From positions 2,431,249 through 2,495,248 of the forward strand of contig OZ241886.1 of assembly GCA_965203375.1 (NCBI GenBank): 64,000 nucleotides of DNA, read 5' to 3'. Positions 1 through 64,000 of this stretch are shown piece by piece. Source of the DNA: Candidatus Aldehydirespiratoraceae bacterium (lineage in GTDB: Bacteria; Actinomycetota; Acidimicrobiia; Acidimicrobiales; Aldehydirespiratoraceae). The notes under the pieces are model-generated. The model was not told where the DNA came from, searched no databases, and was given only the letters and a program-made list of their open reading frames with translations. The translations under genes and the position numbers were made by a program. Every line of letters starts with the position of its first letter. Position 1 is the stretch's first letter.

Positions 1-1
1 C

Positions 2-1162
2 TTGGAGATGAGCGTGGCCCTCACCGGGCCTCTGGCGGTGGCCATGCTGGTGGACCAGGGTGCGGCGGCGGTCAAGGTGGAGACGCCCGGCTTCGGCGAC
101 CAGGGCCGCTACATGGGGGTGGGCGCGGGCGGAATGTCGGCCATGTTCCAGATCTGCAACCGGGGCAAGCGGGCGGTGGCGGTGGACTGCGGCGACCCCC
201 GGGGCCGCGACATCGTGATGGACCTGGCCGCCGGCGCCGACGTGTTCGTCCAGAACATGCGGCCCGGCGCGGTCGAGCGGCTCGGCCTCGGCTATGAGGC
301 GGTGGCCGAGCGCAACCCCGACATCGTCTACGCCTCCATCACCGGCTTCGGGCCCGACGGCCCCTACGCCCACCGCCGGGCCTACGACTCGGTGCTGCAG
401 GCCCAGGCCGGCCTGGCCGCCAACCAGACCGGGCTCAGCGACGACCGGCCCAAGTTCCTCCGCCAGGCCGCGGCCGACAAGATCACCGCCCACACCGCCT
501 GCCAGGCCATCACCGCCGCCCTGTTCGCCCGGGCCCGGGGGGCGGGCGGCCAGCATGTGGAGCTGTCCATGCTCGACGCGACGGTGGCCTATCTGTTCCC
601 CGACTCGGCCGGCCATGAGGTGGCCCTGGACAACGAGCAGCCTCACCTGGGCCAGTCGATCGTGGCCAACCAGAGGGCCATGGCCTTCACCGACGGCCAC
701 GCGGTGATCGCCGCCGTGACCGACTCCGAGTTCCACGGCATGGGCCGGGCCTTCGGGGTGGACACCTCCGCCCCGGCCCTGGCCACCATGACCGACCGCT
801 GGAAGAACAAGGAGGCCTACAGCCGGGCGGTGCGGGCCGCCCACGCCGCGGCCGCGTCGATGACGCTGGCCGAGGGGGTGGAGGCCATGGAGCGCGAGGA
901 CGTGCCCTACGGGGTGGTGCTGGCCGTGGAGGACCTGGCCGACGACGCCCAGGTGATGCACAACGCCCTGCTGGAGGAGCACGACCACCCGGCGATGGGC
1001 CGGGTCCGCCAGCCCCGGGTCCCGGCCCGCTTCGGCGGCACCCCGGCCTCGTTGCGGAACCCCTCGGCGCCGACGGTGGGCCAGCACACCGACGAGGTGC
1101 TGACCGAGCTGGGCTGGGGTCACCGCCTGGCCGAGCTGCGGGCCGACAAGGTGGTGGCCTGA
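2..1162 (+). CDS. CoA-transferase family III (CaiB/BaiF-like), 5'-partial at window edge
   Basis: ORF open to position 2; family-III CoA-transferase sequence pattern (GPLAV..LVDQGA.V.KVE.PG.GD, ..ASITGFGPDGPY..). Confidence 0.8.
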   Translation: MEMSVALTGPLAVAMLVDQGAAAVKVETPGFGDQGRYMGVGAGGMSAMFQICNRGKRAVAVDCGDPRGRDIVMDLAAGADVFVQNMRPGAVERLGLGYEAVAERNPDIVYASITGFGPDGPYAHRRAYDSVLQAQAGLAANQTGLSDDRPKFLRQAAADKITAHTACQAITAALFARARGAGGQHVELSMLDATVAYLFPDSAGHEVALDNEQPHLGQSIVANQRAMAFTDGHAVIAAVTDSEFHGMGRAFGVDTSAPALATMTDRWKNKEAYSRAVRAAHAAAASMTLAEGVEAMEREDVPYGVVLAVEDLADDAQVMHNALLEEHDHPAMGRVRQPRVPARFGGTPASLRNPSAPTVGQHTDEVLTELGWGHRLAELRADKVVA

Positions 1163-1167
1163 CCCCC

Positions 1168-2040
1168 GTGACCGACCCGGCACCGGCCGATCGCGGGTCC
1201 GACTTGGCGGTGGCCGCTTCCAGGCCCGGACCAGCGGCATCCGACTCCCGGCCCGGCTCGGCGTCGGCCGCCTCTCAGACCGACCCGGCCGCCGGGTTGA
1301 TGAGCGCATCGGGGCGGCGGTGGCTCGATGTCGTCCGGATGGGGGAATGGGAGCGGCACTTCGAGAGCCGCGGCGAGGCACCGCCCATACCGGCGGCCAC
1401 GGTGGTGCTGCTGCGGGACGGCCCCTCGGGGCTGGAGACCCTGATGCTGCGCCGCAATACCGGGATCGACTTCGGCGGGATGTGGGTGTTCCCCGGGGGC
1501 CGGATCGACCCCGCCGACCAGGACCCGACCGGCGACGCCATCCGGGCCGCCCGCAACGCCGCCGTCCGGGAGGCCCGCGAGGAGGCGGACGCGGCGGTGG
1601 ACCCGCAATCCCTGGTCTACTTCGCCTTCTGGCTGCCGCCCCCCATCGCCCCCCGCCGCTACGCCACCTGGTTCTTCGCCGCCCGGGCCGCCGATGCCGC
1701 CGTGGTGGTGGACTCCGGCGAGATCGTGCGCCACGAGTGGATGGCCCCGGCCGAGGCCATGGACCGGGCGGAGGTGGAGCTGGCCCCGCCCACCTGGGTC
1801 ACGCTGCACACCCTGGGCCGGTTCGCCACCACCGAAGCGGCCCTGGAGGGGCTGGCCCGCCGCCGGCCCCGGCGCTATGAGACCAGCATCGGCGAGGGCC
1901 CCGACGGGCCGGTGGCCATGTGGTTCGGCGACGCCGGCTACGAGACGGCCGACCCGGCCGCGCCCGGCCCCCGCCACCGGCTGACCATGGCGCCCGGCGC
2001 CGGCTACCGCTTCGACGAGTCCGGCTACCGGGACCCTTAG
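1168..2040 (+). CDS. NUDIX hydrolase
   Basis: Nudix box GGMWVFPGGRIDP...AAVREAREEAD; alternative ATG start at 1300 in the same frame. Confidence 0.75.
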   Translation: MTDPAPADRGSDLAVAASRPGPAASDSRPGSASAASQTDPAAGLMSASGRRWLDVVRMGEWERHFESRGEAPPIPAATVVLLRDGPSGLETLMLRRNTGIDFGGMWVFPGGRIDPADQDPTGDAIRAARNAAVREAREEADAAVDPQSLVYFAFWLPPPIAPRRYATWFFAARAADAAVVVDSGEIVRHEWMAPAEAMDRAEVELAPPTWVTLHTLGRFATTEAALEGLARRRPRRYETSIGEGPDGPVAMWFGDAGYETADPAAPGPRHRLTMAPGAGYRFDESGYRDP

Positions 2041-2047
2041 GACCCGG

Positions 2048-3034
2048 TCAGGCCGGGCGGGCCAGGAGGTCCTCGATCAGCCCGGCCAGCTCCAGGGGCC
2101 GGTCGCCCTGGATGGAGTGGCCGGCGCCGTCGACCACCGCGTGGGTCGTCTGCGGACAGCGCCGCATCCACTCGGCCACGTCGGCGTCGTCCACCACGCT
2201 CCAGCGGCCCCCCTGCCACAGGGCCACCGGCATCCCCAGCCTGCCGACCATGTCCCACATGGTCCCGAAGGGCGAATCCCCGCCCACGTCGGTGCCGCCG
2301 TCCGAGCCTCCGCTGTCACCCGAGCCGCCGCCGTCGGCCGAGCCGGAGTACTCACCGCCGGAGCCGGTGCTGCCGGTGTCCTCCCAGTTGCGGATGCGGT
2401 CGTAGTTCCACCGCCAGCGGCCGTCGGGGCCCTCGTGGGCATTGTGGAGCACCCCCCGGCGCAGGGACTGCTCGCTGCGGCCCGGGTTGTGCTCGACGGT
2501 GCGGGCCAGGATGGCCTCGAAGCTGTCGAAGTCGTCGGGGCCGTCGATGAAGGCGACGATGGGGCCGGTCTTGGAGCCGTCCACCCCGGGGGTCACGTCC
2601 ACCACCCCGAGGCGGCGGACCAGGCCGGGGTGCTCGGCGGCCAAGGCGATGGCGGTAAGACCTCCCAGCGACATGCCCACCACCGCCTCGGCCTCGGGGG
2701 CCAGGGCGGCTGCGGCCGCGGCCACGTCGGCGGCCATGCTCGCAGGGCCGTAGCGGTGGTCGGGCCGGTGGTCGGAGTGGCCGTGCCCGGGGAGGTCCAC
2801 CGCCACCAGGGGCCGGTCGAGGGCCAGGGCCACCGTGTCCCAGGTGTGGGCGTTCTGGGCCCCGCCGTGGATGAGCACCAGCTCGGGCGGCCCGACGCCC
2901 CACACCAGCGCCGACAGGCTCAGCCCGCTGTCCAGCGGGACCGAAGCCCGGCGCACCTCCGGCGGGCCGCTCCAGTCGATGGAGTACTCGGCCGCGTTCT
3001 CGGCCAGCATCCCGAACTCGTCGTAGCCGGCCAT
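2048..3034 (-). CDS. alpha/beta-fold hydrolase (with Gly/Ser-rich insertion)
   Basis: LVLIHGG.QNAHTWD...DLPGHGHS...GMSLGG nucleophile elbow. Confidence 0.7.
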   Translation of the reverse strand: MAGYDEFGMLAENAAEYSIDWSGPPEVRRASVPLDSGLSLSALVWGVGPPELVLIHGGAQNAHTWDTVALALDRPLVAVDLPGHGHSDHRPDHRYGPASMAADVAAAAAALAPEAEAVVGMSLGGLTAIALAAEHPGLVRRLGVVDVTPGVDGSKTGPIVAFIDGPDDFDSFEAILARTVEHNPGRSEQSLRRGVLHNAHEGPDGRWRWNYDRIRNWEDTGSTGSGGEYSGSADGGGSGDSGGSDGGTDVGGDSPFGTMWDMVGRLGMPVALWQGGRWSVVDDADVAEWMRRCPQTTHAVVDGAGHSIQGDRPLELAGLIEDLLARPA

Positions 3035-3038
3035 CGCC

Positions 3039-3968
3039 TCAGCCTAGATTTGACCGGGGCGGACCCGGCGCGGCCGACTCGCTCGGACCGGCCCCGGCTG
3101 GCTCGGGTCCCGACGACTCGGGCCCGCTTTGGCCGGACCCGGAGCGGCCGGCTCGGGTCCGCCGGCCGACCACGCCCTCGTCCTGCGAACCCGCCGGCGC
3201 CCAGCGGAACCGGCGGGCTGCCACCAGCGCGGCGGCGGCCAGCCAGGCCCCCATGACGGCGAGATGGCCCCACTCGAAGGCGGGGGCGTCCGAGAAGGGC
3301 GACATGGCCTCCCCGAAGGCGGATGCGAAGTGCTTGAGGGGGAAGAAGTCGCCGATCACCTCCAGCCACCGGGGCGGGTCGCCGGCCGCGCCCAGCGAGA
3401 TGAAGACGTTGGACACGAAGCCCAGGGGTATGAGGGTGGCGTTGGTGATGGACTGGGCCGCGCCCATGGTCTTGGCCAGGGCCGAGACGGCCACGCCGGC
3501 GGTGGCGAAGGCGGCCGAGCCGACGACGAAGGCCAGGACCAGGGCCGGCAGCTTGGCCGCCTCAATGTTCACCCCGTAGGCCAGCACCCCCAGCGCCACC
3601 ATGACCGCCACGGACACCAGGGCGATCCACACCGCCGATCCCACCACCCCGGCCAGGTAGACCCACGGCGGCAGCGGCGTGCCCCGAACCCGCTTGAGGA
3701 TGCCCAGCTCGCGGCGGCTGGTGAGGTTGATGCCGATGTTGGTGTAGGTGGCCGAGGCGGCTGCGAACACGGCCAGGCCCGGGGTGTAGAACTGGCTGGT
3801 GGTGACCGTCCCGTAGGGGGTGTCGAAGCTCTCGTTGCCGAAGAGGGCGATGAACAGCACCAGCAGCATCACCGGGAAGATCAGGGTGAAGAAGGCGCCG
3901 ATCGGCACCCGCCAGAAGATCCGGTTCTGGCTGCGGATCTGCGACAGCACCAGGCCGAGCGTCCTCAC
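3039..3968 (-). CDS. ABC-2 family transporter permease
   Basis: 6 predicted TM segments, ABC-2 type; start overlaps upstream ATPase stop by 4 bp. Confidence 0.7.
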   Translation of the reverse strand: MRTLGLVLSQIRSQNRIFWRVPIGAFFTLIFPVMLLVLFIALFGNESFDTPYGTVTTSQFYTPGLAVFAAASATYTNIGINLTSRRELGILKRVRGTPLPPWVYLAGVVGSAVWIALVSVAVMVALGVLAYGVNIEAAKLPALVLAFVVGSAAFATAGVAVSALAKTMGAAQSITNATLIPLGFVSNVFISLGAAGDPPRWLEVIGDFFPLKHFASAFGEAMSPFSDAPAFEWGHLAVMGAWLAAAALVAARRFRWAPAGSQDEGVVGRRTRAGRSGSGQSGPESSGPEPAGAGPSESAAPGPPRSNLG

Positions 3969-5026
3969 TGCGGCCCCTCCCCGCCCCCGTTTTCGTTGCC
4001 GGCAGCGCTCCCGCCGCGGCTTCCGGCCCTGCCGCCGGTCCCGCCGGTCTCGCCGTCGCCGGCCCTGTCCTCGTCGTTGCCGTCGTCGTCATCGTCATCG
4101 TCGTCGCTTACCAGGGCCAGGTAGGCCTCTTCGAGGGTGGGGCTGGTGACGGTCAGCTCGGCCAGCTCGATCCCCCGGTGGAGGGCCCATCCGGTGAGGT
4201 GGGCCAGATCGGCGGTGGGGGTCTCGGTGGCCACTTCCAGGTGGCGGCCCCGGCCCTTGGCCCGGCCGGCCAGCGGGCCCACCAGCGACTCCACCGAGTC
4301 CGCCCGCTCGGGCAGCCGGAAGCGGATCAGGGTGGTGCCCGAGGCGTCGGCCCGGAGCCGGGCCGGGGTGCCCTCGGCCGCGATCCGGCCCCGGGCCAGC
4401 ACCGCCACCCGGTCGGCCAAGTGCTCGGCCTCCTCCAGGTAGTGGGTGGTCAGCAGCACGGTCCGGCCCCGGGCGGTGAGGGTCTTCACCAAGTCCCAGC
4501 TCCGGCGGCGGGCGGCCGGGTCGAAGCCGGTGGTCGGCTCGTCCAAGAAGATCAGCTCCGGGTCCCCCACCAGCCCCAGGGCCAGGTCGACCCGGCGCTG
4601 CTGGCCGCCCGACAGCGATGTCACCCGGGCCGAGGCCTTCTCGGTGAGCTCCACCATCTCGATCATCTCGTCGGTGGGGCGGGGCCGCCGGTAGACCCGG
4701 CGGTACAGGTCGATGACCTCGCGCACGGTCAGCTCGGGGTCGATCCCCGAGGACTGCAGCACGATGCCGATCCGGTCCCGGAACCAGCGGGGGGCCGAGC
4801 CGGGATCGACGCCCAGCACCTCCACCGACCCGGCGCTGCGGCGGCGGTGGCCCTCCAGGATCTCGACGATGGTGGACTTGCCAGCCCCGTTGGGGCCCAG
4901 CAGGGCCACCACCTCCCCCTCCCCCACCTCGAACGACACGCCGTCCACCGCCCGGACGGCCCCGTAGTCCTTGACCAGGCCGTCCACGGCGATCACGGCG
5001 CTCACGGCGGGCCACCCTACCGACAC
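3965..5026 (-). CDS. ABC transporter ATP-binding protein with poly-Asp C-terminal tail
   Basis: Walker A GPNGAGKST, ABC signature LSGGQQRRV, Walker B IFLDEPT; tail SDDDDDDDDGNDED; true start may be an internal GTG near 4990. Confidence 0.85.
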   Translation of the reverse strand: MSVGWPAVSAVIAVDGLVKDYGAVRAVDGVSFEVGEGEVVALLGPNGAGKSTIVEILEGHRRRSAGSVEVLGVDPGSAPRWFRDRIGIVLQSSGIDPELTVREVIDLYRRVYRRPRPTDEMIEMVELTEKASARVTSLSGGQQRRVDLALGLVGDPELIFLDEPTTGFDPAARRRSWDLVKTLTARGRTVLLTTHYLEEAEHLADRVAVLARGRIAAEGTPARLRADASGTTLIRFRLPERADSVESLVGPLAGRAKGRGRHLEVATETPTADLAHLTGWALHRGIELAELTVTSPTLEEAYLALVSDDDDDDDDGNDEDRAGDGETGGTGGRAGSRGGSAAGNENGGGEGPQ

Positions 5027-5042
5027 CGCGTACCATGGGACG

Positions 5043-5432
5043 ATGAGGCCGATGCGGGGGACGGTGGTGATCGCCGAGTACGCCGACCATCTGGAGGCGA
5101 AGGTGGCCGCGGCCCGCCTGACCGAGGCCGGGTTCGAGTCGACCGTGCTGATCGACCCGGCCGCCGGCGTGGCCCCCCATCACGTGACCGACCCGATGGC
5201 GGCCGTGGTCGTGGCCGAGGGGGCGGCCGAGGAGGCCGCGGCCGTTCTGGCCGAGGTGCCCGCCGACGAGGAGGCCGAGCGGCTCGACGCCGCCTTCCAC
5301 CACCGCCGATTCTCGGACCGCCCGGCCTGGGTCCGCTACGCCACCTGGGCCCTCATCCTGGCCATACCCGGCCCCGTCGCCCTCGCCGCCCTGTGGGTGC
5401 TGTGGCGGCTGCTGCAGGGCCTTTTCCCCTGA
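5043..5432 (+). CDS. hypothetical protein, DUF2007-like N-terminus plus C-terminal TM helix
   Basis: MRPMRGTVVIAEYADHLEAKVAAARLTEAGFESTV resembles putative signal-transducing DUF2007; divergent from ABC operon. Confidence 0.45.
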   Translation: MRPMRGTVVIAEYADHLEAKVAAARLTEAGFESTVLIDPAAGVAPHHVTDPMAAVVVAEGAAEEAAAVLAEVPADEEAERLDAAFHHRRFSDRPAWVRYATWALILAIPGPVALAALWVLWRLLQGLFP

Positions 5433-5464
5433 TCCGCCTCCGTCATCGAAGGGACCCAAGCCCC

Positions 5465-6400
5465 ATGTCCAAGCCAATAGCCGAGAGTCCGCCTGCCGAT
5501 TACTTGCAAATAGACCCACCTCCGCTCGACTCGGTACCGAACCCGTCAACGCCCGGTCCCGGCCCGGCGGCGCCGGCCGGCGGGCTGGCCGATCTGGTCG
5601 GCTACGCGGGCAAGAAGGTGGTGCTCACCGGCGGGGCCAGCGGGCTGGGGGCGGCCGCGGTCGAGCTGTTGGCCGCCTCGGGCTGCACCGACCTGACCGT
5701 GCTGGACGTGAAGGAGCCGACCGGGCCGGCCACCCGCTTCATACCCGCCGACATGAGCGACCCCGACTCGATAGACGCGGCCGCGGCCGAGGTCGGCGGC
5801 GGCACCGACGTGCTGTTCAACAACGCCGGAGTGGCCGGGGTCCACGCCGGCGACTTCGTGCTGCGGGTCAACTACCTGGGCCTGCGCCGCCTCAGCGAGA
5901 GCCTGCTGCCCACCATGAACTCGGGCGGGGCCATAGTCAACACCGCCTCCATCTACGGCTCTCGCTGGCCCGACCGGCTGGACGTGCTCAAAGAGCTGAT
6001 CGCCGTCGAGGGCTGGGACAAGGCGGTGGCGTGGATTCTGGACCGCGCCGAGATGGTGGAGGCCGACTCCTACGCCTTGTCCAAGGAGCTGGTGCAGGTG
6101 TGGACCATGCACAGCTCCCACCGCAGCCTCACCCGGTTCGGGGTGCGGACCAACAGCCTTTGCCCGGGCCCCATTGACACCCCGCTGATGGCCGACTTCC
6201 GCCGCCAGGCCACCGAGAAGGTGATCGACTGGGCCATCGAGCAGTCGGGCGGGATCATCAGCCCCGAGCACATGGCCCGGCTGCTGCTGGTGCTGGGCAG
6301 CGACGCGGCCGCGGCCGTCAACGGCGCCAACCTGGTGGCCGACCGGGGCTTCAGCGCCTGGATGGTCACCGACCACGTGGACTTCTCGGCCCTGGCCTGA
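5465..6400 (+). CDS. SDR family oxidoreductase
   Basis: TGGASGLG Rossmann motif, NNAG, YxxxK-type region; only the C-terminal part of the long 4178..6400 ORF is credible. Confidence 0.75.
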   Translation: MSKPIAESPPADYLQIDPPPLDSVPNPSTPGPGPAAPAGGLADLVGYAGKKVVLTGGASGLGAAAVELLAASGCTDLTVLDVKEPTGPATRFIPADMSDPDSIDAAAAEVGGGTDVLFNNAGVAGVHAGDFVLRVNYLGLRRLSESLLPTMNSGGAIVNTASIYGSRWPDRLDVLKELIAVEGWDKAVAWILDRAEMVEADSYALSKELVQVWTMHSSHRSLTRFGVRTNSLCPGPIDTPLMADFRRQATEKVIDWAIEQSGGIISPEHMARLLLVLGSDAAAAVNGANLVADRGFSAWMVTDHVDFSALA

Positions 6401-6466
6401 GATCAGGCTCGGAGCGCCGGACCGCCGTGAACGCCGCGGCCCCGGCGCTGTGAACCCCCCGGTGCC

Positions 6467-9076
6467 GTGACCACTCCGGCGCTGGGCGAGCGGATGCCGC
6501 CCGGCGGCGGCCCCGACGAGCTGCTGGAGGCCTTCGAGCAGTGGGCGGCCGACGCCGGCTTCGAGCTCTACGAGCATCAGCAGGAGGCGATGCTGCACCT
6601 GCTGGCCGACGACAACGTGGTGCTGGCCACCCCCACCGGGTCGGGCAAGTCGCTGGTGGCGATGGCCGGGATCTTCGCGGCGCTGGCCCGGGGCCGGCGG
6701 GCGGTCTACACCGCGCCGGTCAAGGCGCTGGTGAGCGAGAAGTTCTTCGAGCTGACCGCGGCCTTCGGCGCCGACCGGGTGGGCATGGTCACCGGCGACG
6801 CCACCGTCAACGGCAGCGCCCCGGTGATCGCCTGCACGGCCGAGATCCTGGCCAACCGGACCCTGCGGGCCGGGGCCGCCGCCGGCGCCGACTTCGTGGT
6901 GATGGACGAGATCCACTACTACGGCGACCGGGACCGGGGCTGGGCCTGGCAGGTGCCGCTGCTGGAGCTGCGCCGGGCCCAGTTCCTGCTCATGTCGGCC
7001 ACCCTGGGCGACACCGCCCGGATGCGGGACGACCTGGCCGCCCGGACCGGGCGGGACGCCGCCCTGGTGGCCGCGGCGGAGCGGCCGGTGCCCCTGGACT
7101 TCGAGTACCGCGAGACCCCGCTGCACGTGTCGGTGGAGAAGCTGCTGGAGCAGGGCAAGGCGCCGGTCTACATCGTCCACTTCACCCAGAAGGAGGCCTC
7201 GGCCCGGGCCCAGAGCCTCACCAGCCTCGACGTGCTGGACGCGGCCGGCAAGGCGGCGGTGCGGGAGGCGGTGGGCGGGTTCCGCTTCGACACCCCCGTC
7301 GGCAAGGACCTGAGGCGCTTCGTGACCGCCGGCATCGGCGTCCACCACGCCGGCCTGCTCCCCAAGTACCGGCTGCTGGTGGAGAAGCTGGCCCAGCAGG
7401 GCCACCTGCGTCTGATATGCGGCACCGACACCTTGGGGGTGGGGGTGAACATGCCGGTCCGCACCGTGCTGTTCACCCAGCTCTTCAAGTACGACGGGCG
7501 CCGCACCCGGGTGCTGTCGGTGCGGGACTTCCAGCAGATCGCGGGACGGGCCGGCCGCCGGGGCTTCGACGACGCCGGGAGCGTGTGGGTGCAGGCCCCC
7601 GAGCACGTCGTCGAGAACAAGCGGGCCGAGGTCAAGGCGGCGGCCGCGGCGGCGGCCGGCGGGGGCGGCAAGCGCCGCAAGCCGGTCCGCAAGAAGCCGC
7701 CCGAGCGGGGCTACGCCCACTACGACGGCGACACCCTGGTCCGCCTGGCCGGCGGGGCGCCCGAGACCCTGGAGTCGAGCTTCCGGGTGACCCATGCCAT
7801 GATGCTCAACGTCTTGGACCGGCCCGGCGACGGCTGCGCGGCCATGAAGAAGCTGCTGGTGGACAACCACGAGCCCCGGCCCCGCCAGCGCGACCACATC
7901 CGCCGGGCGGTGAGCGTGTTCCGGTCGCTGACCGACGCCGGGATCGTCGAGGTGCTGGACGAGCCCGACGAGCTGGGCCGCCCGGTGCGGGTCGGCCTCG
8001 ACCTCCAGGACGAGTTCCGGCTCAACCAGCCCCTGTCGCTGTTCGCGGTGGAGGCGGTGGCGGTGCTGGACCGGTCCGCGGCCGACTACCACCTGCAGGC
8101 GCTCAGCCTGGTGGAGTCGATCGTCGAGGACCCGACGGTGGTGCTGATGGCCCAGCTCGACCGGATCAAGGACGGGTTGATTACCCGGATGAAGGCCGAG
8201 GGGATCGAGTACGAGGAACGGATGAGCCGCCTGGCCGAGGTCACCTGGCCCCGGCCCGAGGCCGACTTCATCGAGGGGTCGTTCGAGGTGTTCGCCCGCC
8301 ACCACCCCTGGGTGGAGCGGGACCGGCCCAGCCCCAAGTCGGTGGTGCGGGACATGCTCGAGTGCGCCGACACCTTCAACCAGTACGTGGCCCGCTACGG
8401 CCTGAAGCGCTCGGAGGGGGTGCTGCTGCGCTACCTGTCGGACTGCTACCGGACGCTGACCCAGACCGTGCCGGCCGAGGCGGTCACCGACGAGTTGGAC
8501 GACGTCATCGCCTGGCTGGGGGCGGTCGTCCGCCACGTCGACTCCAGCCTGCTGGACGAGTGGGAGCGGCTCCGCCATCCCGAGGCGCCCGCGGCCTCCG
8601 CGCCGTCCCCCGGCGGCGAAGGAGACGACAGGGGCGAGGGTGGCGAGGAGGGCGACGGCGGCGAGAGCGGCAGGGGTGACGGGGGCGAGGAGGGCCAAGC
8701 CGACATCACCGCCGACCGGCGGGCCTTCGAGGTGATGGTCCGCAACGAGATGTTCGGCTGGGTGCAGTTGCTGGCCCGGCGGGCCCACGGCGAGCTGGCG
8801 GCCCGGCTGGCCGGCGGAGAGTCGAAGACCTGGACCGAGGCCGACCTCGACTCGGCCATGGCCCCGTACTGGGCCGAGCACGACGCCATCGGGATCGACG
8901 GCGAGGCCCGGTCCCGGAACTGGGTCGACATCGACCACGGCACCGGCCGAGTCGCCCAGCGACTGCTCGACCCGGCCGGTCACTGCGAATGGACAGTCGA
9001 GGCCCGCATCGACCGGGCCGCATCTCGGGCCCGCCAGCGGGCAGTGCTGGAGCTAGTCGGGATCAGCCGCCTCTAG
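6467..9076 (+). CDS. Ski2-like SF2 DEAD/DEAH-box helicase (DUF3516-type architecture)
   Basis: Walker A TPTGSGKS, DEIH box VMDEIHYY, helicase C motifs; ~870 aa with acidic low-complexity insert near the C-terminus. Confidence 0.8.
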   Translation: MTTPALGERMPPGGGPDELLEAFEQWAADAGFELYEHQQEAMLHLLADDNVVLATPTGSGKSLVAMAGIFAALARGRRAVYTAPVKALVSEKFFELTAAFGADRVGMVTGDATVNGSAPVIACTAEILANRTLRAGAAAGADFVVMDEIHYYGDRDRGWAWQVPLLELRRAQFLLMSATLGDTARMRDDLAARTGRDAALVAAAERPVPLDFEYRETPLHVSVEKLLEQGKAPVYIVHFTQKEASARAQSLTSLDVLDAAGKAAVREAVGGFRFDTPVGKDLRRFVTAGIGVHHAGLLPKYRLLVEKLAQQGHLRLICGTDTLGVGVNMPVRTVLFTQLFKYDGRRTRVLSVRDFQQIAGRAGRRGFDDAGSVWVQAPEHVVENKRAEVKAAAAAAAGGGGKRRKPVRKKPPERGYAHYDGDTLVRLAGGAPETLESSFRVTHAMMLNVLDRPGDGCAAMKKLLVDNHEPRPRQRDHIRRAVSVFRSLTDAGIVEVLDEPDELGRPVRVGLDLQDEFRLNQPLSLFAVEAVAVLDRSAADYHLQALSLVESIVEDPTVVLMAQLDRIKDGLITRMKAEGIEYEERMSRLAEVTWPRPEADFIEGSFEVFARHHPWVERDRPSPKSVVRDMLECADTFNQYVARYGLKRSEGVLLRYLSDCYRTLTQTVPAEAVTDELDDVIAWLGAVVRHVDSSLLDEWERLRHPEAPAASAPSPGGEGDDRGEGGEEGDGGESGRGDGGEEGQADITADRRAFEVMVRNEMFGWVQLLARRAHGELAARLAGGESKTWTEADLDSAMAPYWAEHDAIGIDGEARSRNWVDIDHGTGRVAQRLLDPAGHCEWTVEARIDRAASRARQRAVLELVGISRL

Positions 9077-9097
9077 CCCCGTTCAGCCCCCCTCCCC

Positions 9098-9153
9098 CGG
9101 GTTTTCTGAGCAAAAATCGTCGCTATACGCCAACTATTTGCTCAGAAAAACAG
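9098..9153. terminator. long AT-rich inverted repeat, putative bidirectional terminator between convergent genes
   Basis: GTTTTCTGAGCAAA ... TTTGCTCAGAAAAAC perfect 14-bp stems (extended imperfectly by CCCCTCCCCC / GAGGGGG), in the only AT-rich patch locally. Confidence 0.4.
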
Positions 9154-9162
9154 AAGAGGGGG

Positions 9163-9894
9163 TCAGCCGGACTCGGCGTCGTCGCCCTCGGTGTCGACAT
9201 CGGCGGCGTCGTCGCCCTCGGTGTCGACATCGGCGGCGTCGTCGCCCTCGGTGTCGACATCGGCGGCGTCGTCGCCCTCGGTGTCGACATCGGCGGCGTC
9301 GTCGCCCTCGGTGTCGACATCGGCGGCGTCGTCGCCCTCGGTGTCGACATCGGCGGCGTCGTCGCCCTCGGTGTCGACATCGGCGGCGTCGTCGCCCTCG
9401 GTGTCGACATCGGCGGCGTCGTCGCCCTCGGTGTCGACATCGGCGGCGTCGTCGCCCTCGGTGTCGACATCGGCGGCGTCGTCGCCCTCGGTGTCGACAT
9501 CGGCGGCGTCGTCGCCCTCGGTGTCGACATCGGCGGCGTCGTCGGACGAGGAGTCAGCGTCGGCGGCTTCGTCCGTGTCGGTTGAGCCGGCGGCTTCACC
9601 TGCGTCGTCGGCGTCGTCGGCGTCGTCGGTCCGGTCGACCGCCCGGCGCACGACATCGGGGACCCGGCCGCCGGTGAGGTCGTCGATCTTGTCGACCACG
9701 GCCTCGGCCACATCGCCGGCCTTGTGGGCGGCCTTGCCCGCCACATCGCCGGCCTTGTCCCAGACATCACCGGCCACGTCGCCGGCCTTGCCGACCAGGT
9801 CCCCCGCCTTGTCGCGAGCCTTGCTGGCCAGATCGCCCATCACGCCTTTGGCCTTGTCGGCAAAATCCTTGTCGTCCATGTCGTCCTCTCCCAT
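9163..9894 (-). CDS. acidic repeat protein: N-terminal KAGD-repeat (CsbD/LEA-like) region + (DDAADVDTEG)x12 C-terminus
   Basis: ATG at 9894 preceded by GGAGAG RBS; N-term DKAKGVMGDLASKARDKAGDLVGKAGDVAGD...; plus-strand ORFs over the same DNA are mirror frames. Confidence 0.65.
   Translation of the reverse strand: MGEDDMDDKDFADKAKGVMGDLASKARDKAGDLVGKAGDVAGDVWDKAGDVAGKAAHKAGDVAEAVVDKIDDLTGGRVPDVVRRAVDRTDDADDADDAGEAAGSTDTDEAADADSSSDDAADVDTEGDDAADVDTEGDDAADVDTEGDDAADVDTEGDDAADVDTEGDDAADVDTEGDDAADVDTEGDDAADVDTEGDDAADVDTEGDDAADVDTEGDDAADVDTEGDDAADVDTEGDDAESG
9184..9543. repeat. perfect tandem repeat, 30 bp x 12 (coding, in-frame)
   Basis: gccctcggtgtcgacatcggcggcgtcgtc repeated 12 times with no mismatches. 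Confidence 0.95.
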
Positions 9895-9971
9895 CGTCGA
9901 TTCTCTCCTGCCGGGCAAAGCTAACGGGCCCGGAGCCCGATCAGTTCCCCTCGATGCGGCGAGGGCCGAAC

Positions 9972-12884
9972 TCACTCGTCGGGGCTCTCCGCGGACGCCG
10001 GAGGGGGAACGGGGGCGAAGTATCCGACGATCAGCAGAAGGACGCCCACCCCTATGAACGAGACCACCCGGCCGAGGGCGTTCTGATCGCTGAGCTCGAC
10101 GAGAAACAGCTTGAGCACCACCACGCCCATGAACGAGGCGCCCGCCACCCACACGGCCCGGCGGGCGGAGCGCACGCCGACGACCATGCCCGCCAGGGCG
10201 ATCGCCGCCCAGAGGATGGACAGCGAAACCTGCAGCGCGGTGGAGTCGAACAGCGATTCGCCGTCGAAGGGAACGCCCAGCCAGTGGTGGACGGTGCGGG
10301 CCGCCGACATGGTGGCGAGGACGGTGCCCGCCGCGGCCATCGCCGGGGCCCACGGGGCCTCGACGAGGTCTTTGAACGGGTGGTCCCCCTCTTCGAACGC
10401 GGCCAGCCTCCTCCACCCGAGCGCCACCGCCAGCAGCAGGGCGGCGAGCAGCCCCAGCGGGTTAAGCAGGGGCAGGTGGGGCAGCGGCGAGAAGTCCCCG
10501 TCGGAGAGAACTGCCGCCAAGAACACCAGGGTGGCCAGCAGCACCAGCACCGGGCCGGCGCAGGCGGTGACGTAGCGGCGCCGATGCGCCCCCAGCGGCC
10601 ACGCGGATGAGCGCAGGCCCCCGAGGGTTCCCCCCACCAGGGCCAGCACCGCGGCCAGCGCGGCGACGGGCGGCCAGGCGCCGTCGGCGATCTGGTCCGT
10701 CTGCCAAAGCACTTCGACGCCGATCAACACGGCCATCACCCAGTAGCCGCCCGCGTGCAGCGCGGTCTGGAGCTTGGGGAACTCGCCCTCCCGCAGCCGC
10801 AGGAACGCGTAGTAGGCGGCGACGGACACGGGCCATGCGGCCCATCCGTAGTCACCGAGCGGATGGGTCTGCCCGACGACCGAGGCGTAGAGCGCCACGA
10901 CCATGGTCGGGAGGATCAGGGGCCCCAAGGCGCCGAGGTGCGGCCACCGGAGCCGCCGGGCCGACAGGCCCGCCGCGGCGAAGGAGAGCGCGGCGAAGGC
11001 GAGCGAGGCCGACAGCGTCCCGGCCGAGGCCTGGTAGCCGATCTCCATGAGCCCGCCCGCGAGCCACCAGAGGACCCCCCAGGCCAGCGCCAGCCAACAG
11101 ACCGATTCATCGGCGCCGATGCGGTCCCCGGACCGGTGCAGCAGCCAGCCCGACACCAGGCCCGCGCCGGCCAGCACGACGGCGCCCAAGAAGTACTCGT
11201 TGACGATCACCGGCGCGTCGGGCGGATACGGGAGGGACTCGCTCAGATGCGAGCCGAGCGAGGAGCCGGCCAGCGCCTGCAGCACGCCGCCGGCGACGAC
11301 GGCGAGCAGACGGGATCGGCGGAGGCCGAACCAAACCAGCAGTAGGCCCTGCAGCGCCCAGACGGTGGCGGTGTAGTAGGCGTCCAGCGCGAACGGGACG
11401 GCGATGACGGCGAACGCCGCGCCCAGGCCGACGTATGACTCCGTCAGCGCCCGTCCCCCTCCGCCCAGCTTGCGGGCGACCGCGGCCAAGCCGCCGTGGA
11501 CCAAGGCCAGCGCCAGCGCGCTCGCGGCCAGGCCGTACTCGGTGTGGCCGATCAGGATGGCCTGAAGGCCGAACCCGATGAACGGCGTGCCGAAGACGAG
11601 CGGCGCCGTCCGCACGTCCTTCAGGTCGGGGGCCGCCCGAGCGGCGAACAGCACCGGTATCGCCGCGTACATCAGCACGAACAGGGCGATGAACGGCTGG
11701 ATGGAGGCCCAGTCGTCAGACGTGTGGCGGTCCAGGAGCCAATAGGCGGAGATGGCGAACGTGAAGCCGAGGCCGGCCAGGTTGAGCTCGGGCCAGACCT
11801 TGAACCAGGCGACTCCGACGATGGCGGCGTTCAGCACCGCGTAGAAGCTGAAGACCCAGATGTGGTCCTCGGGCCGCGAGTAGGCCAGCACCGGGGCGAG
11901 GAATCCGCCGACGATGCCGAGAAGGGCCAGGGTCCGCGAGTCTTGGGTGACGGCGAGGACTCCCGCGCCGACCGTGACCGCCACGACGGCCGCCGCCGCG
12001 GGGGCGGGCGCCAGGACGTCGTACACCGCGAAGGCGGCGTACGTCGTCAGGTACAGCACGGCGATGCCCCCGCCTTGGAGGCTCAGGCCGTACACGGGGC
12101 GCCGGGCGCGGAGGCGCCAGCCCACGACGAGCAGCGCCAGGCCGAACATCGTGACGGCGGCCAGGATCATCTCGACGGTCAACTCGATGAGGCCGCGCTC
12201 GTTGGCCTCCCGAATCAAAAAACCCAGCCCTATGAGCGAGATCAGGACGCCGACCTTCACGGGCACGTTGCCGGTCAAGGCCCACGTCTTGACCGCGTCG
12301 GCGAACCGCGTCAGGGGATCGGCGAGTGCGGCCGGAGAGACGGAGGGCACCGGGGCGGGTTCGGCCGCGGGGCGGAACGTCCGCACCGCCTCCGCGGGCT
12401 TCTCCGAAGAGGCGGCCGGCGCCGGGGCGGGTTCGGCCGCGGCCGGCTCGGCCTGAGGGGAGGCAGGCGCCGACTGAGCCTCCTCCGACACCCAGGGAGA
12501 GACAGTCGGCTGAGCCTCCTCCGAAACCCACGGTGACACAGGCGACAACGCCTCCGGGGCCGGCCTTGAAATATCTGCAGGGCCGGCCGCCTCCGCCGGT
12601 GCGGCCTCAGCCTCCTCGCCCCCTTCGCGGGGGTCGGCGGCGGCCGGCTGCTCAACGGTCACCGGCGGCCGGGCCTGAGCCTCTTCAAACCAGGCCTGAG
12701 CGCTTCCGAACCAAGACTGGGCCCTTTCGAACCAGGCCTGAGATTGTTCGAACTCGTCGAGTCGTCGCCGCAAATCCCGGCACCGGCTTAAGAGAAAGCC
12801 GATGGCGCCGCCGAAGAAGACGCCCGGGAACTGATCGATGATCCCGCCCAGCACCGCGCCGACGACAACGAACAGGCCGGTCAA
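9972..12884 (-). CDS. DUF2339-family polytopic membrane protein
   Basis: N-terminal TM, AWFE repeats and Pro/Ala-rich linker, then ~20 TM helices; ~970 aa typical of actinobacterial DUF2339. Confidence 0.7.
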   Translation of the reverse strand: MTGLFVVVGAVLGGIIDQFPGVFFGGAIGFLLSRCRDLRRRLDEFEQSQAWFERAQSWFGSAQAWFEEAQARPPVTVEQPAAADPREGGEEAEAAPAEAAGPADISRPAPEALSPVSPWVSEEAQPTVSPWVSEEAQSAPASPQAEPAAAEPAPAPAASSEKPAEAVRTFRPAAEPAPVPSVSPAALADPLTRFADAVKTWALTGNVPVKVGVLISLIGLGFLIREANERGLIELTVEMILAAVTMFGLALLVVGWRLRARRPVYGLSLQGGGIAVLYLTTYAAFAVYDVLAPAPAAAAVVAVTVGAGVLAVTQDSRTLALLGIVGGFLAPVLAYSRPEDHIWVFSFYAVLNAAIVGVAWFKVWPELNLAGLGFTFAISAYWLLDRHTSDDWASIQPFIALFVLMYAAIPVLFAARAAPDLKDVRTAPLVFGTPFIGFGLQAILIGHTEYGLAASALALALVHGGLAAVARKLGGGGRALTESYVGLGAAFAVIAVPFALDAYYTATVWALQGLLLVWFGLRRSRLLAVVAGGVLQALAGSSLGSHLSESLPYPPDAPVIVNEYFLGAVVLAGAGLVSGWLLHRSGDRIGADESVCWLALAWGVLWWLAGGLMEIGYQASAGTLSASLAFAALSFAAAGLSARRLRWPHLGALGPLILPTMVVALYASVVGQTHPLGDYGWAAWPVSVAAYYAFLRLREGEFPKLQTALHAGGYWVMAVLIGVEVLWQTDQIADGAWPPVAALAAVLALVGGTLGGLRSSAWPLGAHRRRYVTACAGPVLVLLATLVFLAAVLSDGDFSPLPHLPLLNPLGLLAALLLAVALGWRRLAAFEEGDHPFKDLVEAPWAPAMAAAGTVLATMSAARTVHHWLGVPFDGESLFDSTALQVSLSILWAAIALAGMVVGVRSARRAVWVAGASFMGVVVLKLFLVELSDQNALGRVVSFIGVGVLLLIVGYFAPVPPPASAESPDE

Positions 12885-12885
12885 G

Positions 12886-13518
12886 TCACTCCCCTTCGGC
12901 CCGCCTCCTGGGCACCGGGCCCACTCGCTCCAGCACGGCCAGCAGGCCCGGAAACCCCTCGACGGACGACAGGCGGCGGTCCATGTACAACAGCGCCCCG
13001 GCGATGAGGACGAAGGAGACGACGTAGTTCACCACCGACCGGGTGGCCAAGAAGAAGCTCACCCCCGAGTTGTTGAACAGCCAGATGTCCCACACCGACG
13101 AGCCGACCTCGTAGACCACCACCAGCCAGGTGACGTTGCGCATGACGGACCTGAACCTCTGGTCGGCCAGCACCGACTCGGGCAGGTCGGCCACCTTGCG
13201 GGCCGCCCACAGCATGAAGGGCCGGCCGACGACGATGGTGGCCGCCGCGGCCAGACCGATCAGGAACTTGGTGCCTATGCCTATCCCGAAGTACACCGCC
13301 TCGGAGCTGACCCCGAAGTCCACCAGCTCCCGCTCAGCCGCGATGGTGACGGCCGCCCTGACCAGCAGATAGGCGGTTATGGCCGGCAGCCATTTCCCTA
13401 TGGGCAGGCCCCGGGCCTTCCGGCTGTAGGCCGCCTTGACCGACCATGCGGTGGCGGCCAGCACCGCCGCCTCCGTGTTCACCAGGTTGTACAAGACGAT
13501 GAACAGCACCACCGGCAT
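12886..13518 (-). CDS. hypothetical membrane protein (4-5 TM)
   Basis: start chosen at MPVVLFIVLY; upstream 144 codons of the ORF are Arg/Pro-rich and probably not coding, though a PLPEGQ-repeat extension cannot be excluded. Confidence 0.45.
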   Translation of the reverse strand: MPVVLFIVLYNLVNTEAAVLAATAWSVKAAYSRKARGLPIGKWLPAITAYLLVRAAVTIAAERELVDFGVSSEAVYFGIGIGTKFLIGLAAAATIVVGRPFMLWAARKVADLPESVLADQRFRSVMRNVTWLVVVYEVGSSVWDIWLFNNSGVSFFLATRSVVNYVVSFVLIAGALLYMDRRLSSVEGFPGLLAVLERVGPVPRRRAEGE

Positions 13519-13766
13519 GAGCTGGTCGAGGTTGCCTCCGCCCCGCCGCCGCTTGTCCGGCCGGCGGGTCCTGTCACGGGCGCGGATTTCGCCGCGGAGG
13601 CGGCGAAATCCTTGCCCCCGTGCCACCCCCCGGCCTGGCGGATCGCCCGCGGGGGATTCGCCCTCCTGGAGCTGCTGGCCCTCTGGGAGCGGCTGGTCTT
13701 CCGTCGGCGGCTGGCCTTCTGGGAGTGGCTGATCCAGCGGTGAAGAGCCTTGTGAGGGAGGGGAGC

Positions 13767-14498
13767 TCACGGGGAGAAGTTGATCCAGCTCTGGGCTGTG
13801 GCCTCGTCGCCGAACAGCTCCAGTTCGCTCACCGGCACCCGGCCCCACATGGCCAGGCACAGGGCACCGCCGGGGCCGCGCAGGGCAGCGTCGCCTTTGG
13901 CGTGAACGTGCTCGACCGAGACGGCTCCGCCCTCGCTGGTCAGCATCCACTCCCCGGGGCCGTCGGTCCGGTGCAGGTGCAGCGAGCCGGCGGGCAGGAC
14001 CCGACCCCGGGCCAGCATGGCCGGCGCCAGCACCTCGAACAGCTCGTCGATGCCGTCTGCGCCCTGATCGCCGTCGATGGCGAAGTCACGCCCGGCCGCG
14101 GCCTCGGCGTCCCAGCGGTGTACGGCCGTCTCGTGCCACAGGCGCCGGAACCAGAACGCGGCGTCGCGCCGGGCCGTCCAAGTCCACACCGCCTCGGCCG
14201 GGTCGATACCGCCGAGAGCGTCCAACAGCGCATCGAGGGCAGCAGAAGCGTACCCCATCAGAGCACCTTCGTCTGAGGCGTCAGGCGGGTTGGGAAGCTC
14301 CGAGTCCGACACCATCTCAGTGGCCCGCCGGGACATGACGACAGCGACCCGATTGTGTATCCGACCCATGTGCGCCACCAAGTCCCCGACCGTCCAGTCG
14401 CCGCAGGCGGCCACCGGCGCGTCGAGGTTGCCCCGGGCCGCCACCAGCAGCCCTCGGCCGTCGGCGGCGATGCGGCCGATCATGTCACGCTCGTTCAT
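13767..14498 (-). CDS. maleylpyruvate-isomerase-like / mycothiol-dependent enzyme family protein (DinB/YfiT fold)
   Basis: N-terminal GDWTVGDLVAHMG...H motif characteristic of the TIGR03083 family. Confidence 0.6.
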   Translation of the reverse strand: MNERDMIGRIAADGRGLLVAARGNLDAPVAACGDWTVGDLVAHMGRIHNRVAVVMSRRATEMVSDSELPNPPDASDEGALMGYASAALDALLDALGGIDPAEAVWTWTARRDAAFWFRRLWHETAVHRWDAEAAAGRDFAIDGDQGADGIDELFEVLAPAMLARGRVLPAGSLHLHRTDGPGEWMLTSEGGAVSVEHVHAKGDAALRGPGGALCLAMWGRVPVSELELFGDEATAQSWINFSP

Positions 14499-14628
14499 AC
14501 TGAAAGGGTAAGCCGATCTCGCCTAGTTCAACCGAGTCGCGGAAAGCTCAATCCCGATCGGCCCAGAGTGGTCGCCAAAACGGCGCAGACCCAGCGTGCC
14601 GCGGTCGAAGTCGGCCTACCTCTCGCGC

Positions 14629-17037
14629 TCAGCCGCCGGTCGCGTTGAGTTCGCTTTGCCATGTCTGTCCCCGATGGGTGAACTGGCCGGTGCTGATGCT
14701 GGCAATGTCGTAGTCGGGCAGCTTGACCTCCGCTGTGCATCTTCGGCCGTCGATGGATCCGCGCTCAATGAAGGCGAAGTCGAAATTGTCGAATCCGGAT
14801 TGTCGGCGGTGGTCGGGCAAATCCATTCTGTCGACTGGGAATACGTGTACGAAGAAATCGTCGCTGATATCACCGTTGTGGCATTGCTCTCGAATGTACA
14901 TCAAGGTTCTATCGCTGGTGAGATAGACATCAAAGCGGCCGCGAACAGCCGCAGTTGTGGGGAGGTTGATGACTTGATCCGCCCGTTGGTGCAACTCGGC
15001 ATTGGCTACATGGTCAGGCCCGAAGAATCTCCCACCCCAGATAGGTCCTCCACTGCTGGACTGGCCGGTGCTGATGCTGGCAATATCATAATCAGGCAGA
15101 TCAAAAATCACAACATACCGCTCGGCATCCATAATAAGCCGATCGAGCGGAGTGAAGCCGTAAGATTCGTGATCCTGGCTGGAATCCACAGGGTGGACTA
15201 TCAAATCGATAGGGCTTGACAGCAGCAGCGGATTTTCTGTGCAGCGATTCCCTATATATATGAGTTTTCTGTCATCGGTGAGGTAGACGTCAAAATCACC
15301 CCGAACCGCTGGCCTACTCCTTTCAACAATTTTGTTTATGCGTTCCTCATATGCATGCCGATCATACAGGTACATCACCTGATTGTCCGGCGTCAACAAA
15401 CCTCGAGCATCGTTTAGCTTGGGCTGAAGAATGAAATCAACTCTGTACGAATTGATGCGACAATCACGGCTATCAAATATGAGGCCACTGCCATGCAGAT
15501 AATAGAACAAGCCGTCATACGGCCAGACATAAGGATACCAGTCCCAGCCGTGGGGGTCGTATATGGGGATATCAGGGCGAGTATAGACAAGAATATTCCT
15601 TCCGTCGGTGAACGAGCGTATCATTTCAATATCATCTGCTATCAACTCTTCTATGTCCATAAACTCGGCACTAGGATCTTCAACCTCAGCATAGGCCACC
15701 CTATAGCTAGAGGTCACAAACAACACAAATGCACCCACTGCACTTAGCGGTAACAACTCTTTACCTTTGCCCGACCATTTATATAATAACGACAGAATCA
15801 AAGTATAAAAAAACAAGACCGCACCTACATAATACAAACTTTCAAATCCGTACGGATCATGTTGATGAATATTATATCGCATTGGAATTGACCAGCAGAA
15901 CCCGGAAAGAACTGCGGTCAAAGCCAGCAAACGATGACGCCTGAGATGAACCGCCCCGACTACACACACCCCGACCATGCCGATTCCCGCCAATGCAGCC
16001 TGAGGCACCGTCCGACCCGAGCCAGACCATGAACCGAATGGCAAAGCGAAAGGGATTGCCAGATACGACAATCTCTCCAACTGTGAATAAAGAAACGCAT
16101 CCCACCGTATCCTATAATCATCTGCCAGCCACTCATCCACGCTCCGCAGGTCTATTCCGGTGCGTCTCAACGCGGAGTCGACCGACGGCAGGTTTGATAA
16201 TGCTAATTGATCGCCTGCCCTAAAGTTGAGGGCATAGTATTCATTGGCGATATTGTAGGTTAATATCAATATCCCGAACCCCAGGGCAACAAACCCTAGA
16301 GTAAAATAGCGGCTAGTCATCACTCTCGATAAATAGAGTGAGAGTGAAAATCCTTGAATCGTCTTTGCCTTCTGCGCTTGGATGATCTCCTTGGCCAAGC
16401 CGAGAAGCACGAAAGGCAATAGCAACGCCAATACATGCCAGCCCAACAACAAAGCAAGACAGGCCTTAACCACTAACTGCCGAAAACGGCCATCTTGGGA
16501 GAAGATCACCATGCCATGGAAGGTAAGGGCGAACCCGAAAAGGTCGGGCATAAGTTCTGGCATTGTCGCGGTAGAATATGTCAACACTGTAGAGGATGCA
16601 AACCCCAGTAGAACTGCCGTGGAAGCAATCCATCGGTTTGAGATAAGCCGACATAGCGACCAATAGGCTAACACCACAGTACCGGCGAAGAACGCCACCA
16701 TAAGCATTTGAACCGCGGCGATACGAGTAGACAGGCCGTCACCCACAACCAAAGTGACTAACTTCATCAGCATATAGCCACCAGGAGGGAATCTATTATA
16801 TGCCACATAATCGATACCACCAGATACGTCGTAAATCTGATTAAAAAACCCCAGGAAATAGTGACTAGGGGAAAGATTGACGGCCACCGTTAAGTGCTGA
16901 TAATTCGAACGATATCCTTCGTTTAGAGTGCCAGTTATCCTGCCGAAGAAAAAAAACGTGGACAACCCGATCAACAACAAAACAAGCGGCAACGACCTCA
17001 GCCACAAGGCCGACCGATTATGACGCAAGAGAGCCAC
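14629..17037 (-). CDS. large polytopic membrane protein, paralog A (N-terminal ~10-12 TM + C-terminal duplicated soluble domain); possible GT-C-like glycosyltransferase
   Basis: low-GC gene; GTG start after GGTAGGAGA RBS; internal duplicated motifs LPDYDIASISTGQ and RG.FDVYLT.DR.L.YI; function not recognised. Confidence 0.65.
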   Translation of the reverse strand: MALLRHNRSALWLRSLPLVLLLIGLSTFFFFGRITGTLNEGYRSNYQHLTVAVNLSPSHYFLGFFNQIYDVSGGIDYVAYNRFPPGGYMLMKLVTLVVGDGLSTRIAAVQMLMVAFFAGTVVLAYWSLCRLISNRWIASTAVLLGFASSTVLTYSTATMPELMPDLFGFALTFHGMVIFSQDGRFRQLVVKACLALLLGWHVLALLLPFVLLGLAKEIIQAQKAKTIQGFSLSLYLSRVMTSRYFTLGFVALGFGILILTYNIANEYYALNFRAGDQLALSNLPSVDSALRRTGIDLRSVDEWLADDYRIRWDAFLYSQLERLSYLAIPFALPFGSWSGSGRTVPQAALAGIGMVGVCVVGAVHLRRHRLLALTAVLSGFCWSIPMRYNIHQHDPYGFESLYYVGAVLFFYTLILSLLYKWSGKGKELLPLSAVGAFVLFVTSSYRVAYAEVEDPSAEFMDIEELIADDIEMIRSFTDGRNILVYTRPDIPIYDPHGWDWYPYVWPYDGLFYYLHGSGLIFDSRDCRINSYRVDFILQPKLNDARGLLTPDNQVMYLYDRHAYEERINKIVERSRPAVRGDFDVYLTDDRKLIYIGNRCTENPLLLSSPIDLIVHPVDSSQDHESYGFTPLDRLIMDAERYVVIFDLPDYDIASISTGQSSSGGPIWGGRFFGPDHVANAELHQRADQVINLPTTAAVRGRFDVYLTSDRTLMYIREQCHNGDISDDFFVHVFPVDRMDLPDHRRQSGFDNFDFAFIERGSIDGRRCTAEVKLPDYDIASISTGQFTHRGQTWQSELNATGG

Positions 17038-17052
17038 TGATCTCCTACCTCA

Positions 17053-19500
17053 CTAGCCGCCAGTGGGGTTGAGTTCGCTGCGCCATATTTGTCCTTGATT
17101 GGTGAACTGTCCGGTGCTGATGCTGGCGATATCATAGTCGGGCAGTTCGATCTCCCCTACGCATCTTTGGCCGTCGATGGATCCGTATTCGGTGAAGGCG
17201 AAGTCGAAATTGTCGAATCCGGATTGTCGGCGATGGTCGGGCAGGTTCATTCTGTCAACTGGGAATATATGCACGAAGAAGTCGTCGCTGATATCACCGT
17301 TGTGGCATTGCTCTCGAATGTACATCAAGGTTCTATCGCTGGTGAGATAGACATCAAAGGGGCCGCGAACAGCCTCGATCCGTGAGAGACTGATGACTTG
17401 ATCCGCCCGTTGGTGCAACTCGGCATTGGCTACATGGTCGGGCCCGAAGAATCTCCCACCCCAGATAGGTCCTTCACTGCTGGACTGGCCGGTGCTGATG
17501 CTGGCAATATCATAATCGGGCAGATCAAAAATCACAACATACCGCTCGGCATCCATAATAAGTAGCTCGTGCATAGTGAAACCGTATAATTTGTAATCCT
17601 GACTGGAATCGGAGAGAACATTAGTATCCACAGGATAGACCATCAGATGAACATGATTTGACAGCAATAACGGGTTTATTGTGCAGCGATTTCCGACATA
17701 CAGGAGCTTTCGGTCATCGGTAAGATAGACATCAAAATCACCCCGAACCGCTGGCCCGATTTTTTCGACTATTTTATCTATACGTTCCTCATAAACATGC
17801 CGGTCATACAGGTACATCACCTGATTGTCCGGCGTCAACAAGCCTTGAGCGTCGTTCTGCTTAGGCTGAAGAATGAAATCCACTCTGTACGAACTGATGC
17901 GACAATCACGGCTATCAAATATAAGTCCACTGCCATGCAGATAATAGAACAACCCGCCATACGGCCAGATATAGGGATACCAATCCCAGCCGTGAGGGTC
18001 GTATATAGGGATATCAGGGCGAGTATAGACAAGAATATTCTTTCCATCACTTAACTGTCGGATAGTTTCAACATCATCTACTATCAAACTCTCTATATCA
18101 ATAAAAGCTTTGTCATTAGGACGCTCGATTTCAGCATAGGCTACCTTGTAGCTGGAGGTCACAAACAACACAAATGCACCTACTGCACTTAGCGGTAACA
18201 ACTTTTTACCTTTGCCCGACCATTTATATAATAACGACAGAATCAAGGTATAGAAAACCAAAATTACACCTATATAGTACAAACTCTCAAAAAAGTGCGG
18301 GCCAGTATTGTATCGCATAGGAATCGACCAGCAAAACCCGGAAAGAACCGCGGTCAGAACCAACAGACGATGACGCCTGAGGTGAACCGCCCCGATCACA
18401 CATACCCCGATCATGCTGATTCCCGCCGATGCAGCCCAAGGTATTGTTTTAACCAAGACCGTCCTATCCAAGCTAGACCATGAACCGAACGGCAAGGCAA
18501 AGGGAATCGCCAAGTACGACAATCTCTCCAACTGCGAATAAAGAAAAATATACCACTGCACCTGATATTCGCTGCTCAGCCATCTCCCTATTTCATCCGG
18601 GTTCCCTATGTCTGTTCCGGTGCGTCTCAACGCGGAGTCGATCGATGGCATATCTGATAATGCCAATTGATCGCCCGCCCTAAAGTTGAGGGCATAGTAT
18701 TCATTGGCGATATTGTAAGTTAATATCAATATCCCGAACCCCAGGGTAACAAACCCCAAGGTGAAATAGCGACTAGTCACCGCTCTCGATAAATAGAGTG
18801 ACAATGAGAATCCTTGAATCGTCTTTACCTTCCGAGCTTGGATGATTTCCTTAGTCAAGCCGAGAAGTACGAAAGGCAAGAGCAACGCCAATACATGCCA
18901 ACCCAACAACAAAGCAAGACATGCCTTAACAACCAACTGCCGGAAACGACCATCCTGAACGAAAATCACCATGCCATGAAAGGTGAGCGAAAACCCGAAA
19001 AGGTCGGGCATGATTTCCGGTATCGTCGCGGTAGAATATATCAACACCGTAGAGGATGAGAACCCCAACAAAACTGCCGTCGAAGCAATCCACCGGTTTG
19101 AGATAAGCCGACATAGCGACCAATAGGCCAACACCGCGGTTCCAGCGAAGAACGCCACCATAAGCATTTGAACAGCCGCGACACGAATAGACAAGCCATC
19201 ACCTACAACCAAAGTGATCAACTTCATCAGCATATAGCCACCAGGAGGAAATTTATTGTAGGCCGCATAATCGATACTACCAGATACGTCATAAACCTGA
19301 TTCAGGAACCCCAGGAAATGGTGACTGGGAGAAAGATTGATCGCCGCTGCCATATGTTGATGAGAAAGAAAATAGTTTTCGTTTAGGGTGCCAGTTATCC
19401 TGCCGAATAAAAAAATCGTGGACAACCCGATCAACAACAAGATGAGCGGCAACAACCTCAGCCTCGAAGCCAACCGACCTTGACCTAACGGAGCCACCAA
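17053..19500 (-). CDS. large polytopic membrane protein, paralog B (same architecture as A)
   Basis: TTG start after GGTAGGGGA RBS; same TM and C-terminal motif layout as A, with near-identical nucleotides over the 3'-terminal ~450 bp. Confidence 0.65.
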   Translation of the reverse strand: MVAPLGQGRLASRLRLLPLILLLIGLSTIFLFGRITGTLNENYFLSHQHMAAAINLSPSHHFLGFLNQVYDVSGSIDYAAYNKFPPGGYMLMKLITLVVGDGLSIRVAAVQMLMVAFFAGTAVLAYWSLCRLISNRWIASTAVLLGFSSSTVLIYSTATIPEIMPDLFGFSLTFHGMVIFVQDGRFRQLVVKACLALLLGWHVLALLLPFVLLGLTKEIIQARKVKTIQGFSLSLYLSRAVTSRYFTLGFVTLGFGILILTYNIANEYYALNFRAGDQLALSDMPSIDSALRRTGTDIGNPDEIGRWLSSEYQVQWYIFLYSQLERLSYLAIPFALPFGSWSSLDRTVLVKTIPWAASAGISMIGVCVIGAVHLRRHRLLVLTAVLSGFCWSIPMRYNTGPHFFESLYYIGVILVFYTLILSLLYKWSGKGKKLLPLSAVGAFVLFVTSSYKVAYAEIERPNDKAFIDIESLIVDDVETIRQLSDGKNILVYTRPDIPIYDPHGWDWYPYIWPYGGLFYYLHGSGLIFDSRDCRISSYRVDFILQPKQNDAQGLLTPDNQVMYLYDRHVYEERIDKIVEKIGPAVRGDFDVYLTDDRKLLYVGNRCTINPLLLSNHVHLMVYPVDTNVLSDSSQDYKLYGFTMHELLIMDAERYVVIFDLPDYDIASISTGQSSSEGPIWGGRFFGPDHVANAELHQRADQVISLSRIEAVRGPFDVYLTSDRTLMYIREQCHNGDISDDFFVHIFPVDRMNLPDHRRQSGFDNFDFAFTEYGSIDGQRCVGEIELPDYDIASISTGQFTNQGQIWRSELNPTGG

Positions 19501-19541
19501 TCCCCTACCTCACTGCCTTCCCCATAGGCCAGGTCCGGCTC

Positions 19542-20078
19542 TCAACTCAGACGGTCGCGGAGTTGTGCCACCAAGTGGCGCAGATCCTGCGCGCATCGGT
19601 CGAAGTCGGCCTGCTCCCCGGCACCCGGGTCGGCCACCTCCTCCCACGGCTCGGGCCGGACCCCGGCCAAGTCCAGCGCCGCGACCCGCTCCGCCAGCGT
19701 TGAAGGGCGGGCCGGCTCGGGTCGGGGCAGGTCCCGGGCCAGCCTCCGCAGCGATCCGACGACGGCCGCCGCAGCCGGGAAACGGGATCGAATCCACGAT
19801 AGGTGGGCCGGCTCCATGACCGCGATGAGGTCGGCGCCAGCCTCGCCATCCGAGAACTGCCGGGACCGGTGGCCGGGGTCGGCCAAGCCGCAGCCGGCCA
19901 GAGCCGTCCGGGTCCTCACCCCCATGGGCTGGCCCTCCACCACATGGGTGCCGGCGCTTAGCACCTCCAGATCCGGCGCCAGGGCCCGCAGCATGGCCGC
20001 GGCCATGACCGAGCGGGCCGCGTTGCCGGTGCAGACGAAGCACACCACCGGCCTCTCCGGGGCCGAATCCGGGCTCAC
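19542..20078 (-). CDS. low-molecular-weight phosphatase family protein (LMW-PTP/ArsC-like)
   Basis: P-loop VCFVCTGNAARS (CX4-AR-S); 41 bp upstream of paralog B on the same strand. Confidence 0.75.
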   Translation of the reverse strand: MSPDSAPERPVVCFVCTGNAARSVMAAAMLRALAPDLEVLSAGTHVVEGQPMGVRTRTALAGCGLADPGHRSRQFSDGEAGADLIAVMEPAHLSWIRSRFPAAAAVVGSLRRLARDLPRPEPARPSTLAERVAALDLAGVRPEPWEEVADPGAGEQADFDRCAQDLRHLVAQLRDRLS

Positions 20079-20138
20079 CGCGGAAGCCGTCCTAACGGGG
20101 CCGAGCCCGCGGGCATCGACGTCGGGGCCGGACCGGAC

Positions 20139-20924
20139 TCACGGGCGGGAGCGGAAGTCGGCTTTGCGGGCCCCGCCGGGGTCGATCACCGACCGGATCA
20201 AACCGATCTCGGCTTCGGTGGGAAGCCGGCTGACGGGCACCTCGTCGGGCACGGCCAGCTCGAAGGGGGCGGCGGCCGCCGCCTGGTCGACGGTGACGCC
20301 GGGGTGGACCGAGCGCAGGCGCATCCCCCGATCGGGAGTCTCGAAGTCGTAGACGCCCAGATCGGTCACCACCCGGCGCACCTCATGGAAGCGCCGACTC
20401 GGCTCGGCCAAGGCCGCCACCCGGTCATACCCCGGCCCCGACACCACGTCCACCGAGGCCGCGAAGGCGCGGGGCTGGTTGGGCACCCAGTAGCTAACGG
20501 TGTGGTTGATGACGTTGCCCGGAGCGCCCCTCATGCCCAGCAACTGGGCTTTGGGTCTCCGGTAGTCGCCGATGGCGGCGATGTTCTGGTTGCCGTGCCG
20601 GTCGATCTGGCTGGCCCCCATCACCACGTGGCGGCGCCCCGACCACACCTGGTCGAACACGGTGCGGAAGGGCATGTAGCCCTCCACCGCGGCCAAGTCG
20701 GGCTCGGCCCCCCACGGCAGGGTTCCGGTGACGGCGTAGGCGATGGTGTCGGTGAGCATCAGGTCGGGCTCGAAGCTGGCCCGGGCCAGCCGGCCCGCGA
20801 TCACCGGCACCGGCCCCATGGGATGGGCCAGGATCTCGCCGTCGCCCCGGAAGGCCTCGGCCAGCGCCACCACGCAGATCTCGTCCAGGGTGGCGGCCAC
20901 ATCGCCGGCCGCGGAAGGGCTCAC
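20139..20924 (-). CDS. CoA-transferase family I, subunit B
   Basis: SQIDRHGNQN motif; GTG start overlaps subunit A stop (GTGA). Confidence 0.8.
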   Translation of the reverse strand: MSPSAAGDVAATLDEICVVALAEAFRGDGEILAHPMGPVPVIAGRLARASFEPDLMLTDTIAYAVTGTLPWGAEPDLAAVEGYMPFRTVFDQVWSGRRHVVMGASQIDRHGNQNIAAIGDYRRPKAQLLGMRGAPGNVINHTVSYWVPNQPRAFAASVDVVSGPGYDRVAALAEPSRRFHEVRRVVTDLGVYDFETPDRGMRLRSVHPGVTVDQAAAAAPFELAVPDEVPVSRLPTEAEIGLIRSVIDPGGARKADFRSRP

Positions 20925-21766
20925 GAGGCCCTCCAGCGGGCCAGCCGATGCCGATAGGCACCGTGGGACTCGAACTCCAGCCATTCGGCCCGGAACTGAT
21001 CCCAAGTTTCGGGGTCGCGGGCCGCAGCCGCGTAGGCGCGCTGGAAGGCCTCGTCCCGGCCGTAGTCGGGCGGGCACTCGGTGAAATGCGCCCCCTCGGG
21101 GGCTTCCACCACCCCGTCGACGTGAAGGCGGGGCATGCGCAGGGTGTGGACCGGCCCCTCCTCCAGCAGGCTCTCGGTGGGGACGATCCTCTCGCACGAC
21201 ATGAAGGTGCGCTCGGCGGCCATGGCGAACAGGTCGTCGAAGTACAGGTCAGGCCCAAGGAACTGGCCGTTGCCCCGGGCGTCGGCCCGGTTCATGTGGA
21301 CCAGCGAGACATCGATGTCGAAGGCGGGCACCGCCACCAGCTCCTCGCCGTCGCCATAGGGGCTCCTCACCGTCTTGAGGCCGGGGTTGACGGTCAACAT
21401 GTCGGACCCCAGCCCGGCCCGGGTCGGATAAAACGGCATGCGGTGGGAGGCGGCCAGCAGGCCCAGGTAGAAGGCGCCCTCGTCCAGCTCGAACGCCTCG
21501 ACTGCGCCGGTCTGGCGGGCGGTCCGGAAATGGGGCTCCAGCGGGATCGAATCCAACGACACGAACCCGTAGCTGACCTTGCGGACCCTGCCGGCCGCGC
21601 AGAGCAGGCCCACATCGGGCCCGCCGTAGGAGACCACATGCAAATCGTCCACCCCGCGGCGCAACAAGGCCCGCACCAAAGACATGGGCTTGCGGCGGGA
21701 CCCCCAGCCGCCGATGCCCACCGTCATGCCGCTGGCGATCTCGCCGACGACCTCGTCTTCGGTCAT
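20921..21766 (-). CDS. CoA-transferase family I, subunit A
   Basis: MTVGIGGWGSRRKPMSLVRALL; start at MTEDEVVGEIASG leaves a 92-bp divergent gap to the SDR gene. Confidence 0.8.
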   Translation of the reverse strand: MTEDEVVGEIASGMTVGIGGWGSRRKPMSLVRALLRRGVDDLHVVSYGGPDVGLLCAAGRVRKVSYGFVSLDSIPLEPHFRTARQTGAVEAFELDEGAFYLGLLAASHRMPFYPTRAGLGSDMLTVNPGLKTVRSPYGDGEELVAVPAFDIDVSLVHMNRADARGNGQFLGPDLYFDDLFAMAAERTFMSCERIVPTESLLEEGPVHTLRMPRLHVDGVVEAPEGAHFTECPPDYGRDEAFQRAYAAAARDPETWDQFRAEWLEFESHGAYRHRLARWRAS

Positions 21767-21858
21767 CACCTTGTCGGCCACGGCCCAATCGTACGCGACC
21801 GCCGGGCCGTCACGGGCCGCGCTAGCTTCAACCGGGTTGCCGACACCAGGGGGGCAGG

Positions 21859-22704
21859 GTGCAGGCCTATCCATTCGACATGACCGGGCGGACCGTGATC
21901 GTCACCGGCGGCACCGCCGGCCTGGGCCGGGCCGCGGCCGGGGCCTTCCTGGACCACGGCGCCGACGTGGTGATCTGCGCCCGCCGACCGCCGGACGGGC
22001 CGGTGACCGGGCCGGGCCGGACGGACCGGACCGCCCGCTTCGTGGCCGCCGACGTCCGAGACTCCGAGCAGATCGCGGCGGTGGTGGCCGCGGCCACCGA
22101 AGCGACCGGGCGCATCGACGTGCTGGTAAACAACGCCGGGGGCGCCCCCCCGACCGACTCGGCCGCGGTGTCGCCCCGCTTCAACGAGAAGGTCGTGGCC
22201 TTGAACCTGCTGGCCCCGCTCGCCTTCGCCCAGGCCGTGCGGCCGGTGATGGCCGCCCAGGACGACGGCGGCGTGATCGTCAACATCTCGTCGCTGTCGG
22301 GGACCCGGCCCAACCCCACCGGCGCCGCCTACGGCGCGTCCAAGTCCGGGCTGGACAACCTGACGCAGACCCTGGCCCACGAGTGGGGGCCGGCCATCCG
22401 GGTGGTCAGCGTGACGGTGGGGTTCGTGCTCACCGAGCAGGCCCGCCTCTACTACGGCGACGACGCCGGCATCGAGGCGGTGGGCCGCACGGTGGCCCTG
22501 AAGCGGCTGGCCGACCCGGCCGAGGTGGCCAATGTGGTGCTGTTCCTGGCCTCGCCGCTGGCCTCCTACGTCACCGGCGCCACCGTCCCGGTACACGGCG
22601 GCGGCGAGGTCCCGGCCTATCTGGCCGCCTCCACCGGCGCCGTCGCCCGCATCGCCCGCCGCCCTGAGCCAGGCAAGACGCCGCCAGGCGAGTCGCAAAG
22701 ATGA
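21859..22704 (+). CDS. SDR family oxidoreductase (FabG-like)
   Basis: TGGTAGLG, NNAG, S...Y..SK catalytic pattern. Confidence 0.8.
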   Translation: MQAYPFDMTGRTVIVTGGTAGLGRAAAGAFLDHGADVVICARRPPDGPVTGPGRTDRTARFVAADVRDSEQIAAVVAAATEATGRIDVLVNNAGGAPPTDSAAVSPRFNEKVVALNLLAPLAFAQAVRPVMAAQDDGGVIVNISSLSGTRPNPTGAAYGASKSGLDNLTQTLAHEWGPAIRVVSVTVGFVLTEQARLYYGDDAGIEAVGRTVALKRLADPAEVANVVLFLASPLASYVTGATVPVHGGGEVPAYLAASTGAVARIARRPEPGKTPPGESQR

Positions 22705-23210
22705 GGCGCAGCCGGGGAAGTCACAGACCAGGAAGCAGCAGCCGGGAGAATCGCAATCCAGCCAGTCGACGCCAGCTTGCCGGGCGGCGCGCGGTCAGTG
22801 CAGCCGTCGGCGCGCTCGCGGTCTGCGTCTGGCTGGCCGCGCCCGCCGGTCCAACTCAGGCGTCGGCGGGCGTCGGCGGGCCCCTCTATCACCACCCCGA
22901 CCACGACGACCTTCCCGACACCACCTTCGTGCCCCAGTCGGACGTGACCGAGGCCGACTTGGCCGATGAGGCCGAAGTCGGCGACCTCCCGCCGGGCGCG
23001 GGGCGGATCATCGGCTCGCCCGACCCCGGGCCCGAGCCCCAGCATTCGGGGGACCGGGGCGGCTGGCGCCAGCTCGCGTTGCTGGGCGCGCTGGCCGCGG
23101 CGGTGGCCGCCATCATGGTCCGGATCCTGCTGGCCGCCCGCCGCCAGCAGGACCGGGCCGGGTCGGATCAGCCTCAGCCGGCGAGAGCAGCCACCGGCAC
23201 CGAGACCTGA
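22701..23210 (+). CDS. hypothetical small membrane protein (2 TM)
   Basis: ATG overlaps SDR stop (ATGA); two hydrophobic helices; no recognisable domain. Confidence 0.35.
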   Translation: MRRSRGSHRPGSSSRENRNPASRRQLAGRRAVSAAVGALAVCVWLAAPAGPTQASAGVGGPLYHHPDHDDLPDTTFVPQSDVTEADLADEAEVGDLPPGAGRIIGSPDPGPEPQHSGDRGGWRQLALLGALAAAVAAIMVRILLAARRQQDRAGSDQPQPARAATGTET

Positions 23211-23273
23211 CCCGCGTCGCGCCCGAGTCCGACCGGCGCGACCCGATCCACGTCAGGCCCAGCGGCTGAAGCC

Positions 23274-24281
23274 TCAGCGGGCCGAGGGGGCGGCCACCGG
23301 CACCGGATGGTGACAGGCGACGAAGTGGTCGCCGTCGCCCACCCGGGCCGCGGTCGGCTCGGTGCTGCGGCACAGCTCGTCGGCCCGGGGGCAGCGGGTG
23401 TGGAACCGGCACCCCTCGGGCGGGGTCACCGGCGAGGGCAGCTCTCCGGCGATGTCGCCCTCGGCCGGGTCCACGGTGGCGGCGGGATCGGGTATTGAGG
23501 CCAGCAGTGCCCGGGTGTAGGGGTGGACCGGCCGCTCGTAGAGCTCGTCGGCCGCCCCGATCTCGCACACCTTGCCCGCGTACATGACCACGATCCGGTC
23601 GCTCACGTTCTTGACCACGGCCAAGTCGTGGGAGATGAACAGCACGGTCAGCCCGTAGCGGCGCTTCATGTCCTGGAGCAGGTTCAGGATCTGGGCCTGG
23701 ATCGACACGTCGAGGGCCGACACCGGCTCGTCGCAGATCAGCACCTCGGGGTCGAGGGCCAGGGCCCGGGCGATGCCGATGCGCTGGCACTGCCCGCCGG
23801 AGAACTGGTGGGGGTAGCGGTCGCCGAAGCGGGGGTCCACCCCCACCGCCTCCATCAGCTCGTCGATGCGGTCCCGGCTCCACGTTCCCCGGTCGTCGCC
23901 CCAGACGGCCAGGCCCTCGCCGATCACGTCCCGCACCCGGCGGCGAGGGTTGAGCGAGGAGATCGGGTCCTGGAAGATCATCTGCAGGTTGGGCCGCACC
24001 CGGCGCAGGGCCTCGCCCTCCAGCTCGGCCAGGTTCTGGCCCCGGTAGGCCACCCGCCCGGAGCGGATCGGGTTGAGCCGGATGATGGACCGGGCCACGG
24101 TCGATTTGCCGCACCCTGACTCGCCCACGATGCCCAGGGTCTCGCCCTCGGCCACGTCGAAGCTCACCGACGAGACGGCATGCACTACCTGTTTGCGCCC
24201 CGCCGGGAACTCCACCACCAGGTCCTCCACCCCCAGCAGGGCCTCGTCGCCGCGGAGCTGGGCCCGGCCCGAGCCGGCCAT
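23274..24281 (-). CDS. peptide ABC transporter ATP-binding protein (DppF/OppF-like)
   Basis: Walker A GESGCGKST, LSGGQ, C-terminal oligopeptide-ABC extension; start overlaps DppD stop. Confidence 0.85.
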   Translation of the reverse strand: MAGSGRAQLRGDEALLGVEDLVVEFPAGRKQVVHAVSSVSFDVAEGETLGIVGESGCGKSTVARSIIRLNPIRSGRVAYRGQNLAELEGEALRRVRPNLQMIFQDPISSLNPRRRVRDVIGEGLAVWGDDRGTWSRDRIDELMEAVGVDPRFGDRYPHQFSGGQCQRIGIARALALDPEVLICDEPVSALDVSIQAQILNLLQDMKRRYGLTVLFISHDLAVVKNVSDRIVVMYAGKVCEIGAADELYERPVHPYTRALLASIPDPAATVDPAEGDIAGELPSPVTPPEGCRFHTRCPRADELCRSTEPTAARVGDGDHFVACHHPVPVAAPSAR

Positions 24282-25432
24282 CAGCCCGTCACCTCGCGGG
24301 TCTCGGTCAGGGACAGGCCCATGGCGTTTTGGCCGGCGGCCTGGTTGGCGGCCAGCGCGGCCCGGCCCCGGTCGGTGCCCACCGGGTGGTAGCAGGAGAA
24401 GCGGTGCAGACCCTCCAGCCCGGTCAGCTCGGGCACCGCCTCCAGGCAGTCCCGGCGGGCGTAGCGGCAGCGGTCGGCGAAGCTGCACCGCGGGGGCGGG
24501 TCGATCAGGTCGGGGGGCCGGCCGCCGATGGGGTCGAGGCGATGGCCGCTGGGGTCGTCGATGCGGGGGATCGACCGCAGCAGGGCCTCGGTGTAGGGGT
24601 GGCGCATCTCGGTGAACAGCGAGACGGTGTCGGCCAGCTCCACGATGCGGCCGGCGTACATGACGGCCACGTCGTCGGTGCGGCCCTTGGCCACCCCCAG
24701 GTCGTGGGTGATGAGGATCATGGCCATCTCCCGCTCGGCCCGCAGCCGGTCCAGCAGGTCCAGCAGGTGCTTCTGCACGGTCACGTCCACCGCGGTGGTG
24801 GGCTCGTCGGCGATGAGCAGCCGGGGCCGGCAGGCCAGGGCCATGGCGATCACCACCCGCTGGCGGAGCCCGCCCGACAGCTCGTGGGGGTACTGGGCCA
24901 CCCGGCGGGCCGGCTCGGGCACCCCGACCTGGCCCAGCAGGTCGGCGGCCTCGGCCAGGGCCTCGCCCCGGCTCCGGCCCAGGTGGTAGCGCAGCGTCTC
25001 CGCGATCTGCTCGCCCACCTTCTTCACCGGGTTGAGCGAGGTCATGGGGTCCTGGAACACCATGGTCATCTCGACGCCCCAGAAGTGCTTGGCCCCGGCT
25101 GCGGCCAGGTCTCGCACGTCTTTGCCCTCATAGAGCACCTCGCCGCTCACCAGGGCGGTGCGGGGCAGCAGGTTCATCAGCGTGCGGGCGGTGACCGACT
25201 TGCCCGACCCCGACTCCCCCACGATGCCCAGGGTCTGGCCCGGCCGCAGGTCGAAGCTCAGCCCGTCGACGGCGTGGACGACGCCTCGGGGGGTGGGGAA
25301 GCGGACCCGCAGGTCGCGGACCTCCAGCAGCGGCCGGTCGGCCATACCGCCGTCGGACCGGCTGACGCCCGTCTGGGTCCCGGCCATCCCGCCGCCGCCG
25401 GACCGGCTGACGCCCGTCTGGGTCCCGGCCAT
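24281..25432 (-). CDS. peptide ABC transporter ATP-binding protein (DppD/OppD-like)
   Basis: Walker A GESGSGKS; ATG at 25432 overlaps permease stop (TGATG); N-terminus carries tandem MAGTQTGVSRS duplication. Confidence 0.85.
   Translation of the reverse strand: MAGTQTGVSRSGGGGMAGTQTGVSRSDGGMADRPLLEVRDLRVRFPTPRGVVHAVDGLSFDLRPGQTLGIVGESGSGKSVTARTLMNLLPRTALVSGEVLYEGKDVRDLAAAGAKHFWGVEMTMVFQDPMTSLNPVKKVGEQIAETLRYHLGRSRGEALAEAADLLGQVGVPEPARRVAQYPHELSGGLRQRVVIAMALACRPRLLIADEPTTAVDVTVQKHLLDLLDRLRAEREMAMILITHDLGVAKGRTDDVAVMYAGRIVELADTVSLFTEMRHPYTEALLRSIPRIDDPSGHRLDPIGGRPPDLIDPPPRCSFADRCRYARRDCLEAVPELTGLEGLHRFSCYHPVGTDRGRAALAANQAAGQNAMGLSLTETREVTG
25341..25432. repeat. 42-45-bp in-frame tandem duplication at the 5' end of dppD
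   Basis: encodes MAGTQTGVSRSGGGG / MAGTQTGVSRSDGG immediately before MADRPLLEV. Confidence 0.7.
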
Positions 25433-26349
25433 CAGAAGGCCAGCTCGCGCACGTCGAAGTACTCCCGGATGCGGTCGCCCACGAAATTGAGGGCCAGAAC
25501 GGTGAGAAACATGGCGGCGATCGGGAACATGGCCACGTGGGGAGACTGCTGGAGGTCGCGGAGCTGGGCCCCGTCCACGATCATCTTGCCCCACGAGATG
25601 GCCTCGTCGCCCGCCACCGACAGGCCCAGAAAGGCCAGCGCCCCCTCGGCCACCACGGTCACGGCCATGCCCAGCAGGGTCAGGGCCCCCATCGGGATCA
25701 GCACGTTGGGGAGCAGCTCCCGCACGATGATGCGGGCCCGGCGGGCGCCCAGCACCCGGGCCGCGGTCACGAACTCCCGCTCGGCGTACACCAGGGTGGT
25801 GGCCCGGGCCAGCCGCCCGACCGGGGCGATGGCCAGGATGCCGAGGGTGAGGCTCACCACCAGCAGGGTCCGGTCCAGGGTGGCGGTGATCAGGATGGCC
25901 AGCACCAGGGCCGGGAACGACAGCAGCACGAAGAAGACGAAGCCGATGAGCTGGTCGAGGCGGCCCTTGAAGAAGCCGGCCAGGATGCCCAGCCCGCCCC
26001 CGAAGACGATCCCGAAGCCGATGGCGAACCCCCCCACGGCCAGGCTGATCCGGGCCCCGTGGACGGTGCGGGCGAACACGTCCCGGCCCAGCGAGTCGGT
26101 GCCGAAGAACCAGTCTGTTGACGGCGCCAGCCGGGGGCCGCCCGCCCCCACGTCGGTGGGGTCGGTGAGCGGCAGGACCGGGGCCAGCACCGCGGCCCCC
26201 ACGACGGCCGCCACCCAGCCCGCGGCCAGCCAGAAGCCGAGCCCGAGCCGGCGTTGCTTCCCGCCGCCCGCGCCGCCCGCGCCGTCCGCCATCTCCTGAC
26301 CGGCGGAGGTCATGGCACCCGCGCCGTCGGTTGAACCGGCGGGGGTCAT
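25432..26349 (-). CDS. peptide ABC transporter permease (DppC/OppC-like)
   Basis: 6 TM, ABC transporter permease (EAA-loop-like) region; ATG overlaps DppB stop (ATGA). Confidence 0.8.
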   Translation of the reverse strand: MTPAGSTDGAGAMTSAGQEMADGAGGAGGGKQRRLGLGFWLAAGWVAAVVGAAVLAPVLPLTDPTDVGAGGPRLAPSTDWFFGTDSLGRDVFARTVHGARISLAVGGFAIGFGIVFGGGLGILAGFFKGRLDQLIGFVFFVLLSFPALVLAILITATLDRTLLVVSLTLGILAIAPVGRLARATTLVYAEREFVTAARVLGARRARIIVRELLPNVLIPMGALTLLGMAVTVVAEGALAFLGLSVAGDEAISWGKMIVDGAQLRDLQQSPHVAMFPIAAMFLTVLALNFVGDRIREYFDVRELAF

Positions 26350-27347
26350 GCCGCCCGCACCCTGGGGTCGAGCCACGAGTAGAGCAGGTCCACCACGAAG
26401 TTGACCACCACGAAGCCGACCGCGATCACCACCACCGCGGCCAGCACCACCGGGAAGTCGTCGCGGATCACCGCGGTGACGATCTCCCGGCCGATGCCGG
26501 GTATGCCGAAGATCTGCTCCACCACCAGCGAGCCCCCGATGAGGGTGCCGGTGTTGAGGCCGAACACGGTCACCATCGAGAACATGGAGGGCCGCAAGGC
26601 GTGGCGGAACATGATCCGGACCGGGGTGAGCCCCTTGGCCCGGGCCATGTGGACGAAGTCCTCTTGGAGGGTGGTGATGAGGTCGGTGCGCAGCAGCCGC
26701 TGGTAGGCGGCGGCCAGCGGCAGCCCCAGGGTGACCGCGGGCAGGATCAGCGACCGGAGCCGCACCAGCAGGCCGGCGTCGTCAAAGGCGGAGGGGAGGA
26801 CGCTCCAGCGCAGGGTGAACAGGTACAGCAGCACCACGCCCATGGCGAAGACCGGCACCGACAGCAGCCCGAAGGACCCGATGGTGGAGGCCCGGTCGAA
26901 GGAGCGGTTGGCCCGGTAGGCCGAGGCCACCCCCCAGGGGATGGATACCCCCAGCGCCACGGCCTGGGCCATGGCCATCAGCAGCAGCGACTCGGGGAAC
27001 TTCTCCCGGAGCACCTCGCCCACCGGCTGGTTGTTCTGGAACGAGGTGCCGAAGTCGCCCCGGATCAGATCGCCGAGCCACAGGAAGTAGCGGGGGGCCA
27101 GGGGTCGGTCGAGGTGGTATTCGGCCCTGGCCTCGGCGATTATCTCGCAGTCGCCCTTGGGGTTGAGCGACGTGGACCGGTCCTCGGCCGCGCCGGCGTA
27201 GACCTCGGTGCAGTCCTTCTCGGCCAGCGGGCCGACGATGTTGACCAAGGGGTCGCCCAGCACGTTCAGGGCCGCGAAGGCGGTGAAGGTGACGGCCAGA
27301 AGGACCAGCACCAGCATGGCTGCTCGCCGGGCCACGAACCCGGTCAC
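26346..27347 (-). CDS. peptide ABC transporter permease (DppB/OppB-like)
   Basis: typical DppB N-terminus and TM layout. Confidence 0.85.
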   Translation of the reverse strand: MTGFVARRAAMLVLVLLAVTFTAFAALNVLGDPLVNIVGPLAEKDCTEVYAGAAEDRSTSLNPKGDCEIIAEARAEYHLDRPLAPRYFLWLGDLIRGDFGTSFQNNQPVGEVLREKFPESLLLMAMAQAVALGVSIPWGVASAYRANRSFDRASTIGSFGLLSVPVFAMGVVLLYLFTLRWSVLPSAFDDAGLLVRLRSLILPAVTLGLPLAAAYQRLLRTDLITTLQEDFVHMARAKGLTPVRIMFRHALRPSMFSMVTVFGLNTGTLIGGSLVVEQIFGIPGIGREIVTAVIRDDFPVVLAAVVVIAVGFVVVNFVVDLLYSWLDPRVRAA

Positions 27348-27354
27348 GGCGACG

Positions 27355-27500
27355 GCCCCCGCCGGGCGAACCCGGTCCGGGCGACGAACCTGGTCACGGC
27401 GCTGACCGGGGCCGGGCGAACCCGGTCACGGCGACGGCCCCCGCCGGGCGAACCCGGTCACGGTGCTGACCCGGGCCGGGCGGACCGGGATGTGCCCGTC
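27355..27500. repeat. intergenic array of ~42-bp hairpin-containing repeats (x3.5) between SBP and permease genes
   Basis: GACCGGG-GCCGGGCGAA-CCCGGTC units at ~27362, 27404, 27446, 27478. Confidence 0.6.
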
Positions 27501-27521
27501 ACGGAGCGGCGGCGGGCGGGG

Positions 27522-29333
27522 TCACTCCTGGCTCAGCCAGACGCCCTGCAGCCAGATCCGGCCCTGGTTGTTGCAGAACAGCTCGTCGCCGTCGGGGCCC
27601 CTCTGGCCGCAGATGCCCCGGACGTTGTCGCGGGCGCCGACGGTCCAGTTGGCGTGGTTGAAGAAGATGTAGGTGTAGGAGTCCCGCATGTTCTCCTGGA
27701 CCTGGCGCCAGACCTCCACCCGCCGGTCGAGGTCGTCGCTGGACCGCTGCTCGAACATGAGCGCGTCCCGCTCCGGGTCGCAGTCGCGGGGCCAGTTGAT
27801 CGAGATGGGGCCGACGGTGGAGCACTGGAGCCACACCACGTCGTTGTCGGGGTCGGGCTCGCCGAACTGGCGCCAGGTGACCACGTTGTACTGGCCGGTG
27901 GCCACCTCGATGATGTGCTGGTCTTGGAGCAGCTCCTGTTGGGTGACGTTGAAGTAGTCCTCCCAACTGTCGCTCAGCAGGTCGGCGATGCGGGTCTGGA
28001 TCACCGAGGGGCCCGAGTACTGGAGCTCCACGTTGATCTTGCCGCCGGTGCAGTTCTCGGGGAAGTCGCCGCAGTATCCGGCCACCAGCGGGGCGGCCCT
28101 ATCTGGCTGGTTGGTCTCCTGCACCACGTCGGGGTTGTGCCAGATGAGGTCGGGGTGGAACATGGTGTCGGCGGCCGGGGCGGTGCCCTGGCGGATGAGC
28201 GACAGGTAGGCGTCCCGGTCGGTGGCGAAGGTGATGGCCTGGCGGGCCCGGATGTCGTCGAAGGGGGGCACCTGGACGTTCAGCATGGCGAACTCCTCGC
28301 TGGAGCGAAGGTTCTCGATGGTTCTCACCCCGTCGCCGCCCCTCAGGGTCAAGATGGCCTCGGAGCTGCTGGTGACCACCACGTCGAGATCGCCGGCGAT
28401 CAGGCGCTCGGAGGCCACGACCGAGTCGGTTATGGGGTAGATCTCGATGCGGTCCAGATAGGCGTCGACCATGTCGGCGGCCCAGTAGTCGGGGTTCTTC
28501 GCCAGCACCGTCGACTGGTCCTGGGTCCGGCTCTCGATCATGTAGGGCCCGGTGCCGATCGGCATCTGGTCGAGGCTGGGGTCCTCGGCCCGGAGGGCCA
28601 GCCACTCCGACGGGAGTATCTGGCCGAGCTGGCTGGTGAGGCTCTGGGGGAAGAAGGCGAAGGACCGGACGGGATTGAACTGCACCGTGTAGTCGTCGAT
28701 CTTCTCGATGGCGTCTTCCTTGAACACCCCGTCCACCGTGTAGGTGGGCCTCACCGCCAGGCTGACGACCAGGCTGGCGAGCTGGGCCTGGAAGGTGGCC
28801 ACCACGTCGTCGGCGTCGAGCTCGGTGCCGTCGTGGAAGCGGATCCCCTCCCGCAGCTTGAGCTGCCACGACGAGCCGTCGCCGATCTTGGTGAACGACT
28901 CGGCCAGGTGCGGCACCCAGTTGCCGTTGACGTCCCAGTAGGCCACCGGCTCGACGACCGGGAAGGTCATGACGTAGGCCGAGACGGCGAAGTTGTTGGC
29001 GGTGGGGTTCAGGCCGTCGGCTTCGGCCTCCACCCCCACCCGCAGGGTGCCCCCGAACTGGGGCGCCTCCTCGACCGGATCGGCCGGCTCGGCCGGCACC
29101 GTGTCGGTGGGCGCGGTCAGCTCGCCCGGGTCCTCCTCTTGGGTGGTGGTGGGTTCGGGCTCGGGTGCGGGGGCGGGGGCGGTTTCGGTGTCGCCCCCCA
29201 CTTCAGCCTGGCCCCCGCCGGGGTCGGGGGCGGTTTCGCCGTCGCCGCCGCCCCCGCAGGCCGCGGCGGCGAGCCCCAGCACGATCAGAGTGGCGGACAG
29301 CGCCGACCGGCTCGTTCGGTGAGATCGGATCAT
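27522..29333 (-). CDS. ABC transporter substrate-binding lipoprotein, family 5 (DppA/OppA-like)
   Basis: lipobox LGLAAAAC, then family-5 SBP sequence; long upstream ORF extension rejected. Confidence 0.8.
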   Translation of the reverse strand: MIRSHRTSRSALSATLIVLGLAAAACGGGGDGETAPDPGGGQAEVGGDTETAPAPAPEPEPTTTQEEDPGELTAPTDTVPAEPADPVEEAPQFGGTLRVGVEAEADGLNPTANNFAVSAYVMTFPVVEPVAYWDVNGNWVPHLAESFTKIGDGSSWQLKLREGIRFHDGTELDADDVVATFQAQLASLVVSLAVRPTYTVDGVFKEDAIEKIDDYTVQFNPVRSFAFFPQSLTSQLGQILPSEWLALRAEDPSLDQMPIGTGPYMIESRTQDQSTVLAKNPDYWAADMVDAYLDRIEIYPITDSVVASERLIAGDLDVVVTSSSEAILTLRGGDGVRTIENLRSSEEFAMLNVQVPPFDDIRARQAITFATDRDAYLSLIRQGTAPAADTMFHPDLIWHNPDVVQETNQPDRAAPLVAGYCGDFPENCTGGKINVELQYSGPSVIQTRIADLLSDSWEDYFNVTQQELLQDQHIIEVATGQYNVVTWRQFGEPDPDNDVVWLQCSTVGPISINWPRDCDPERDALMFEQRSSDDLDRRVEVWRQVQENMRDSYTYIFFNHANWTVGARDNVRGICGQRGPDGDELFCNNQGRIWLQGVWLSQE

Positions 29334-29560
29334 CGAGATGCACCCCCGAGGTGAGAGCTTCCGGGAGCGGGGCCGCGGGTCCCGAGGGGGCCGCGCCGCC
29401 GCCGCTCGCCGTTGGTGGATGCCACCACTTTGGCCGCAAAAAGCGCCGCCCGCCACTCCCACCGACCAGCTTTCTTGCGGCAGCCCTCTCCGTGGCAGCT
29501 CAGCCCGTGGCCAGAGCGAGGACTAGCACCACCGTGGACGAGGATTCGCTGGCCGTGGCG

Positions 29561-30308
29561 TCAGGGGTGCTGGCTGCTGACCGACACTGCCTCGCCGGTC
29601 ATGTAGCCGGACAGGTCGCTGGCCAAGAACACCATCACGTTGGCCACCTCCCAGGGCTCGGCCGCCCGCCCGAAGGGCTCCAGGGCGGCCAGCTCCTCCA
29701 GCTTGGCGGGGTCCATCACCCGGTCCAGGAACGGGTGGCGGGCCAGGCTGGGGGCCACGCAGTTGACCCGGACGCCGTGCTCGGCCGCCTCGGCCGCCGC
29801 GCAGCGGGTTAGGGCCATCACCCCGGCCTTGGCCGCGGCGTAGTGGGCCTGCTCGGGCTGGGCCCGCCAGCCCAGCACCGAGGCGTTGTTGACGATGGCT
29901 CCCCCGCGGCCCTGGTCGATGAGCAGGCGCAGCGCGGCCCGGGTGCAGCGCATGGTCCCCTCCAGGGTGACGCCGACCACGGCCGACCACTGCTCGTCGG
30001 TCATGTCCACCAGCCGGACCGAGCCTCCCAGCCCGGCGTTGTTGACCATCACGTCGAGGCCGCCCAGCTCGGCGGCGGCCGCGGCCATCAGCGCCTGCAC
30101 CTGGGCCTCGACCGTCACGTCGCACAGGGCGGCGGCGGGGCGCGACCCGGTGGCGGCCTCGAGCTGGTCGGCGGCTTCGTGCAGCCGGCGCTCGTGGATG
30201 TCGGAGATCAGCACCCGGGCCCCCTCCAGCAGAGCCCGGCGGGCGACGGCCGAGCCGATGCCCGCGCCGGCCGCGGCGGTGACCACCACCCGCTTGTCCT
30301 CCAGCAGG
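29561..30308 (-). CDS. SDR family oxidoreductase (start codon unresolved, no canonical start near LLEDKRVVVT)
   Basis: VVVTAAAGAGIGSAV Rossmann motif, NNAG, Y..AK; nearest in-frame candidate is a CTG. Confidence 0.6.
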
Positions 30309-30342
30309 CCCCGCCCCGGCGGCTCCGCGGGCAGTGGTTCGG

Positions 30343-31269
30343 TCAGGACCCGCCCCCGGAGGTCTCGGCCTGGGCGGACATGCGGCGCTCCAAGTCGACG
30401 ACGAAGGGGTGGGGCTCCTGGCCGACGGCGCCCGGGAGCATCTCGGCTATCTCCGCCGGGGTCCAGCGGTCGCCCGGCGCCCACATCGACCGCAGTTCGG
30501 CCGGCTGGTTCCACACCGAGATCCGCCGTCCCACCACGGTGTAGATCTGGGCGTTGACATCGCGGCCGGCGTCGCTCATCAGATAGACGGCCATGGGGGC
30601 CACGTCGGCGGGGTCGCCGGTCTCGATCTCGAAGGGCACGTTCTCGCTCATGCGGGTGCGGGCCACCGGGGCGATGCAGTTGGCGTTGATGGGCGGGCCG
30701 CCCCGCAGCCTCAGGCTGGCGGCCAGCAGGGCGGCCGAGCGGGTGAGGCTCACCACCCCGCCCTTGGCCGCGGCGTAGTTGGCCTGGGCCACCGAGGCCA
30801 CGAACGCCCCCGAGGCGAAGCCCACCAGCGACCCGCCGGCGGGCTGCTTGCGCATCCGGGCCAGCCCGGCCCGGTAGAGGTTGAAGTGGCCCTTGAGGTG
30901 GACGGCCACCACGTGGTCCCACTCCTGTTCGGCCATGTTGAACAGCATCCGCTCCCGCAGCACCCCGGCCGGGCAGGCGATCCCGTCGATGGCGCCCCAG
31001 TTGTCGCAGGCCGCGGCCACGATCTCCTCCCCCACCCCGAAGACCGAGACGTCGCCGGCCACGGCCACCGCCTCGCCCCCGGCCGCGGCGATCTCGTCGG
31101 CCACCTGCTGGGCCCGCTCACTCGACGGGTTGGACCCGTCGAGGTCCACCCCGTAGTCGGCCACCACCACGTTGGCCCCCTCGGCCGCGCAGGCCAGCGA
31201 AACGGCCCGGCCGATGCCGCTGCCGCCGCCGGTCACGGCGATGCTCTTGCCCTCGAGGTGCCCGCTCAT
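30343..31269 (-). CDS. SDR family oxidoreductase
   Basis: ATG at 31269 (MSGHLEGKSIAVTGGGSGIGRAV); Y..AK catalytic pair. Confidence 0.75.
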   Translation of the reverse strand: MSGHLEGKSIAVTGGGSGIGRAVSLACAAEGANVVVADYGVDLDGSNPSSERAQQVADEIAAAGGEAVAVAGDVSVFGVGEEIVAAACDNWGAIDGIACPAGVLRERMLFNMAEQEWDHVVAVHLKGHFNLYRAGLARMRKQPAGGSLVGFASGAFVASVAQANYAAAKGGVVSLTRSAALLAASLRLRGGPPINANCIAPVARTRMSENVPFEIETGDPADVAPMAVYLMSDAGRDVNAQIYTVVGRRISVWNQPAELRSMWAPGDRWTPAEIAEMLPGAVGQEPHPFVVDLERRMSAQAETSGGGS

Positions 31270-31316
31270 CCGAACCACCGGCGCCGTACGGCCAGCCAGC
31301 CGATCAGCGGCGGCGC

Positions 31317-32684
31317 TCAGTCGGCGGCGTCTTGGGCAACCAGATCGTCGGCCCGGGCCCCGGCCGGGTGTCGGGCGGACGCAGACCGCTGCACACCCTG
31401 GCCGGCGCCCCCTCGGTTGCGCAGGGAGGCGAGGAGGTCCACGCCGGTGGCGGCCTCGATCTGCTCGGTCATCGACACCAGCGAGGCCGGGAGCTGGCTC
31501 AGCAGCCCGGGGATGCCCCCGGCCGACCCGCCGCCGTTGCCGCCGGACGATCCGGCGCCGCTGTCCACCACCGCCACCCGGTCGATGCTCACGCCCTGCA
31601 CCGTGGCCACGATCTTGTCGACCAGCTCGGGCAGCATGTTGAGCACCAGCAGGTCGTGGCCGTCCGCGCCGGCGGCCTGGTACTGCTCGGTGAGGCGGCG
31701 GAACACCTCGACCTGGGCCTTGCCGTCCTCGACGATCCGGGCCGCGTCGGCTTGGGCCTGGAGCTGGCGGGCCTCGAGATCGGCCCGGGCGGGGATGACC
31801 ACGTCGGCCTCCACCCGGCGCTTCTCCAGCTCGATGCGCTCCTGCTCGAGCTGCTGGCTGGCCACCGCCTTGGCCGTCTCGCCGGCCACCAGCGCCTCCT
31901 CCTCCCGGGCCTTGGAGATGGCCTCCAGCTCGGCGGTGCGCACCCGCAGGGCGTTCTGCTCCTCGACGATGGCCTTGTCGGCCTCGATGGTGGCCACCTG
32001 GGCGGCCCGCCGGGCCTCGGCCTCGGCCTGCTCGGACTCGGAGGTGCGGTTGGCCTCGGCCACCCTGGCGTCCTTCACCACCTCGGCGGTGAGCCGCCGC
32101 CCCACCGACTCCAGGTAGTTCACGTCGTCGGTGACGTTCTGGATCTTCAGCACGTCCAGCTCCAGGCCCAGGGTCTTGATGTCGTCGTCGGCCTCGTCGA
32201 TGAGCTGCTGGCTGAACTTGAGCCGGTCCTCGTTCACCTCTTCGGGCGACAGGGTGGCCAGCACGCCGCGGAGGTTGGCCTCGAGGGTCTCCTTGGCGAT
32301 CTGGCCGATGGCCTGGTGCGGGACGTTCAGGAACCGCTCGGCCGCGTTCTCCAGCAGGCTCTCGGTGCTCGACACCTTCACGTTGGCGATGCCCTGGACG
32401 TTGAGTGGGATGGTGCCCCTGGAGTAGGCGTTTGACACCGAGACCTCCAGCGGGATGGTGTTGAGGTCCATCCACGAAACCTTCTCGATGATGGGGATGC
32501 GCATGGTCCGGCCCCCCCGCAGGACGCGGTAGCCGACCAGCCGACCGTCGGACAGCGCCCGCTTGCGGCCGGAGATCACCGCCACCCGGTTGGGGGGGCA
32601 GATGATGATCAGCCGCTTGATGATCAACACGATGAAGATCACGATCAGGGCCAGGATCAGCCCCAGCGTTGTTGGAGTGTTCAC
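31317..32684 (-). CDS. flotillin/SPFH (band 7) family protein
   Basis: N-terminal TM, SPFH domain, long Ala/Glu-rich coiled coil. Confidence 0.85.
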   Translation of the reverse strand: MNTPTTLGLILALIVIFIVLIIKRLIIICPPNRVAVISGRKRALSDGRLVGYRVLRGGRTMRIPIIEKVSWMDLNTIPLEVSVSNAYSRGTIPLNVQGIANVKVSSTESLLENAAERFLNVPHQAIGQIAKETLEANLRGVLATLSPEEVNEDRLKFSQQLIDEADDDIKTLGLELDVLKIQNVTDDVNYLESVGRRLTAEVVKDARVAEANRTSESEQAEAEARRAAQVATIEADKAIVEEQNALRVRTAELEAISKAREEEALVAGETAKAVASQQLEQERIELEKRRVEADVVIPARADLEARQLQAQADAARIVEDGKAQVEVFRRLTEQYQAAGADGHDLLVLNMLPELVDKIVATVQGVSIDRVAVVDSGAGSSGGNGGGSAGGIPGLLSQLPASLVSMTEQIEAATGVDLLASLRNRGGAGQGVQRSASARHPAGARADDLVAQDAAD

Positions 32685-32763
32685 GTTGATGTCCTCGCTT
32701 TCATTCCTCGAGCTCGTTGTCGGCTCTCGTTCTTCGAGCGCTTTCGAGTCCTCATTCCCCGAG

Positions 32764-33324
32764 CTATTCCTCGAGCTCGTTCATGCCCTCGAGCTCGGGG
32801 GCCAGCCGGGTCACCAGCGCGACGCCGTCCTTGACCCCCACCACGATGACCCGGGCGCCCGCCTCGATCTCGCCGCCCTCGCCCTCGTCGACGGGGGCGG
32901 CGGTCATCCGGGCCTGCGACCCGCCGACGTCGAGCACGATCCGGCCCCGGTGTACCGATGAGACGGGCAGGGCCACCCGGGCGATGGTCCCCTCCAGCTC
33001 CTTGTCGGTCACCTCGCTGGACACCTCGGTGCGGCGGAGCCAGGCGAACACGGTGCTGTTGAGGACGCCGGCCACCACCCCGACGGCCAGGGCCAGGCCC
33101 AGCGCGGTCACCGGCCCCGAGCCGGCCCAGCGGGTCAGCAGCCCGGTGACGCCGAAGAAGGTGAGCACGAAGGCCAGGGTGCTCAAGGGGATGACCGACA
33201 TGACTCCGCCGCCGTCGCCGTCGGCGTCGGCGTTGCCGCCCAGGTCGGCGTCTCCCCCGCTGAAGGCGAACCACACCAGCAGCGGGGCCCCGGCCATCAG
33301 CGCGAAGAGGAACAGCCCGTTCAC
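32764..33324 (-). CDS. NfeD-like membrane protein (flotillin partner)
   Basis: TM helices plus C-terminal OB-like domain, immediately upstream of flotillin; GTG start after AGGAGA. Confidence 0.6.
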   Translation of the reverse strand: MNGLFLFALMAGAPLLVWFAFSGGDADLGGNADADGDGGGVMSVIPLSTLAFVLTFFGVTGLLTRWAGSGPVTALGLALAVGVVAGVLNSTVFAWLRRTEVSSEVTDKELEGTIARVALPVSSVHRGRIVLDVGGSQARMTAAPVDEGEGGEIEAGARVIVVGVKDGVALVTRLAPELEGMNELEE

Positions 33325-33367
33325 TCTCCTGAAGCTAGTGTCTGGCCGTGGATTCTGCTCGCCCAGT

Positions 33368-33505
33368 GCCTGAGTTCTCTGCTGTCTTCGGACTCGCCGT
33401 CCCGAGGCGGCGCCGTGAGTTCTCCGTGAGCCCCAGCCCCGTCGTCCCGGGGCGGCGCCGTGAGTCGTCGGTGGGCTTCGGACTCGCTTACCCGGCGGCG
33501 GCGCC
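33368..33505. repeat. ~46-bp imperfect tandem repeats (x3-4) each containing GTGAGT, running into the cyclase start codon
   Basis: units at 33370, 33415, 33460, 33506. Confidence 0.6.
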
Positions 33506-33509
33506 GTGA
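33426..33509 (+). CDS. candidate upstream mini-ORF (27 codons) whose TGA overlaps the cyclase GTG
   Basis: GTG 33426 ... TGA 33507-33509; preceded by a 4-codon ORF (33415-33429) with the same GTGA overlap. Confidence 0.3.
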   Translation: MSPSPVVPGRRRESSVGFGLAYPAAAP

Positions 33510-34468
33510 GTTTCAGCCCGGCTTTCTTCGAGGTCAGGGACCGGGTCCGCAACTGGGGGCGGTGGGGGGACGACGACCGGCTCGGCACCTTGAACCTGAT
33601 CGACGACGCGGCGGTGGCCCATGCCGCCTCGCTGGTGCGGTCCGGGCGGCGGGTGTCGTGCGCCCTGGAACTGAAGCACGAGGGCGGGGTGCAGATCGGG
33701 CAGATGCACGGCCGGATCAACCCGCTGCACGCCATGGTGAAGATCGACAGCCCCGACCTCGGCGACCCCGACGGCAAGGGGCTGGTCGCCCACTTCTCCG
33801 ACGACATCGTGACCATGGCTCTGCAGGCCGCCACCCACTGGGACGGGCTGTCCCACGTGAGCTACGAGCACACCCTCTACAACGGGGTGTCGGTCGACAC
33901 CATCACCGCGGTGGGCGGGGCCACGGTGCTGGGCATCGAGAACGTCCGCTGGCTGACCGGGCGGGGCGTGCTGCTGGACGTGGCCGCGGCCCGGGGGGTG
34001 GAGCGGCTGCCCAGCGACTGCGAGGTCACCGGGGCCGACCTCGACGAGGCGGCGGAGTTCGGGGGGGTGGAGATGCGGCCGGGCGACATCGTGCTGCTGC
34101 GGACCGGGCGGATGCAGGTGTTCCGCGAGATGGGGGCCACGGAGTACGTCGCCGGCCCCGACCGCGACGGCACCAGCCCCGGGCCGGGCCTGGACGCGGT
34201 GGAGTGGTTCCACCGCCGCGACGTGGCCGCCGTGGCCAACGACACCTACATCTTCGAGGCGTTCCCCGGCCCCAGATGGGACGACGCCCTGGCCGTTCAC
34301 TGCCTGCACGTGGTGGACATGGGCATGACCCAGGGCCAGAACTGGGACCTGGAGGAGCTGTCGGCAGCCTGCGCGGCCGAGGGCCGCTACGAGTTCCTGT
34401 TGGCCGCCAACCCCGAGCCGTTCGTCGGCGGCTGCGGCTCCCCAGTCAACCCGGTGGCGATCTTCTAA
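33506..34468 (+). CDS. cyclase family protein (kynurenine-formamidase-like fold)
   Basis: cyclase family (PF04199)-like sequence with His-rich metal-site residues; GTG start. Confidence 0.75.
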   Translation: MSFSPAFFEVRDRVRNWGRWGDDDRLGTLNLIDDAAVAHAASLVRSGRRVSCALELKHEGGVQIGQMHGRINPLHAMVKIDSPDLGDPDGKGLVAHFSDDIVTMALQAATHWDGLSHVSYEHTLYNGVSVDTITAVGGATVLGIENVRWLTGRGVLLDVAAARGVERLPSDCEVTGADLDEAAEFGGVEMRPGDIVLLRTGRMQVFREMGATEYVAGPDRDGTSPGPGLDAVEWFHRRDVAAVANDTYIFEAFPGPRWDDALAVHCLHVVDMGMTQGQNWDLEELSAACAAEGRYEFLLAANPEPFVGGCGSPVNPVAIF

Positions 34469-34617
34469 CCAGAGGTTGTTTCGGCGACGGGCTCGGCCGC
34501 CGACTCGCAGCTCGACCGCAGTCTCCTCGTGTCCGACCCACAGTGTCCGCCGAGTGGTGGGCTTTGCGGTAGCCGCAGGGGTCCGCCCCGAGTGGGCCAT
34601 CGGCGAGGTGTACGCTG

Positions 34618-35844
34618 GTGACAATGGGGGGAGGAGCCATCGGTGCCCAGATCCGGGGGCTGAGGGAGGCTGTGGGTTGCGAGCGATCGGCTCTGGCTGA
34701 GGCGCTGGGGCTCGATCCCGCCGAGATGGCGGAGATGGAGTTCGGCCGCCGGGCTGTCCGGGCGGAGGATGTCGCGGCCGCTGCTGAGTTCTTGGGCGTC
34801 TCACAACTGGCGATCCTGCAGCCGGGGTCGCTGCTCGGACGGCTCGCGGTGGCTGCCCGCACGAACGGTCACGGTGAACCGGACCGGGGGGCGGTGATGC
34901 GCCTGACGGCTCTGGCGGAACTGAGCCATGTGCTGACCCAAGGCGGCCACCCCCCTCCTCTTGCCCCGTCCGGCACCGACGGGGCACCTGAGGGTAAGCC
35001 GGGCCAGTCGTGGCTGAGCCGCGCTCGCGACCTGGCCGAATGGGCCGTCGGGCAGTTCGGCTCAGGTTGGAGGCAGGGCCACCCGCTGCCCGATCTGGCC
35101 GAAGCCATAGAGGACAGCCTGAGCGTTGATGTGATGGTGGAGGGCCTCGGCGGCACCGGGGCGCCGCTAGGCGTTTCCATAACCGACGCGGATTTCCCCT
35201 TCATCATGGTCAACGCCGATCAGCCCACCCCTCGGGCGCTGTTCTCCCTGGCCCACGAGTTGGGCCACGTTTTGAGCCGAGACGGCTACGCGCTGCGAAT
35301 CGACAACCACTTTCGGGCGCCCAACGACAGCGAACGGGCAGCCAACGCCTTCGCCGCCAGCCTGCTGATGCCCGAGGACGACGTGCGCCGCACCGTCGCC
35401 CAGCACGGTCGCACTGCCGAGTCTTTGGCCCGGATGCTCATTGACTTCGGTGTGAGCTATGAGTCGCTCATCTACCGGTTGCACAATCTGAGACTCATCA
35501 ACGCCAACGGCCGAGACCGTCTCAAAGCCGTGGGCTGGGCTGGCCTCATGAACGCCGTCAACGACGCCGGTGTCACCAAAGCGTTGCTCTCTGCTCGGGG
35601 CACTCGACCGGCGCGACGGCCTCCCATCCTGCTGGCGAGGCGATGTCTGCGCGGAGCGCTGGACGGAACGGTGAGCGCGGCCCCGCTGGCAAGGCTGCTC
35701 AACGCCGACATCGACGAAATAATCGACAAGATCGACTCGATAGGACCTGAATCCGCTGCCGCGATCAACGATAACTACTCGTCGCCACCCGATCCTGACG
35801 ATGTCGCCCACTCGGCTTTAGACGACGATCCCTTAGCCGTGTAG
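34618..35844 (+). CDS. XRE-family HTH fused to ImmA/IrrE-family zinc metallopeptidase
   Basis: HTH region IRGLREAVGCERSALAEALGL...; HEXXH as LAHELGHVL. Confidence 0.8.
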   Translation: MTMGGGAIGAQIRGLREAVGCERSALAEALGLDPAEMAEMEFGRRAVRAEDVAAAAEFLGVSQLAILQPGSLLGRLAVAARTNGHGEPDRGAVMRLTALAELSHVLTQGGHPPPLAPSGTDGAPEGKPGQSWLSRARDLAEWAVGQFGSGWRQGHPLPDLAEAIEDSLSVDVMVEGLGGTGAPLGVSITDADFPFIMVNADQPTPRALFSLAHELGHVLSRDGYALRIDNHFRAPNDSERAANAFAASLLMPEDDVRRTVAQHGRTAESLARMLIDFGVSYESLIYRLHNLRLINANGRDRLKAVGWAGLMNAVNDAGVTKALLSARGTRPARRPPILLARRCLRGALDGTVSAAPLARLLNADIDEIIDKIDSIGPESAAAINDNYSSPPDPDDVAHSALDDDPLAV

Positions 35845-35860
35845 GCCCGATCGGGCTTCG

Positions 35861-36424
35861 GTGGCGACGATGAAACCGGTGCTGCACGACGCGGTCACCT
35901 TGCGCCACTTTGCCGCTGTATCTAGAATCGATATTCTAGAAGCCCGGCACGGACAACGGCCGCCGCCTCTGTGGGCAGAAGCCGTGCATGAAGAAATACG
36001 ATCTGGCGTGGAAGCGGGCAACGCATACTGTTCTGATGTGCTTGAAGCCTCATGGCTTGGGAACCCTGCGCCTGTGCAAGAAGCCGACTTAGAGCCTATC
36101 TTCTTCTTACAGGTGGGCATAAATCAAGGTATCTATCCTCCCGATATGAAGCGTAACCGAGGAGAGGCAGAAAGCATCTATTTTGCTGAAAGACACGACG
36201 GACAATTCGCCACTGACGACAACGCGGCTTACAAGTTCGCCTGTCGGCGGCCTTCACTCGGCCCTGGCAGAGTGATCGACTCCATCGACATCTTAAGAAC
36301 CGCCGTCGCCCTAGGAGAGATCACCGCGACTGACGCCTTCACCGTCGCTGAAAACATAGAAGCAGAAGGGCGATTCTTCCGACCAGAACATCGCATCCCC
36401 AGAAAACCCAGCTACTTCACCTAA
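35861..36424 (+). CDS. hypothetical protein, possible PIN-like nuclease partner of ImmA/IrrE (DUF4411-like)
   Basis: 17 bp downstream of the ImmA/IrrE gene; low GC; N-terminal VLHDAVTLRHF strand and later acidic residues are compatible with a PIN fold; fold assignment is inference. Confidence 0.5.
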   Translation: MATMKPVLHDAVTLRHFAAVSRIDILEARHGQRPPPLWAEAVHEEIRSGVEAGNAYCSDVLEASWLGNPAPVQEADLEPIFFLQVGINQGIYPPDMKRNRGEAESIYFAERHDGQFATDDNAAYKFACRRPSLGPGRVIDSIDILRTAVALGEITATDAFTVAENIEAEGRFFRPEHRIPRKPSYFT

Positions 36425-37377
36425 GAGCATGCGCGGATTGCTCAGGGGTTTGGGTTCCAGCGGTTGCGGTGGTTGATGAGTTTGGCGGTGAGGATGCAGG
36501 CGATGGCGAGGGCGAGTTGGGCTCGTCGGTGGTGGGGACGGCGGTCGGTGTTGCGTCGGAGTTGCCCGAAGTTCGACAGCCATGAGTTGGTGCGTTCGAT
36601 GCTCCAGCGCCGGCCGAGGGGCACGGGCCGGGGCCCGGCGGCGCCTGGGGAGCGTCTTTGGGGGCAGGCGACGTCGGCGATGCCCGCGTCGGCGCACAGG
36701 CGGCGCGCAGTGGCGCTGTCATAGCCGCGGTCTAGGTGCAGGGTCTCGATGCCCTGGAGCAGTCCCCGCCGGCCGGCGGCTCGCAGGGTGGGTTCCAGCA
36801 GGGTCAGGTCACAGCGGTTGGCGCCGTCGAGCGCGGCTACGGCCGGTATGCCCCAACGGTCGGTCAAAAGCGACCACTTGAACCCGAGTTTGCCCCTGTC
36901 AACAGGGCTTTTGCCGGTTCCTTCGCCTCCGCAGGGGGCCTTGTGGATTGACCCGTCGATGCAGGCTTCGGTCAGGTCCAGCCCCACGATGCGGTCATAG
37001 GCCTCGACGGCTTCGTCTTCGAGGTCCTCGAACACCCCCGCGGCGATCCATTCGTCGCGGCGGGCCCGCATGGTGGTGTCAGACACCCGGCCCCCCAACA
37101 GCTTCTCCGCGGTGACCCATGAGCAGCCGGTGACCAGCCGGGTGAGCATCCCCCAAAAACAGATCCGGTCCGGGATCCGCGGCCTGTGCCCCCGGGTTGA
37201 GGGTCTCTGTGCCCGGACCGGGACCCGGGACTTGATCGCGGCCCACACCGCATCCACCACCTCAGGAACCAACGCGCGCATGATGTAGCCGGCCTCCACG
37301 GTCGTCTTGTTGCTGACACCCCGACATACAAGCCGGGACAACCAGACGACCCGTGGATGGTCAATCCGCGCGCGCTC
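36425..37377. mobile_element. IS5-family insertion sequence (IS1031-like), intact
   Basis: 16-bp terminal inverted repeats GAGCATGCGCGGATTG / CAATCCGCGCGCGCTC with 14/16 matches; 3-bp TAA direct repeats at 36422-36424 and 37378-37380. Confidence 0.8.
36442..37281 (-). CDS. IS5-family DDE transposase
   Basis: HLDRGYDS and RWSIERTNSWL motifs; ~280 aa single ORF. Confidence 0.8.
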   Translation of the reverse strand: MRALVPEVVDAVWAAIKSRVPVRAQRPSTRGHRPRIPDRICFWGMLTRLVTGCSWVTAEKLLGGRVSDTTMRARRDEWIAAGVFEDLEDEAVEAYDRIVGLDLTEACIDGSIHKAPCGGEGTGKSPVDRGKLGFKWSLLTDRWGIPAVAALDGANRCDLTLLEPTLRAAGRRGLLQGIETLHLDRGYDSATARRLCADAGIADVACPQRRSPGAAGPRPVPLGRRWSIERTNSWLSNFGQLRRNTDRRPHHRRAQLALAIACILTAKLINHRNRWNPNP

Positions 37378-37752
37378 TAAGCCGGGCGACATCGTGCTGC
37401 CGCAGAAGGCGGAAGCAGTAGCCGTGGATCGTGCCCACGAACAGGCCCCCGATCCGTGAGATGGCCACCTCGGTGCTTGACAGCGGCCAGTGCGTCGCCC
37501 TCCAGGGTTGGCACGTCCATCCGCTCATTGTGCCGGGAGGATGCTCTACCCGCCGCAGCCTCAAAGATTTTTCCGAACGGGCGTTGTGACTGTCACAGGG
37601 GTCTGATACATTGTCGCTACCGGTCGTGGAACCTCGCAGGCGGAATCGTCAGCGGGTTCCGGCGCTTCCCCGGACCGGTGAAATCGCCAGCGCAGGCCGG
37701 CCCCAGGACCGACCCGGCTCCTTCGGGAGTTGGGCTTGCGAGGAAGCGCAAC

Positions 37753-39090
37753 ATGTTCGAAGCATTCAAGACCTTCATCGACACACTGAACGGCTCCGAT
37801 GTGGGGGCCTTGGACCGGGCCGGGCTGGACGAAGCCGCCGGCTGGACCAAGCGGGCCCGCTCGGCCCTCGACGCCTACGAAGCCCGGCTGCTGACCGCCG
37901 CCAACCGGGCCTTCGACGGCGGCGCGGCCGGCGCCGAACTGATGCGAACCGCCGCCGGATGCTCCCAGCGCGAGGCCCGCCGCCGGGCCCGCCGAGCCGA
38001 AACCCTGGCCGACATGCCCGCCGTGGCCCAAGCCCTGTCGGATGGCGCCATCACCGCCGAACACGCCGACGCGTTGGTGAAGGCCGCCGAGGCCACCTCG
38101 ACAGCGGCGGTGGACGCCGACCCGTCCCTGCTGGCCAAGGCCGAGTCGCTGCCCGCCGATTTGGCCGCCCGAGAGGTCGCGGATTGGGCTCACCGCCGCC
38201 AATCCGAACAAGACCGCGAAGCCAAGCTCCGCCGCCAGCGGGCGCTGCGCAGCCACCGAACCTGGATCGACGCCGACGGCATGTTCAACACCAGAGGCCG
38301 CTTCGACCCCGTCACCGGCGCCAGCATCCGAGCCGTCATCGACGACACCGCCAACCGCCTCTACCGAACCGACGGAGGCCGAGACGGCGGCAACAAAATC
38401 CGCACCTGGGACCAGCGCAACGCCGACGCCCTAGCCGCCGCCCTAGGAGTGATCCCCACCCCCGTGACAGGACCCGCCGGCCGGGACAACCCGCAACCCG
38501 CCAGCCGAGATGAACACCAACTTGCCATCACGAACCGGCACGGCCCCAGCCTGCGCAACCAGATCCTCGTCATCGCCCACACCGACGCCATCACCGGCGC
38601 CGACCCCGACGCCCCCTGCGAAATCCCCGGAACCGGCCCCATACCCCGCTCTGAACTCGAACGGCTTGCCTGCGAGTCGGAATTGTTCGGAATCCTCTTC
38701 GACGGCCGCGGCCTGCCCCTATGGCACGGACGACGAACCCGAACCGTCACCCCCCAGCAATGGCGAACCCTGGTAGCCCGAGACCGCGGCTGCGTCCTCT
38801 GCGGCACCAACCCCTCCTACTGCCACGCCCACCACATCGTGCCATGGACCGCCCCCGCCGAAGGCCCCACCGACATCGACAACCTCGTGCTGGTCTGCAA
38901 CCGGCACCACCACCACATCCACCAACACCACCTCACCCTCACCCGCCACCCCGACGGCCACTGGACAACGGCCGACTCCAGCCACCGAAAACCCGCCCAC
39001 AGCAACCACCACAACAACGGCACGAGACCGGCTAGCCGCGACCACACTCCGGCAGCCAAGCCGCCAACCGGTATCAGAGCCGGACCATGA
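37753..39090 (+). CDS. DUF222 + HNH endonuclease (REP13E12-family-like)
   Basis: N-terminal DUF222-like region; C-terminal HNH (CVLCGTNPSYCHAHHIVPW...DNLVLVCNRHH). Confidence 0.8.
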   Translation: MFEAFKTFIDTLNGSDVGALDRAGLDEAAGWTKRARSALDAYEARLLTAANRAFDGGAAGAELMRTAAGCSQREARRRARRAETLADMPAVAQALSDGAITAEHADALVKAAEATSTAAVDADPSLLAKAESLPADLAAREVADWAHRRQSEQDREAKLRRQRALRSHRTWIDADGMFNTRGRFDPVTGASIRAVIDDTANRLYRTDGGRDGGNKIRTWDQRNADALAAALGVIPTPVTGPAGRDNPQPASRDEHQLAITNRHGPSLRNQILVIAHTDAITGADPDAPCEIPGTGPIPRSELERLACESELFGILFDGRGLPLWHGRRTRTVTPQQWRTLVARDRGCVLCGTNPSYCHAHHIVPWTAPAEGPTDIDNLVLVCNRHHHHIHQHHLTLTRHPDGHWTTADSSHRKPAHSNHHNNGTRPASRDHTPAAKPPTGIRAGP

Positions 39091-39127
39091 CCACCGAGGC
39101 CCCGGGGCCGGGTTTGGCAGCCGATCC

Positions 39128-39225
39128 GCCAGGCCGGGGGTGGCACGGGGGCAAGGTTTTTGCCGCCCCGCGGCGAAAACCGCGCCCGTGACAGGACCCG
39201 CCGGCCGGGACGAACGGCAACGACC
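39128..39225. repeat. ~110-bp dispersed repeat, copy A
   Basis: 5' box GCCAGGCCGGGGGTGGCACGGGGG, G(T)nGCCGC...GCGGC(A)nC hairpin, 3' box CCCGTGACAGGACCCGCCGGCCGGGACGA (also present inside the HNH gene at 38462-38490). Confidence 0.6.
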
Positions 39226-39302
39226 TACACGGAACAGCCGCCTCAGCCGGGACCAGCCCCCCGGCCGGAGCGGACAGCGGCCCGGCGGTTTAGTCTTGGC
39301 CC

Positions 39303-40265
39303 GTGAGCAGCAGCGTCGTCGCGGCTCCGGTGTGCGCCGATCCGGTGGCTTTGAACCTGTGGCATCCGGTGGCGGCGGTGACCGACACCGCCCCCGGCGT
39401 CGTGCATGAGACCCGGCTGCTCGAAGAGCCCCTGTCTTATGCGGTGACCGCCGGCGGCGAGGTCTGCGCCTGGCGGCCGGTCCCGCCGCTGGCGCCGGGC
39501 TCGCCGTTCGAGGCCGCCCCGGTGGCCGAGCCGCTTCCCGCCGTCACCCGGTACGGCTACCTCTGGGCCAGCTACGGCACACCGCCCGACAACCTCTTCG
39601 ACCTGCCCGAATTCCACGAACCCGACCGCCACAACGTCTGCGGCGCCACCATCGGAGTCCGCACCTCCGCCCCCCGGGCAGTGGAGAACTTCCTGGACAT
39701 GGGCCACTTCCCCTACGTCCACACCGGCTACCTCGGCATCGAGCCCCACACCGAGGTGGCCGACTACGACGTGAACCTGAGCCCCGACGGCTCACAGATC
39801 GTGGCCACCCGCTGCCAGTTCTTCCAGCCGATGGGCGCGGTCAACTCCTCCGGCGGAATGATGGTGGGCTACGTGTACCGGGTGCCCCACCCCTACTGCG
39901 CCATCCTCTACAAGTCAAACCCCCTCGACACCTCCCGCAGCGACGTCATAGCCCTCTTCTGCCAGCCAGTCGACGAAGTGACCATCCGGGCCCACATGCT
40001 GATGTCAATGCTCGACGACAGCGACCACCGGCTCATCAAATGGTTCCAATTGCTCATCTTCGGCCAAGACAAGCCCATCCTCGAAAACCAACACCCCCAA
40101 CGCCTGCCCCTGCACCCCCGAGCAGAAACACCAATCCGCGCCGACAAAATGGCCATCGCCTACCGGCGCTGGCTGACCGACATGGGCCTCGCCTACGGCG
40201 TCATCCCGGCCGAGGTGACAGGCAACGGGCACCGCGGCACCTGGCCGTTGCCGACCCGGAAGTGA
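39303..40265 (+). CDS. ring-hydroxylating-oxygenase alpha-subunit-like protein without recognisable Rieske ligands
   Basis: catalytic-domain-like ENFLDMGHFPYVHTGYLG; no CxH...CxxH in the N-terminal region. Confidence 0.5.
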   Translation: MSSSVVAAPVCADPVALNLWHPVAAVTDTAPGVVHETRLLEEPLSYAVTAGGEVCAWRPVPPLAPGSPFEAAPVAEPLPAVTRYGYLWASYGTPPDNLFDLPEFHEPDRHNVCGATIGVRTSAPRAVENFLDMGHFPYVHTGYLGIEPHTEVADYDVNLSPDGSQIVATRCQFFQPMGAVNSSGGMMVGYVYRVPHPYCAILYKSNPLDTSRSDVIALFCQPVDEVTIRAHMLMSMLDDSDHRLIKWFQLLIFGQDKPILENQHPQRLPLHPRAETPIRADKMAIAYRRWLTDMGLAYGVIPAEVTGNGHRGTWPLPTRK

Positions 40266-40282
40266 GACCCACAGCGAAAGCC

Positions 40283-41251
40283 GTGGTGAAACCCGCAACC
40301 GCGCCAGCCGCGGCCCCCACCCCGCTCGCCGGGGGGCCGGAGGTGGCCGTGGTGGGCAGCGCCAACCTGGATCTGGTGGTGGAGGTGGAGGCCGTCCCGG
40401 TGGCGGGCCAGACGGTGATGGGCGGCGACCTGGCCCGGATTCCCGGCGGCAAGGGGGCCAACCAGGCCGTGGCCGCGGCCCGGCTGGGCCGCCGGGTGGC
40501 CATGGTCGGGCGGGTCGGCGACGACGAGGCCGGGGCCATGCTGCGGGAGGCGCTGGCCGCCGCCGGGGTGGACGTCGCCTGCCTGCGGACTGCGCCCGGC
40601 GCCCCCAGCGGGGTGGCGCTCATCGCGGTGGCCGCCGACGGTGACAACGCCATAGTGGTCAGCCCCGGCGCCAACGGCCGGGTGGCCCGCGGCGACGTGA
40701 TCTCGGCCGGGTCGGTTCTGGCCCGGGCCAAGGTGACCCTGCTGCAGCTCGAGATCCCCCTCGACGCGGTGGCCGACGCGGCCTCGGCCTCGGCCGGGAC
40801 GGTGGTGCTGAACCCGGCCCCGGCCACTCCCCTGCCCGACGGCCTGCTCGAACGGGTGGACGTGCTGGTCCCCAACCAGACCGAGCTGGCCGCGCTGGTC
40901 GGCCACGACGGGCCGGTGGACGCCGAGGCGGCCGCCGCCCTGGCCCGCCAGCTCCCGACGGCCGCCGTGGTCGTCACCCTGGGGGCCGAGGGCGCGCTGG
41001 TGGTGGCCGACGGCGACGCCACCCTGGTGCCGGCGCCGCCGGTGACCCCCAAAGACACCACCGCAGCCGGCGACGCCTTCTGCGGCGCCTTGGCCGACGC
41101 GCTGGTGGACGGCGCCGATCTGGTGGAGGCAACCCGCTGGGCCGTGCGGGTGGGCGCGGCCGCCACTCTGCGCCCCGGCGCCCAGCCCTCGCTCCCCACC
41201 CGCCCCGAAGTAGACCGCCTACTAACAGAAGCCGCCAACGACCGTGCCTGA
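40283..41251 (+). CDS. rbsK: ribokinase (PfkB family)
   Basis: VAVVGSANLDLVV..., GGKGANQA, C-terminal DTTAAGDAF; GTG start just after previous stop. Confidence 0.8.
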   Translation: MVKPATAPAAAPTPLAGGPEVAVVGSANLDLVVEVEAVPVAGQTVMGGDLARIPGGKGANQAVAAARLGRRVAMVGRVGDDEAGAMLREALAAAGVDVACLRTAPGAPSGVALIAVAADGDNAIVVSPGANGRVARGDVISAGSVLARAKVTLLQLEIPLDAVADAASASAGTVVLNPAPATPLPDGLLERVDVLVPNQTELAALVGHDGPVDAEAAAALARQLPTAAVVVTLGAEGALVVADGDATLVPAPPVTPKDTTAAGDAFCGALADALVDGADLVEATRWAVRVGAAATLRPGAQPSLPTRPEVDRLLTEAANDRA

Positions 41252-41299
41252 ATGAGCTAAACCCGAGATGCGGCGGCAGAGGTGAGCGGTACGGGCTGC

Positions 41300-41743
41300 C
41301 TACTGTCGGTTCGGGTTGCGATCGAGCCAGATCTGGAGCGTTTCGGTGGTCCAAGTAGGCACGCCAGTACCCAGGTAGTCGTTGTCGTTGGTCCAGATAC
41401 CCGCCGACAGCACCAACGCGCAGGCGACCGCGGGCCAGTCGTCGGGGTCGCGCCGTGACCGGGCGAGAGCCTCGTCCTCGGCAGCGGCGTAGACGGCCTT
41501 GTCAATCACGGTGATGTTGGCTCGGACAGTCCCGAGGCAAATGGAGGTCAACTCTTCGACGATCTCGTATCGGAGCTGCCGAGCGCGCCCGAACGCTGCG
41601 GCCCGCCGGGGCAGTTCCACGGTTGTCTCAATCCACATCTGGTCAGGCAAGAACAATTCGAGCCGGTCATCCTCTAGACGTTGACGGCCCTTGACGCGAA
41701 GCAACTCGCCGACGAGCACGCTGGTGTCGACGACCAGTCGCAT
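41300..41743 (-). CDS. vapC: type II toxin VapC (PIN domain)
   Basis: MRLVVDTSVLVGELL N-terminus; ATG overlaps antitoxin stop (TGATG). Confidence 0.75.
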   Translation of the reverse strand: MRLVVDTSVLVGELLRVKGRQRLEDDRLELFLPDQMWIETTVELPRRAAAFGRARQLRYEIVEELTSICLGTVRANITVIDKAVYAAAEDEALARSRRDPDDWPAVACALVLSAGIWTNDNDYLGTGVPTWTTETLQIWLDRNPNRQ

Positions 41744-41985
41744 CAACACCAGCCGCGGGTTACCTCTTCGACCAACTCGTCTTCGTTGAGGCCGGTCCTG
41801 GCCAGGATGTCCTCGACCACATCGCCCAAACGCTCGAGAGCTTCCCGGCCAGCGCGTCGGTCTTTCGCCGAGATGGGGACGAAGAACCCGATGGGCTCGC
41901 CGCGGCGCTCTATGACAAGCATCTCTCCCGCGCTCATCATCCGCGTCGCCCCGTCTCTGAACTCTCTCACTCCGACGGTCCTCAT
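41743..41985 (-). CDS. Phd/YefM-family antitoxin
   Basis: MRTVGVREFRDGATRMM...; 80 aa; translationally coupled to vapC. Confidence 0.7.
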   Translation of the reverse strand: MRTVGVREFRDGATRMMSAGEMLVIERRGEPIGFFVPISAKDRRAGREALERLGDVVEDILARTGLNEDELVEEVTRGWC

Positions 41986-42072
41986 AGAACACTCCTCAAC
42001 GGTTGTGGTCACCAATGTAGCCACAACATGAATGTAACAGCGATGCCGGGTGATCCCGTTACTTGAATCCCA

Positions 42073-42185
42073 TGCGCCAGGCCGGGGGGTGGCACGGGGG
42101 TTAGCGTCGGCGCCGCTCGCGGCGACGACCGCCCCCGTGACAGGACCCGCCGGCCGGGACGATCCGCAACCGCCCGCGACGGACA
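42073..42185. repeat. ~110-bp dispersed repeat, copy B
   Basis: same 5' box, hairpin and 3' box as copy A. Confidence 0.6.
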
Positions 42186-42239
42186 ATCCCAGAAGTCGAA
42201 TCTCCGAGAGATCGGCGACCCGGCACCTAGGCTCAGACC

Positions 42240-43193
42240 ATGAGCGCTGGGTCTGGCGATCGGCCCCGGATGCTGCTCGACTGCGATCCGGGGCTCGACG
42301 ACGCCGTCGCCATCCTGACCGCCGCCCATTACGGCGACTTGGTGGGTATCACCACCGTCAGCGGGAACGTGGGGCTCGACCACACCACCCGCAACGCCCT
42401 GGCCGTCGCCGAACTCGCCGGACTCGACGTGCCGGTGCATCGGGGCGCGGCCCGGCCCCTGGTGGCCCCGGCCCAGGACGCGGCCCGCGTCCACGGACCC
42501 ACCGGGCTGGGCGACGCCGTCCTGCCCGAGCCCGTCCGGTCGGCCGGCCCCGGAAGTGCCGCCGACTTCATATCCGAGACGGCCCGGACGGTCGACGGCC
42601 TTCACCTGGTGGCGATCGGCCCGTTCACCAACGTGGCGCTGGCGCTGCGCAACGACCCCGACTTGGCCGGGCATCTGGACGGGATCACCGTCATGGGCGG
42701 GTCGGCCGCCGGCGGCAATGTCACCGCGGCCGCCGAGTTCAACGTCTGGGCCGACCCCGAGGCGGCCGCCATCGTCTTCGCCGACGCCGCCCCGACCACC
42801 CCGGTCACCATGGTCGGGCTCGACGCCACCGGCCAGGTGCTGTTCGGCCCGCCCGAGGCCGACCGGATGCGGGCTTCGGGCATCCCGGCGGCCGCCTTGG
42901 CCGCCGACTTGGTGGACTACGCCCACCGGCGGTGCCTGGAGGCCGGGCGCCCGGCCACCCCCCTGCACGACGCGGTGGCCGTCATCGCCGTCACCCATCG
43001 GGGCCTGTTCACCACATCGCGCCGCCCGGTGGAGGTGGAACTGCGGGGCGAGCACACCCGGGGCATGACCGTGGTGGACGACCGTCCCGGTGCCGAGGGC
43101 ACAGGAGCCTGCGACGTGGTGCGCGAAGTTCAAGCCGACCGGGTCAAAGAACTCATAATCGAGGCGGTGACCGCAGCGCCAGCCACCCCGTAG
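42240..43193 (+). CDS. nucleoside hydrolase (IUNH family)
   Basis: LLDCDPGLDDAVAIL aspartate cluster. Confidence 0.85.
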   Translation: MSAGSGDRPRMLLDCDPGLDDAVAILTAAHYGDLVGITTVSGNVGLDHTTRNALAVAELAGLDVPVHRGAARPLVAPAQDAARVHGPTGLGDAVLPEPVRSAGPGSAADFISETARTVDGLHLVAIGPFTNVALALRNDPDLAGHLDGITVMGGSAAGGNVTAAAEFNVWADPEAAAIVFADAAPTTPVTMVGLDATGQVLFGPPEADRMRASGIPAAALAADLVDYAHRRCLEAGRPATPLHDAVAVIAVTHRGLFTTSRRPVEVELRGEHTRGMTVVDDRPGAEGTGACDVVREVQADRVKELIIEAVTAAPATP

Positions 43194-43300
43194 AGGGCAA
43201 CCGGCTATGGCATCCGATGTGATCCCCGGCGCGAGCCCGCGTTAGAGATTGCCCGTGGCGAGCTTCCCTTCAGAGGCGGTTAACCCAGAACCGCTCTCAG

Positions 43301-43723
43301 TCAGAGCGAGTCGAGCCCCGAAGGGTCGATGCGGCGGCGGGCCCGCTTGGTCTCGGACCGGCGGCGCTTCCCGTCGAGCCGCCGCCGACGGGCCCGGCCG
43401 GACGGGCGAGTAGGCCGTCTCGGCTCGGCAGAGGCGAGGCCGTCCCGCAGCCGCTGCTCCAGCCGGTCAAGGGCAATGTCGCGGTTGCGGGCCTGCGAGC
43501 GGGTGTCGTCGACTGCCACCCGCAGGTCGGGGCCGTACTGCTCGACCAGTTTGCGGCGGGTCTCGGGCGACATGGACCCAGCCTCGCCCAAGTCGATCAC
43601 CGCCTCCGCCCTGGTGCTCGAGCGGTTGGCGTGCTGCCCGCCCGGCCCGCCGGAGGGGCTGAACCGCCAGGAGACCTCCGCGGCCGACACGCTCCCGCCC
43701 GAAAAAGTGAGCACGCGTTCCAC
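43301..43723 (-). CDS. arfB: alternative ribosome-rescue factor ArfB (peptidyl-tRNA hydrolase, GGQ)
   Basis: GPGGQHANRSST motif and basic C-terminal tail. Confidence 0.8.
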   Translation of the reverse strand: MERVLTFSGGSVSAAEVSWRFSPSGGPGGQHANRSSTRAEAVIDLGEAGSMSPETRRKLVEQYGPDLRVAVDDTRSQARNRDIALDRLEQRLRDGLASAEPRRPTRPSGRARRRRLDGKRRRSETKRARRRIDPSGLDSL

Positions 43724-43756
43724 CCACCCGAACCTACCGGTGCGCTCCGACCCCAG

Positions 43757-44203
43757 TCAGCGGGGGCGGTGGATTTCGGCTAGCCAGTTGTCGTCGATCT
43801 CGATTGGGCACAGCGACCAGCAGGCGCTCACCAGCCAGGCCACCACCTCGGCGGGGCCGGTGCCGGAGGCAACTTCGGCCACGATCCCCCGCTTGGCGTG
43901 GTCCTGCACCTTCCGCCAGCCCGTGGGCAGGTCCAGTCCGGCGTCCCGCAGCCGGTCCAGGGCTTTGGGCCCGGCCCCGTGGGCGACGCCGACCACGGCC
44001 GGCGACGGCTTCCGGCCCGCCCGGCCCCCGGCGGGCTCACCGGTCTTCACCGCCGGGGTCCAGGTGCCCATGGGCACGACCGGGCCCCGGCCCGAGAACC
44101 ACCGGCCCAGCGCGGACGGCGCCGGAAGCCGGTCGATCTGGTCGTCTCGCAGCCCCGGCCCCAGGTTGATCCAGCCCCGGCCCAGGGCCTCTAGTTCGAT
44201 CAT
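43757..44203 (-). CDS. hypothetical protein (doubtful)
   Basis: ORF with ordinary composition but no recognisable domain; the listed ORF upstream of 44203 overlaps the metY leader. Confidence 0.25.
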   Translation of the reverse strand: MIELEALGRGWINLGPGLRDDQIDRLPAPSALGRWFSGRGPVVPMGTWTPAVKTGEPAGGRAGRKPSPAVVGVAHGAGPKALDRLRDAGLDLPTGWRKVQDHAKRGIVAEVASGTGPAEVVAWLVSACWSLCPIEIDDNWLAEIHRPR

Positions 44204-44297
44204 GGCCGCCTCGACCGGCCCCGGCGACGCCGAGGTGAAGGCAACCGTCTCGGTCTCGAACGATCTCACCGCCGCCGACGGTACCCTCCGACCTGCT

Positions 44298-45593
44298 ATG
44301 GCCGACCGATCCTGGGGCTTCAGGACCAGGGCCCTGCACGCCGGCGCCCCGCCCGATCCCACCACCGGGGCCCGGGCCCTGCCCATCTACCAGTCGACCA
44401 GCTTCGTGTTCGAGGACACCGCCGACGCCGCCGACCTGTTCGCCCTCCAGAAGTACGGCACCATCTACACTCGCATCTCCAACCCCACCACCGCCGCCTT
44501 CGAGGAGCGCATGGCCAGCCTGGAGGGGGGCATCGGGGCGGTGGCCACGGCCAGCGGCCAGGCCGCCGAGTTCCTCACCGCCACCGCCCTGGCCTCGGCC
44601 GGCGACCACATGGTGGCCTCAGCCGGGCTCTACGGCGGCACCTACACCCAGTTCGACGTGACCCTGCGCCGCCTCGGCATCGACACCACCTTCGTGGACG
44701 GCACCGACCCGTGCGCCTTCGCCGCCGCGGTCCGGCCCGAGACCAAGCTGCTGTACACCGAGATAATCGCCAACCCGTCGGGGGCCATCGCCGACGTGGA
44801 GGCCCTGGCCGAGGTGGCCCGGGCCCACAAGCTCCCCCTGGCCGTCGACTCCACCTTCGCCACCCCGTATCTGTGCCGGCCCCTCGATCACGGGGCCGAC
44901 ATCGCCCTGCACTCGGCCACCAAGTTCCTGGGCGGCCACGGCACTTCCATCGCCGGGGTGATCGCCGAGGCGGGCCGGTTCGACTGGGCGTCGGGCCGGT
45001 TCCCGGAGTTCACCGAGCCGATACCGAGCTACAACGGCCTGCGGTGGTGGGGCAACTTCGGCGAGTACGCCTTCTGCACCAAGGTGAGGGCCGAGCAGCT
45101 GCGGGACGTGGGGGCCTGCCTGTCGCCGTTCAACGCCTTTCTGCTCATGCAGGGGCTGGAGACGCTGGCGCTGCGCATGGACGCCCACGTGGCCAACGCC
45201 CGGGCTGTAGCCGAGTGGCTCGACGCCGACCCCAGGGTGACCTGGGTGAAGTGGGCCGGACTGGAGGACCACCCCCACCACGAGCTGGCCCGCCGCTATC
45301 TGCCCAAGGGTCCGGGGGCCGTCTTCACCTTCGGGGTGAGGGGCGGGCGGGCGGCCGGGGCGCGCTTCATCGAGTCGCTGCAGCTCATCTCTCATTTGGC
45401 CAACGTGGGCGACGCCAAGTCGCTGGTGATCCACCCGGCCTCCACCACCCATCAGCAGCTCTCCGACGACGAGCTGGCCGCGGCCGGGGTGGGCGAGGAC
45501 ATGGTGCGCATCTCAGTCGGGCTGGAGGACATCGACGACATCCTGTGGGACCTCGACCAGGCACTGACCGCCGCCGCGGCCGACCGAGGCTGA
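44298..45593 (+). CDS. metY: O-acetylhomoserine aminocarboxypropyltransferase (PLP-dependent)
   Basis: Cys/Met-metabolism PLP enzyme motifs incl. PLP-lysine context HSATKFLGGH; first ~320 codons of the long ORF rejected. Confidence 0.85.
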   Translation: MADRSWGFRTRALHAGAPPDPTTGARALPIYQSTSFVFEDTADAADLFALQKYGTIYTRISNPTTAAFEERMASLEGGIGAVATASGQAAEFLTATALASAGDHMVASAGLYGGTYTQFDVTLRRLGIDTTFVDGTDPCAFAAAVRPETKLLYTEIIANPSGAIADVEALAEVARAHKLPLAVDSTFATPYLCRPLDHGADIALHSATKFLGGHGTSIAGVIAEAGRFDWASGRFPEFTEPIPSYNGLRWWGNFGEYAFCTKVRAEQLRDVGACLSPFNAFLLMQGLETLALRMDAHVANARAVAEWLDADPRVTWVKWAGLEDHPHHELARRYLPKGPGAVFTFGVRGGRAAGARFIESLQLISHLANVGDAKSLVIHPASTTHQQLSDDELAAAGVGEDMVRISVGLEDIDDILWDLDQALTAAAADRG

Positions 45594-45668
45594 CCGTGGC
45601 TGACCAGCCCAGACGCCGGGCCGTGGCTGAGACCCGAAACAAGGCCGGAACCGCCCCGAGAGCAAACC

Positions 45669-46199
45669 ATGGCTGACCGCACCGACGAACTGCGCCCCGA
45701 GGAGGCCGAGGCCGTCGAGGGCTGGGCGCCGCCCACCGCCCAGCAGCGGCGGGCGATCCTGCGGCGGTCGAAGTCGGTGGCCATGGTGGGGGCGTCGTCG
45801 AACCCGGCCCGGGCCAGCAACTTCGTGGCCACCTACCTGCTGTCGTCCTCCACCGACTACGACGTGTACTTCGTCAACCCCCGGGAGAGCGAGATCTACG
45901 GCCGGCCGGTGTACGACTCCCTGGAGGACCTGCCGGTGACGCCCGACATCGTCGACGTGTTCCGCCGCTCCGAGGACCTGCCCGAGGCGGCCGACGCCGC
46001 CATCGCGGCCGGGGCCCGCACTTTCTGGGCCCAGCTCGGCCTGTGGAGCCCCGAGGCCGTCCGCCGGTGCGCAGCCGCCGGCCTGGACGTGGTGATGAAC
46101 CGCTGCCTGAAGATCGAGCACGCCCGCTTCGCCGGCGGGCTGAACCTGGCCGGCTTCGACACCGGAGTCATCACCTCCCGCCGCTTCGCCCGCCTCTGA
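45669..46199 (+). CDS. CoA-binding domain protein (YccU-like)
   Basis: VAMVGASSNPARASNFV Rossmann-like CoA-binding pattern. Confidence 0.65.
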   Translation: MADRTDELRPEEAEAVEGWAPPTAQQRRAILRRSKSVAMVGASSNPARASNFVATYLLSSSTDYDVYFVNPRESEIYGRPVYDSLEDLPVTPDIVDVFRRSEDLPEAADAAIAAGARTFWAQLGLWSPEAVRRCAAAGLDVVMNRCLKIEHARFAGGLNLAGFDTGVITSRRFARL

Positions 46200-46214
46200 C
46201 CGCGCCATGACGCA

Positions 46215-47219
46215 ATGACCGGCAACAAGTCGCCCGAAGACGCCCGCGACGCTGAAACTGCCGTAAGCGAAGCATCAAGCGAAGCATCAACAGATGAAGC
46301 ATCAACAGACGTTGACCGCATACAAGGCGGTGAGCATCCAAACGACCGGGTTGTCTTCAGCGACAACATGGAAGTGCTGCCCTCGCTGCCCGCCGCCTCG
46401 GCCCGGCTGATCTACATCGACCCGCCGTTCAACACCGGCACGACCCGGGTGAGGCGAACGCTGGAGACAGTGCGCAGCGACGACGGCGACCGCACCGGCT
46501 TCGGGGGCCGCAGCTACCGGTCCGCCGAACTGGGACGCACCGAGTACGGCGACAGCTTCGACAGCTTTCTCGACTTCATCGGGCCCCGCCTGCGCCAGGC
46601 CCGCCGCCTGCTAACCGACGACGGCACCCTCTACCTGCACCTCGACTACCGCGAGGCCCATTACTGCAAGGTGCTGCTCGATCAAATCTTCGGGCGGGAG
46701 TGCTTCATAAACGAGATCATCTGGGCCTACGACTACGGCGGGCGCTCCAAGCGGCGCTGGCCCGCCAAACACGACACCATCCTCATGTACGCCAAGGACC
46801 CGGACCGCTATTTCTTCGACCAAGACGCCATCGAGCGCATCCCCTACATGGCGCCGGGGCTGGTGTCGGCCGAGAAGGCCAGCCGGGGCAAGCTGCCCAC
46901 CGACGTGTGGTGGCACACCATCGTCGCCACCAACGGCTCGGAGAAGACCGGCTACGCCACCCAGAAGCCCGAAGGAGTGCTACGCCGCATAATCATGGCG
47001 TCCTCGCAGCCCGGCGACCTAGTGGTGGACTTCTTCGCCGGATCGGGAACCACCGGGGCGGTGGCCCGCCAGCTAGATCGCTCGTTCCTGCTGGTCGACA
47101 GCAACTGGACGGCGATCGAGACCATCGCCCGCCGGCTGGGCCTCGCCGGCATCGCCTACACCGACGCCGCCGGCCGCCCCATCGACGACAAACACCTTCT
47201 CTCGCTGGGAACGACTTAG
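46215..47219 (+). CDS. beta-class DNA methyltransferase (probably N6-adenine), orphan
   Basis: motif IV DPPF precedes motif I FAGSGTT; acidic Ser/Glu-rich N-terminus. Confidence 0.8.
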   Translation: MTGNKSPEDARDAETAVSEASSEASTDEASTDVDRIQGGEHPNDRVVFSDNMEVLPSLPAASARLIYIDPPFNTGTTRVRRTLETVRSDDGDRTGFGGRSYRSAELGRTEYGDSFDSFLDFIGPRLRQARRLLTDDGTLYLHLDYREAHYCKVLLDQIFGRECFINEIIWAYDYGGRSKRRWPAKHDTILMYAKDPDRYFFDQDAIERIPYMAPGLVSAEKASRGKLPTDVWWHTIVATNGSEKTGYATQKPEGVLRRIIMASSQPGDLVVDFFAGSGTTGAVARQLDRSFLLVDSNWTAIETIARRLGLAGIAYTDAAGRPIDDKHLLSLGTT

Positions 47220-47377
47220 AGCGTCACTCCGCGATCCTCGTCAAGCACATCCGCGGTGCGTCGCTTGGCCTTGCATCGAACGACCGGTTCCAAGCGATGG
47301 CGCTTCGGAGGGGTGATCCACCCCTCTTCGATTCCCCGGTCGAGTATTGAGCCGTCGGAATAGTCGATCTGCTTCAT
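47216..47377 (-). CDS. small basic ORF (53 aa) with strong Shine-Dalgarno, convergent on MTase
   Basis: GAGGTGA 6 nt upstream of ATG; the RBS overlaps the map stop codon; below the ORF-track length cutoff. Confidence 0.3.
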   Translation of the reverse strand: MKQIDYSDGSILDRGIEEGWITPPKRHRLEPVVRCKAKRRTADVLDEDRGVTL

Positions 47378-47385
47378 GGATCACC

Positions 47386-48351
47386 TCATGGAAGAGTCAA
47401 GGCATCGGCCAACATATCGTGGGCGCATTCGCCGGCGGGGGTGGCGGTGAGGATCTGGGCCCCGCCGTCGACGCAGGCCAGGGTGTGCTCGAACTGGGCG
47501 GTGCGGCGGCCGTCCCGGGTGACCGCGGTCCACTGGTCGTCCCAGATCACCACCTCGGGCGAGCCGAGGGTGAGCATGGGCTCGATGGTGAAGGTCATAC
47601 CCTCGGCCAGGGCGGTGTCGGCGAAGCGGTCGTAGTAGTGGGGTATCTGCAGGCTGGCGTGGAACTCGGTCCCGACTCCGTGGCCGATGAACTCCCGCAC
47701 CACCCCCAGGCCGGAGCGGCCGGCGCGGGTCTCGATGGCCCGGCCGATGGCCGACACCGGCGCCCCCGGCCGCACCGCCTCGATCCCGGCGTAGAGCGCG
47801 GCCCGGGTCTCGGTCACCAGCCGCCGGGAGTGCTCGTCCACGTCGCCCACCATCACCGTGACCGAGGTGTCGCCGTGAACCCCCTCGCGGTACACGGTGA
47901 CGTCGATGTTGACGATGTCGCCGTCGGCCAACTCGCGGGAGTCGGGGATGCCGTGGCAGATCACCTCGTTCACCGAGGTGCACACCGACTTGGGGAACCC
48001 CCGGTAGCCGAGCGGGCTCGGGTAGGCGCCGGCCGCCACCGCCGCGTCGTGTACGAAGCGGTCCAGCGAATCGGTGGTGACCCCCGGCGCCGCCCGCTCG
48101 CAGGCCCGGATGAGTATCTCCGCGGCCAGCGCCCCGGTGCGGGCCATGGCCTCCAGCTCCGCCGGGGTCCGCACCGGTGAAGATGTCGGCCGGCCGGGTT
48201 CGCCCGAGGGGGCCAGGGCGTAGGGGGGCCGGTCGATCCCCCGGGGAACCGGCCGGCGGGGGCTGACCAGGCCGGCCCGCACCGGCGGCTCCGACGGCGG
48301 AATGCGGGCCGCGCCCGCCGGCACTGCAGGCCGCCGCTTGCGCTTAGCCAC
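47386..48351 (-). CDS. map: methionine aminopeptidase, type Ic (N-terminal extension)
   Basis: pita-bread metal ligands (D, D, H, E, E pattern), PxxP-rich N-terminal extension. Confidence 0.85.
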   Translation of the reverse strand: MAKRKRRPAVPAGAARIPPSEPPVRAGLVSPRRPVPRGIDRPPYALAPSGEPGRPTSSPVRTPAELEAMARTGALAAEILIRACERAAPGVTTDSLDRFVHDAAVAAGAYPSPLGYRGFPKSVCTSVNEVICHGIPDSRELADGDIVNIDVTVYREGVHGDTSVTVMVGDVDEHSRRLVTETRAALYAGIEAVRPGAPVSAIGRAIETRAGRSGLGVVREFIGHGVGTEFHASLQIPHYYDRFADTALAEGMTFTIEPMLTLGSPEVVIWDDQWTAVTRDGRRTAQFEHTLACVDGGAQILTATPAGECAHDMLADALTLP

Positions 48352-48565
48352 AGCCGCTCTCAGCCACGGTTGCGCTCGCCGGTTCTATTCGGCTCCAGCC
48401 GCGCTCACGCCCGGTCAATTGATCGCGCTCCGGCTGGCATGCTCCAGCGAGTGCGTGGCGCGTCCCGGCTTGGCACGCTCCGACGTAGGCGCTCTCAGCC
48501 ACGGCCGCGCCTGGTCATTCATCGCGCTTGGCGCGGCGAACTCGGCCATGACTCAAGGGTAGGAC

Positions 48566-49072
48566 TCAGGGCAGGAACCGGCTGACCGACTCGACCACGC
48601 AGGCCGGCTTCTCCGCGCCCTCGATCTCCACGGTGATGGTGATGACCGCCTGCACTCCCCCGCCGGGCAGTTCGGATACCTCGGTGACCACGGCCGAGCC
48701 CCGAACCCTAGACCCCGCCGTCACCGGATGCGGGAACCTCACCCGGTTGACGCCGTAGTTGATCCCCATCGAGATCCCCTCCACCCGCATGACCTCCGGG
48801 AGGAAGAGGCTGGTGAGGGCCAGGGTCAGATAGCCGTGGGCGATAGTGGCCCCGAACGGCCCCTTCGCCGCGGCCTGCGGATCGACGTGGATCCACTGGT
48901 GGTCGCCGGTGGCCTCCGCGAACAGGTTTATGCGGTCCTGGTCGATGGTGATCCAGTCGCTGTTCCCGAGATGGCGGCCGACGGCGCCGAGCAGTTCCCG
49001 GGGGGAGGCGAACACGGCAGTCACCCGCCCGACGCTACCGGGCCACCGGCCGAGGTCACCGGCCGAGGTCAC
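48566..49072 (-). CDS. MaoC-like (R)-hydratase / hot-dog fold protein
   Basis: hot-dog fold, ...DHQWIHVD...GATIAHG. Confidence 0.75.
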   Translation of the reverse strand: MTSAGDLGRWPGSVGRVTAVFASPRELLGAVGRHLGNSDWITIDQDRINLFAEATGDHQWIHVDPQAAAKGPFGATIAHGYLTLALTSLFLPEVMRVEGISMGINYGVNRVRFPHPVTAGSRVRGSAVVTEVSELPGGGVQAVITITVEIEGAEKPACVVESVSRFLP

Positions 49073-49095
49073 CGGCCGAGGTCACCGGCCGCCCT
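49041..49095. repeat. 13-bp direct repeat x3.5 (ACCGGCCGAGGTC) in divergent promoter region
   Basis: four consecutive units overlapping the putative MaoC start. Confidence 0.7.
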
Positions 49096-49207
49096 GGCCC
49101 GACCAAGCGAGGCACCACCGCCGCCTAACCTCGAACAGGCGGACCGCCGCCCGGCCGCCCAGCCCGGATCACCAACGACCGAGCGGGCGGCGCTACCCTG
49201 GCCCGGC

Positions 49208-50305
49208 GTGGCGGCAGGCGGAGGCACCAAGGCGATCCTGGCCGCCCTGTTCGCCAACCTCGGGATAGCCATCGCCAAGTTCGTCGCCTTCGCCTTCACC
49301 CGGTCGTCGTCGATGCTGGCTGAGGCCATCCACAGCGTGGCCGACACCTCCAACCAGGCCCTGCTGCTGCTGGGCGGCCGCCTGGCCCGCCGGGACGCCA
49401 CCGACGAGCACCAGTTCGGGTTCGGGCGGGAGCGCTACTTCTGGTCCTTCGTGGTGGCCTTGGTGCTGTTCTCGGTGGGATCGCTGTTCGCCCTCTGGGA
49501 GGGCGTGGAGAAGATCCGCCACCCCCACGAGATCGACTCGCCCCTCTGGGCCATCTCGGTGCTGTCCATCGGCATCGTGCTGGAGGGCTTTTCCTTCAGA
49601 ACCGCCATCGTCGAGTCGAACCGCATCCGGGGCTCGGCCTCCTGGACGGCCTTCATCCGCCGATCCCGGACCCCGGAGCTGCCGGTGGTGCTGCTGGAGG
49701 ATCTCGGCGCCATGATCGGCCTGGTTTTCGCCCTGACCGCGGTGAGCATCGCCACCGTCTTCGACGCCCCGGTGTGGGACGGGATCGGCACCCTGTCCAT
49801 CGGCGTGCTGCTGGGGGCCATCGCCGTGGTGCTGATGGTGGAGATGCGCAGCCTGCTGCTGGGAGAGTCGGCCGGCAAGGCCGACGCCGCCGCCATCCGG
49901 GCCGCCATCTCCTCCACCGAGGGGGTGGAGAGGCTGATCCACCTGCGCACCCAGCACCTCGGGCCCGACGAGCTGCTGGTGGCGGCCAAGGTGCAGTTCG
50001 ACCCCGGCTACACCACCGCCGAACTGGCCGCGGCCATCGACCGGGTGGAAACCAACACCCGCCGGGCCGTGCCCATCGCCAGCCCCATGTACGTGGAACC
50101 CGGCATCGGGCAGGTCGAGGGCTCCGAGGAAGAGCACTCCGAAGGCGACGGCCCCGAAGGCGAACACTCCGAGGACGGCCAAGCCCGGGGCAGCGAAGGC
50201 AGCGGTTTCGCAAGCGAGAGCCCCGAAGGCGGCGAGGACGACGGCCCCGAAGGCGGCGAGGACGACGGCCCCGAAGGCGGCGACCGGGCCCGAGACCGGG
50301 AATGA
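49208..50305 (+). CDS. cation diffusion facilitator (CDF) transporter with acidic C-terminal tail
   Basis: 6 TM + C-terminal cytoplasmic domain; GTG start; tail EGSEEEHSEGDGPEGE... Confidence 0.8.
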   Translation: MAAGGGTKAILAALFANLGIAIAKFVAFAFTRSSSMLAEAIHSVADTSNQALLLLGGRLARRDATDEHQFGFGRERYFWSFVVALVLFSVGSLFALWEGVEKIRHPHEIDSPLWAISVLSIGIVLEGFSFRTAIVESNRIRGSASWTAFIRRSRTPELPVVLLEDLGAMIGLVFALTAVSIATVFDAPVWDGIGTLSIGVLLGAIAVVLMVEMRSLLLGESAGKADAAAIRAAISSTEGVERLIHLRTQHLGPDELLVAAKVQFDPGYTTAELAAAIDRVETNTRRAVPIASPMYVEPGIGQVEGSEEEHSEGDGPEGEHSEDGQARGSEGSGFASESPEGGEDDGPEGGEDDGPEGGDRARDRE

Positions 50306-50970
50306 CCGAGCTTCACGCCACAACCACCGGCTCGGGGCCGCCGGTGGTGCTGCTGCACGGCATGGGCGACGACTCGTCGGTGTGGGACCAGACGGTGGCC
50401 GACCTGGCCGGCGACTTCGCCTGCACCGCGGTGGACCTCCCGGGCCACGGCCGCTCCCCCGTCCCCGACGACCCCGACGCCTACCGGCGCGAGGCGGTGC
50501 TCGAAGCCCTCGACGCGGTGCTGGAGCAAACCGGCCCCGCCCTGGTGGTGGGCCACTCCCTCGGCGGCTACCTGGCCCTGGCCCACCGGATCACCCGCCA
50601 GGACGGCCCGACGGCCGCCGGTCTGGTGCTGGTCTCGACCGGCCCCGGGTTCCGGGACGCCGACTCCATGGCCCAGTGGAACGACCGGGTGAACGCCAAC
50701 GCCCCCAATCTCTCCGTGCCCCCCGCCGCGGCCATCGGCCTCCACGTCGATTCGATGGTGATCGACCGGCTGGAGGAGGTGACGGTCCCGGTGGGGCTGG
50801 TGGTGGGCGACGGCGACCGCAACTTCATGGGGGCCAACGACTACATGGAGGCCCGGCTGTCCGACGTGAGGCGGGTGACCGTCGAGGGCGGCCGCCACCG
50901 GGTGATGCTGACCCATCCCGGCGAAGTGGCGGCCATGGCCCGCCGAGTGGCCGCCGCGGCCGGCATGTGA
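50302..50970 (+). CDS. alpha/beta-fold hydrolase
   Basis: VVLLHGMGDDSSVW...GHSLGG; ATG overlaps CDF stop (ATGA). Confidence 0.65.
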   Translation: MTELHATTTGSGPPVVLLHGMGDDSSVWDQTVADLAGDFACTAVDLPGHGRSPVPDDPDAYRREAVLEALDAVLEQTGPALVVGHSLGGYLALAHRITRQDGPTAAGLVLVSTGPGFRDADSMAQWNDRVNANAPNLSVPPAAAIGLHVDSMVIDRLEEVTVPVGLVVGDGDRNFMGANDYMEARLSDVRRVTVEGGRHRVMLTHPGEVAAMARRVAAAAGM

Positions 50971-51131
50971 GCACCCGGACTGTGACATGGGACGAAGACT
51001 GACACCGGGGTGTGACAGCGCAGGCCGCGGGGCCGCCGAGAACTGACGCGAACAGGCAGGAGGCATCGGGGTGAGACATCGCAAGACCCTCATCAAAGGT
51101 TGAACACGGAGACGGACGTAACACCGACAAC

Positions 51132-52103
51132 ATGAGCACAAATGACATGGGCTTAGACACGGACACATTCGGGCCGGTAGTAGCTGCCGGCTGGCTGGCC
51201 GACAACCTCGACTCGGTGGTGGTCGCCGACGTGCGGTGGTACCTGGACGGCCGCTCGGGCCGGGACGCCTACGACCGGGGCCACCTGCCGGGGGCCCGCT
51301 TCGTGGACCTCGACACCGACCTATCCGGGCGCTCCACAACCGTCGGGGGCCGCCATCCCCTGCCCGACCCCAACCGCTTCGCCGAGGCCATGGGCCGCCT
51401 CGGCATTGGCGACGGCGACCCGGTGGTGGTCTACGACGACGCCGGCGGGGTGATCGCGGGTCGGATGTGGTGGATGCTCGACTCGCTGGGACATCCCGCG
51501 GCGGTGCTCGACGGCGGCATCGGGGCCTGGGCCGGGCCGCTGGAGACGGCCCCGGCCGCCTGGGCGCCGGCTGAGTTCACCCCCCGGCCCTGGCCCGAGA
51601 ACCGCTTCGTCGGCATCGACGAGATGGACCGCCTCCGGGACCGGCCCGGCGCCGTGGTCATCGACGCCCGCTCGCCCGAGCGCTACCGGGGCGACCCCAA
51701 CCCCATCGACCCCCGCTTCGGCCATGTGCCCGGGGCGCTGAACATGCCCGCCACCGCCAACCTGGCCGCCAACGGCAGGCTGCTGCCCGCGACCGAACTG
51801 CGGGCCCGCTACACGGCCATCGGCGCCGCCGAACCGGGCGCAGAAACACCAGGCGCCGAGGCGGAAACATCGGGCGCAGAAACACCGGGCGCAGAATCCC
51901 CCGACCCAGGGGCGTCCAACTCCTCCAACATCATCGCCTACTGCGGCAGCGGCGTGTCGGCCTGCTGCGATCTGCTGGCCCTGCGCCGGGCCGGACTGGG
52001 CAACGGGCGGCTGTTCGTGGGGTCGTGGTCGGCCTGGGGCGCCGATCCCGCCCGGCCCGTCGAAACCAGCCAGCCTGCGGTCGGCGGCAGCCACGGCGGT
52101 TGA
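51132..52103 (+). CDS. two-domain rhodanese sulfurtransferase (3-mercaptopyruvate-ST-like)
   Basis: active-site loop CGSGVSA; low-complexity PGAE insertion. Confidence 0.8.
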   Translation: MSTNDMGLDTDTFGPVVAAGWLADNLDSVVVADVRWYLDGRSGRDAYDRGHLPGARFVDLDTDLSGRSTTVGGRHPLPDPNRFAEAMGRLGIGDGDPVVVYDDAGGVIAGRMWWMLDSLGHPAAVLDGGIGAWAGPLETAPAAWAPAEFTPRPWPENRFVGIDEMDRLRDRPGAVVIDARSPERYRGDPNPIDPRFGHVPGALNMPATANLAANGRLLPATELRARYTAIGAAEPGAETPGAEAETSGAETPGAESPDPGASNSSNIIAYCGSGVSACCDLLALRRAGLGNGRLFVGSWSAWGADPARPVETSQPAVGGSHGG

Positions 52104-52159
52104 TGCCGCCAGCCGCCACCGACACCGGCGCCGACCCGCTGCGCCCAAACCCCGCCTGA
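52103..52159 (+). CDS. leader mini-ORF 1 (18 aa, MPPAATDTGADPLRPNPA), copy of the Ppx N-terminus
   Basis: ATG shares A with rhodanese TGA; its own TGA shares A with the next ATG. Confidence 0.4.
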   Translation: MPPAATDTGADPLRPNPA

Positions 52160-52215
52160 TGCCGCACCCAGCCACCGACACGGGCGCCGACCCGCTGCGC
52201 CCAAACCCCGCCTGA
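52159..52215 (+). CDS. leader mini-ORF 2 (18 aa, MPHPATDTGADPLRPNPA)
   Basis: second 56-bp tandem unit; TGA overlaps Ppx ATG (TGATG). Confidence 0.4.
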   Translation: MPHPATDTGADPLRPNPA

Positions 52216-53966
52216 TGCCGCACCCCGCCACCGACACGGGCGCCGACCCGCTGCGCCCAGACCCCAAACCGCTGGCCGCCATCGACGTGGGCACCAACTC
52301 GGTACACATGGTGGTGGCCCGGCCCGTTCCCGGCGGTCCGCCCGACTTCCTGGCCACAGAACGCATGCCGGTGCGGCTGGGCTCGGGCGGCAACGACATG
52401 AAGCGGCTCCACCCCGACGCCGTCGACCGGGCCGTGGCCGCCCTCGACGAGTGCCGCCGCATCGCCGAGGCCCACCAGGCCGACGTGGTGGCGGTGGCCA
52501 CCAGCGCGGTGCGCGAGGCGGCCAACGCCGCCGACTTCCTGCGCCGGGCCCGCACCGAGGCCGGCGTGGCGGTGGAGGTGGTGTCGGGGGTGGAGGAGGC
52601 CCGCCTGATCCACCTGGGGGCCATGAGCGCGGTGCCCATCGCGGGCCGGCCCCATCTGGTGATCGACATCGGGGGCGGGTCCACCGAGGTGATCGCCGGC
52701 ACCGGCACCGAGCCGGCCCTGGCCCGCAGCCTGAAGCTGGGCCACATCCGCCTCACCGACCGGTTCTTCCCCGGCGGAGTCGTCAAGCCCGGGGCGGTGA
52801 AGTCCTGCCGCCGCCACATCCAGTCCTTCATCGCCCCGTTCCTGCGGGAGATGCCCGAGTTCGAGACGGCGGTGGGCTGCTCGGGCACCATCGAGGCCCT
52901 GGCCCTGATGGGGGCGGCCCGCCGGGGCGCGCCCCTGCGGACGGTGGGCAACGCCGCCCTCGCCCGCGGTGACCTCGACGCGGTGGTGGCCGACCTCGTG
53001 TCCCGTCCCCGCCCGGCCGACCGGGCCGGGGCGCCCGGACTCGACCCGGGCCGGGCCGAGGTGATCGTGGCCGGCGCCGTCCTGCTCCGCCAGATGTTCA
53101 AGGCCCTGGGCATTCGCACCCTAACCGTGTCCACCGGGGCGCTGCGGGAGGGGCTGCTGCTGGACAGGTTTCACCGGAGGGACCGGTCGCCGGCCCGCGG
53201 GCTGCACCACCTCAACGACCTGCGGCGGTCCAGCGTGCTGGCCGTCGCCCGCCGCTACGACCAGGACCTCGCCCACGCCGAGCACTCCACCAACCTGGCC
53301 CTGGAGCTCTTCGACGAGACCCGGCCGATCCACGGGCTGGACGAGGCCGAGCGGGAGGTGCTGGAGGCGGCCGGGCTGCTGCACAACATCGGGCGGTTCG
53401 TGGCCCACGCCGCCCACCACCAGCACTCCTACTACCTGATCCGCCACAGCGAGCAGCTCGCCGGGTTCACCGAGAACGAGCTGGAGCTGATCGCCCAGGT
53501 GGCCCGCTACCACCGCAAGAGCGCCCCCCGCAAGTCCCACCCGAGCTTCGCCGGGCTGGACCGGGCCGATCAGCGGCGGGTCCGGCTGCTGGCCGGGATG
53601 CTGCGGGTGGGGATCGCCCTGGACCGCACCTACCGGCGTGCGGTGCGCCACGTCTCCGCCGACACCGACGACCGGGGCCTGCGGATCGCAGGTCCACACG
53701 ATCGCCGGCACCGACGCCGAGCTGGAGATGTTCACCGCCCGGGACCGCTGCGGCCTGCTGGCCGACGCCCTGGACCGCCCGGTGCGCTTCGAGATAACGC
53801 CATACGGCCTCGGGCAGTCCGGGCAAACCGAAGCCGCCGCGGCGACCGAGACCGCGCCGTCGGCCCTCAGCCGCAGAGCCGGATGACGCCACCGGACCGC
53901 CCCGGCGTGCTTTCCAGGCTGGTTCCAGGCCGGGCGCGATCCCAGCTCAGCCGCAGGGCTGGATGA
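52215..53966 (+). CDS. Ppx/GppA exopolyphosphatase with C-terminal HD domain; probable frameshift near 53687-53692
   Basis: AIDVGTNSVHMVVAR actin-like ATPase fold N-terminus, HD region HN.G..V....HH; after ~53690 the +1 frame (53638..53886) reads protein-like while frame 0 becomes Arg/Pro junk. Confidence 0.75.
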   Translation: MPHPATDTGADPLRPDPKPLAAIDVGTNSVHMVVARPVPGGPPDFLATERMPVRLGSGGNDMKRLHPDAVDRAVAALDECRRIAEAHQADVVAVATSAVREAANAADFLRRARTEAGVAVEVVSGVEEARLIHLGAMSAVPIAGRPHLVIDIGGGSTEVIAGTGTEPALARSLKLGHIRLTDRFFPGGVVKPGAVKSCRRHIQSFIAPFLREMPEFETAVGCSGTIEALALMGAARRGAPLRTVGNAALARGDLDAVVADLVSRPRPADRAGAPGLDPGRAEVIVAGAVLLRQMFKALGIRTLTVSTGALREGLLLDRFHRRDRSPARGLHHLNDLRRSSVLAVARRYDQDLAHAEHSTNLALELFDETRPIHGLDEAEREVLEAAGLLHNIGRFVAHAAHHQHSYYLIRHSEQLAGFTENELELIAQVARYHRKSAPRKSHPSFAGLDRADQRRVRLLAGMLRVGIALDRTYRRAVRHVSADTDDRGLRIAGPHDRRHRRRAGDVHRPGPLRPAGRRPGPPGALRDNAIRPRAVRANRSRRGDRDRAVGPQPQSRMTPPDRPGVLSRLVPGRARSQLSRRAG

Positions 53967-54810
53967 CCGAGCGGCCGAAGTCGGCCAGGGCCTCCTCGGT
54001 GTGGCGGAAATAGCGGAAGGCCGGCGCCAGCAGCCGGTGTACGCCCCACGACTCGGCCTCAGCCACCGCGGCGGACGGGTCGTCGCCCAGCAGCCCGGGA
54101 TGGAACGTGGTCACCTCGATCGATGCGGGGTCCCGGCCGGCCTCGGCCGCCTCGGCCCGGGCCATCTGGGCCAGGGAGGCCACGTCCCCCTCGGCCGGGA
54201 AGAAGCCGTCGCCCACCCGGCCAGCCCGGCGGGCCGAGGCCGGGCTATGGCCGCCGATGTGGACCGGCACCCGGCCCGCGGCCGGCTTGGGGTTGGAGCT
54301 GACCCGCTCGAACGACACGAACTCGCCCTCGAAGGACACGTCGTCCTCGGCCCACACCCGCCGCATCACCTCCAGGTACTCCTCGGTGCGGGCCCCCCGC
54401 CGGGCCCAGGGCACGCCCAGTGCCTCGAACTCCTCCCGCAGCCAGCCCACGCCGATCCCCAGCTCCACCCGTCCCCCCGACATGGAGTCGACGGTGGCCA
54501 CCTCCTTGGCGAAGACGAGGGGGTGGCGCTCGGCCAGCAGCGAGATGCCGGTGGCCAGCCGGATTTCGGAGGTGGCGGCGGCCACGTGGCCCAGCCAGGC
54601 CAGCGGGTCGGGGATGGGGTTGCGGCCCGACCCCGGCATCTTCCCGCTGGGCCCGTAGGGGTACACCGACTCGTACCCCTCGGGGTAGACGACGTGCTCC
54701 ACCGTCCACAGCGACTCGAACCCGGCCGCCTCGGCCGAGGCGGCCAGCTTGACGGCCCCGGGCCCGGAGGCGAAGGGCCCGGTGTTGGCGAACCCGATGC
54801 CGAACTTCAC
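53947..54810 (-). CDS. LLM-class (luciferase-like) F420-dependent oxidoreductase
   Basis: MKFGIGFANTGPFASG...; LLM fold. Confidence 0.8.
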   Translation of the reverse strand: MKFGIGFANTGPFASGPGAVKLAASAEAAGFESLWTVEHVVYPEGYESVYPYGPSGKMPGSGRNPIPDPLAWLGHVAAATSEIRLATGISLLAERHPLVFAKEVATVDSMSGGRVELGIGVGWLREEFEALGVPWARRGARTEEYLEVMRRVWAEDDVSFEGEFVSFERVSSNPKPAAGRVPVHIGGHSPASARRAGRVGDGFFPAEGDVASLAQMARAEAAEAGRDPASIEVTTFHPGLLGDDPSAAVAEAESWGVHRLLAPAFRYFRHTEEALADFGRSVIQPCG

Positions 54811-54863
54811 CGCACCCCCGCTCTATCCAATCGCCGCCAATCCGAGCGGTACCCTAACCAGCC

Positions 54864-54938
54864 GTGACCGGACCCGGCCCCCTCACCGCCTCGACCAACC
54901 ACCCCGGACCAACCTCGATCAAAGACATCGAACCGTGA
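54864..54938 (+). CDS. leader mini-ORF (24 aa, VTGPGPLTAST...) duplicating the aminotransferase start
   Basis: GTG 54864; TGA 54936-54938 overlaps GTG 54935 of the main ORF (GTGA). Confidence 0.35.
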   Translation: MTGPGPLTASTNHPGPTSIKDIEP

Positions 54939-56206
54939 CCGGACCCGGCACCCTCAACCACGTCGACACCGAAGCCGACTCGGCTGCCCTTGACCGCGGA
55001 GACAGCAGGGCCGACCCGACCGCCTTCCACCGCGCCGACGCCGGAGCCGACCCGGTCGCCTTCGATCACGTCGACGTCGGGGGCAAGCGCAGCCCCCACA
55101 ACGCCAAGTGGTCCCAATACGGCCCCGACGTTCTGCCGGCCTGGGTGGCCGAGCACGACTTCCGCCAGCCCGACTCGGTGATAGAGGCCATGCGGGCCAC
55201 GATCGACCGGGGCGAGCTGGGCTATCACCGCCGCGACTCTGAGGTGGCCGAGGCCTTCGGGGGCTGGGCCCGGTCCCGCTACGGCTGGGACCCCGACCCG
55301 GCGCTGGCCGCGGTGTGCGTGGACGCCCTCCAGGGCGTCGTCGCCGCGGTCACCGCACTGGCCGGCCCCGGCGAGGGGGTGATCCTGACGCCGCCCGTCT
55401 ACCACGTGTTCTGGCAGATCTGCCCCACCTCGGGGCGGCGGCCGGTGGAGTGGCCGATGCGGCAAGGCCCCGGCGGATGGCGCCTCGACCCCGACGACCT
55501 CGAAGCGGTGGCCGCGGCCGACCCCGGCGCCAAGGTGCTGTTGCTGTCGCACCCCCAGAACCCCACCGGCCGGGTGGCCGACCGAGACACCCTGGCCCGC
55601 ATCGTCGAGGTGGCCCGCGATCGCGGCCTCTACGTCGTGTCCGACGAGATTCACGGCGACATGGTGTACCCCCCGGCCGAATTCGTGCCCATGCTGTCGC
55701 TGGACGGCGCCGCCGACCGGGTGATAACCGTGACCTCGCCGGCCAAGACCTTCGCCCTGTCGGGGCTGCGCTGCGCCCTAACCGTCTTCGGCTGCCCGGA
55801 GCTGCGCCGCCGGGTGATCGAGGCCCACCCTCCCCTGCTGCTGGGCCACGCCTCCCGGACGGGCATCGACGCCTCGGTGGCGGCCTGGACCGAGGGCGGG
55901 GCCTGGGCCGACCGGCTGCTCGACCAGCTCCGGGCGAACCGCGACCATCTGGCCCGGCGGCTGGCGGCCGAGGCCCCGGCGGTGCGGATGCACCTGCCGG
56001 AGTCGACGTTTCTGGCCTGGCTGGACGTGTCGGCCTGCGGCCTGGGCCACCGGCCCGCCGCCGCCCTGCTGGAGCGGGCCCGGGTGGCGCTGCTGGAGGG
56101 AACCGAGTTCGGGACCGGCGGCGAAGGCTGCGTGCGGCTCAACTTCGGGACGTCTGAGGCGCTGCTAGACGCCATAATAGACCGGCTCATCCCCCATCTG
56201 CGATGA
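54935..56206 (+). CDS. MalY/PatB-family PLP-dependent C-S lyase / aminotransferase
   Basis: FDHVDVGGKRSPHNAKW (PatB-type N-terminus), PLP-lysine context; start uncertain, GTG 54935 is the only nearby candidate. Confidence 0.75.
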   Translation: MTGPGTLNHVDTEADSAALDRGDSRADPTAFHRADAGADPVAFDHVDVGGKRSPHNAKWSQYGPDVLPAWVAEHDFRQPDSVIEAMRATIDRGELGYHRRDSEVAEAFGGWARSRYGWDPDPALAAVCVDALQGVVAAVTALAGPGEGVILTPPVYHVFWQICPTSGRRPVEWPMRQGPGGWRLDPDDLEAVAAADPGAKVLLLSHPQNPTGRVADRDTLARIVEVARDRGLYVVSDEIHGDMVYPPAEFVPMLSLDGAADRVITVTSPAKTFALSGLRCALTVFGCPELRRRVIEAHPPLLLGHASRTGIDASVAAWTEGGAWADRLLDQLRANRDHLARRLAAEAPAVRMHLPESTFLAWLDVSACGLGHRPAAALLERARVALLEGTEFGTGGEGCVRLNFGTSEALLDAIIDRLIPHLR

Positions 56207-58341
56207 CCGACCACCAGGGCCGTAGGTTCGAAATGCTCTTGCAGCGGTGTCCGTGGCTGGCTTGCGCGCTGTTTGTGGGAGTCGCGCTCGTCCATAACGA
56301 TACCCCCACCCCGCAGGATACAGTCTGGACCGCCCAAGCGACGACACCGGCCGAGACGACGGTGCAAGACTCGGCTAGATTATTAGGATCTATTGCCCCA
56401 GTTGAGGACGATCAAGGTTCGGATAAGGGCTCGATAGTTTTGTCATGGCCTAATCTTGGTGATACTTCAATCACTCATTATCAGTATAGATTCAGGAGTG
56501 CATCAAAGGCAGGGTACGGTCCGTGGATAGATGTTCCCTTCAACTATGAGACCACCACTGTAAATACCATCACCAACCTTAAAACGGATATGGCCTATCA
56601 TATACGATATCGAGCCTGCAGGCCGACCAAATGCGGAATTGCGAGAGTTAAATGGCATGTAAGAGCTTGCAACACGGGCGAATGTAAAGCTAAAAAGCTT
56701 CAAATAAGGGTTCCAGTGTTTCCGTCGGATGTTCCCCCTCCACCTGGTTTCTGGTTCTTAGACGATGACGGCAGTATCCACGAGGGCGCCATTGAGGCAC
56801 TCGCGGCCGTGGGCGTCGCCCGAGGGTGCCGATACGACCTCTATTGCCCCGATGAGGAGGTGACCCGCGGCCAGTTCGCCGCGCTATTGGCGCGGGCCTT
56901 TCCCGGCTTGGTCCCCGACGACGCCGACGACTTCTTCGGCGACGACGACGGCAGCGTCCACGAGGCCGCCGTCAACGGCCTCGCCGCTGCGGGGATCGCG
57001 AGCGGCTGCGGGCCGGGCCGTTACTGCCCCGCCGAACCGATGACCCGAGCCCAGATGGCGACACTGCTGGCCCGGGCCCTCCCCGGTTTGGCTTCCCCCG
57101 ACCGGGATCATTTCTCCGATGACGACGGGACCGTCCATGAGGTCGCCATCAACGCGTTGGCCGAAAACGGCATCGTCTCCGGCTGCGGACCGGGCCGGTA
57201 CTGCCCCGACGATCCGATGCGGCGCGATCAGGCGGCGACGCTGCTGGCCCGGGCACTGGACCTGAAGCCGACCCAGCCTGAGCCGAGCCCGTGGCGGCTC
57301 GAGCCGGTGGCCGACGGCATCGACGGCGGCCCCACCGACCTCCAAGCCCCAGACGGCGACGACCGCTTGTTCCTGGCAACCAAACAGGGGGCGATCCTCA
57401 TAATCGCCGACGGCGCCCTATTGACCGAACCGTTTCTTGACTTGACCAGCGAAGTCATGTCCGCGGGCGGCGAACAAGGTCTGCTCGGGATGGCATTCCA
57501 CCCCCACTACGACACCAGCTTCAGGTTCTATGTCTTTTATACCGACTTAGACGGCCATAGCCAAATATATGAGTACCGGACCGACCCCGAGAACCCGAAC
57601 CAGGCCGACGCTTCCACCGCCCGTCACATCATCACCATCGAACAGACCAACGCTATACATATGGGCGGACAGCTTCAATTCGGCGCTGACGGCTACCTAT
57701 ACATAGCCGTCGGTGACGACCTGCTCTCTAACAACGGACAGAACCCCAGAACAGCGCCGGGAACCATCCTCCGCATAGATATAGACGACGTCGACTCCTA
57801 CTCGATTCCTGCCGACAACCCCTTCGCCGACGGCCAAGAAGGTCTACCCGAAGTCTGGGCCTACGGGCTGCGTAACCCCTGGCGATTCAGCTTCGACGGC
57901 TCCAACATCTACATCGCTGATGTAGGGCATAATGAACGAGAGGAAATCAACATCGTCGACACCTCAAGGGGTGGAATAAACTACGGCTGGCCCATCGTGG
58001 GTGATACCCAATGCATCAACTCAAACTCGAACTGCGCCGGACTGTTCACCCCTCAAATCGAATACTACCGCAACGATGGGTTTGCCGTCATCGGCGGCTA
58101 CGTATATCGAGGCACCGCCATAGGTGAGATGACCGGCCGATACTTCTACTCCGACATCAGCGGCCGATGGATCCGCACCTTCGCCTACCAAGACGGCGAG
58201 ATCACCGAGCACTATGACTGGTCCCAGGCGATCGAAGATCTCGGGCAGGTGTGGTCATTCGGCAAAGACGGCCACGGAGAGCTCTACGTGCTGACCAGCG
58301 ACGCCGTCTACAAGATCGCCCCCGCTAGCCTCAACCCATGA
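56203..58341 (+). CDS. surface protein paralog 1: TM/signal + FN3 + 3 SLH-like repeats + PQQ-type soluble sugar dehydrogenase beta-propeller
   Basis: ATG overlaps aminotransferase stop (ATGA); SLH-like FSDDDGS.HE.AI..LA..GI..GC....YCP....TR.Q.A.LLARA x3; propeller motifs GLLGMAFHP, GGQLQFGADGYLY, GLRNPWRFSFD, GGINYGWP. Confidence 0.75.
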   Translation: MTDHQGRRFEMLLQRCPWLACALFVGVALVHNDTPTPQDTVWTAQATTPAETTVQDSARLLGSIAPVEDDQGSDKGSIVLSWPNLGDTSITHYQYRFRSASKAGYGPWIDVPFNYETTTVNTITNLKTDMAYHIRYRACRPTKCGIARVKWHVRACNTGECKAKKLQIRVPVFPSDVPPPPGFWFLDDDGSIHEGAIEALAAVGVARGCRYDLYCPDEEVTRGQFAALLARAFPGLVPDDADDFFGDDDGSVHEAAVNGLAAAGIASGCGPGRYCPAEPMTRAQMATLLARALPGLASPDRDHFSDDDGTVHEVAINALAENGIVSGCGPGRYCPDDPMRRDQAATLLARALDLKPTQPEPSPWRLEPVADGIDGGPTDLQAPDGDDRLFLATKQGAILIIADGALLTEPFLDLTSEVMSAGGEQGLLGMAFHPHYDTSFRFYVFYTDLDGHSQIYEYRTDPENPNQADASTARHIITIEQTNAIHMGGQLQFGADGYLYIAVGDDLLSNNGQNPRTAPGTILRIDIDDVDSYSIPADNPFADGQEGLPEVWAYGLRNPWRFSFDGSNIYIADVGHNEREEINIVDTSRGGINYGWPIVGDTQCINSNSNCAGLFTPQIEYYRNDGFAVIGGYVYRGTAIGEMTGRYFYSDISGRWIRTFAYQDGEITEHYDWSQAIEDLGQVWSFGKDGHGELYVLTSDAVYKIAPASLNP

Positions 58342-60719
58342 CCTCCGATCGAACAGCCCACCCGTCTTGCACGCGCGTTGAAATCATGTGCATCGTTATC
58401 TGCTTCTTGATCTGTGCGCTAGTCGCCGGACTGTTACCACAAATGGTAATTCCCCGTACGGCTCATGCTCAGGCCGCGAACAATGCGGCGGTTCCAGGGG
58501 AACCGTGTGGGTTGTCGGCTGTGGGTAGGAACGGCTCGGGTTCTGGCGATGGTTCAATTGTCCTGTCATGGGATGATCCCGGCGACTCTTCAATCAATGG
58601 TTATCAGTACCGGCTGAGGACCCCTGATACGTCTGAAGAATACGGCTCGTGGATCGACATCCCTGGCAGCGGAGCCTCCACCACCGGCCACACCATCACC
58701 GGCCTTAACAACCACACGCGCTATAATGTGCGGCTGCGGGCTGGCAACACAGCCGGGTGGGGGGCCAGTCGGGTCTATTTTAGTGCTCGGACGACCACGG
58801 TTCCTGCCACCACTGCGACATATGTTCCAAGCCGGCCGGTCCTATTGGCCTCGTCTTTCTACGACGGCACCATTACCATTGCCTGGGATTGCCCGCGGAC
58901 GCAAGACCAAGTCCTCTGGTACCAATACCGATACAAGATCGGGCCCGGCATGTGGTCAGACTGGATTACATTGCCACCGACGGACCGCAGCCTTACCCTG
59001 GCCGTCCTGGACCGTGACACTCGGCACTACGTGGTTCTGCGAGCCGTCAACAGCGCGGGCTTCGGCAGCAGCATCTTAGCCTTTCCCCGGGTTCCCCCTC
59101 CACCTGGTTTTTGGTTCTCAGACGACGATGGGAGCATCCACGAGGGCGCTATTGAGGCCGTCGCCGCCGCGGGCGTCGCCCCGGGTTGCCAGCACAACCT
59201 CTATTGCCCTGCCGATTCGATGACCAGGGCCCAGTTCGCTTCCCTCTTGGTACGAGCCTTCCCCGATCTGATCCCCGAAGACGCCGAAAACTATTTCAGC
59301 GACGACGACGGGACCGTTGACGAGAGTGCCATCAACCGGCTGGCCGCCGCGGGGATAACCGCGGGCTGTGGGCCCCGGCGGTATTGCCCCGACGATTCGA
59401 TGACCCGGGCCCAGGCGGCGACGCTGCTGGCCCGGGCCCTCTCCGGCCTGGCTCCGCCCGACCGGGATCATTTCTCCGACGACGACGGGACCGTCCATGA
59501 GATCGCCATCAACGCGTTGGCCGAAAACGGCATCGTCTCCGACTGCGGGGCGGGCCGGTACTGCCCCGACGATCCGATGCGGCGCGACCAAGCGGCGACA
59601 CTGCTGGCCCGGGCCCTCAACCTGGAGCCGACCCAGCCGGCACCGAGCCCCTGGCAACTCGAGTCGGTGGCCGACGGCATCGACGGCGGCCCCACCGACC
59701 TTCAGGCCCCAGCCAGCGACGACCGCTTGTTCCTGGCAACCAAACAGGGGGCGATCCGCATAATCGCCGACGGCGCCTTATTGCTCGAACCGCTCCTCGA
59801 TTTGACCGGCAAAGTCAATTCCGAGACCGTCGAAGAAGGCCTGCTCGGGCTGGCCTTCCACCCCCACTACGCCACCAACCACAAGTTCTATGTCTTTTAT
59901 ACCGACTTAGACGGTCACAATCAGGTCTACGAGTACAGGACCGACCCCTCCGACCCCAACCGGGCCGACTCCTCCACCGCCCGCCACATCATCACCTTCA
60001 CCCAGGAATGCCTCTGGCACAATGGCGGACAGCTCCAATTCGGTGCCGACGGCTACCTATACATAGCCGTCGGCGACGGAGCATGCTTCAATCTTGGCAA
60101 CAAGCCAGAAACTTTGGACCAAACCCCCCACAACATCCTAGGGACCATCGTTCGCATAGATGTAGACAATGGTGACCCCTACTCGATTCCTGCCGATAAC
60201 CCCTTCGCCGACGGCCAAGATGGCCTGCCAGAAGTGTGGGCCTACGGACTGCGCAACCCCTGGAGATTCAGCTTCGACGGCCCCAACATTTACATCGCTG
60301 ATGTAGGGCACCACGAACGGGAGGAGATCAACATCGCCGACGTCTCAAGGGGCGGAATAAACTACGGCTGGCCCATCGTGGGTGATACCCAATGCATCAA
60401 CTCGAACTCGAACTGCGCCGGACTGTTCACCCCTCAAATCGAATACTATCGCAACGATGGGTTCGTCGTCATCGGCGGCTACGTATATCGAGGAACTGCC
60501 ATAGGTGAGATGGTCGGCCGATACTTCTACGCCGACTACACCGGATGGATACGCACCTTCGCCTACCAAGACGGCGAGATCACCGAGCACTATGACTGGT
60601 CCCAGGCGATCGAAGATCTCGGGCAGGTGTGGTCATTCGGCAAAGACGGCCACGGGGAGCTCTACGTGCTGACCAGCGACGCCGTCTACAAGATCGCCCC
60701 CACTAGCCTCAACCCATGA
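58338..60719 (+). CDS. surface protein paralog 2: signal peptide + 2 FN3 + 3 SLH-like + PQQ-type dehydrogenase propeller
   Basis: ATGA overlap with paralog 1 stop; signal peptide ending AHAQA; same domain order. Confidence 0.75.
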   Translation: MTSDRTAHPSCTRVEIMCIVICFLICALVAGLLPQMVIPRTAHAQAANNAAVPGEPCGLSAVGRNGSGSGDGSIVLSWDDPGDSSINGYQYRLRTPDTSEEYGSWIDIPGSGASTTGHTITGLNNHTRYNVRLRAGNTAGWGASRVYFSARTTTVPATTATYVPSRPVLLASSFYDGTITIAWDCPRTQDQVLWYQYRYKIGPGMWSDWITLPPTDRSLTLAVLDRDTRHYVVLRAVNSAGFGSSILAFPRVPPPPGFWFSDDDGSIHEGAIEAVAAAGVAPGCQHNLYCPADSMTRAQFASLLVRAFPDLIPEDAENYFSDDDGTVDESAINRLAAAGITAGCGPRRYCPDDSMTRAQAATLLARALSGLAPPDRDHFSDDDGTVHEIAINALAENGIVSDCGAGRYCPDDPMRRDQAATLLARALNLEPTQPAPSPWQLESVADGIDGGPTDLQAPASDDRLFLATKQGAIRIIADGALLLEPLLDLTGKVNSETVEEGLLGLAFHPHYATNHKFYVFYTDLDGHNQVYEYRTDPSDPNRADSSTARHIITFTQECLWHNGGQLQFGADGYLYIAVGDGACFNLGNKPETLDQTPHNILGTIVRIDVDNGDPYSIPADNPFADGQDGLPEVWAYGLRNPWRFSFDGPNIYIADVGHHEREEINIADVSRGGINYGWPIVGDTQCINSNSNCAGLFTPQIEYYRNDGFVVIGGYVYRGTAIGEMVGRYFYADYTGWIRTFAYQDGEITEHYDWSQAIEDLGQVWSFGKDGHGELYVLTSDAVYKIAPTSLNP

Positions 60720-60751
60720 CCTCCGATCAACCTGCTCATCCCCCACCTGCA

Positions 60752-62868
60752 ATGACCGACCACCAGAGCCGTAAATTCAAAATGCTCTTGCTGAGATGTC
60801 CGTGGCTGACTTGCGCACTGTTTGCGGGAATCGCGTTCGTCCATAACAATACCCCCCCCCGCAGGATGCGGTCCAGACCGCTCAAGCGGCGACACCGTCC
60901 AAGACGATGACACAAGATTCGGCTAAATTAGTGGGATCAGTTGCCTCAGTTGAGGATGATCAAGGTTCGAATAAGGGCTCGATAGTTTTGTCATGGTCTA
61001 ATCCTGGTAATCCTTCAATCACTCATTATCAGTATCAATTCAGAAGTGCATCAGAGGTAGGATACGGTCCGTGGATTGATATTCCTGACAGCAGAGCGTC
61101 CACTACTGAATATACCATCACCGGCCTTAGAACCAATGCAATATATAATGTAAGACTTAGAGCCTGTAAGAGATCTGTATGTTGGGATTTCAGTAGTTTA
61201 TGGCATGTAAGAGTCTGTGAAATGACCGAATCGACCAAATGTGAAGTTACTGCGATAGGCTACCCAGTGATCGCGCCAACTGTTCCCCCTCCACCTGGTT
61301 TCTGGTTCTCAGACGATGACGGCAGCCGCCATGAGGGGGCCATTGAAGCTCTCGCGGCCGCGAGAATCGCATCTGGGTGCGGACGGCACCTTTATTGCCC
61401 CGCTGAGGAGACGACCCGGGGCCAGTTCGCCTCGCTGTTGGCGCGGGCCTTCCCCGACTTGGTCCCCGACTACACCGGAGACTTCTTCGGCGACGACAAC
61501 GGCAGCGTCCACGAGGCCGACATCAACAGGCTGGCCGCAGTGGAGATCGCGGCCGGCTGCGGGCCGAGCCGGTTCTGCCCCGACGACCCGATACGGCGCG
61601 ACCAAGCGGCGACGCTGCTGGCCCGGGCCCTCCCCGGCCTGGCTCCGCCCGAACGGGATCACTTCTCCGACGACGACGGCAGCATCCACGAGATCGCCGT
61701 CAACGCCATGGCCGAAAACGGCATCCTCGCCGGCTGCGGGCCGAGCCGGTTCTGCCCCGACGACCCGATACGGCGCGACCAGGCCGCGACCCTGCTCGCC
61801 CGGGTCCTCAACCTGAATCGGGCCGAACCTCAACTAAGCCTGTGGCGGCTCGAGCTAGTGGCCGACGGGATTGTCGGCGGCGTCACCGACCTGCAGGCCC
61901 CCATCGGCGACGACCGGGCATTTCTGGCCACCAGACGAGGGATGATCCGTGTGATGGCCGACGGCGCCCTTTTACCCGGGCCATTCCTCGACTTGACCAG
62001 TAAAATCTCAGGGGGCCTGTTCGGGCTGGCCTTCCACCCCCGCTACGACACCAACGGCAAGTTCTACGTCTTCTATATTGCCTTAGACGGCAACATCCGA
62101 ATATACGAGTACCGGGCCGACTCCGAGAACCCCAACCGGGCCGATCCTTCGACCGCCCGCCACATCGTCACCATAGAGCGAGACACAAGTACTCACCACG
62201 GAGGGCAGCTCCAATTCGGTCCTGATGGCTACCTATACATCGGCATCGGTGACAACAACAACCCCGAAAGCAGTCAGAATTTGCAAACCGCGCATGGGAC
62301 CATCCTCCGCATAGATGTAGACAACGGTGAACCCTACTCCATCCCTGCCGATAACCCCTTCGCCGACGGCCAAGATGGCCTACCTGAAGTGTGGGCCTAC
62401 GGGCTGCGCCATCCTTGGCGATTCAGCTTCGACGGCCCCAATATCTACATCGCCGACGTGGGAGATGTCCACATTGAGGAGATCAACATCGCCAAGGCTT
62501 CCCAGGGTGGAATAAACTACGGCTCGCCGGTCATGGACGGCTCCATATGCGTCAGTCCAACCTCAAACTGCGCCGGGCTGTTCACTCCTCAAATCGAATA
62601 CTACCATGCCCAGGGTTTTGCCGTCATCGGCGGCTACGTATACCGAGGCACTGCCTTACCTGAAATGGTCGGCCGATACTTCTACTCCGACTACACCGGC
62701 GCATGGATCCGCACATTCCTCTACAACGACGACGGCGAGGTGACAGAGCACTACGACTGGTCCTCAGCAGTCGAAAACGTCGCGCAGATGCAGTCATTCG
62801 GCAAAGACGGCCACGGAGAGCTCTACGTGCTGACCGGCTACGCCGTCTACAAGATCGTCCCCCGCTAG
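60752..62868 (+). pseudogene. surface protein paralog 3, interrupted by a frameshift at a C9 homopolymer (60852-60860)
   Basis: N-terminal TM segment (60752-60860) and body (ATG 60907 onward) lie in different frames; a C10 tract would restore a full-length reading frame homologous to paralog 1. Confidence 0.6.
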
Positions 62869-62877
62869 CCTCAGCCC

Positions 62878-64000
62878 ATGATCTCCGATCGCCAGGCCCA
62901 CCCGTCCTGCAATCGCCTTCAAATGGGTCGGGGCATAGAAATCCCGGCCGGTTCGGCCAGCATTAGGTCCTGGCCAGCCTCTGGTATTGTCAAGATAGCC
63001 CACGGTGCATGCGATGATCGGGAACGGCGCAAGACCCATATGCCTCGTTTGACTACTTTACTGGTCTGTGCGCTGATCGCTGGACTATTGTCACAAGTGA
63101 CAACTCCCGTAGTAGTCCATGCTCAGGCGGCGAGCAATGCGGCGATTCCAAGAGAACCGTGCATGGTGTCTGCAACCACTGAAGACGTAGTTTCACGGCC
63201 AAGACGACCGGTCCTATTGGCCTCGTCTTTCTACAGCGGCACCATTACTGTCGCATGGGACTGCCCGCGGGCGCAAGACCAAGTCCTCTGGTACCAATAC
63301 CGCTACAAGATCGGGCCTGGCATGTCGTCAGGCTGGATTAAATTGCCACCGACGGCTCGTAGCCTGACCCTGACCGTCCTGGACCGTGACACCCGGCACT
63401 ACGTGGTTCTGCGAGCCGTCAACAGCGCGGGTCCAGGCAACAGTGTCTTAGCCTACCCCCGGGTTCCCCCTCCACCTGGTTTCTGGTTCTCCGACGACGG
63501 CGGGAGCGTCTACGAGGGCGCTATTGAGGCCGTCGCCGCCGCGGGCATCGCCCCCGGGTGCCGACACAACCTCTATTGCCCCGCCGATCCGATGACCAGA
63601 GGCCAGTTCGCTTCCCTCCTGGTACGAGCCTTCCCCGACCTGATCCCCGACGACGCCGAAAACTACTTCTCCGACGACAACGGGACCGTCCACGAGATCG
63701 CCATCAACCGGCTGGCCTCCGCGGGTATAACCGCGGGCTGCAAGCCGGGCCGGTACTGCCCCGCCGATCCGATGCGGCGCGACCAAGCGGCGACGCTGCT
63801 GGCCCGGGCCCTCCCCGGCCTGATTCCGCCCAACGGGGATCATTTCTCCGACGACGACGGGACCGTCCACGAGATCGCCATCAACGTGTTGGCTGAAAAC
63901 GGCATCGTCTCCGGCTGCGGGCCGGGCCGGTACTGCCCCGCCGATCCGATGCGGCGCGATCAGGCGGCGGCGCTGCTGGCCCGGGCCCTCAACCTGGAGA
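62878..64000 (+). CDS. surface protein paralog 4 (paralog-2-like, one FN3), 3'-partial at window edge
   Basis: no stop in frame from 62878 to the window end; alternative start ATG 63040 (MPRLTTLLVCALIAGLL...AQAA signal peptide). Confidence 0.6.
   Translation, partial: MISDRQAHPSCNRLQMGRGIEIPAGSASIRSWPASGIVKIAHGACDDRERRKTHMPRLTTLLVCALIAGLLSQVTTPVVVHAQAASNAAIPREPCMVSATTEDVVSRPRRPVLLASSFYSGTITVAWDCPRAQDQVLWYQYRYKIGPGMSSGWIKLPPTARSLTLTVLDRDTRHYVVLRAVNSAGPGNSVLAYPRVPPPPGFWFSDDGGSVYEGAIEAVAAAGIAPGCRHNLYCPADPMTRGQFASLLVRAFPDLIPDDAENYFSDDNGTVHEIAINRLASAGITAGCKPGRYCPADPMRRDQAATLLARALPGLIPPNGDHFSDDDGTVHEIAINVLAENGIVSGCGPGRYCPADPMRRDQAAALLARALNLE

What the first reader, a model, noticed from the sequence alone, without database searches (positions are those of the whole stretch)
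60852..60860. Poly-C9 tract splits paralog 3 between its TM leader and mature body: candidate phase-variable switch or pseudogene
The N-terminal TM segment (MTDHQSRKFKMLLLRCPWLTCALFAGIAFVHNNTPP) and the rest of the protein are in different frames. Comparison with paralog 1 (acccccacccc at the same place) shows a single extra C (C10) would give one continuous ORF. A 9-mer homopolymer at the signal/mature junction of a surface protein is the classic geometry of slipped-strand contingency loci. In a GC-rich actinobacterium this is rare enough to look at.
Basis: seen in the sequence. Interest (0 to 1): 0.65.

Follow-up and report, generated by a model that had tools for sequence, protein, structure and literature searches.

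The report
Slippery poly-C tract silences surface-protein gene
A run of nine C's sits exactly where the export signal of a cell-surface protein gene joins its body and knocks the gene out of frame; sister strains carry ten C's (gene intact) and a fifth copy of the gene carries 9, 10 or 11 C's in different strains, which fits a classic slipped-strand on/off switch, here seen in an uncultured, probably sponge-associated actinobacterium.

Summary
C9 at 60852-60860 is the only G/C run of 8 or more in the window. It separates a signal-peptide-like leader ORF (60752-60910) from an otherwise intact 669-codon body (60859-62868). C10 or C7 restores a 705-aa protein: leader, FN3, three SLH repeats, GSDH/HHIP-like beta-propeller.

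The orthologous tract is C10 and in frame in five other haplotypes. Across 8.8 kb, the tract is the only indel between the window and two sister genomes 99.0-99.7% identical to it.

A fifth paralog just beyond the window has a homologous leader and tract. It reads C9 (off), C11 (off) or C10 (on) in different assemblies. Some alleles have interrupted, fixed-on tracts. Off and on alleles show the same purifying selection (dN/dS about 0.3).

Best reading: a hypermutable homopolymer gives strain-level on/off variation in a tandem surface-protein family. The geometry matches the Bifidobacterium breve pilin G-tract switch. That makes it a new member of a known kind.

Not shown: length heterogeneity within one population, or reversibility. 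A homopolymer miscall in this one assembly cannot be excluded (about 0.25).

The parts
60852..60860 (+). C9 homopolymer tract, the frameshift site. In the C10 state it encodes T-P-P-P (ACC CCC CCC CCG).
   Evidence: Orthologs read C10.
60752..60910 (+). Paralog 3 leader ORF in the OFF (C9) state: a signal-peptide-like N-terminus, then the out-of-frame tail RRMRSRPLKRRHRPRR and a TGA stop at 60908-60910. The start is placed at 60752 by homology with the ATG of paralog 1. An in-frame ATG at 60716 overlaps the stop of paralog 2.
   Evidence: The hydrophobic core is WLTCALFAGIAFV. Leader dN/dS is 0.30-0.44 against orthologs.
60859..62868 (+). Paralog 3 body reading frame: 669 open codons from the last CCG of the tract to the stop. 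The first ATG (60907) overlaps the leader ORF's TGA, forming ATGA.
   Evidence: It contains protein P0131 exactly.
60970..61170 (+). Fibronectin type III domain of paralog 3 (residues 74-140 of the repaired protein). It lies upstream of the start chosen by automatic gene callers.
   Evidence: Pfam PF00041, E=7e-9. Linker plus FN3 dN/dS is 0.25-0.6.
61300..61850 (+). Three S-layer-homology (SLH) repeats of paralog 3. Coordinates are approximate.
   Evidence: Pfam PF00395, E=9e-10. The repeated motif DDDGS.HE.AI..LA...I..GC is visible in the translation.
61900..62835 (+). Glucose/sorbosone-dehydrogenase-type (HHIP-like) beta-propeller of paralog 3.
   Evidence: Pfam PF07995, E=7e-37. Best PDB sequence match is HHIP 3ho3, E=4e-31.
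56203..58341 (+). Paralog 1, intact at 712 aa. It has a homologous leader and an interrupted tract CCCCCACCCC at 56303-56312 (T-P-T-P).
58338..60719 (+). Paralog 2, intact at 793 aa. It has a classical AHA|QA signal peptide and no tract. Its start overlaps the stop of paralog 1, and its stop overlaps the ATG at 60716.
63040..64000 (+). Paralog 4. It runs off the end of the window, has a classical VHA|QA signal peptide and no tract at the junction.
   Evidence: The full gene is seen in L001/L013.

Best explanation
The tract is a slippage-prone homopolymer inside the coding sequence. It sits between the Sec-type leader and the mature part of a cell-wall-anchored surface protein (FN3, three SLH repeats, beta-propeller). 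With 10 C's, or 7 or 13, the leader and body are one ORF and the protein can be exported. With 9 or 11 C's, translation stops 16-22 codons after the tract and the body is left without an export signal.

In the genome behind this window, paralog 3 is in the OFF (C9) state, one slipped C away from the ON state found in its sister strains. At least two members of this tandem, copy-number-variable family (paralog 3, and paralog 5 just beyond the window) carry such tracts and are found ON or OFF in different strains. The family therefore behaves like a small set of contingency (phase-variable) loci that change which surface proteins a lineage displays.

What is shown: the frame anatomy, tract-length polymorphism between close haplotypes, bodies that are otherwise intact, and purifying selection.

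What is inferred: replication slippage as the cause, reversibility, heterogeneity within a population, surface location, and any adaptive value.
For: 1. Frame anatomy and in-silico repair.

2. The orthologous tract is C10 and in frame in five other haplotypes:
- L001/L002, from a 3.66-Mb circular contig and an 827-kb contig;
- L004 and L005;
- L019;
- L020, where the first, paralog-1-type gene also has an uninterrupted C10 in frame.

3. Over 8.8 kb, the window differs from L002 by 23 substitutions and from L001 by 94. The only indel in both comparisons is in the tract. The window is therefore a distinct haplotype, and the tract is the indel hot spot.

4. Paralog 5, about 8 kb past the end of the window, has a homologous leader (MTD...LLICALLAVAGVVVNSDTPPP-Q) and a tract at the same junction:
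- C9 OFF in L013/L014;
- C11 OFF in L016, which is on the same contig where paralog 3 is C10 ON;
- C10 ON in the 83%-identical L017;
- interrupted CCCCCCTCCC, ON, in L018.
Overall, three tract lengths are seen, and 3 of 10 independent uninterrupted haplotypes are OFF.

5. Every OFF allele has a fully open 669-codon body. dN/dS is about 0.3 for ON-ON and ON-OFF pairs alike. The leader and the linker plus FN3 region are also under purifying selection. The OFF states are therefore recent or transient, not old decay.

6. All three G/C runs of 8 or more in the window plus 11 kb of sister-genome extension lie in genes of this family.

7. Elsewhere in the same genes, the conserved PPPP motif is always encoded with mixed codons (CCC CCT CCA CCT).

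8. The product has surface-protein architecture: hydrophobic leader, FN3, SLH and a propeller.

9. There is a precedent with the same geometry in another host-associated actinobacterium. In Bifidobacterium breve pilin genes, the Sec-signal ORF and the body ORF are separated by a G-tract, and tens of percent of the population differ in tract length (PMC9187656).

10. The actinobacterial NucS mismatch repair system does not correct indels (PMC7015689). This is background only, and nothing was tested in this organism.
Against: - No reads are available, so heterogeneity within a sample, switching rate and reversibility are untested.
- Six of the seven P1/P3-type uninterrupted haplotypes are C10. 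The tract is stable enough to be inherited unchanged across lineages about 5% apart in protein sequence.
- The window's C9 is a single observation from one assembly of unknown platform.
- The two C9 calls for paralog 5 (L013, L014) share an identical 2.8-kb haplotype. They count as one lineage.
- CCC is the commonest proline codon here, at 43%. A C10 encoding TPPP could arise without any selection for mutability.
- Interrupted alleles exist, which shows the tract is dispensable.
- Expression and surface location are inferred from domains only.
Confidence: 0.55

Rival explanations
1. The C9 in this window is a homopolymer-length miscall in the consensus of a long-read metagenome assembly. The real genome has C10 and an intact gene.
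For: - The difference from both sister genomes is exactly one base in a 9-10-nt homopolymer, the commonest residual error of long-read consensus.
- Sister contig names such as ctg22244_238x_c suggest long-read metagenome assemblies. This is my inference from the naming.
- All other P3-type alleles read C10.
- The body has no other lesion.
Against: - The same type of assembly calls C10 at this very site in L001 and L002, and calls C9 reproducibly at paralog 5 in two assemblies.
- A short-read-style scaffold shows C11 at paralog 5. Length variation in this tract family is therefore not confined to one platform.
- No other indel appears in the 8.8 kb shared with the sister genomes.
- Five suspicious ORF pairs elsewhere in the window are ordinary adjacent genes, not split genes. 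The assembly is not riddled with frameshifts.
Confidence: 0.25
2. This is a genuine but non-adaptive loss-of-function mutation. The tract is only a proline-linker coding accident that mutates often, and redundant paralogs are being lost one by one, so this is incipient pseudogenisation and not a maintained switch.
For: - The family is redundant and its copy number varies among strains: 1, 2 or 4 tandem copies, with paralog 5 present or absent.
- CCC is the preferred proline codon.
- Interrupted alleles and leaders without a tract exist.
- Most alleles are simply C10.
Against: - No OFF allele carries a second lesion.
- dN/dS of OFF alleles is no higher than that of ON alleles.
- Uninterrupted tracts persist in leaders whose genes have diverged to dS 0.45-0.9.
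- Two different OFF lengths occur at paralog 5 in haplotypes only about 0.5% apart.
- Physically, a C9 tract reverts about as easily as it arose.
Confidence: 0.15
3. This is a recoding site. The C9 allele is the functional form and is decoded by programmed -1 ribosomal frameshifting on C_CCC_CCC or by transcriptional slippage.
For: - C_CCC_CCC formally fits the X_XXY_YYZ slippery pattern.
- A small hairpin (GCGGUCCAGACCGC) starts 7 nt after the tract; the 100-nt fold has z = -2.1.
- Polymerase slippage on long homopolymers is known for A/T runs (PMC1088944, listed).
Against: - Recoding sites conserve the out-of-frame arrangement. Here, relatives are mostly in frame (C10), and OFF alleles need opposite shifts (C9 needs -1, C11 needs +1).
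- The hairpin is not conserved in paralog 1 or paralog 5.
- There is no Rfam match.
Confidence: 0.03

Closest known systems
Bifidobacterium breve UCC2003 sortase-dependent pilin genes bbr_0113a/b and bbr_1889a/b: intragenic G-tract replication-slippage ON/OFF switch (PMC9187656)
   Same: - Both are host-associated, GC-rich Actinomycetota.
- A short upstream ORF encodes the Sec signal and a long downstream ORF encodes the mature surface protein, separated by a G/C homopolymer of about 9-11 nt.
- A change of one base fuses the two ORFs.
- Automatic annotation starts the body at an internal codon that lacks a signal peptide.
- Equivalent tracts occur in several loci and strains.
   Different: - The protein family and anchoring differ: FN3, SLH and a beta-propeller here, with no LPXTG pilin and no adjacent sortase.
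- Here the commonest state is ON (C10), whereas the B. breve reference is OFF.
- Heterogeneity within a population and phenotype were measured in B. breve and not here.
Mycobacterium tuberculosis glpK 7C homopolymer frameshift phase variation (bioRxiv 10.1101/717272), and M. bovis frd homopolymeric-tract variants (PMC12263978)
   Same: A poly-C or homopolymeric tract inside a coding sequence of an actinobacterium is gained and lost reversibly by slippage. Frameshifted and intact alleles are both found among close isolates.
   Different: Those are cytoplasmic metabolic genes, with a shorter tract in mid-gene. They are not a signal/mature junction of a multi-copy surface family. This comparison rests on the titles and abstracts listed.
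Poly-G/C contingency loci of Neisseria, Haemophilus, Campylobacter and Bordetella (e.g. PMC5084427, PMC3786947, PMC1891110)
   Same: A homopolymer lies in the 5' part of the ORF of a surface or host-interaction gene. Several such loci per genome give combinatorial ON/OFF states. Tract-length polymorphism among strains is the standard in-silico criterion.
   Different: Those are Gram-negative pathogens with MutS/L repair. Here the organism is an uncultured, probably mutualistic, Acidimicrobiia-like bacterium. Only two tracts have been seen so far, and no experimental switching rate exists.
GSDH / PQQ-dependent soluble sugar dehydrogenase and Hedgehog-interacting-protein (HHIP) beta-propellers (Pfam PF07995; PDB 3ho3, 3a9g, 2ism, 2g8s)
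   Same: The C-terminal 310 residues match PF07995 at E=7e-37 and HHIP at E=4e-31.
   Different: Here the propeller is fused to a leader, FN3 and three SLH repeats. PQQ binding and catalytic residues were not examined. This comparison concerns the gene product, not the switch.

Membership tests
Simple-sequence-repeat (homopolymer) translational phase-variable gene / contingency locus | An uninterrupted homopolymer, usually 7-8 nt or longer, lies inside the ORF near its 5' end | tested here: met
   C9 lies at codons 34-37 of a 705-codon gene.
Simple-sequence-repeat (homopolymer) translational phase-variable gene / contingency locus | Changes in tract length switch between a full-length ORF and early termination | tested here: met
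   C7 and C10 give 704 and 705 aa. C8, C9 and C11 stop after 52-58 codons.
Simple-sequence-repeat (homopolymer) translational phase-variable gene / contingency locus | Tract length is polymorphic among closely related genomes while the flanks are conserved | tested here: met
   Paralog 3 is C9 in the window and C10 in five other haplotypes. Paralog 5 is C9, C10 or C11. The tract is the only indel in 8.8 kb.
Simple-sequence-repeat (homopolymer) translational phase-variable gene / contingency locus | High-frequency, reversible length heterogeneity within one clonal population or sample | not testable with these tools
   No reads are available; only consensus assemblies.
Simple-sequence-repeat (homopolymer) translational phase-variable gene / contingency locus | OFF alleles are otherwise intact and under the same constraint as ON alleles, so they are not decaying pseudogenes | tested here: met
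   Bodies of 669 codons are open in every OFF allele. dN/dS is about 0.3 for ON-ON and ON-OFF pairs.
Simple-sequence-repeat (homopolymer) translational phase-variable gene / contingency locus | The product is surface-exposed or involved in host or phage interaction | tested here: inconclusive
   The domain architecture (hydrophobic leader, FN3, SLH, propeller) fits a wall-anchored surface protein. Localisation has not been shown.
Bifidobacterium-type signal-ORF | G/C-tract | pilin-body switch (PMC9187656) | The Sec-signal ORF and the mature-protein ORF are separated by a G/C homopolymer | tested here: met
   compared with the paper's description.
Bifidobacterium-type signal-ORF | G/C-tract | pilin-body switch (PMC9187656) | The product is an LPXTG pilin in a sortase-dependent pilus cluster | tested here: not met
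   The product ends ...VYKIVPR and matches Pfam FN3, SLH and GSDH only. The neighbours are paralogs and aminotransferases, with no sortase. It works like that switch but is not a member of that gene family.
Programmed frameshift / transcriptional-slippage recoding site | The out-of-frame arrangement is conserved in orthologs | tested here: not met
   Most orthologs are in frame (C10 or interrupted). OFF alleles need opposite shifts.
Programmed frameshift / transcriptional-slippage recoding site | A conserved stimulatory RNA structure lies downstream | tested here: not met
   There is a weak hairpin with z = -2.1 in paralog 3 only. It is absent from paralogs 1 and 5, and there is no Rfam match.
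Glucose/sorbosone dehydrogenase (PF07995) beta-propeller proteins | Match to the family profile above the curated threshold | tested here: met
   127.8 bits against a cut-off of 25. PDB homologs are HHIP and soluble sugar dehydrogenases.
Glucose/sorbosone dehydrogenase (PF07995) beta-propeller proteins | PQQ and Ca2+ binding residues and the catalytic residues are present, i.e. enzymatic function | not tested
   Not examined. It does not affect the switch question.

The most novel reading that the evidence does not exclude
An uncultured Acidimicrobiia-like, probably sponge-associated symbiont may run a small 'phasome'. Several tandem and dispersed paralogs of an SLH-anchored, eukaryote-like FN3 plus HHIP-like-propeller surface protein each carry a poly-C tract at the signal/mature junction and switch independently. 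In one genome, paralog 3 is ON while paralog 5 is OFF. This would give combinatorial surface variation in a mutualist, for example to evade host phagocytosis or phage adsorption. It would be the first contingency-locus system described for this class or for sponge symbionts. A full-text search found no report of phase-variable genes in sponge symbionts.
Probability: 0.4. Interest if true: 0.65.

Novelty: new member of a known kind. Interest (0 to 1): 0.5.

Why it matters
Homopolymer-driven on/off switching of surface proteins is textbook biology for mucosal pathogens, and it has recently been shown for a gut commensal actinobacterium. Finding the same geometry in an uncultured, high-GC marine symbiont lineage would extend contingency loci to mutualists that cannot be grown. 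The family concerned combines fibronectin-III and Hedgehog-interacting-protein-like domains, and FN3 is one of the 'eukaryote-like' domains enriched in sponge-associated Actinobacteriota (PMC11706023).

It also points to these proteins as targets of fluctuating selection by host or phage. The idea can be tested directly by counting tract lengths in reads of existing metagenomes.

There is a practical lesson too. Automatic gene callers start these genes about 155-170 codons too late, dropping the leader and FN3 domain whether the tract is ON or OFF. Such switches are therefore invisible in current annotations.

Tried and rejected
- Looking up the window's own product P0131 to find the source record returned 'not on record'. 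The source sample and sequencing platform remain unknown.
- Two pattern scans of the JGI metagenome collection for the leader plus tract found nothing. The patterns do match the known loci, and a JGI contig with the tract exists (L019). That collection evidently does not hold these contigs.
- A protein search with the leader and linker, meant to find called ON or OFF leader ORFs in 5.8 billion proteins, returned no hits. Gene callers rarely call this region.
- The scan of GTDB species representatives returned only distant relatives at 38-58% identity over full matches (one partial match reached 73%). None has a tract at the junction, and none is the species itself. The C11 in L008 and the C8 in L011 are intergenic and unrelated to the leader junction.
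- My first heuristic scan for other homopolymer frameshifts in the window was too noisy to use. I replaced it with a Pfam check of five suspicious ORF pairs, all of which are ordinary neighbouring genes.
- Programmed frameshifting or a known RNA element is rejected (and the ortholog frames).
- Body expression from the internal ATG at 60907 was considered. It overlaps the OFF-frame stop (ATGA), so termination-reinitiation is conceivable. The product would lack an export signal, though, and paralog 5 has no such arrangement. I treat this as coincidence.
- Lipoprotein processing of the conserved Cys in the leader was considered. The residues before the Cys (W-L-T-C, L-L-I-C) do not fit a lipobox, by my reading of the sequence.
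Full report
**Observation**

Window 60852-60860 is a run of nine C's. Upstream, ORF 60716-60910 encodes MTSDQPAHPPPA-MTDHQSRKFKMLLLRCPWLTCALFAGIAFVHNNTPP. It then runs out of frame into RRMRSRPLKRRHRPRR and stops at TGA 60908-60910. Downstream, another frame is open from 60859 to 62868 (669 codons; first ATG at 60907).

A DNA alignment with paralog 1 (56203-58341) is about 90% identical, and its single gap is at the tract: ACCCCCACCCCG in paralog 1 against ACCCCC-CCCCG in paralog 3. In silico, C10 or C7 gives one ORF of 705 or 704 aa, while C8, C9 and C11 terminate after 52-58 codons. Every factual element of the finding is therefore correct.

The run itself is not improbable from composition. 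Markov models expect about 0.7-1.2 C-runs of 9 or more per 64 kb. It is nevertheless the only G/C run of 8 or more in the window.

**What the gene is**

The repaired protein has these parts:
- an N-terminal basic region and a hydrophobic core of about 13 residues;
- a Pro/Thr/Ala-rich linker;
- a fibronectin-III domain;
- three SLH repeats;
- a PF07995 (glucose/sorbosone dehydrogenase) beta-propeller.

By sequence, the closest solved structures to the propeller are vertebrate Hedgehog-interacting protein (E=4e-31), ahead of bacterial soluble sugar dehydrogenases.

Four such genes lie head to tail, with overlapping stop and start codons:
- P1, 56203-58341;
- P2, 58338-60719;
- P3;
- P4, from 63040.

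The block sits between two aminotransferase genes and has lower GC (0.56-0.66) than its surroundings (0.72-0.75). P2 and P4 have classical AXA signal peptides and no tract. P1 has the same leader as P3, with an A interrupting the run.

Automatic gene calls in public assemblies start P1 and P3 about 155-170 codons too late, at internal codons, whether or not the tract is in frame. That start would remove the leader and the FN3 domain from an SLH protein. The skipped region matches Pfam FN3 and evolves with dN/dS of 0.25-0.6. The leader ATG is therefore the real start.

**Source organism**

The window's body ORF contains protein P0131 exactly. P0131 is recorded on a 3,744,278-bp NCBI/ENA contig, but that record could not be retrieved.

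The nearest named genomes carrying family members are metagenome-assembled Acidimicrobiia, including a Candidatus Poriferisodalis. Poriferisodalaceae is a sponge-symbiont family in which FN3 proteins are enriched (PMC11706023).

Many related contigs come from samples labelled PANK22-1. I take these to be sponge metagenomes, but that is from memory and unverified.

**Comparative evidence at paralog 3**

Contigs that encode proteins at least 91% identical to the P3 body were fetched. The tract states are:

| Locus | Source | Tract | State |
|---|---|---|---|
| L001/L013 | 3.66-Mb circular contig | C10 | in frame |
| L002/L014 | 827-kb contig | C10 | in frame |
| L004 | — | C10 | in frame |
| L005 | — | C10 | in frame |
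| L019 | — | C10 | in frame |
| L020, both of its two paralogs | — | C10 | in frame |
| L006 | — | interrupted, CCCTCCCCCC | in frame |
| L003 | — | none; unrelated AT-rich signal peptide | — |

Over the 8.8 kb shared with L001 and L002, the window shows 94 and 23 substitutions respectively. The only indel in both comparisons is the missing C. The window is therefore a distinct haplotype, 99.0-99.7% identical to its sister genomes, and its only length difference from them is in the tract.

**A second tract**

About 8 kb beyond the end of the window, the sister genomes carry a fifth paralog (P5). Its leader is homologous: MTDSNKMHIGNGMDQWFRWLLQRLPLLICALLAVAGVVVNSDTPP... Its tract, ATA-C(n)-GCAG, sits at the same junction.

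| Locus | Tract | State |
|---|---|---|
| L013 and L014 | C9 | leader stops after TPPRR*; C10 would fuse |
| L016 (same contig on which P3 is C10) | C11 | OFF |
| L017 (83%-identical ortholog) | C10 | intact, 707 aa |
| L018 | interrupted, CCCCCCTCCC | ON |

L013 and L014 are identical over 2.8 kb at this locus, so they count as one haplotype confirmed by two assemblies.

Counting independent uninterrupted haplotypes across both loci gives 7 at C10 (ON), 2 at C9 (OFF) and 1 at C11 (OFF). In one genome, P3 is ON while P5 is OFF.

**Are OFF alleles decaying?**

No. Every OFF allele has a fully open 669-codon body. Nei-Gojobori dN/dS is 0.28-0.34 for ON-ON and ON-OFF comparisons at both loci.

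All three G/C runs of 8 or more found in the window plus 11 kb of extension lie in this family. They are the P3 junction, the P5 junction, and a constant in-frame G8 in P4.

The conserved PPPP motif before the SLH repeats is always encoded CCC CCT CCA CCT, while the junction TPPP is encoded ACC CCC CCC CCG. This contrast is only suggestive, because CCC is the preferred proline codon here.

**Mechanism**

The simplest account is replication slippage on the homopolymer. The ancestral slot is ten nucleotides long (ACC CCC NCC CCG). An A-to-C change turns the interrupted P1-type run into C10, and the gain or loss of one C then turns the gene off.

In the OFF state, the short leader peptide is made and the body lacks an export signal. 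Effects on the downstream P4 (polarity) are possible but untested.

This geometry is the one demonstrated experimentally for two pilin genes of Bifidobacterium breve. There, the Sec-signal ORF and the body ORF are separated by a G-tract, tracts of 8-11 nt recur in pilus loci of several strains, and tens of percent of cells differ in tract length (PMC9187656).

Poly-C frameshift phase variation is also reported for M. tuberculosis glpK (10.1101/717272). The actinobacterial NucS repair system does not correct indels (PMC7015689). Whether this organism uses NucS was not examined.

**Rivals**

1. *Consensus miscall in this one assembly.* This cannot be excluded without reads. It is the classic long-read error, and all other P3-type alleles are C10. 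Several points count against it:
   - comparable assemblies call C10 at this site and call C9 reproducibly at P5;
   - a short-read-style scaffold gives C11 at P5;
   - there is no other indel in 8.8 kb;
   - five suspicious ORF pairs elsewhere in the window are normal genes.
2. *Non-adaptive mutational decay in a redundant family whose copy number varies.* This is compatible with much of the data. It is disfavoured by the absence of second lesions, by equal constraint on ON and OFF alleles, and by two different OFF lengths in near-identical haplotypes.
3. *Recoding (programmed frameshift or transcriptional slippage).* This is rejected. Orthologs are mostly in frame, OFF alleles need opposite shifts, the small downstream hairpin is not conserved, and Rfam finds nothing.

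**Verdict**

The frameshift at a poly-C tract is real in the sequence, and the tract is a demonstrated hot spot of length change in this gene family. The phase-variation reading is the best supported (about 0.55), but it lacks the decisive read-level test. An assembly error for this single call stands at about 0.25.

The mechanism is of a well-known kind, with a very close actinobacterial precedent, so this is a new member of a known kind. The interest lies in the host lineage (an uncultured, probably sponge-associated Acidimicrobiia-like bacterium), in the eukaryote-like FN3/HHIP-like surface family involved, and in the multi-paralog arrangement.

Noticed in passing
L013 17872-20015 (tract 17999-18007); L014 18007-18015; L016 2566-2576; L017 364-373: A fifth paralog lies about 8 kb beyond the end of the window. 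It has a homologous leader and a poly-C tract at the same junction: C9 (OFF), C11 (OFF) or C10 (ON) in different assemblies. It is absent altogether from strain L020.
   Followed up: yes
window 56200-64000, compared with loci L003, L006, L020: The block of paralogs between the two aminotransferase genes has lower GC (0.56-0.66 against 0.72-0.75). Its copy number varies among strains: 1, 2 or 4 tandem genes. Leaders are mosaic between paralogs; for example, L005 has a P1-like leader on a P3-like body. Within each gene, the leader and FN3 part is much more AT-rich than the SLH and propeller part.
   Followed up: partly
window 14629-19500 (minus strand): A low-GC island (0.45-0.50 in a 0.72 background) holds two tandem ORFs of 802 and 815 aa. 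Neither has a Pfam or PADLOC match.
   Followed up: partly
window 61900-62835 (propeller of paralog 3): The best match by sequence among solved structures is vertebrate Hedgehog-interacting protein (3ho3, E=4e-31). It is clearly ahead of bacterial PQQ sugar dehydrogenases (3a9g at 1e-20, 2g8s at 5e-15).
   Followed up: no
window 60907-60910: The stop codon of the OFF-frame leader ORF (TGA) overlaps the first ATG of the body frame, forming ATGA. This is the geometry of termination-reinitiation coupling, and the same ATGA overlap joins the aminotransferase to P1, P1 to P2, and P2 to the ATG at 60716. It could yield a leaderless cytoplasmic body protein in the OFF state, but it is probably coincidental.
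   Followed up: no
L001 9462-9469 (paralog 4 body, beyond the end of the window): A G8 run inside the propeller coding region (GTG GGG GGG GAC, encoding V-G-G-D) has constant length in four assemblies (L001, L002, L004, L015). It would serve as an internal control homopolymer for read-level tests.
   Followed up: partly
L001, L004, L013 gene tables, compared with window 56203 and 60752: Public gene calls start paralogs 1, 3, 4 and 5 at internal codons, 41-188 codons downstream of the evident start. This drops the signal peptide and, in paralogs 1, 3 and 5, the FN3 domain as well. Protein databases therefore hold N-terminally truncated versions of this family.
   Followed up: yes
window 62878-63039: The spacer between P3 and P4 holds a short remnant, ATGATCTCCGATCGCCAGGCCCACCCGTCCTGCAATCGC..., which is homologous to the MTSDQPAHPPPA junction sequence found upstream of P3. 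It looks like a relic of the duplication unit.
   Followed up: no
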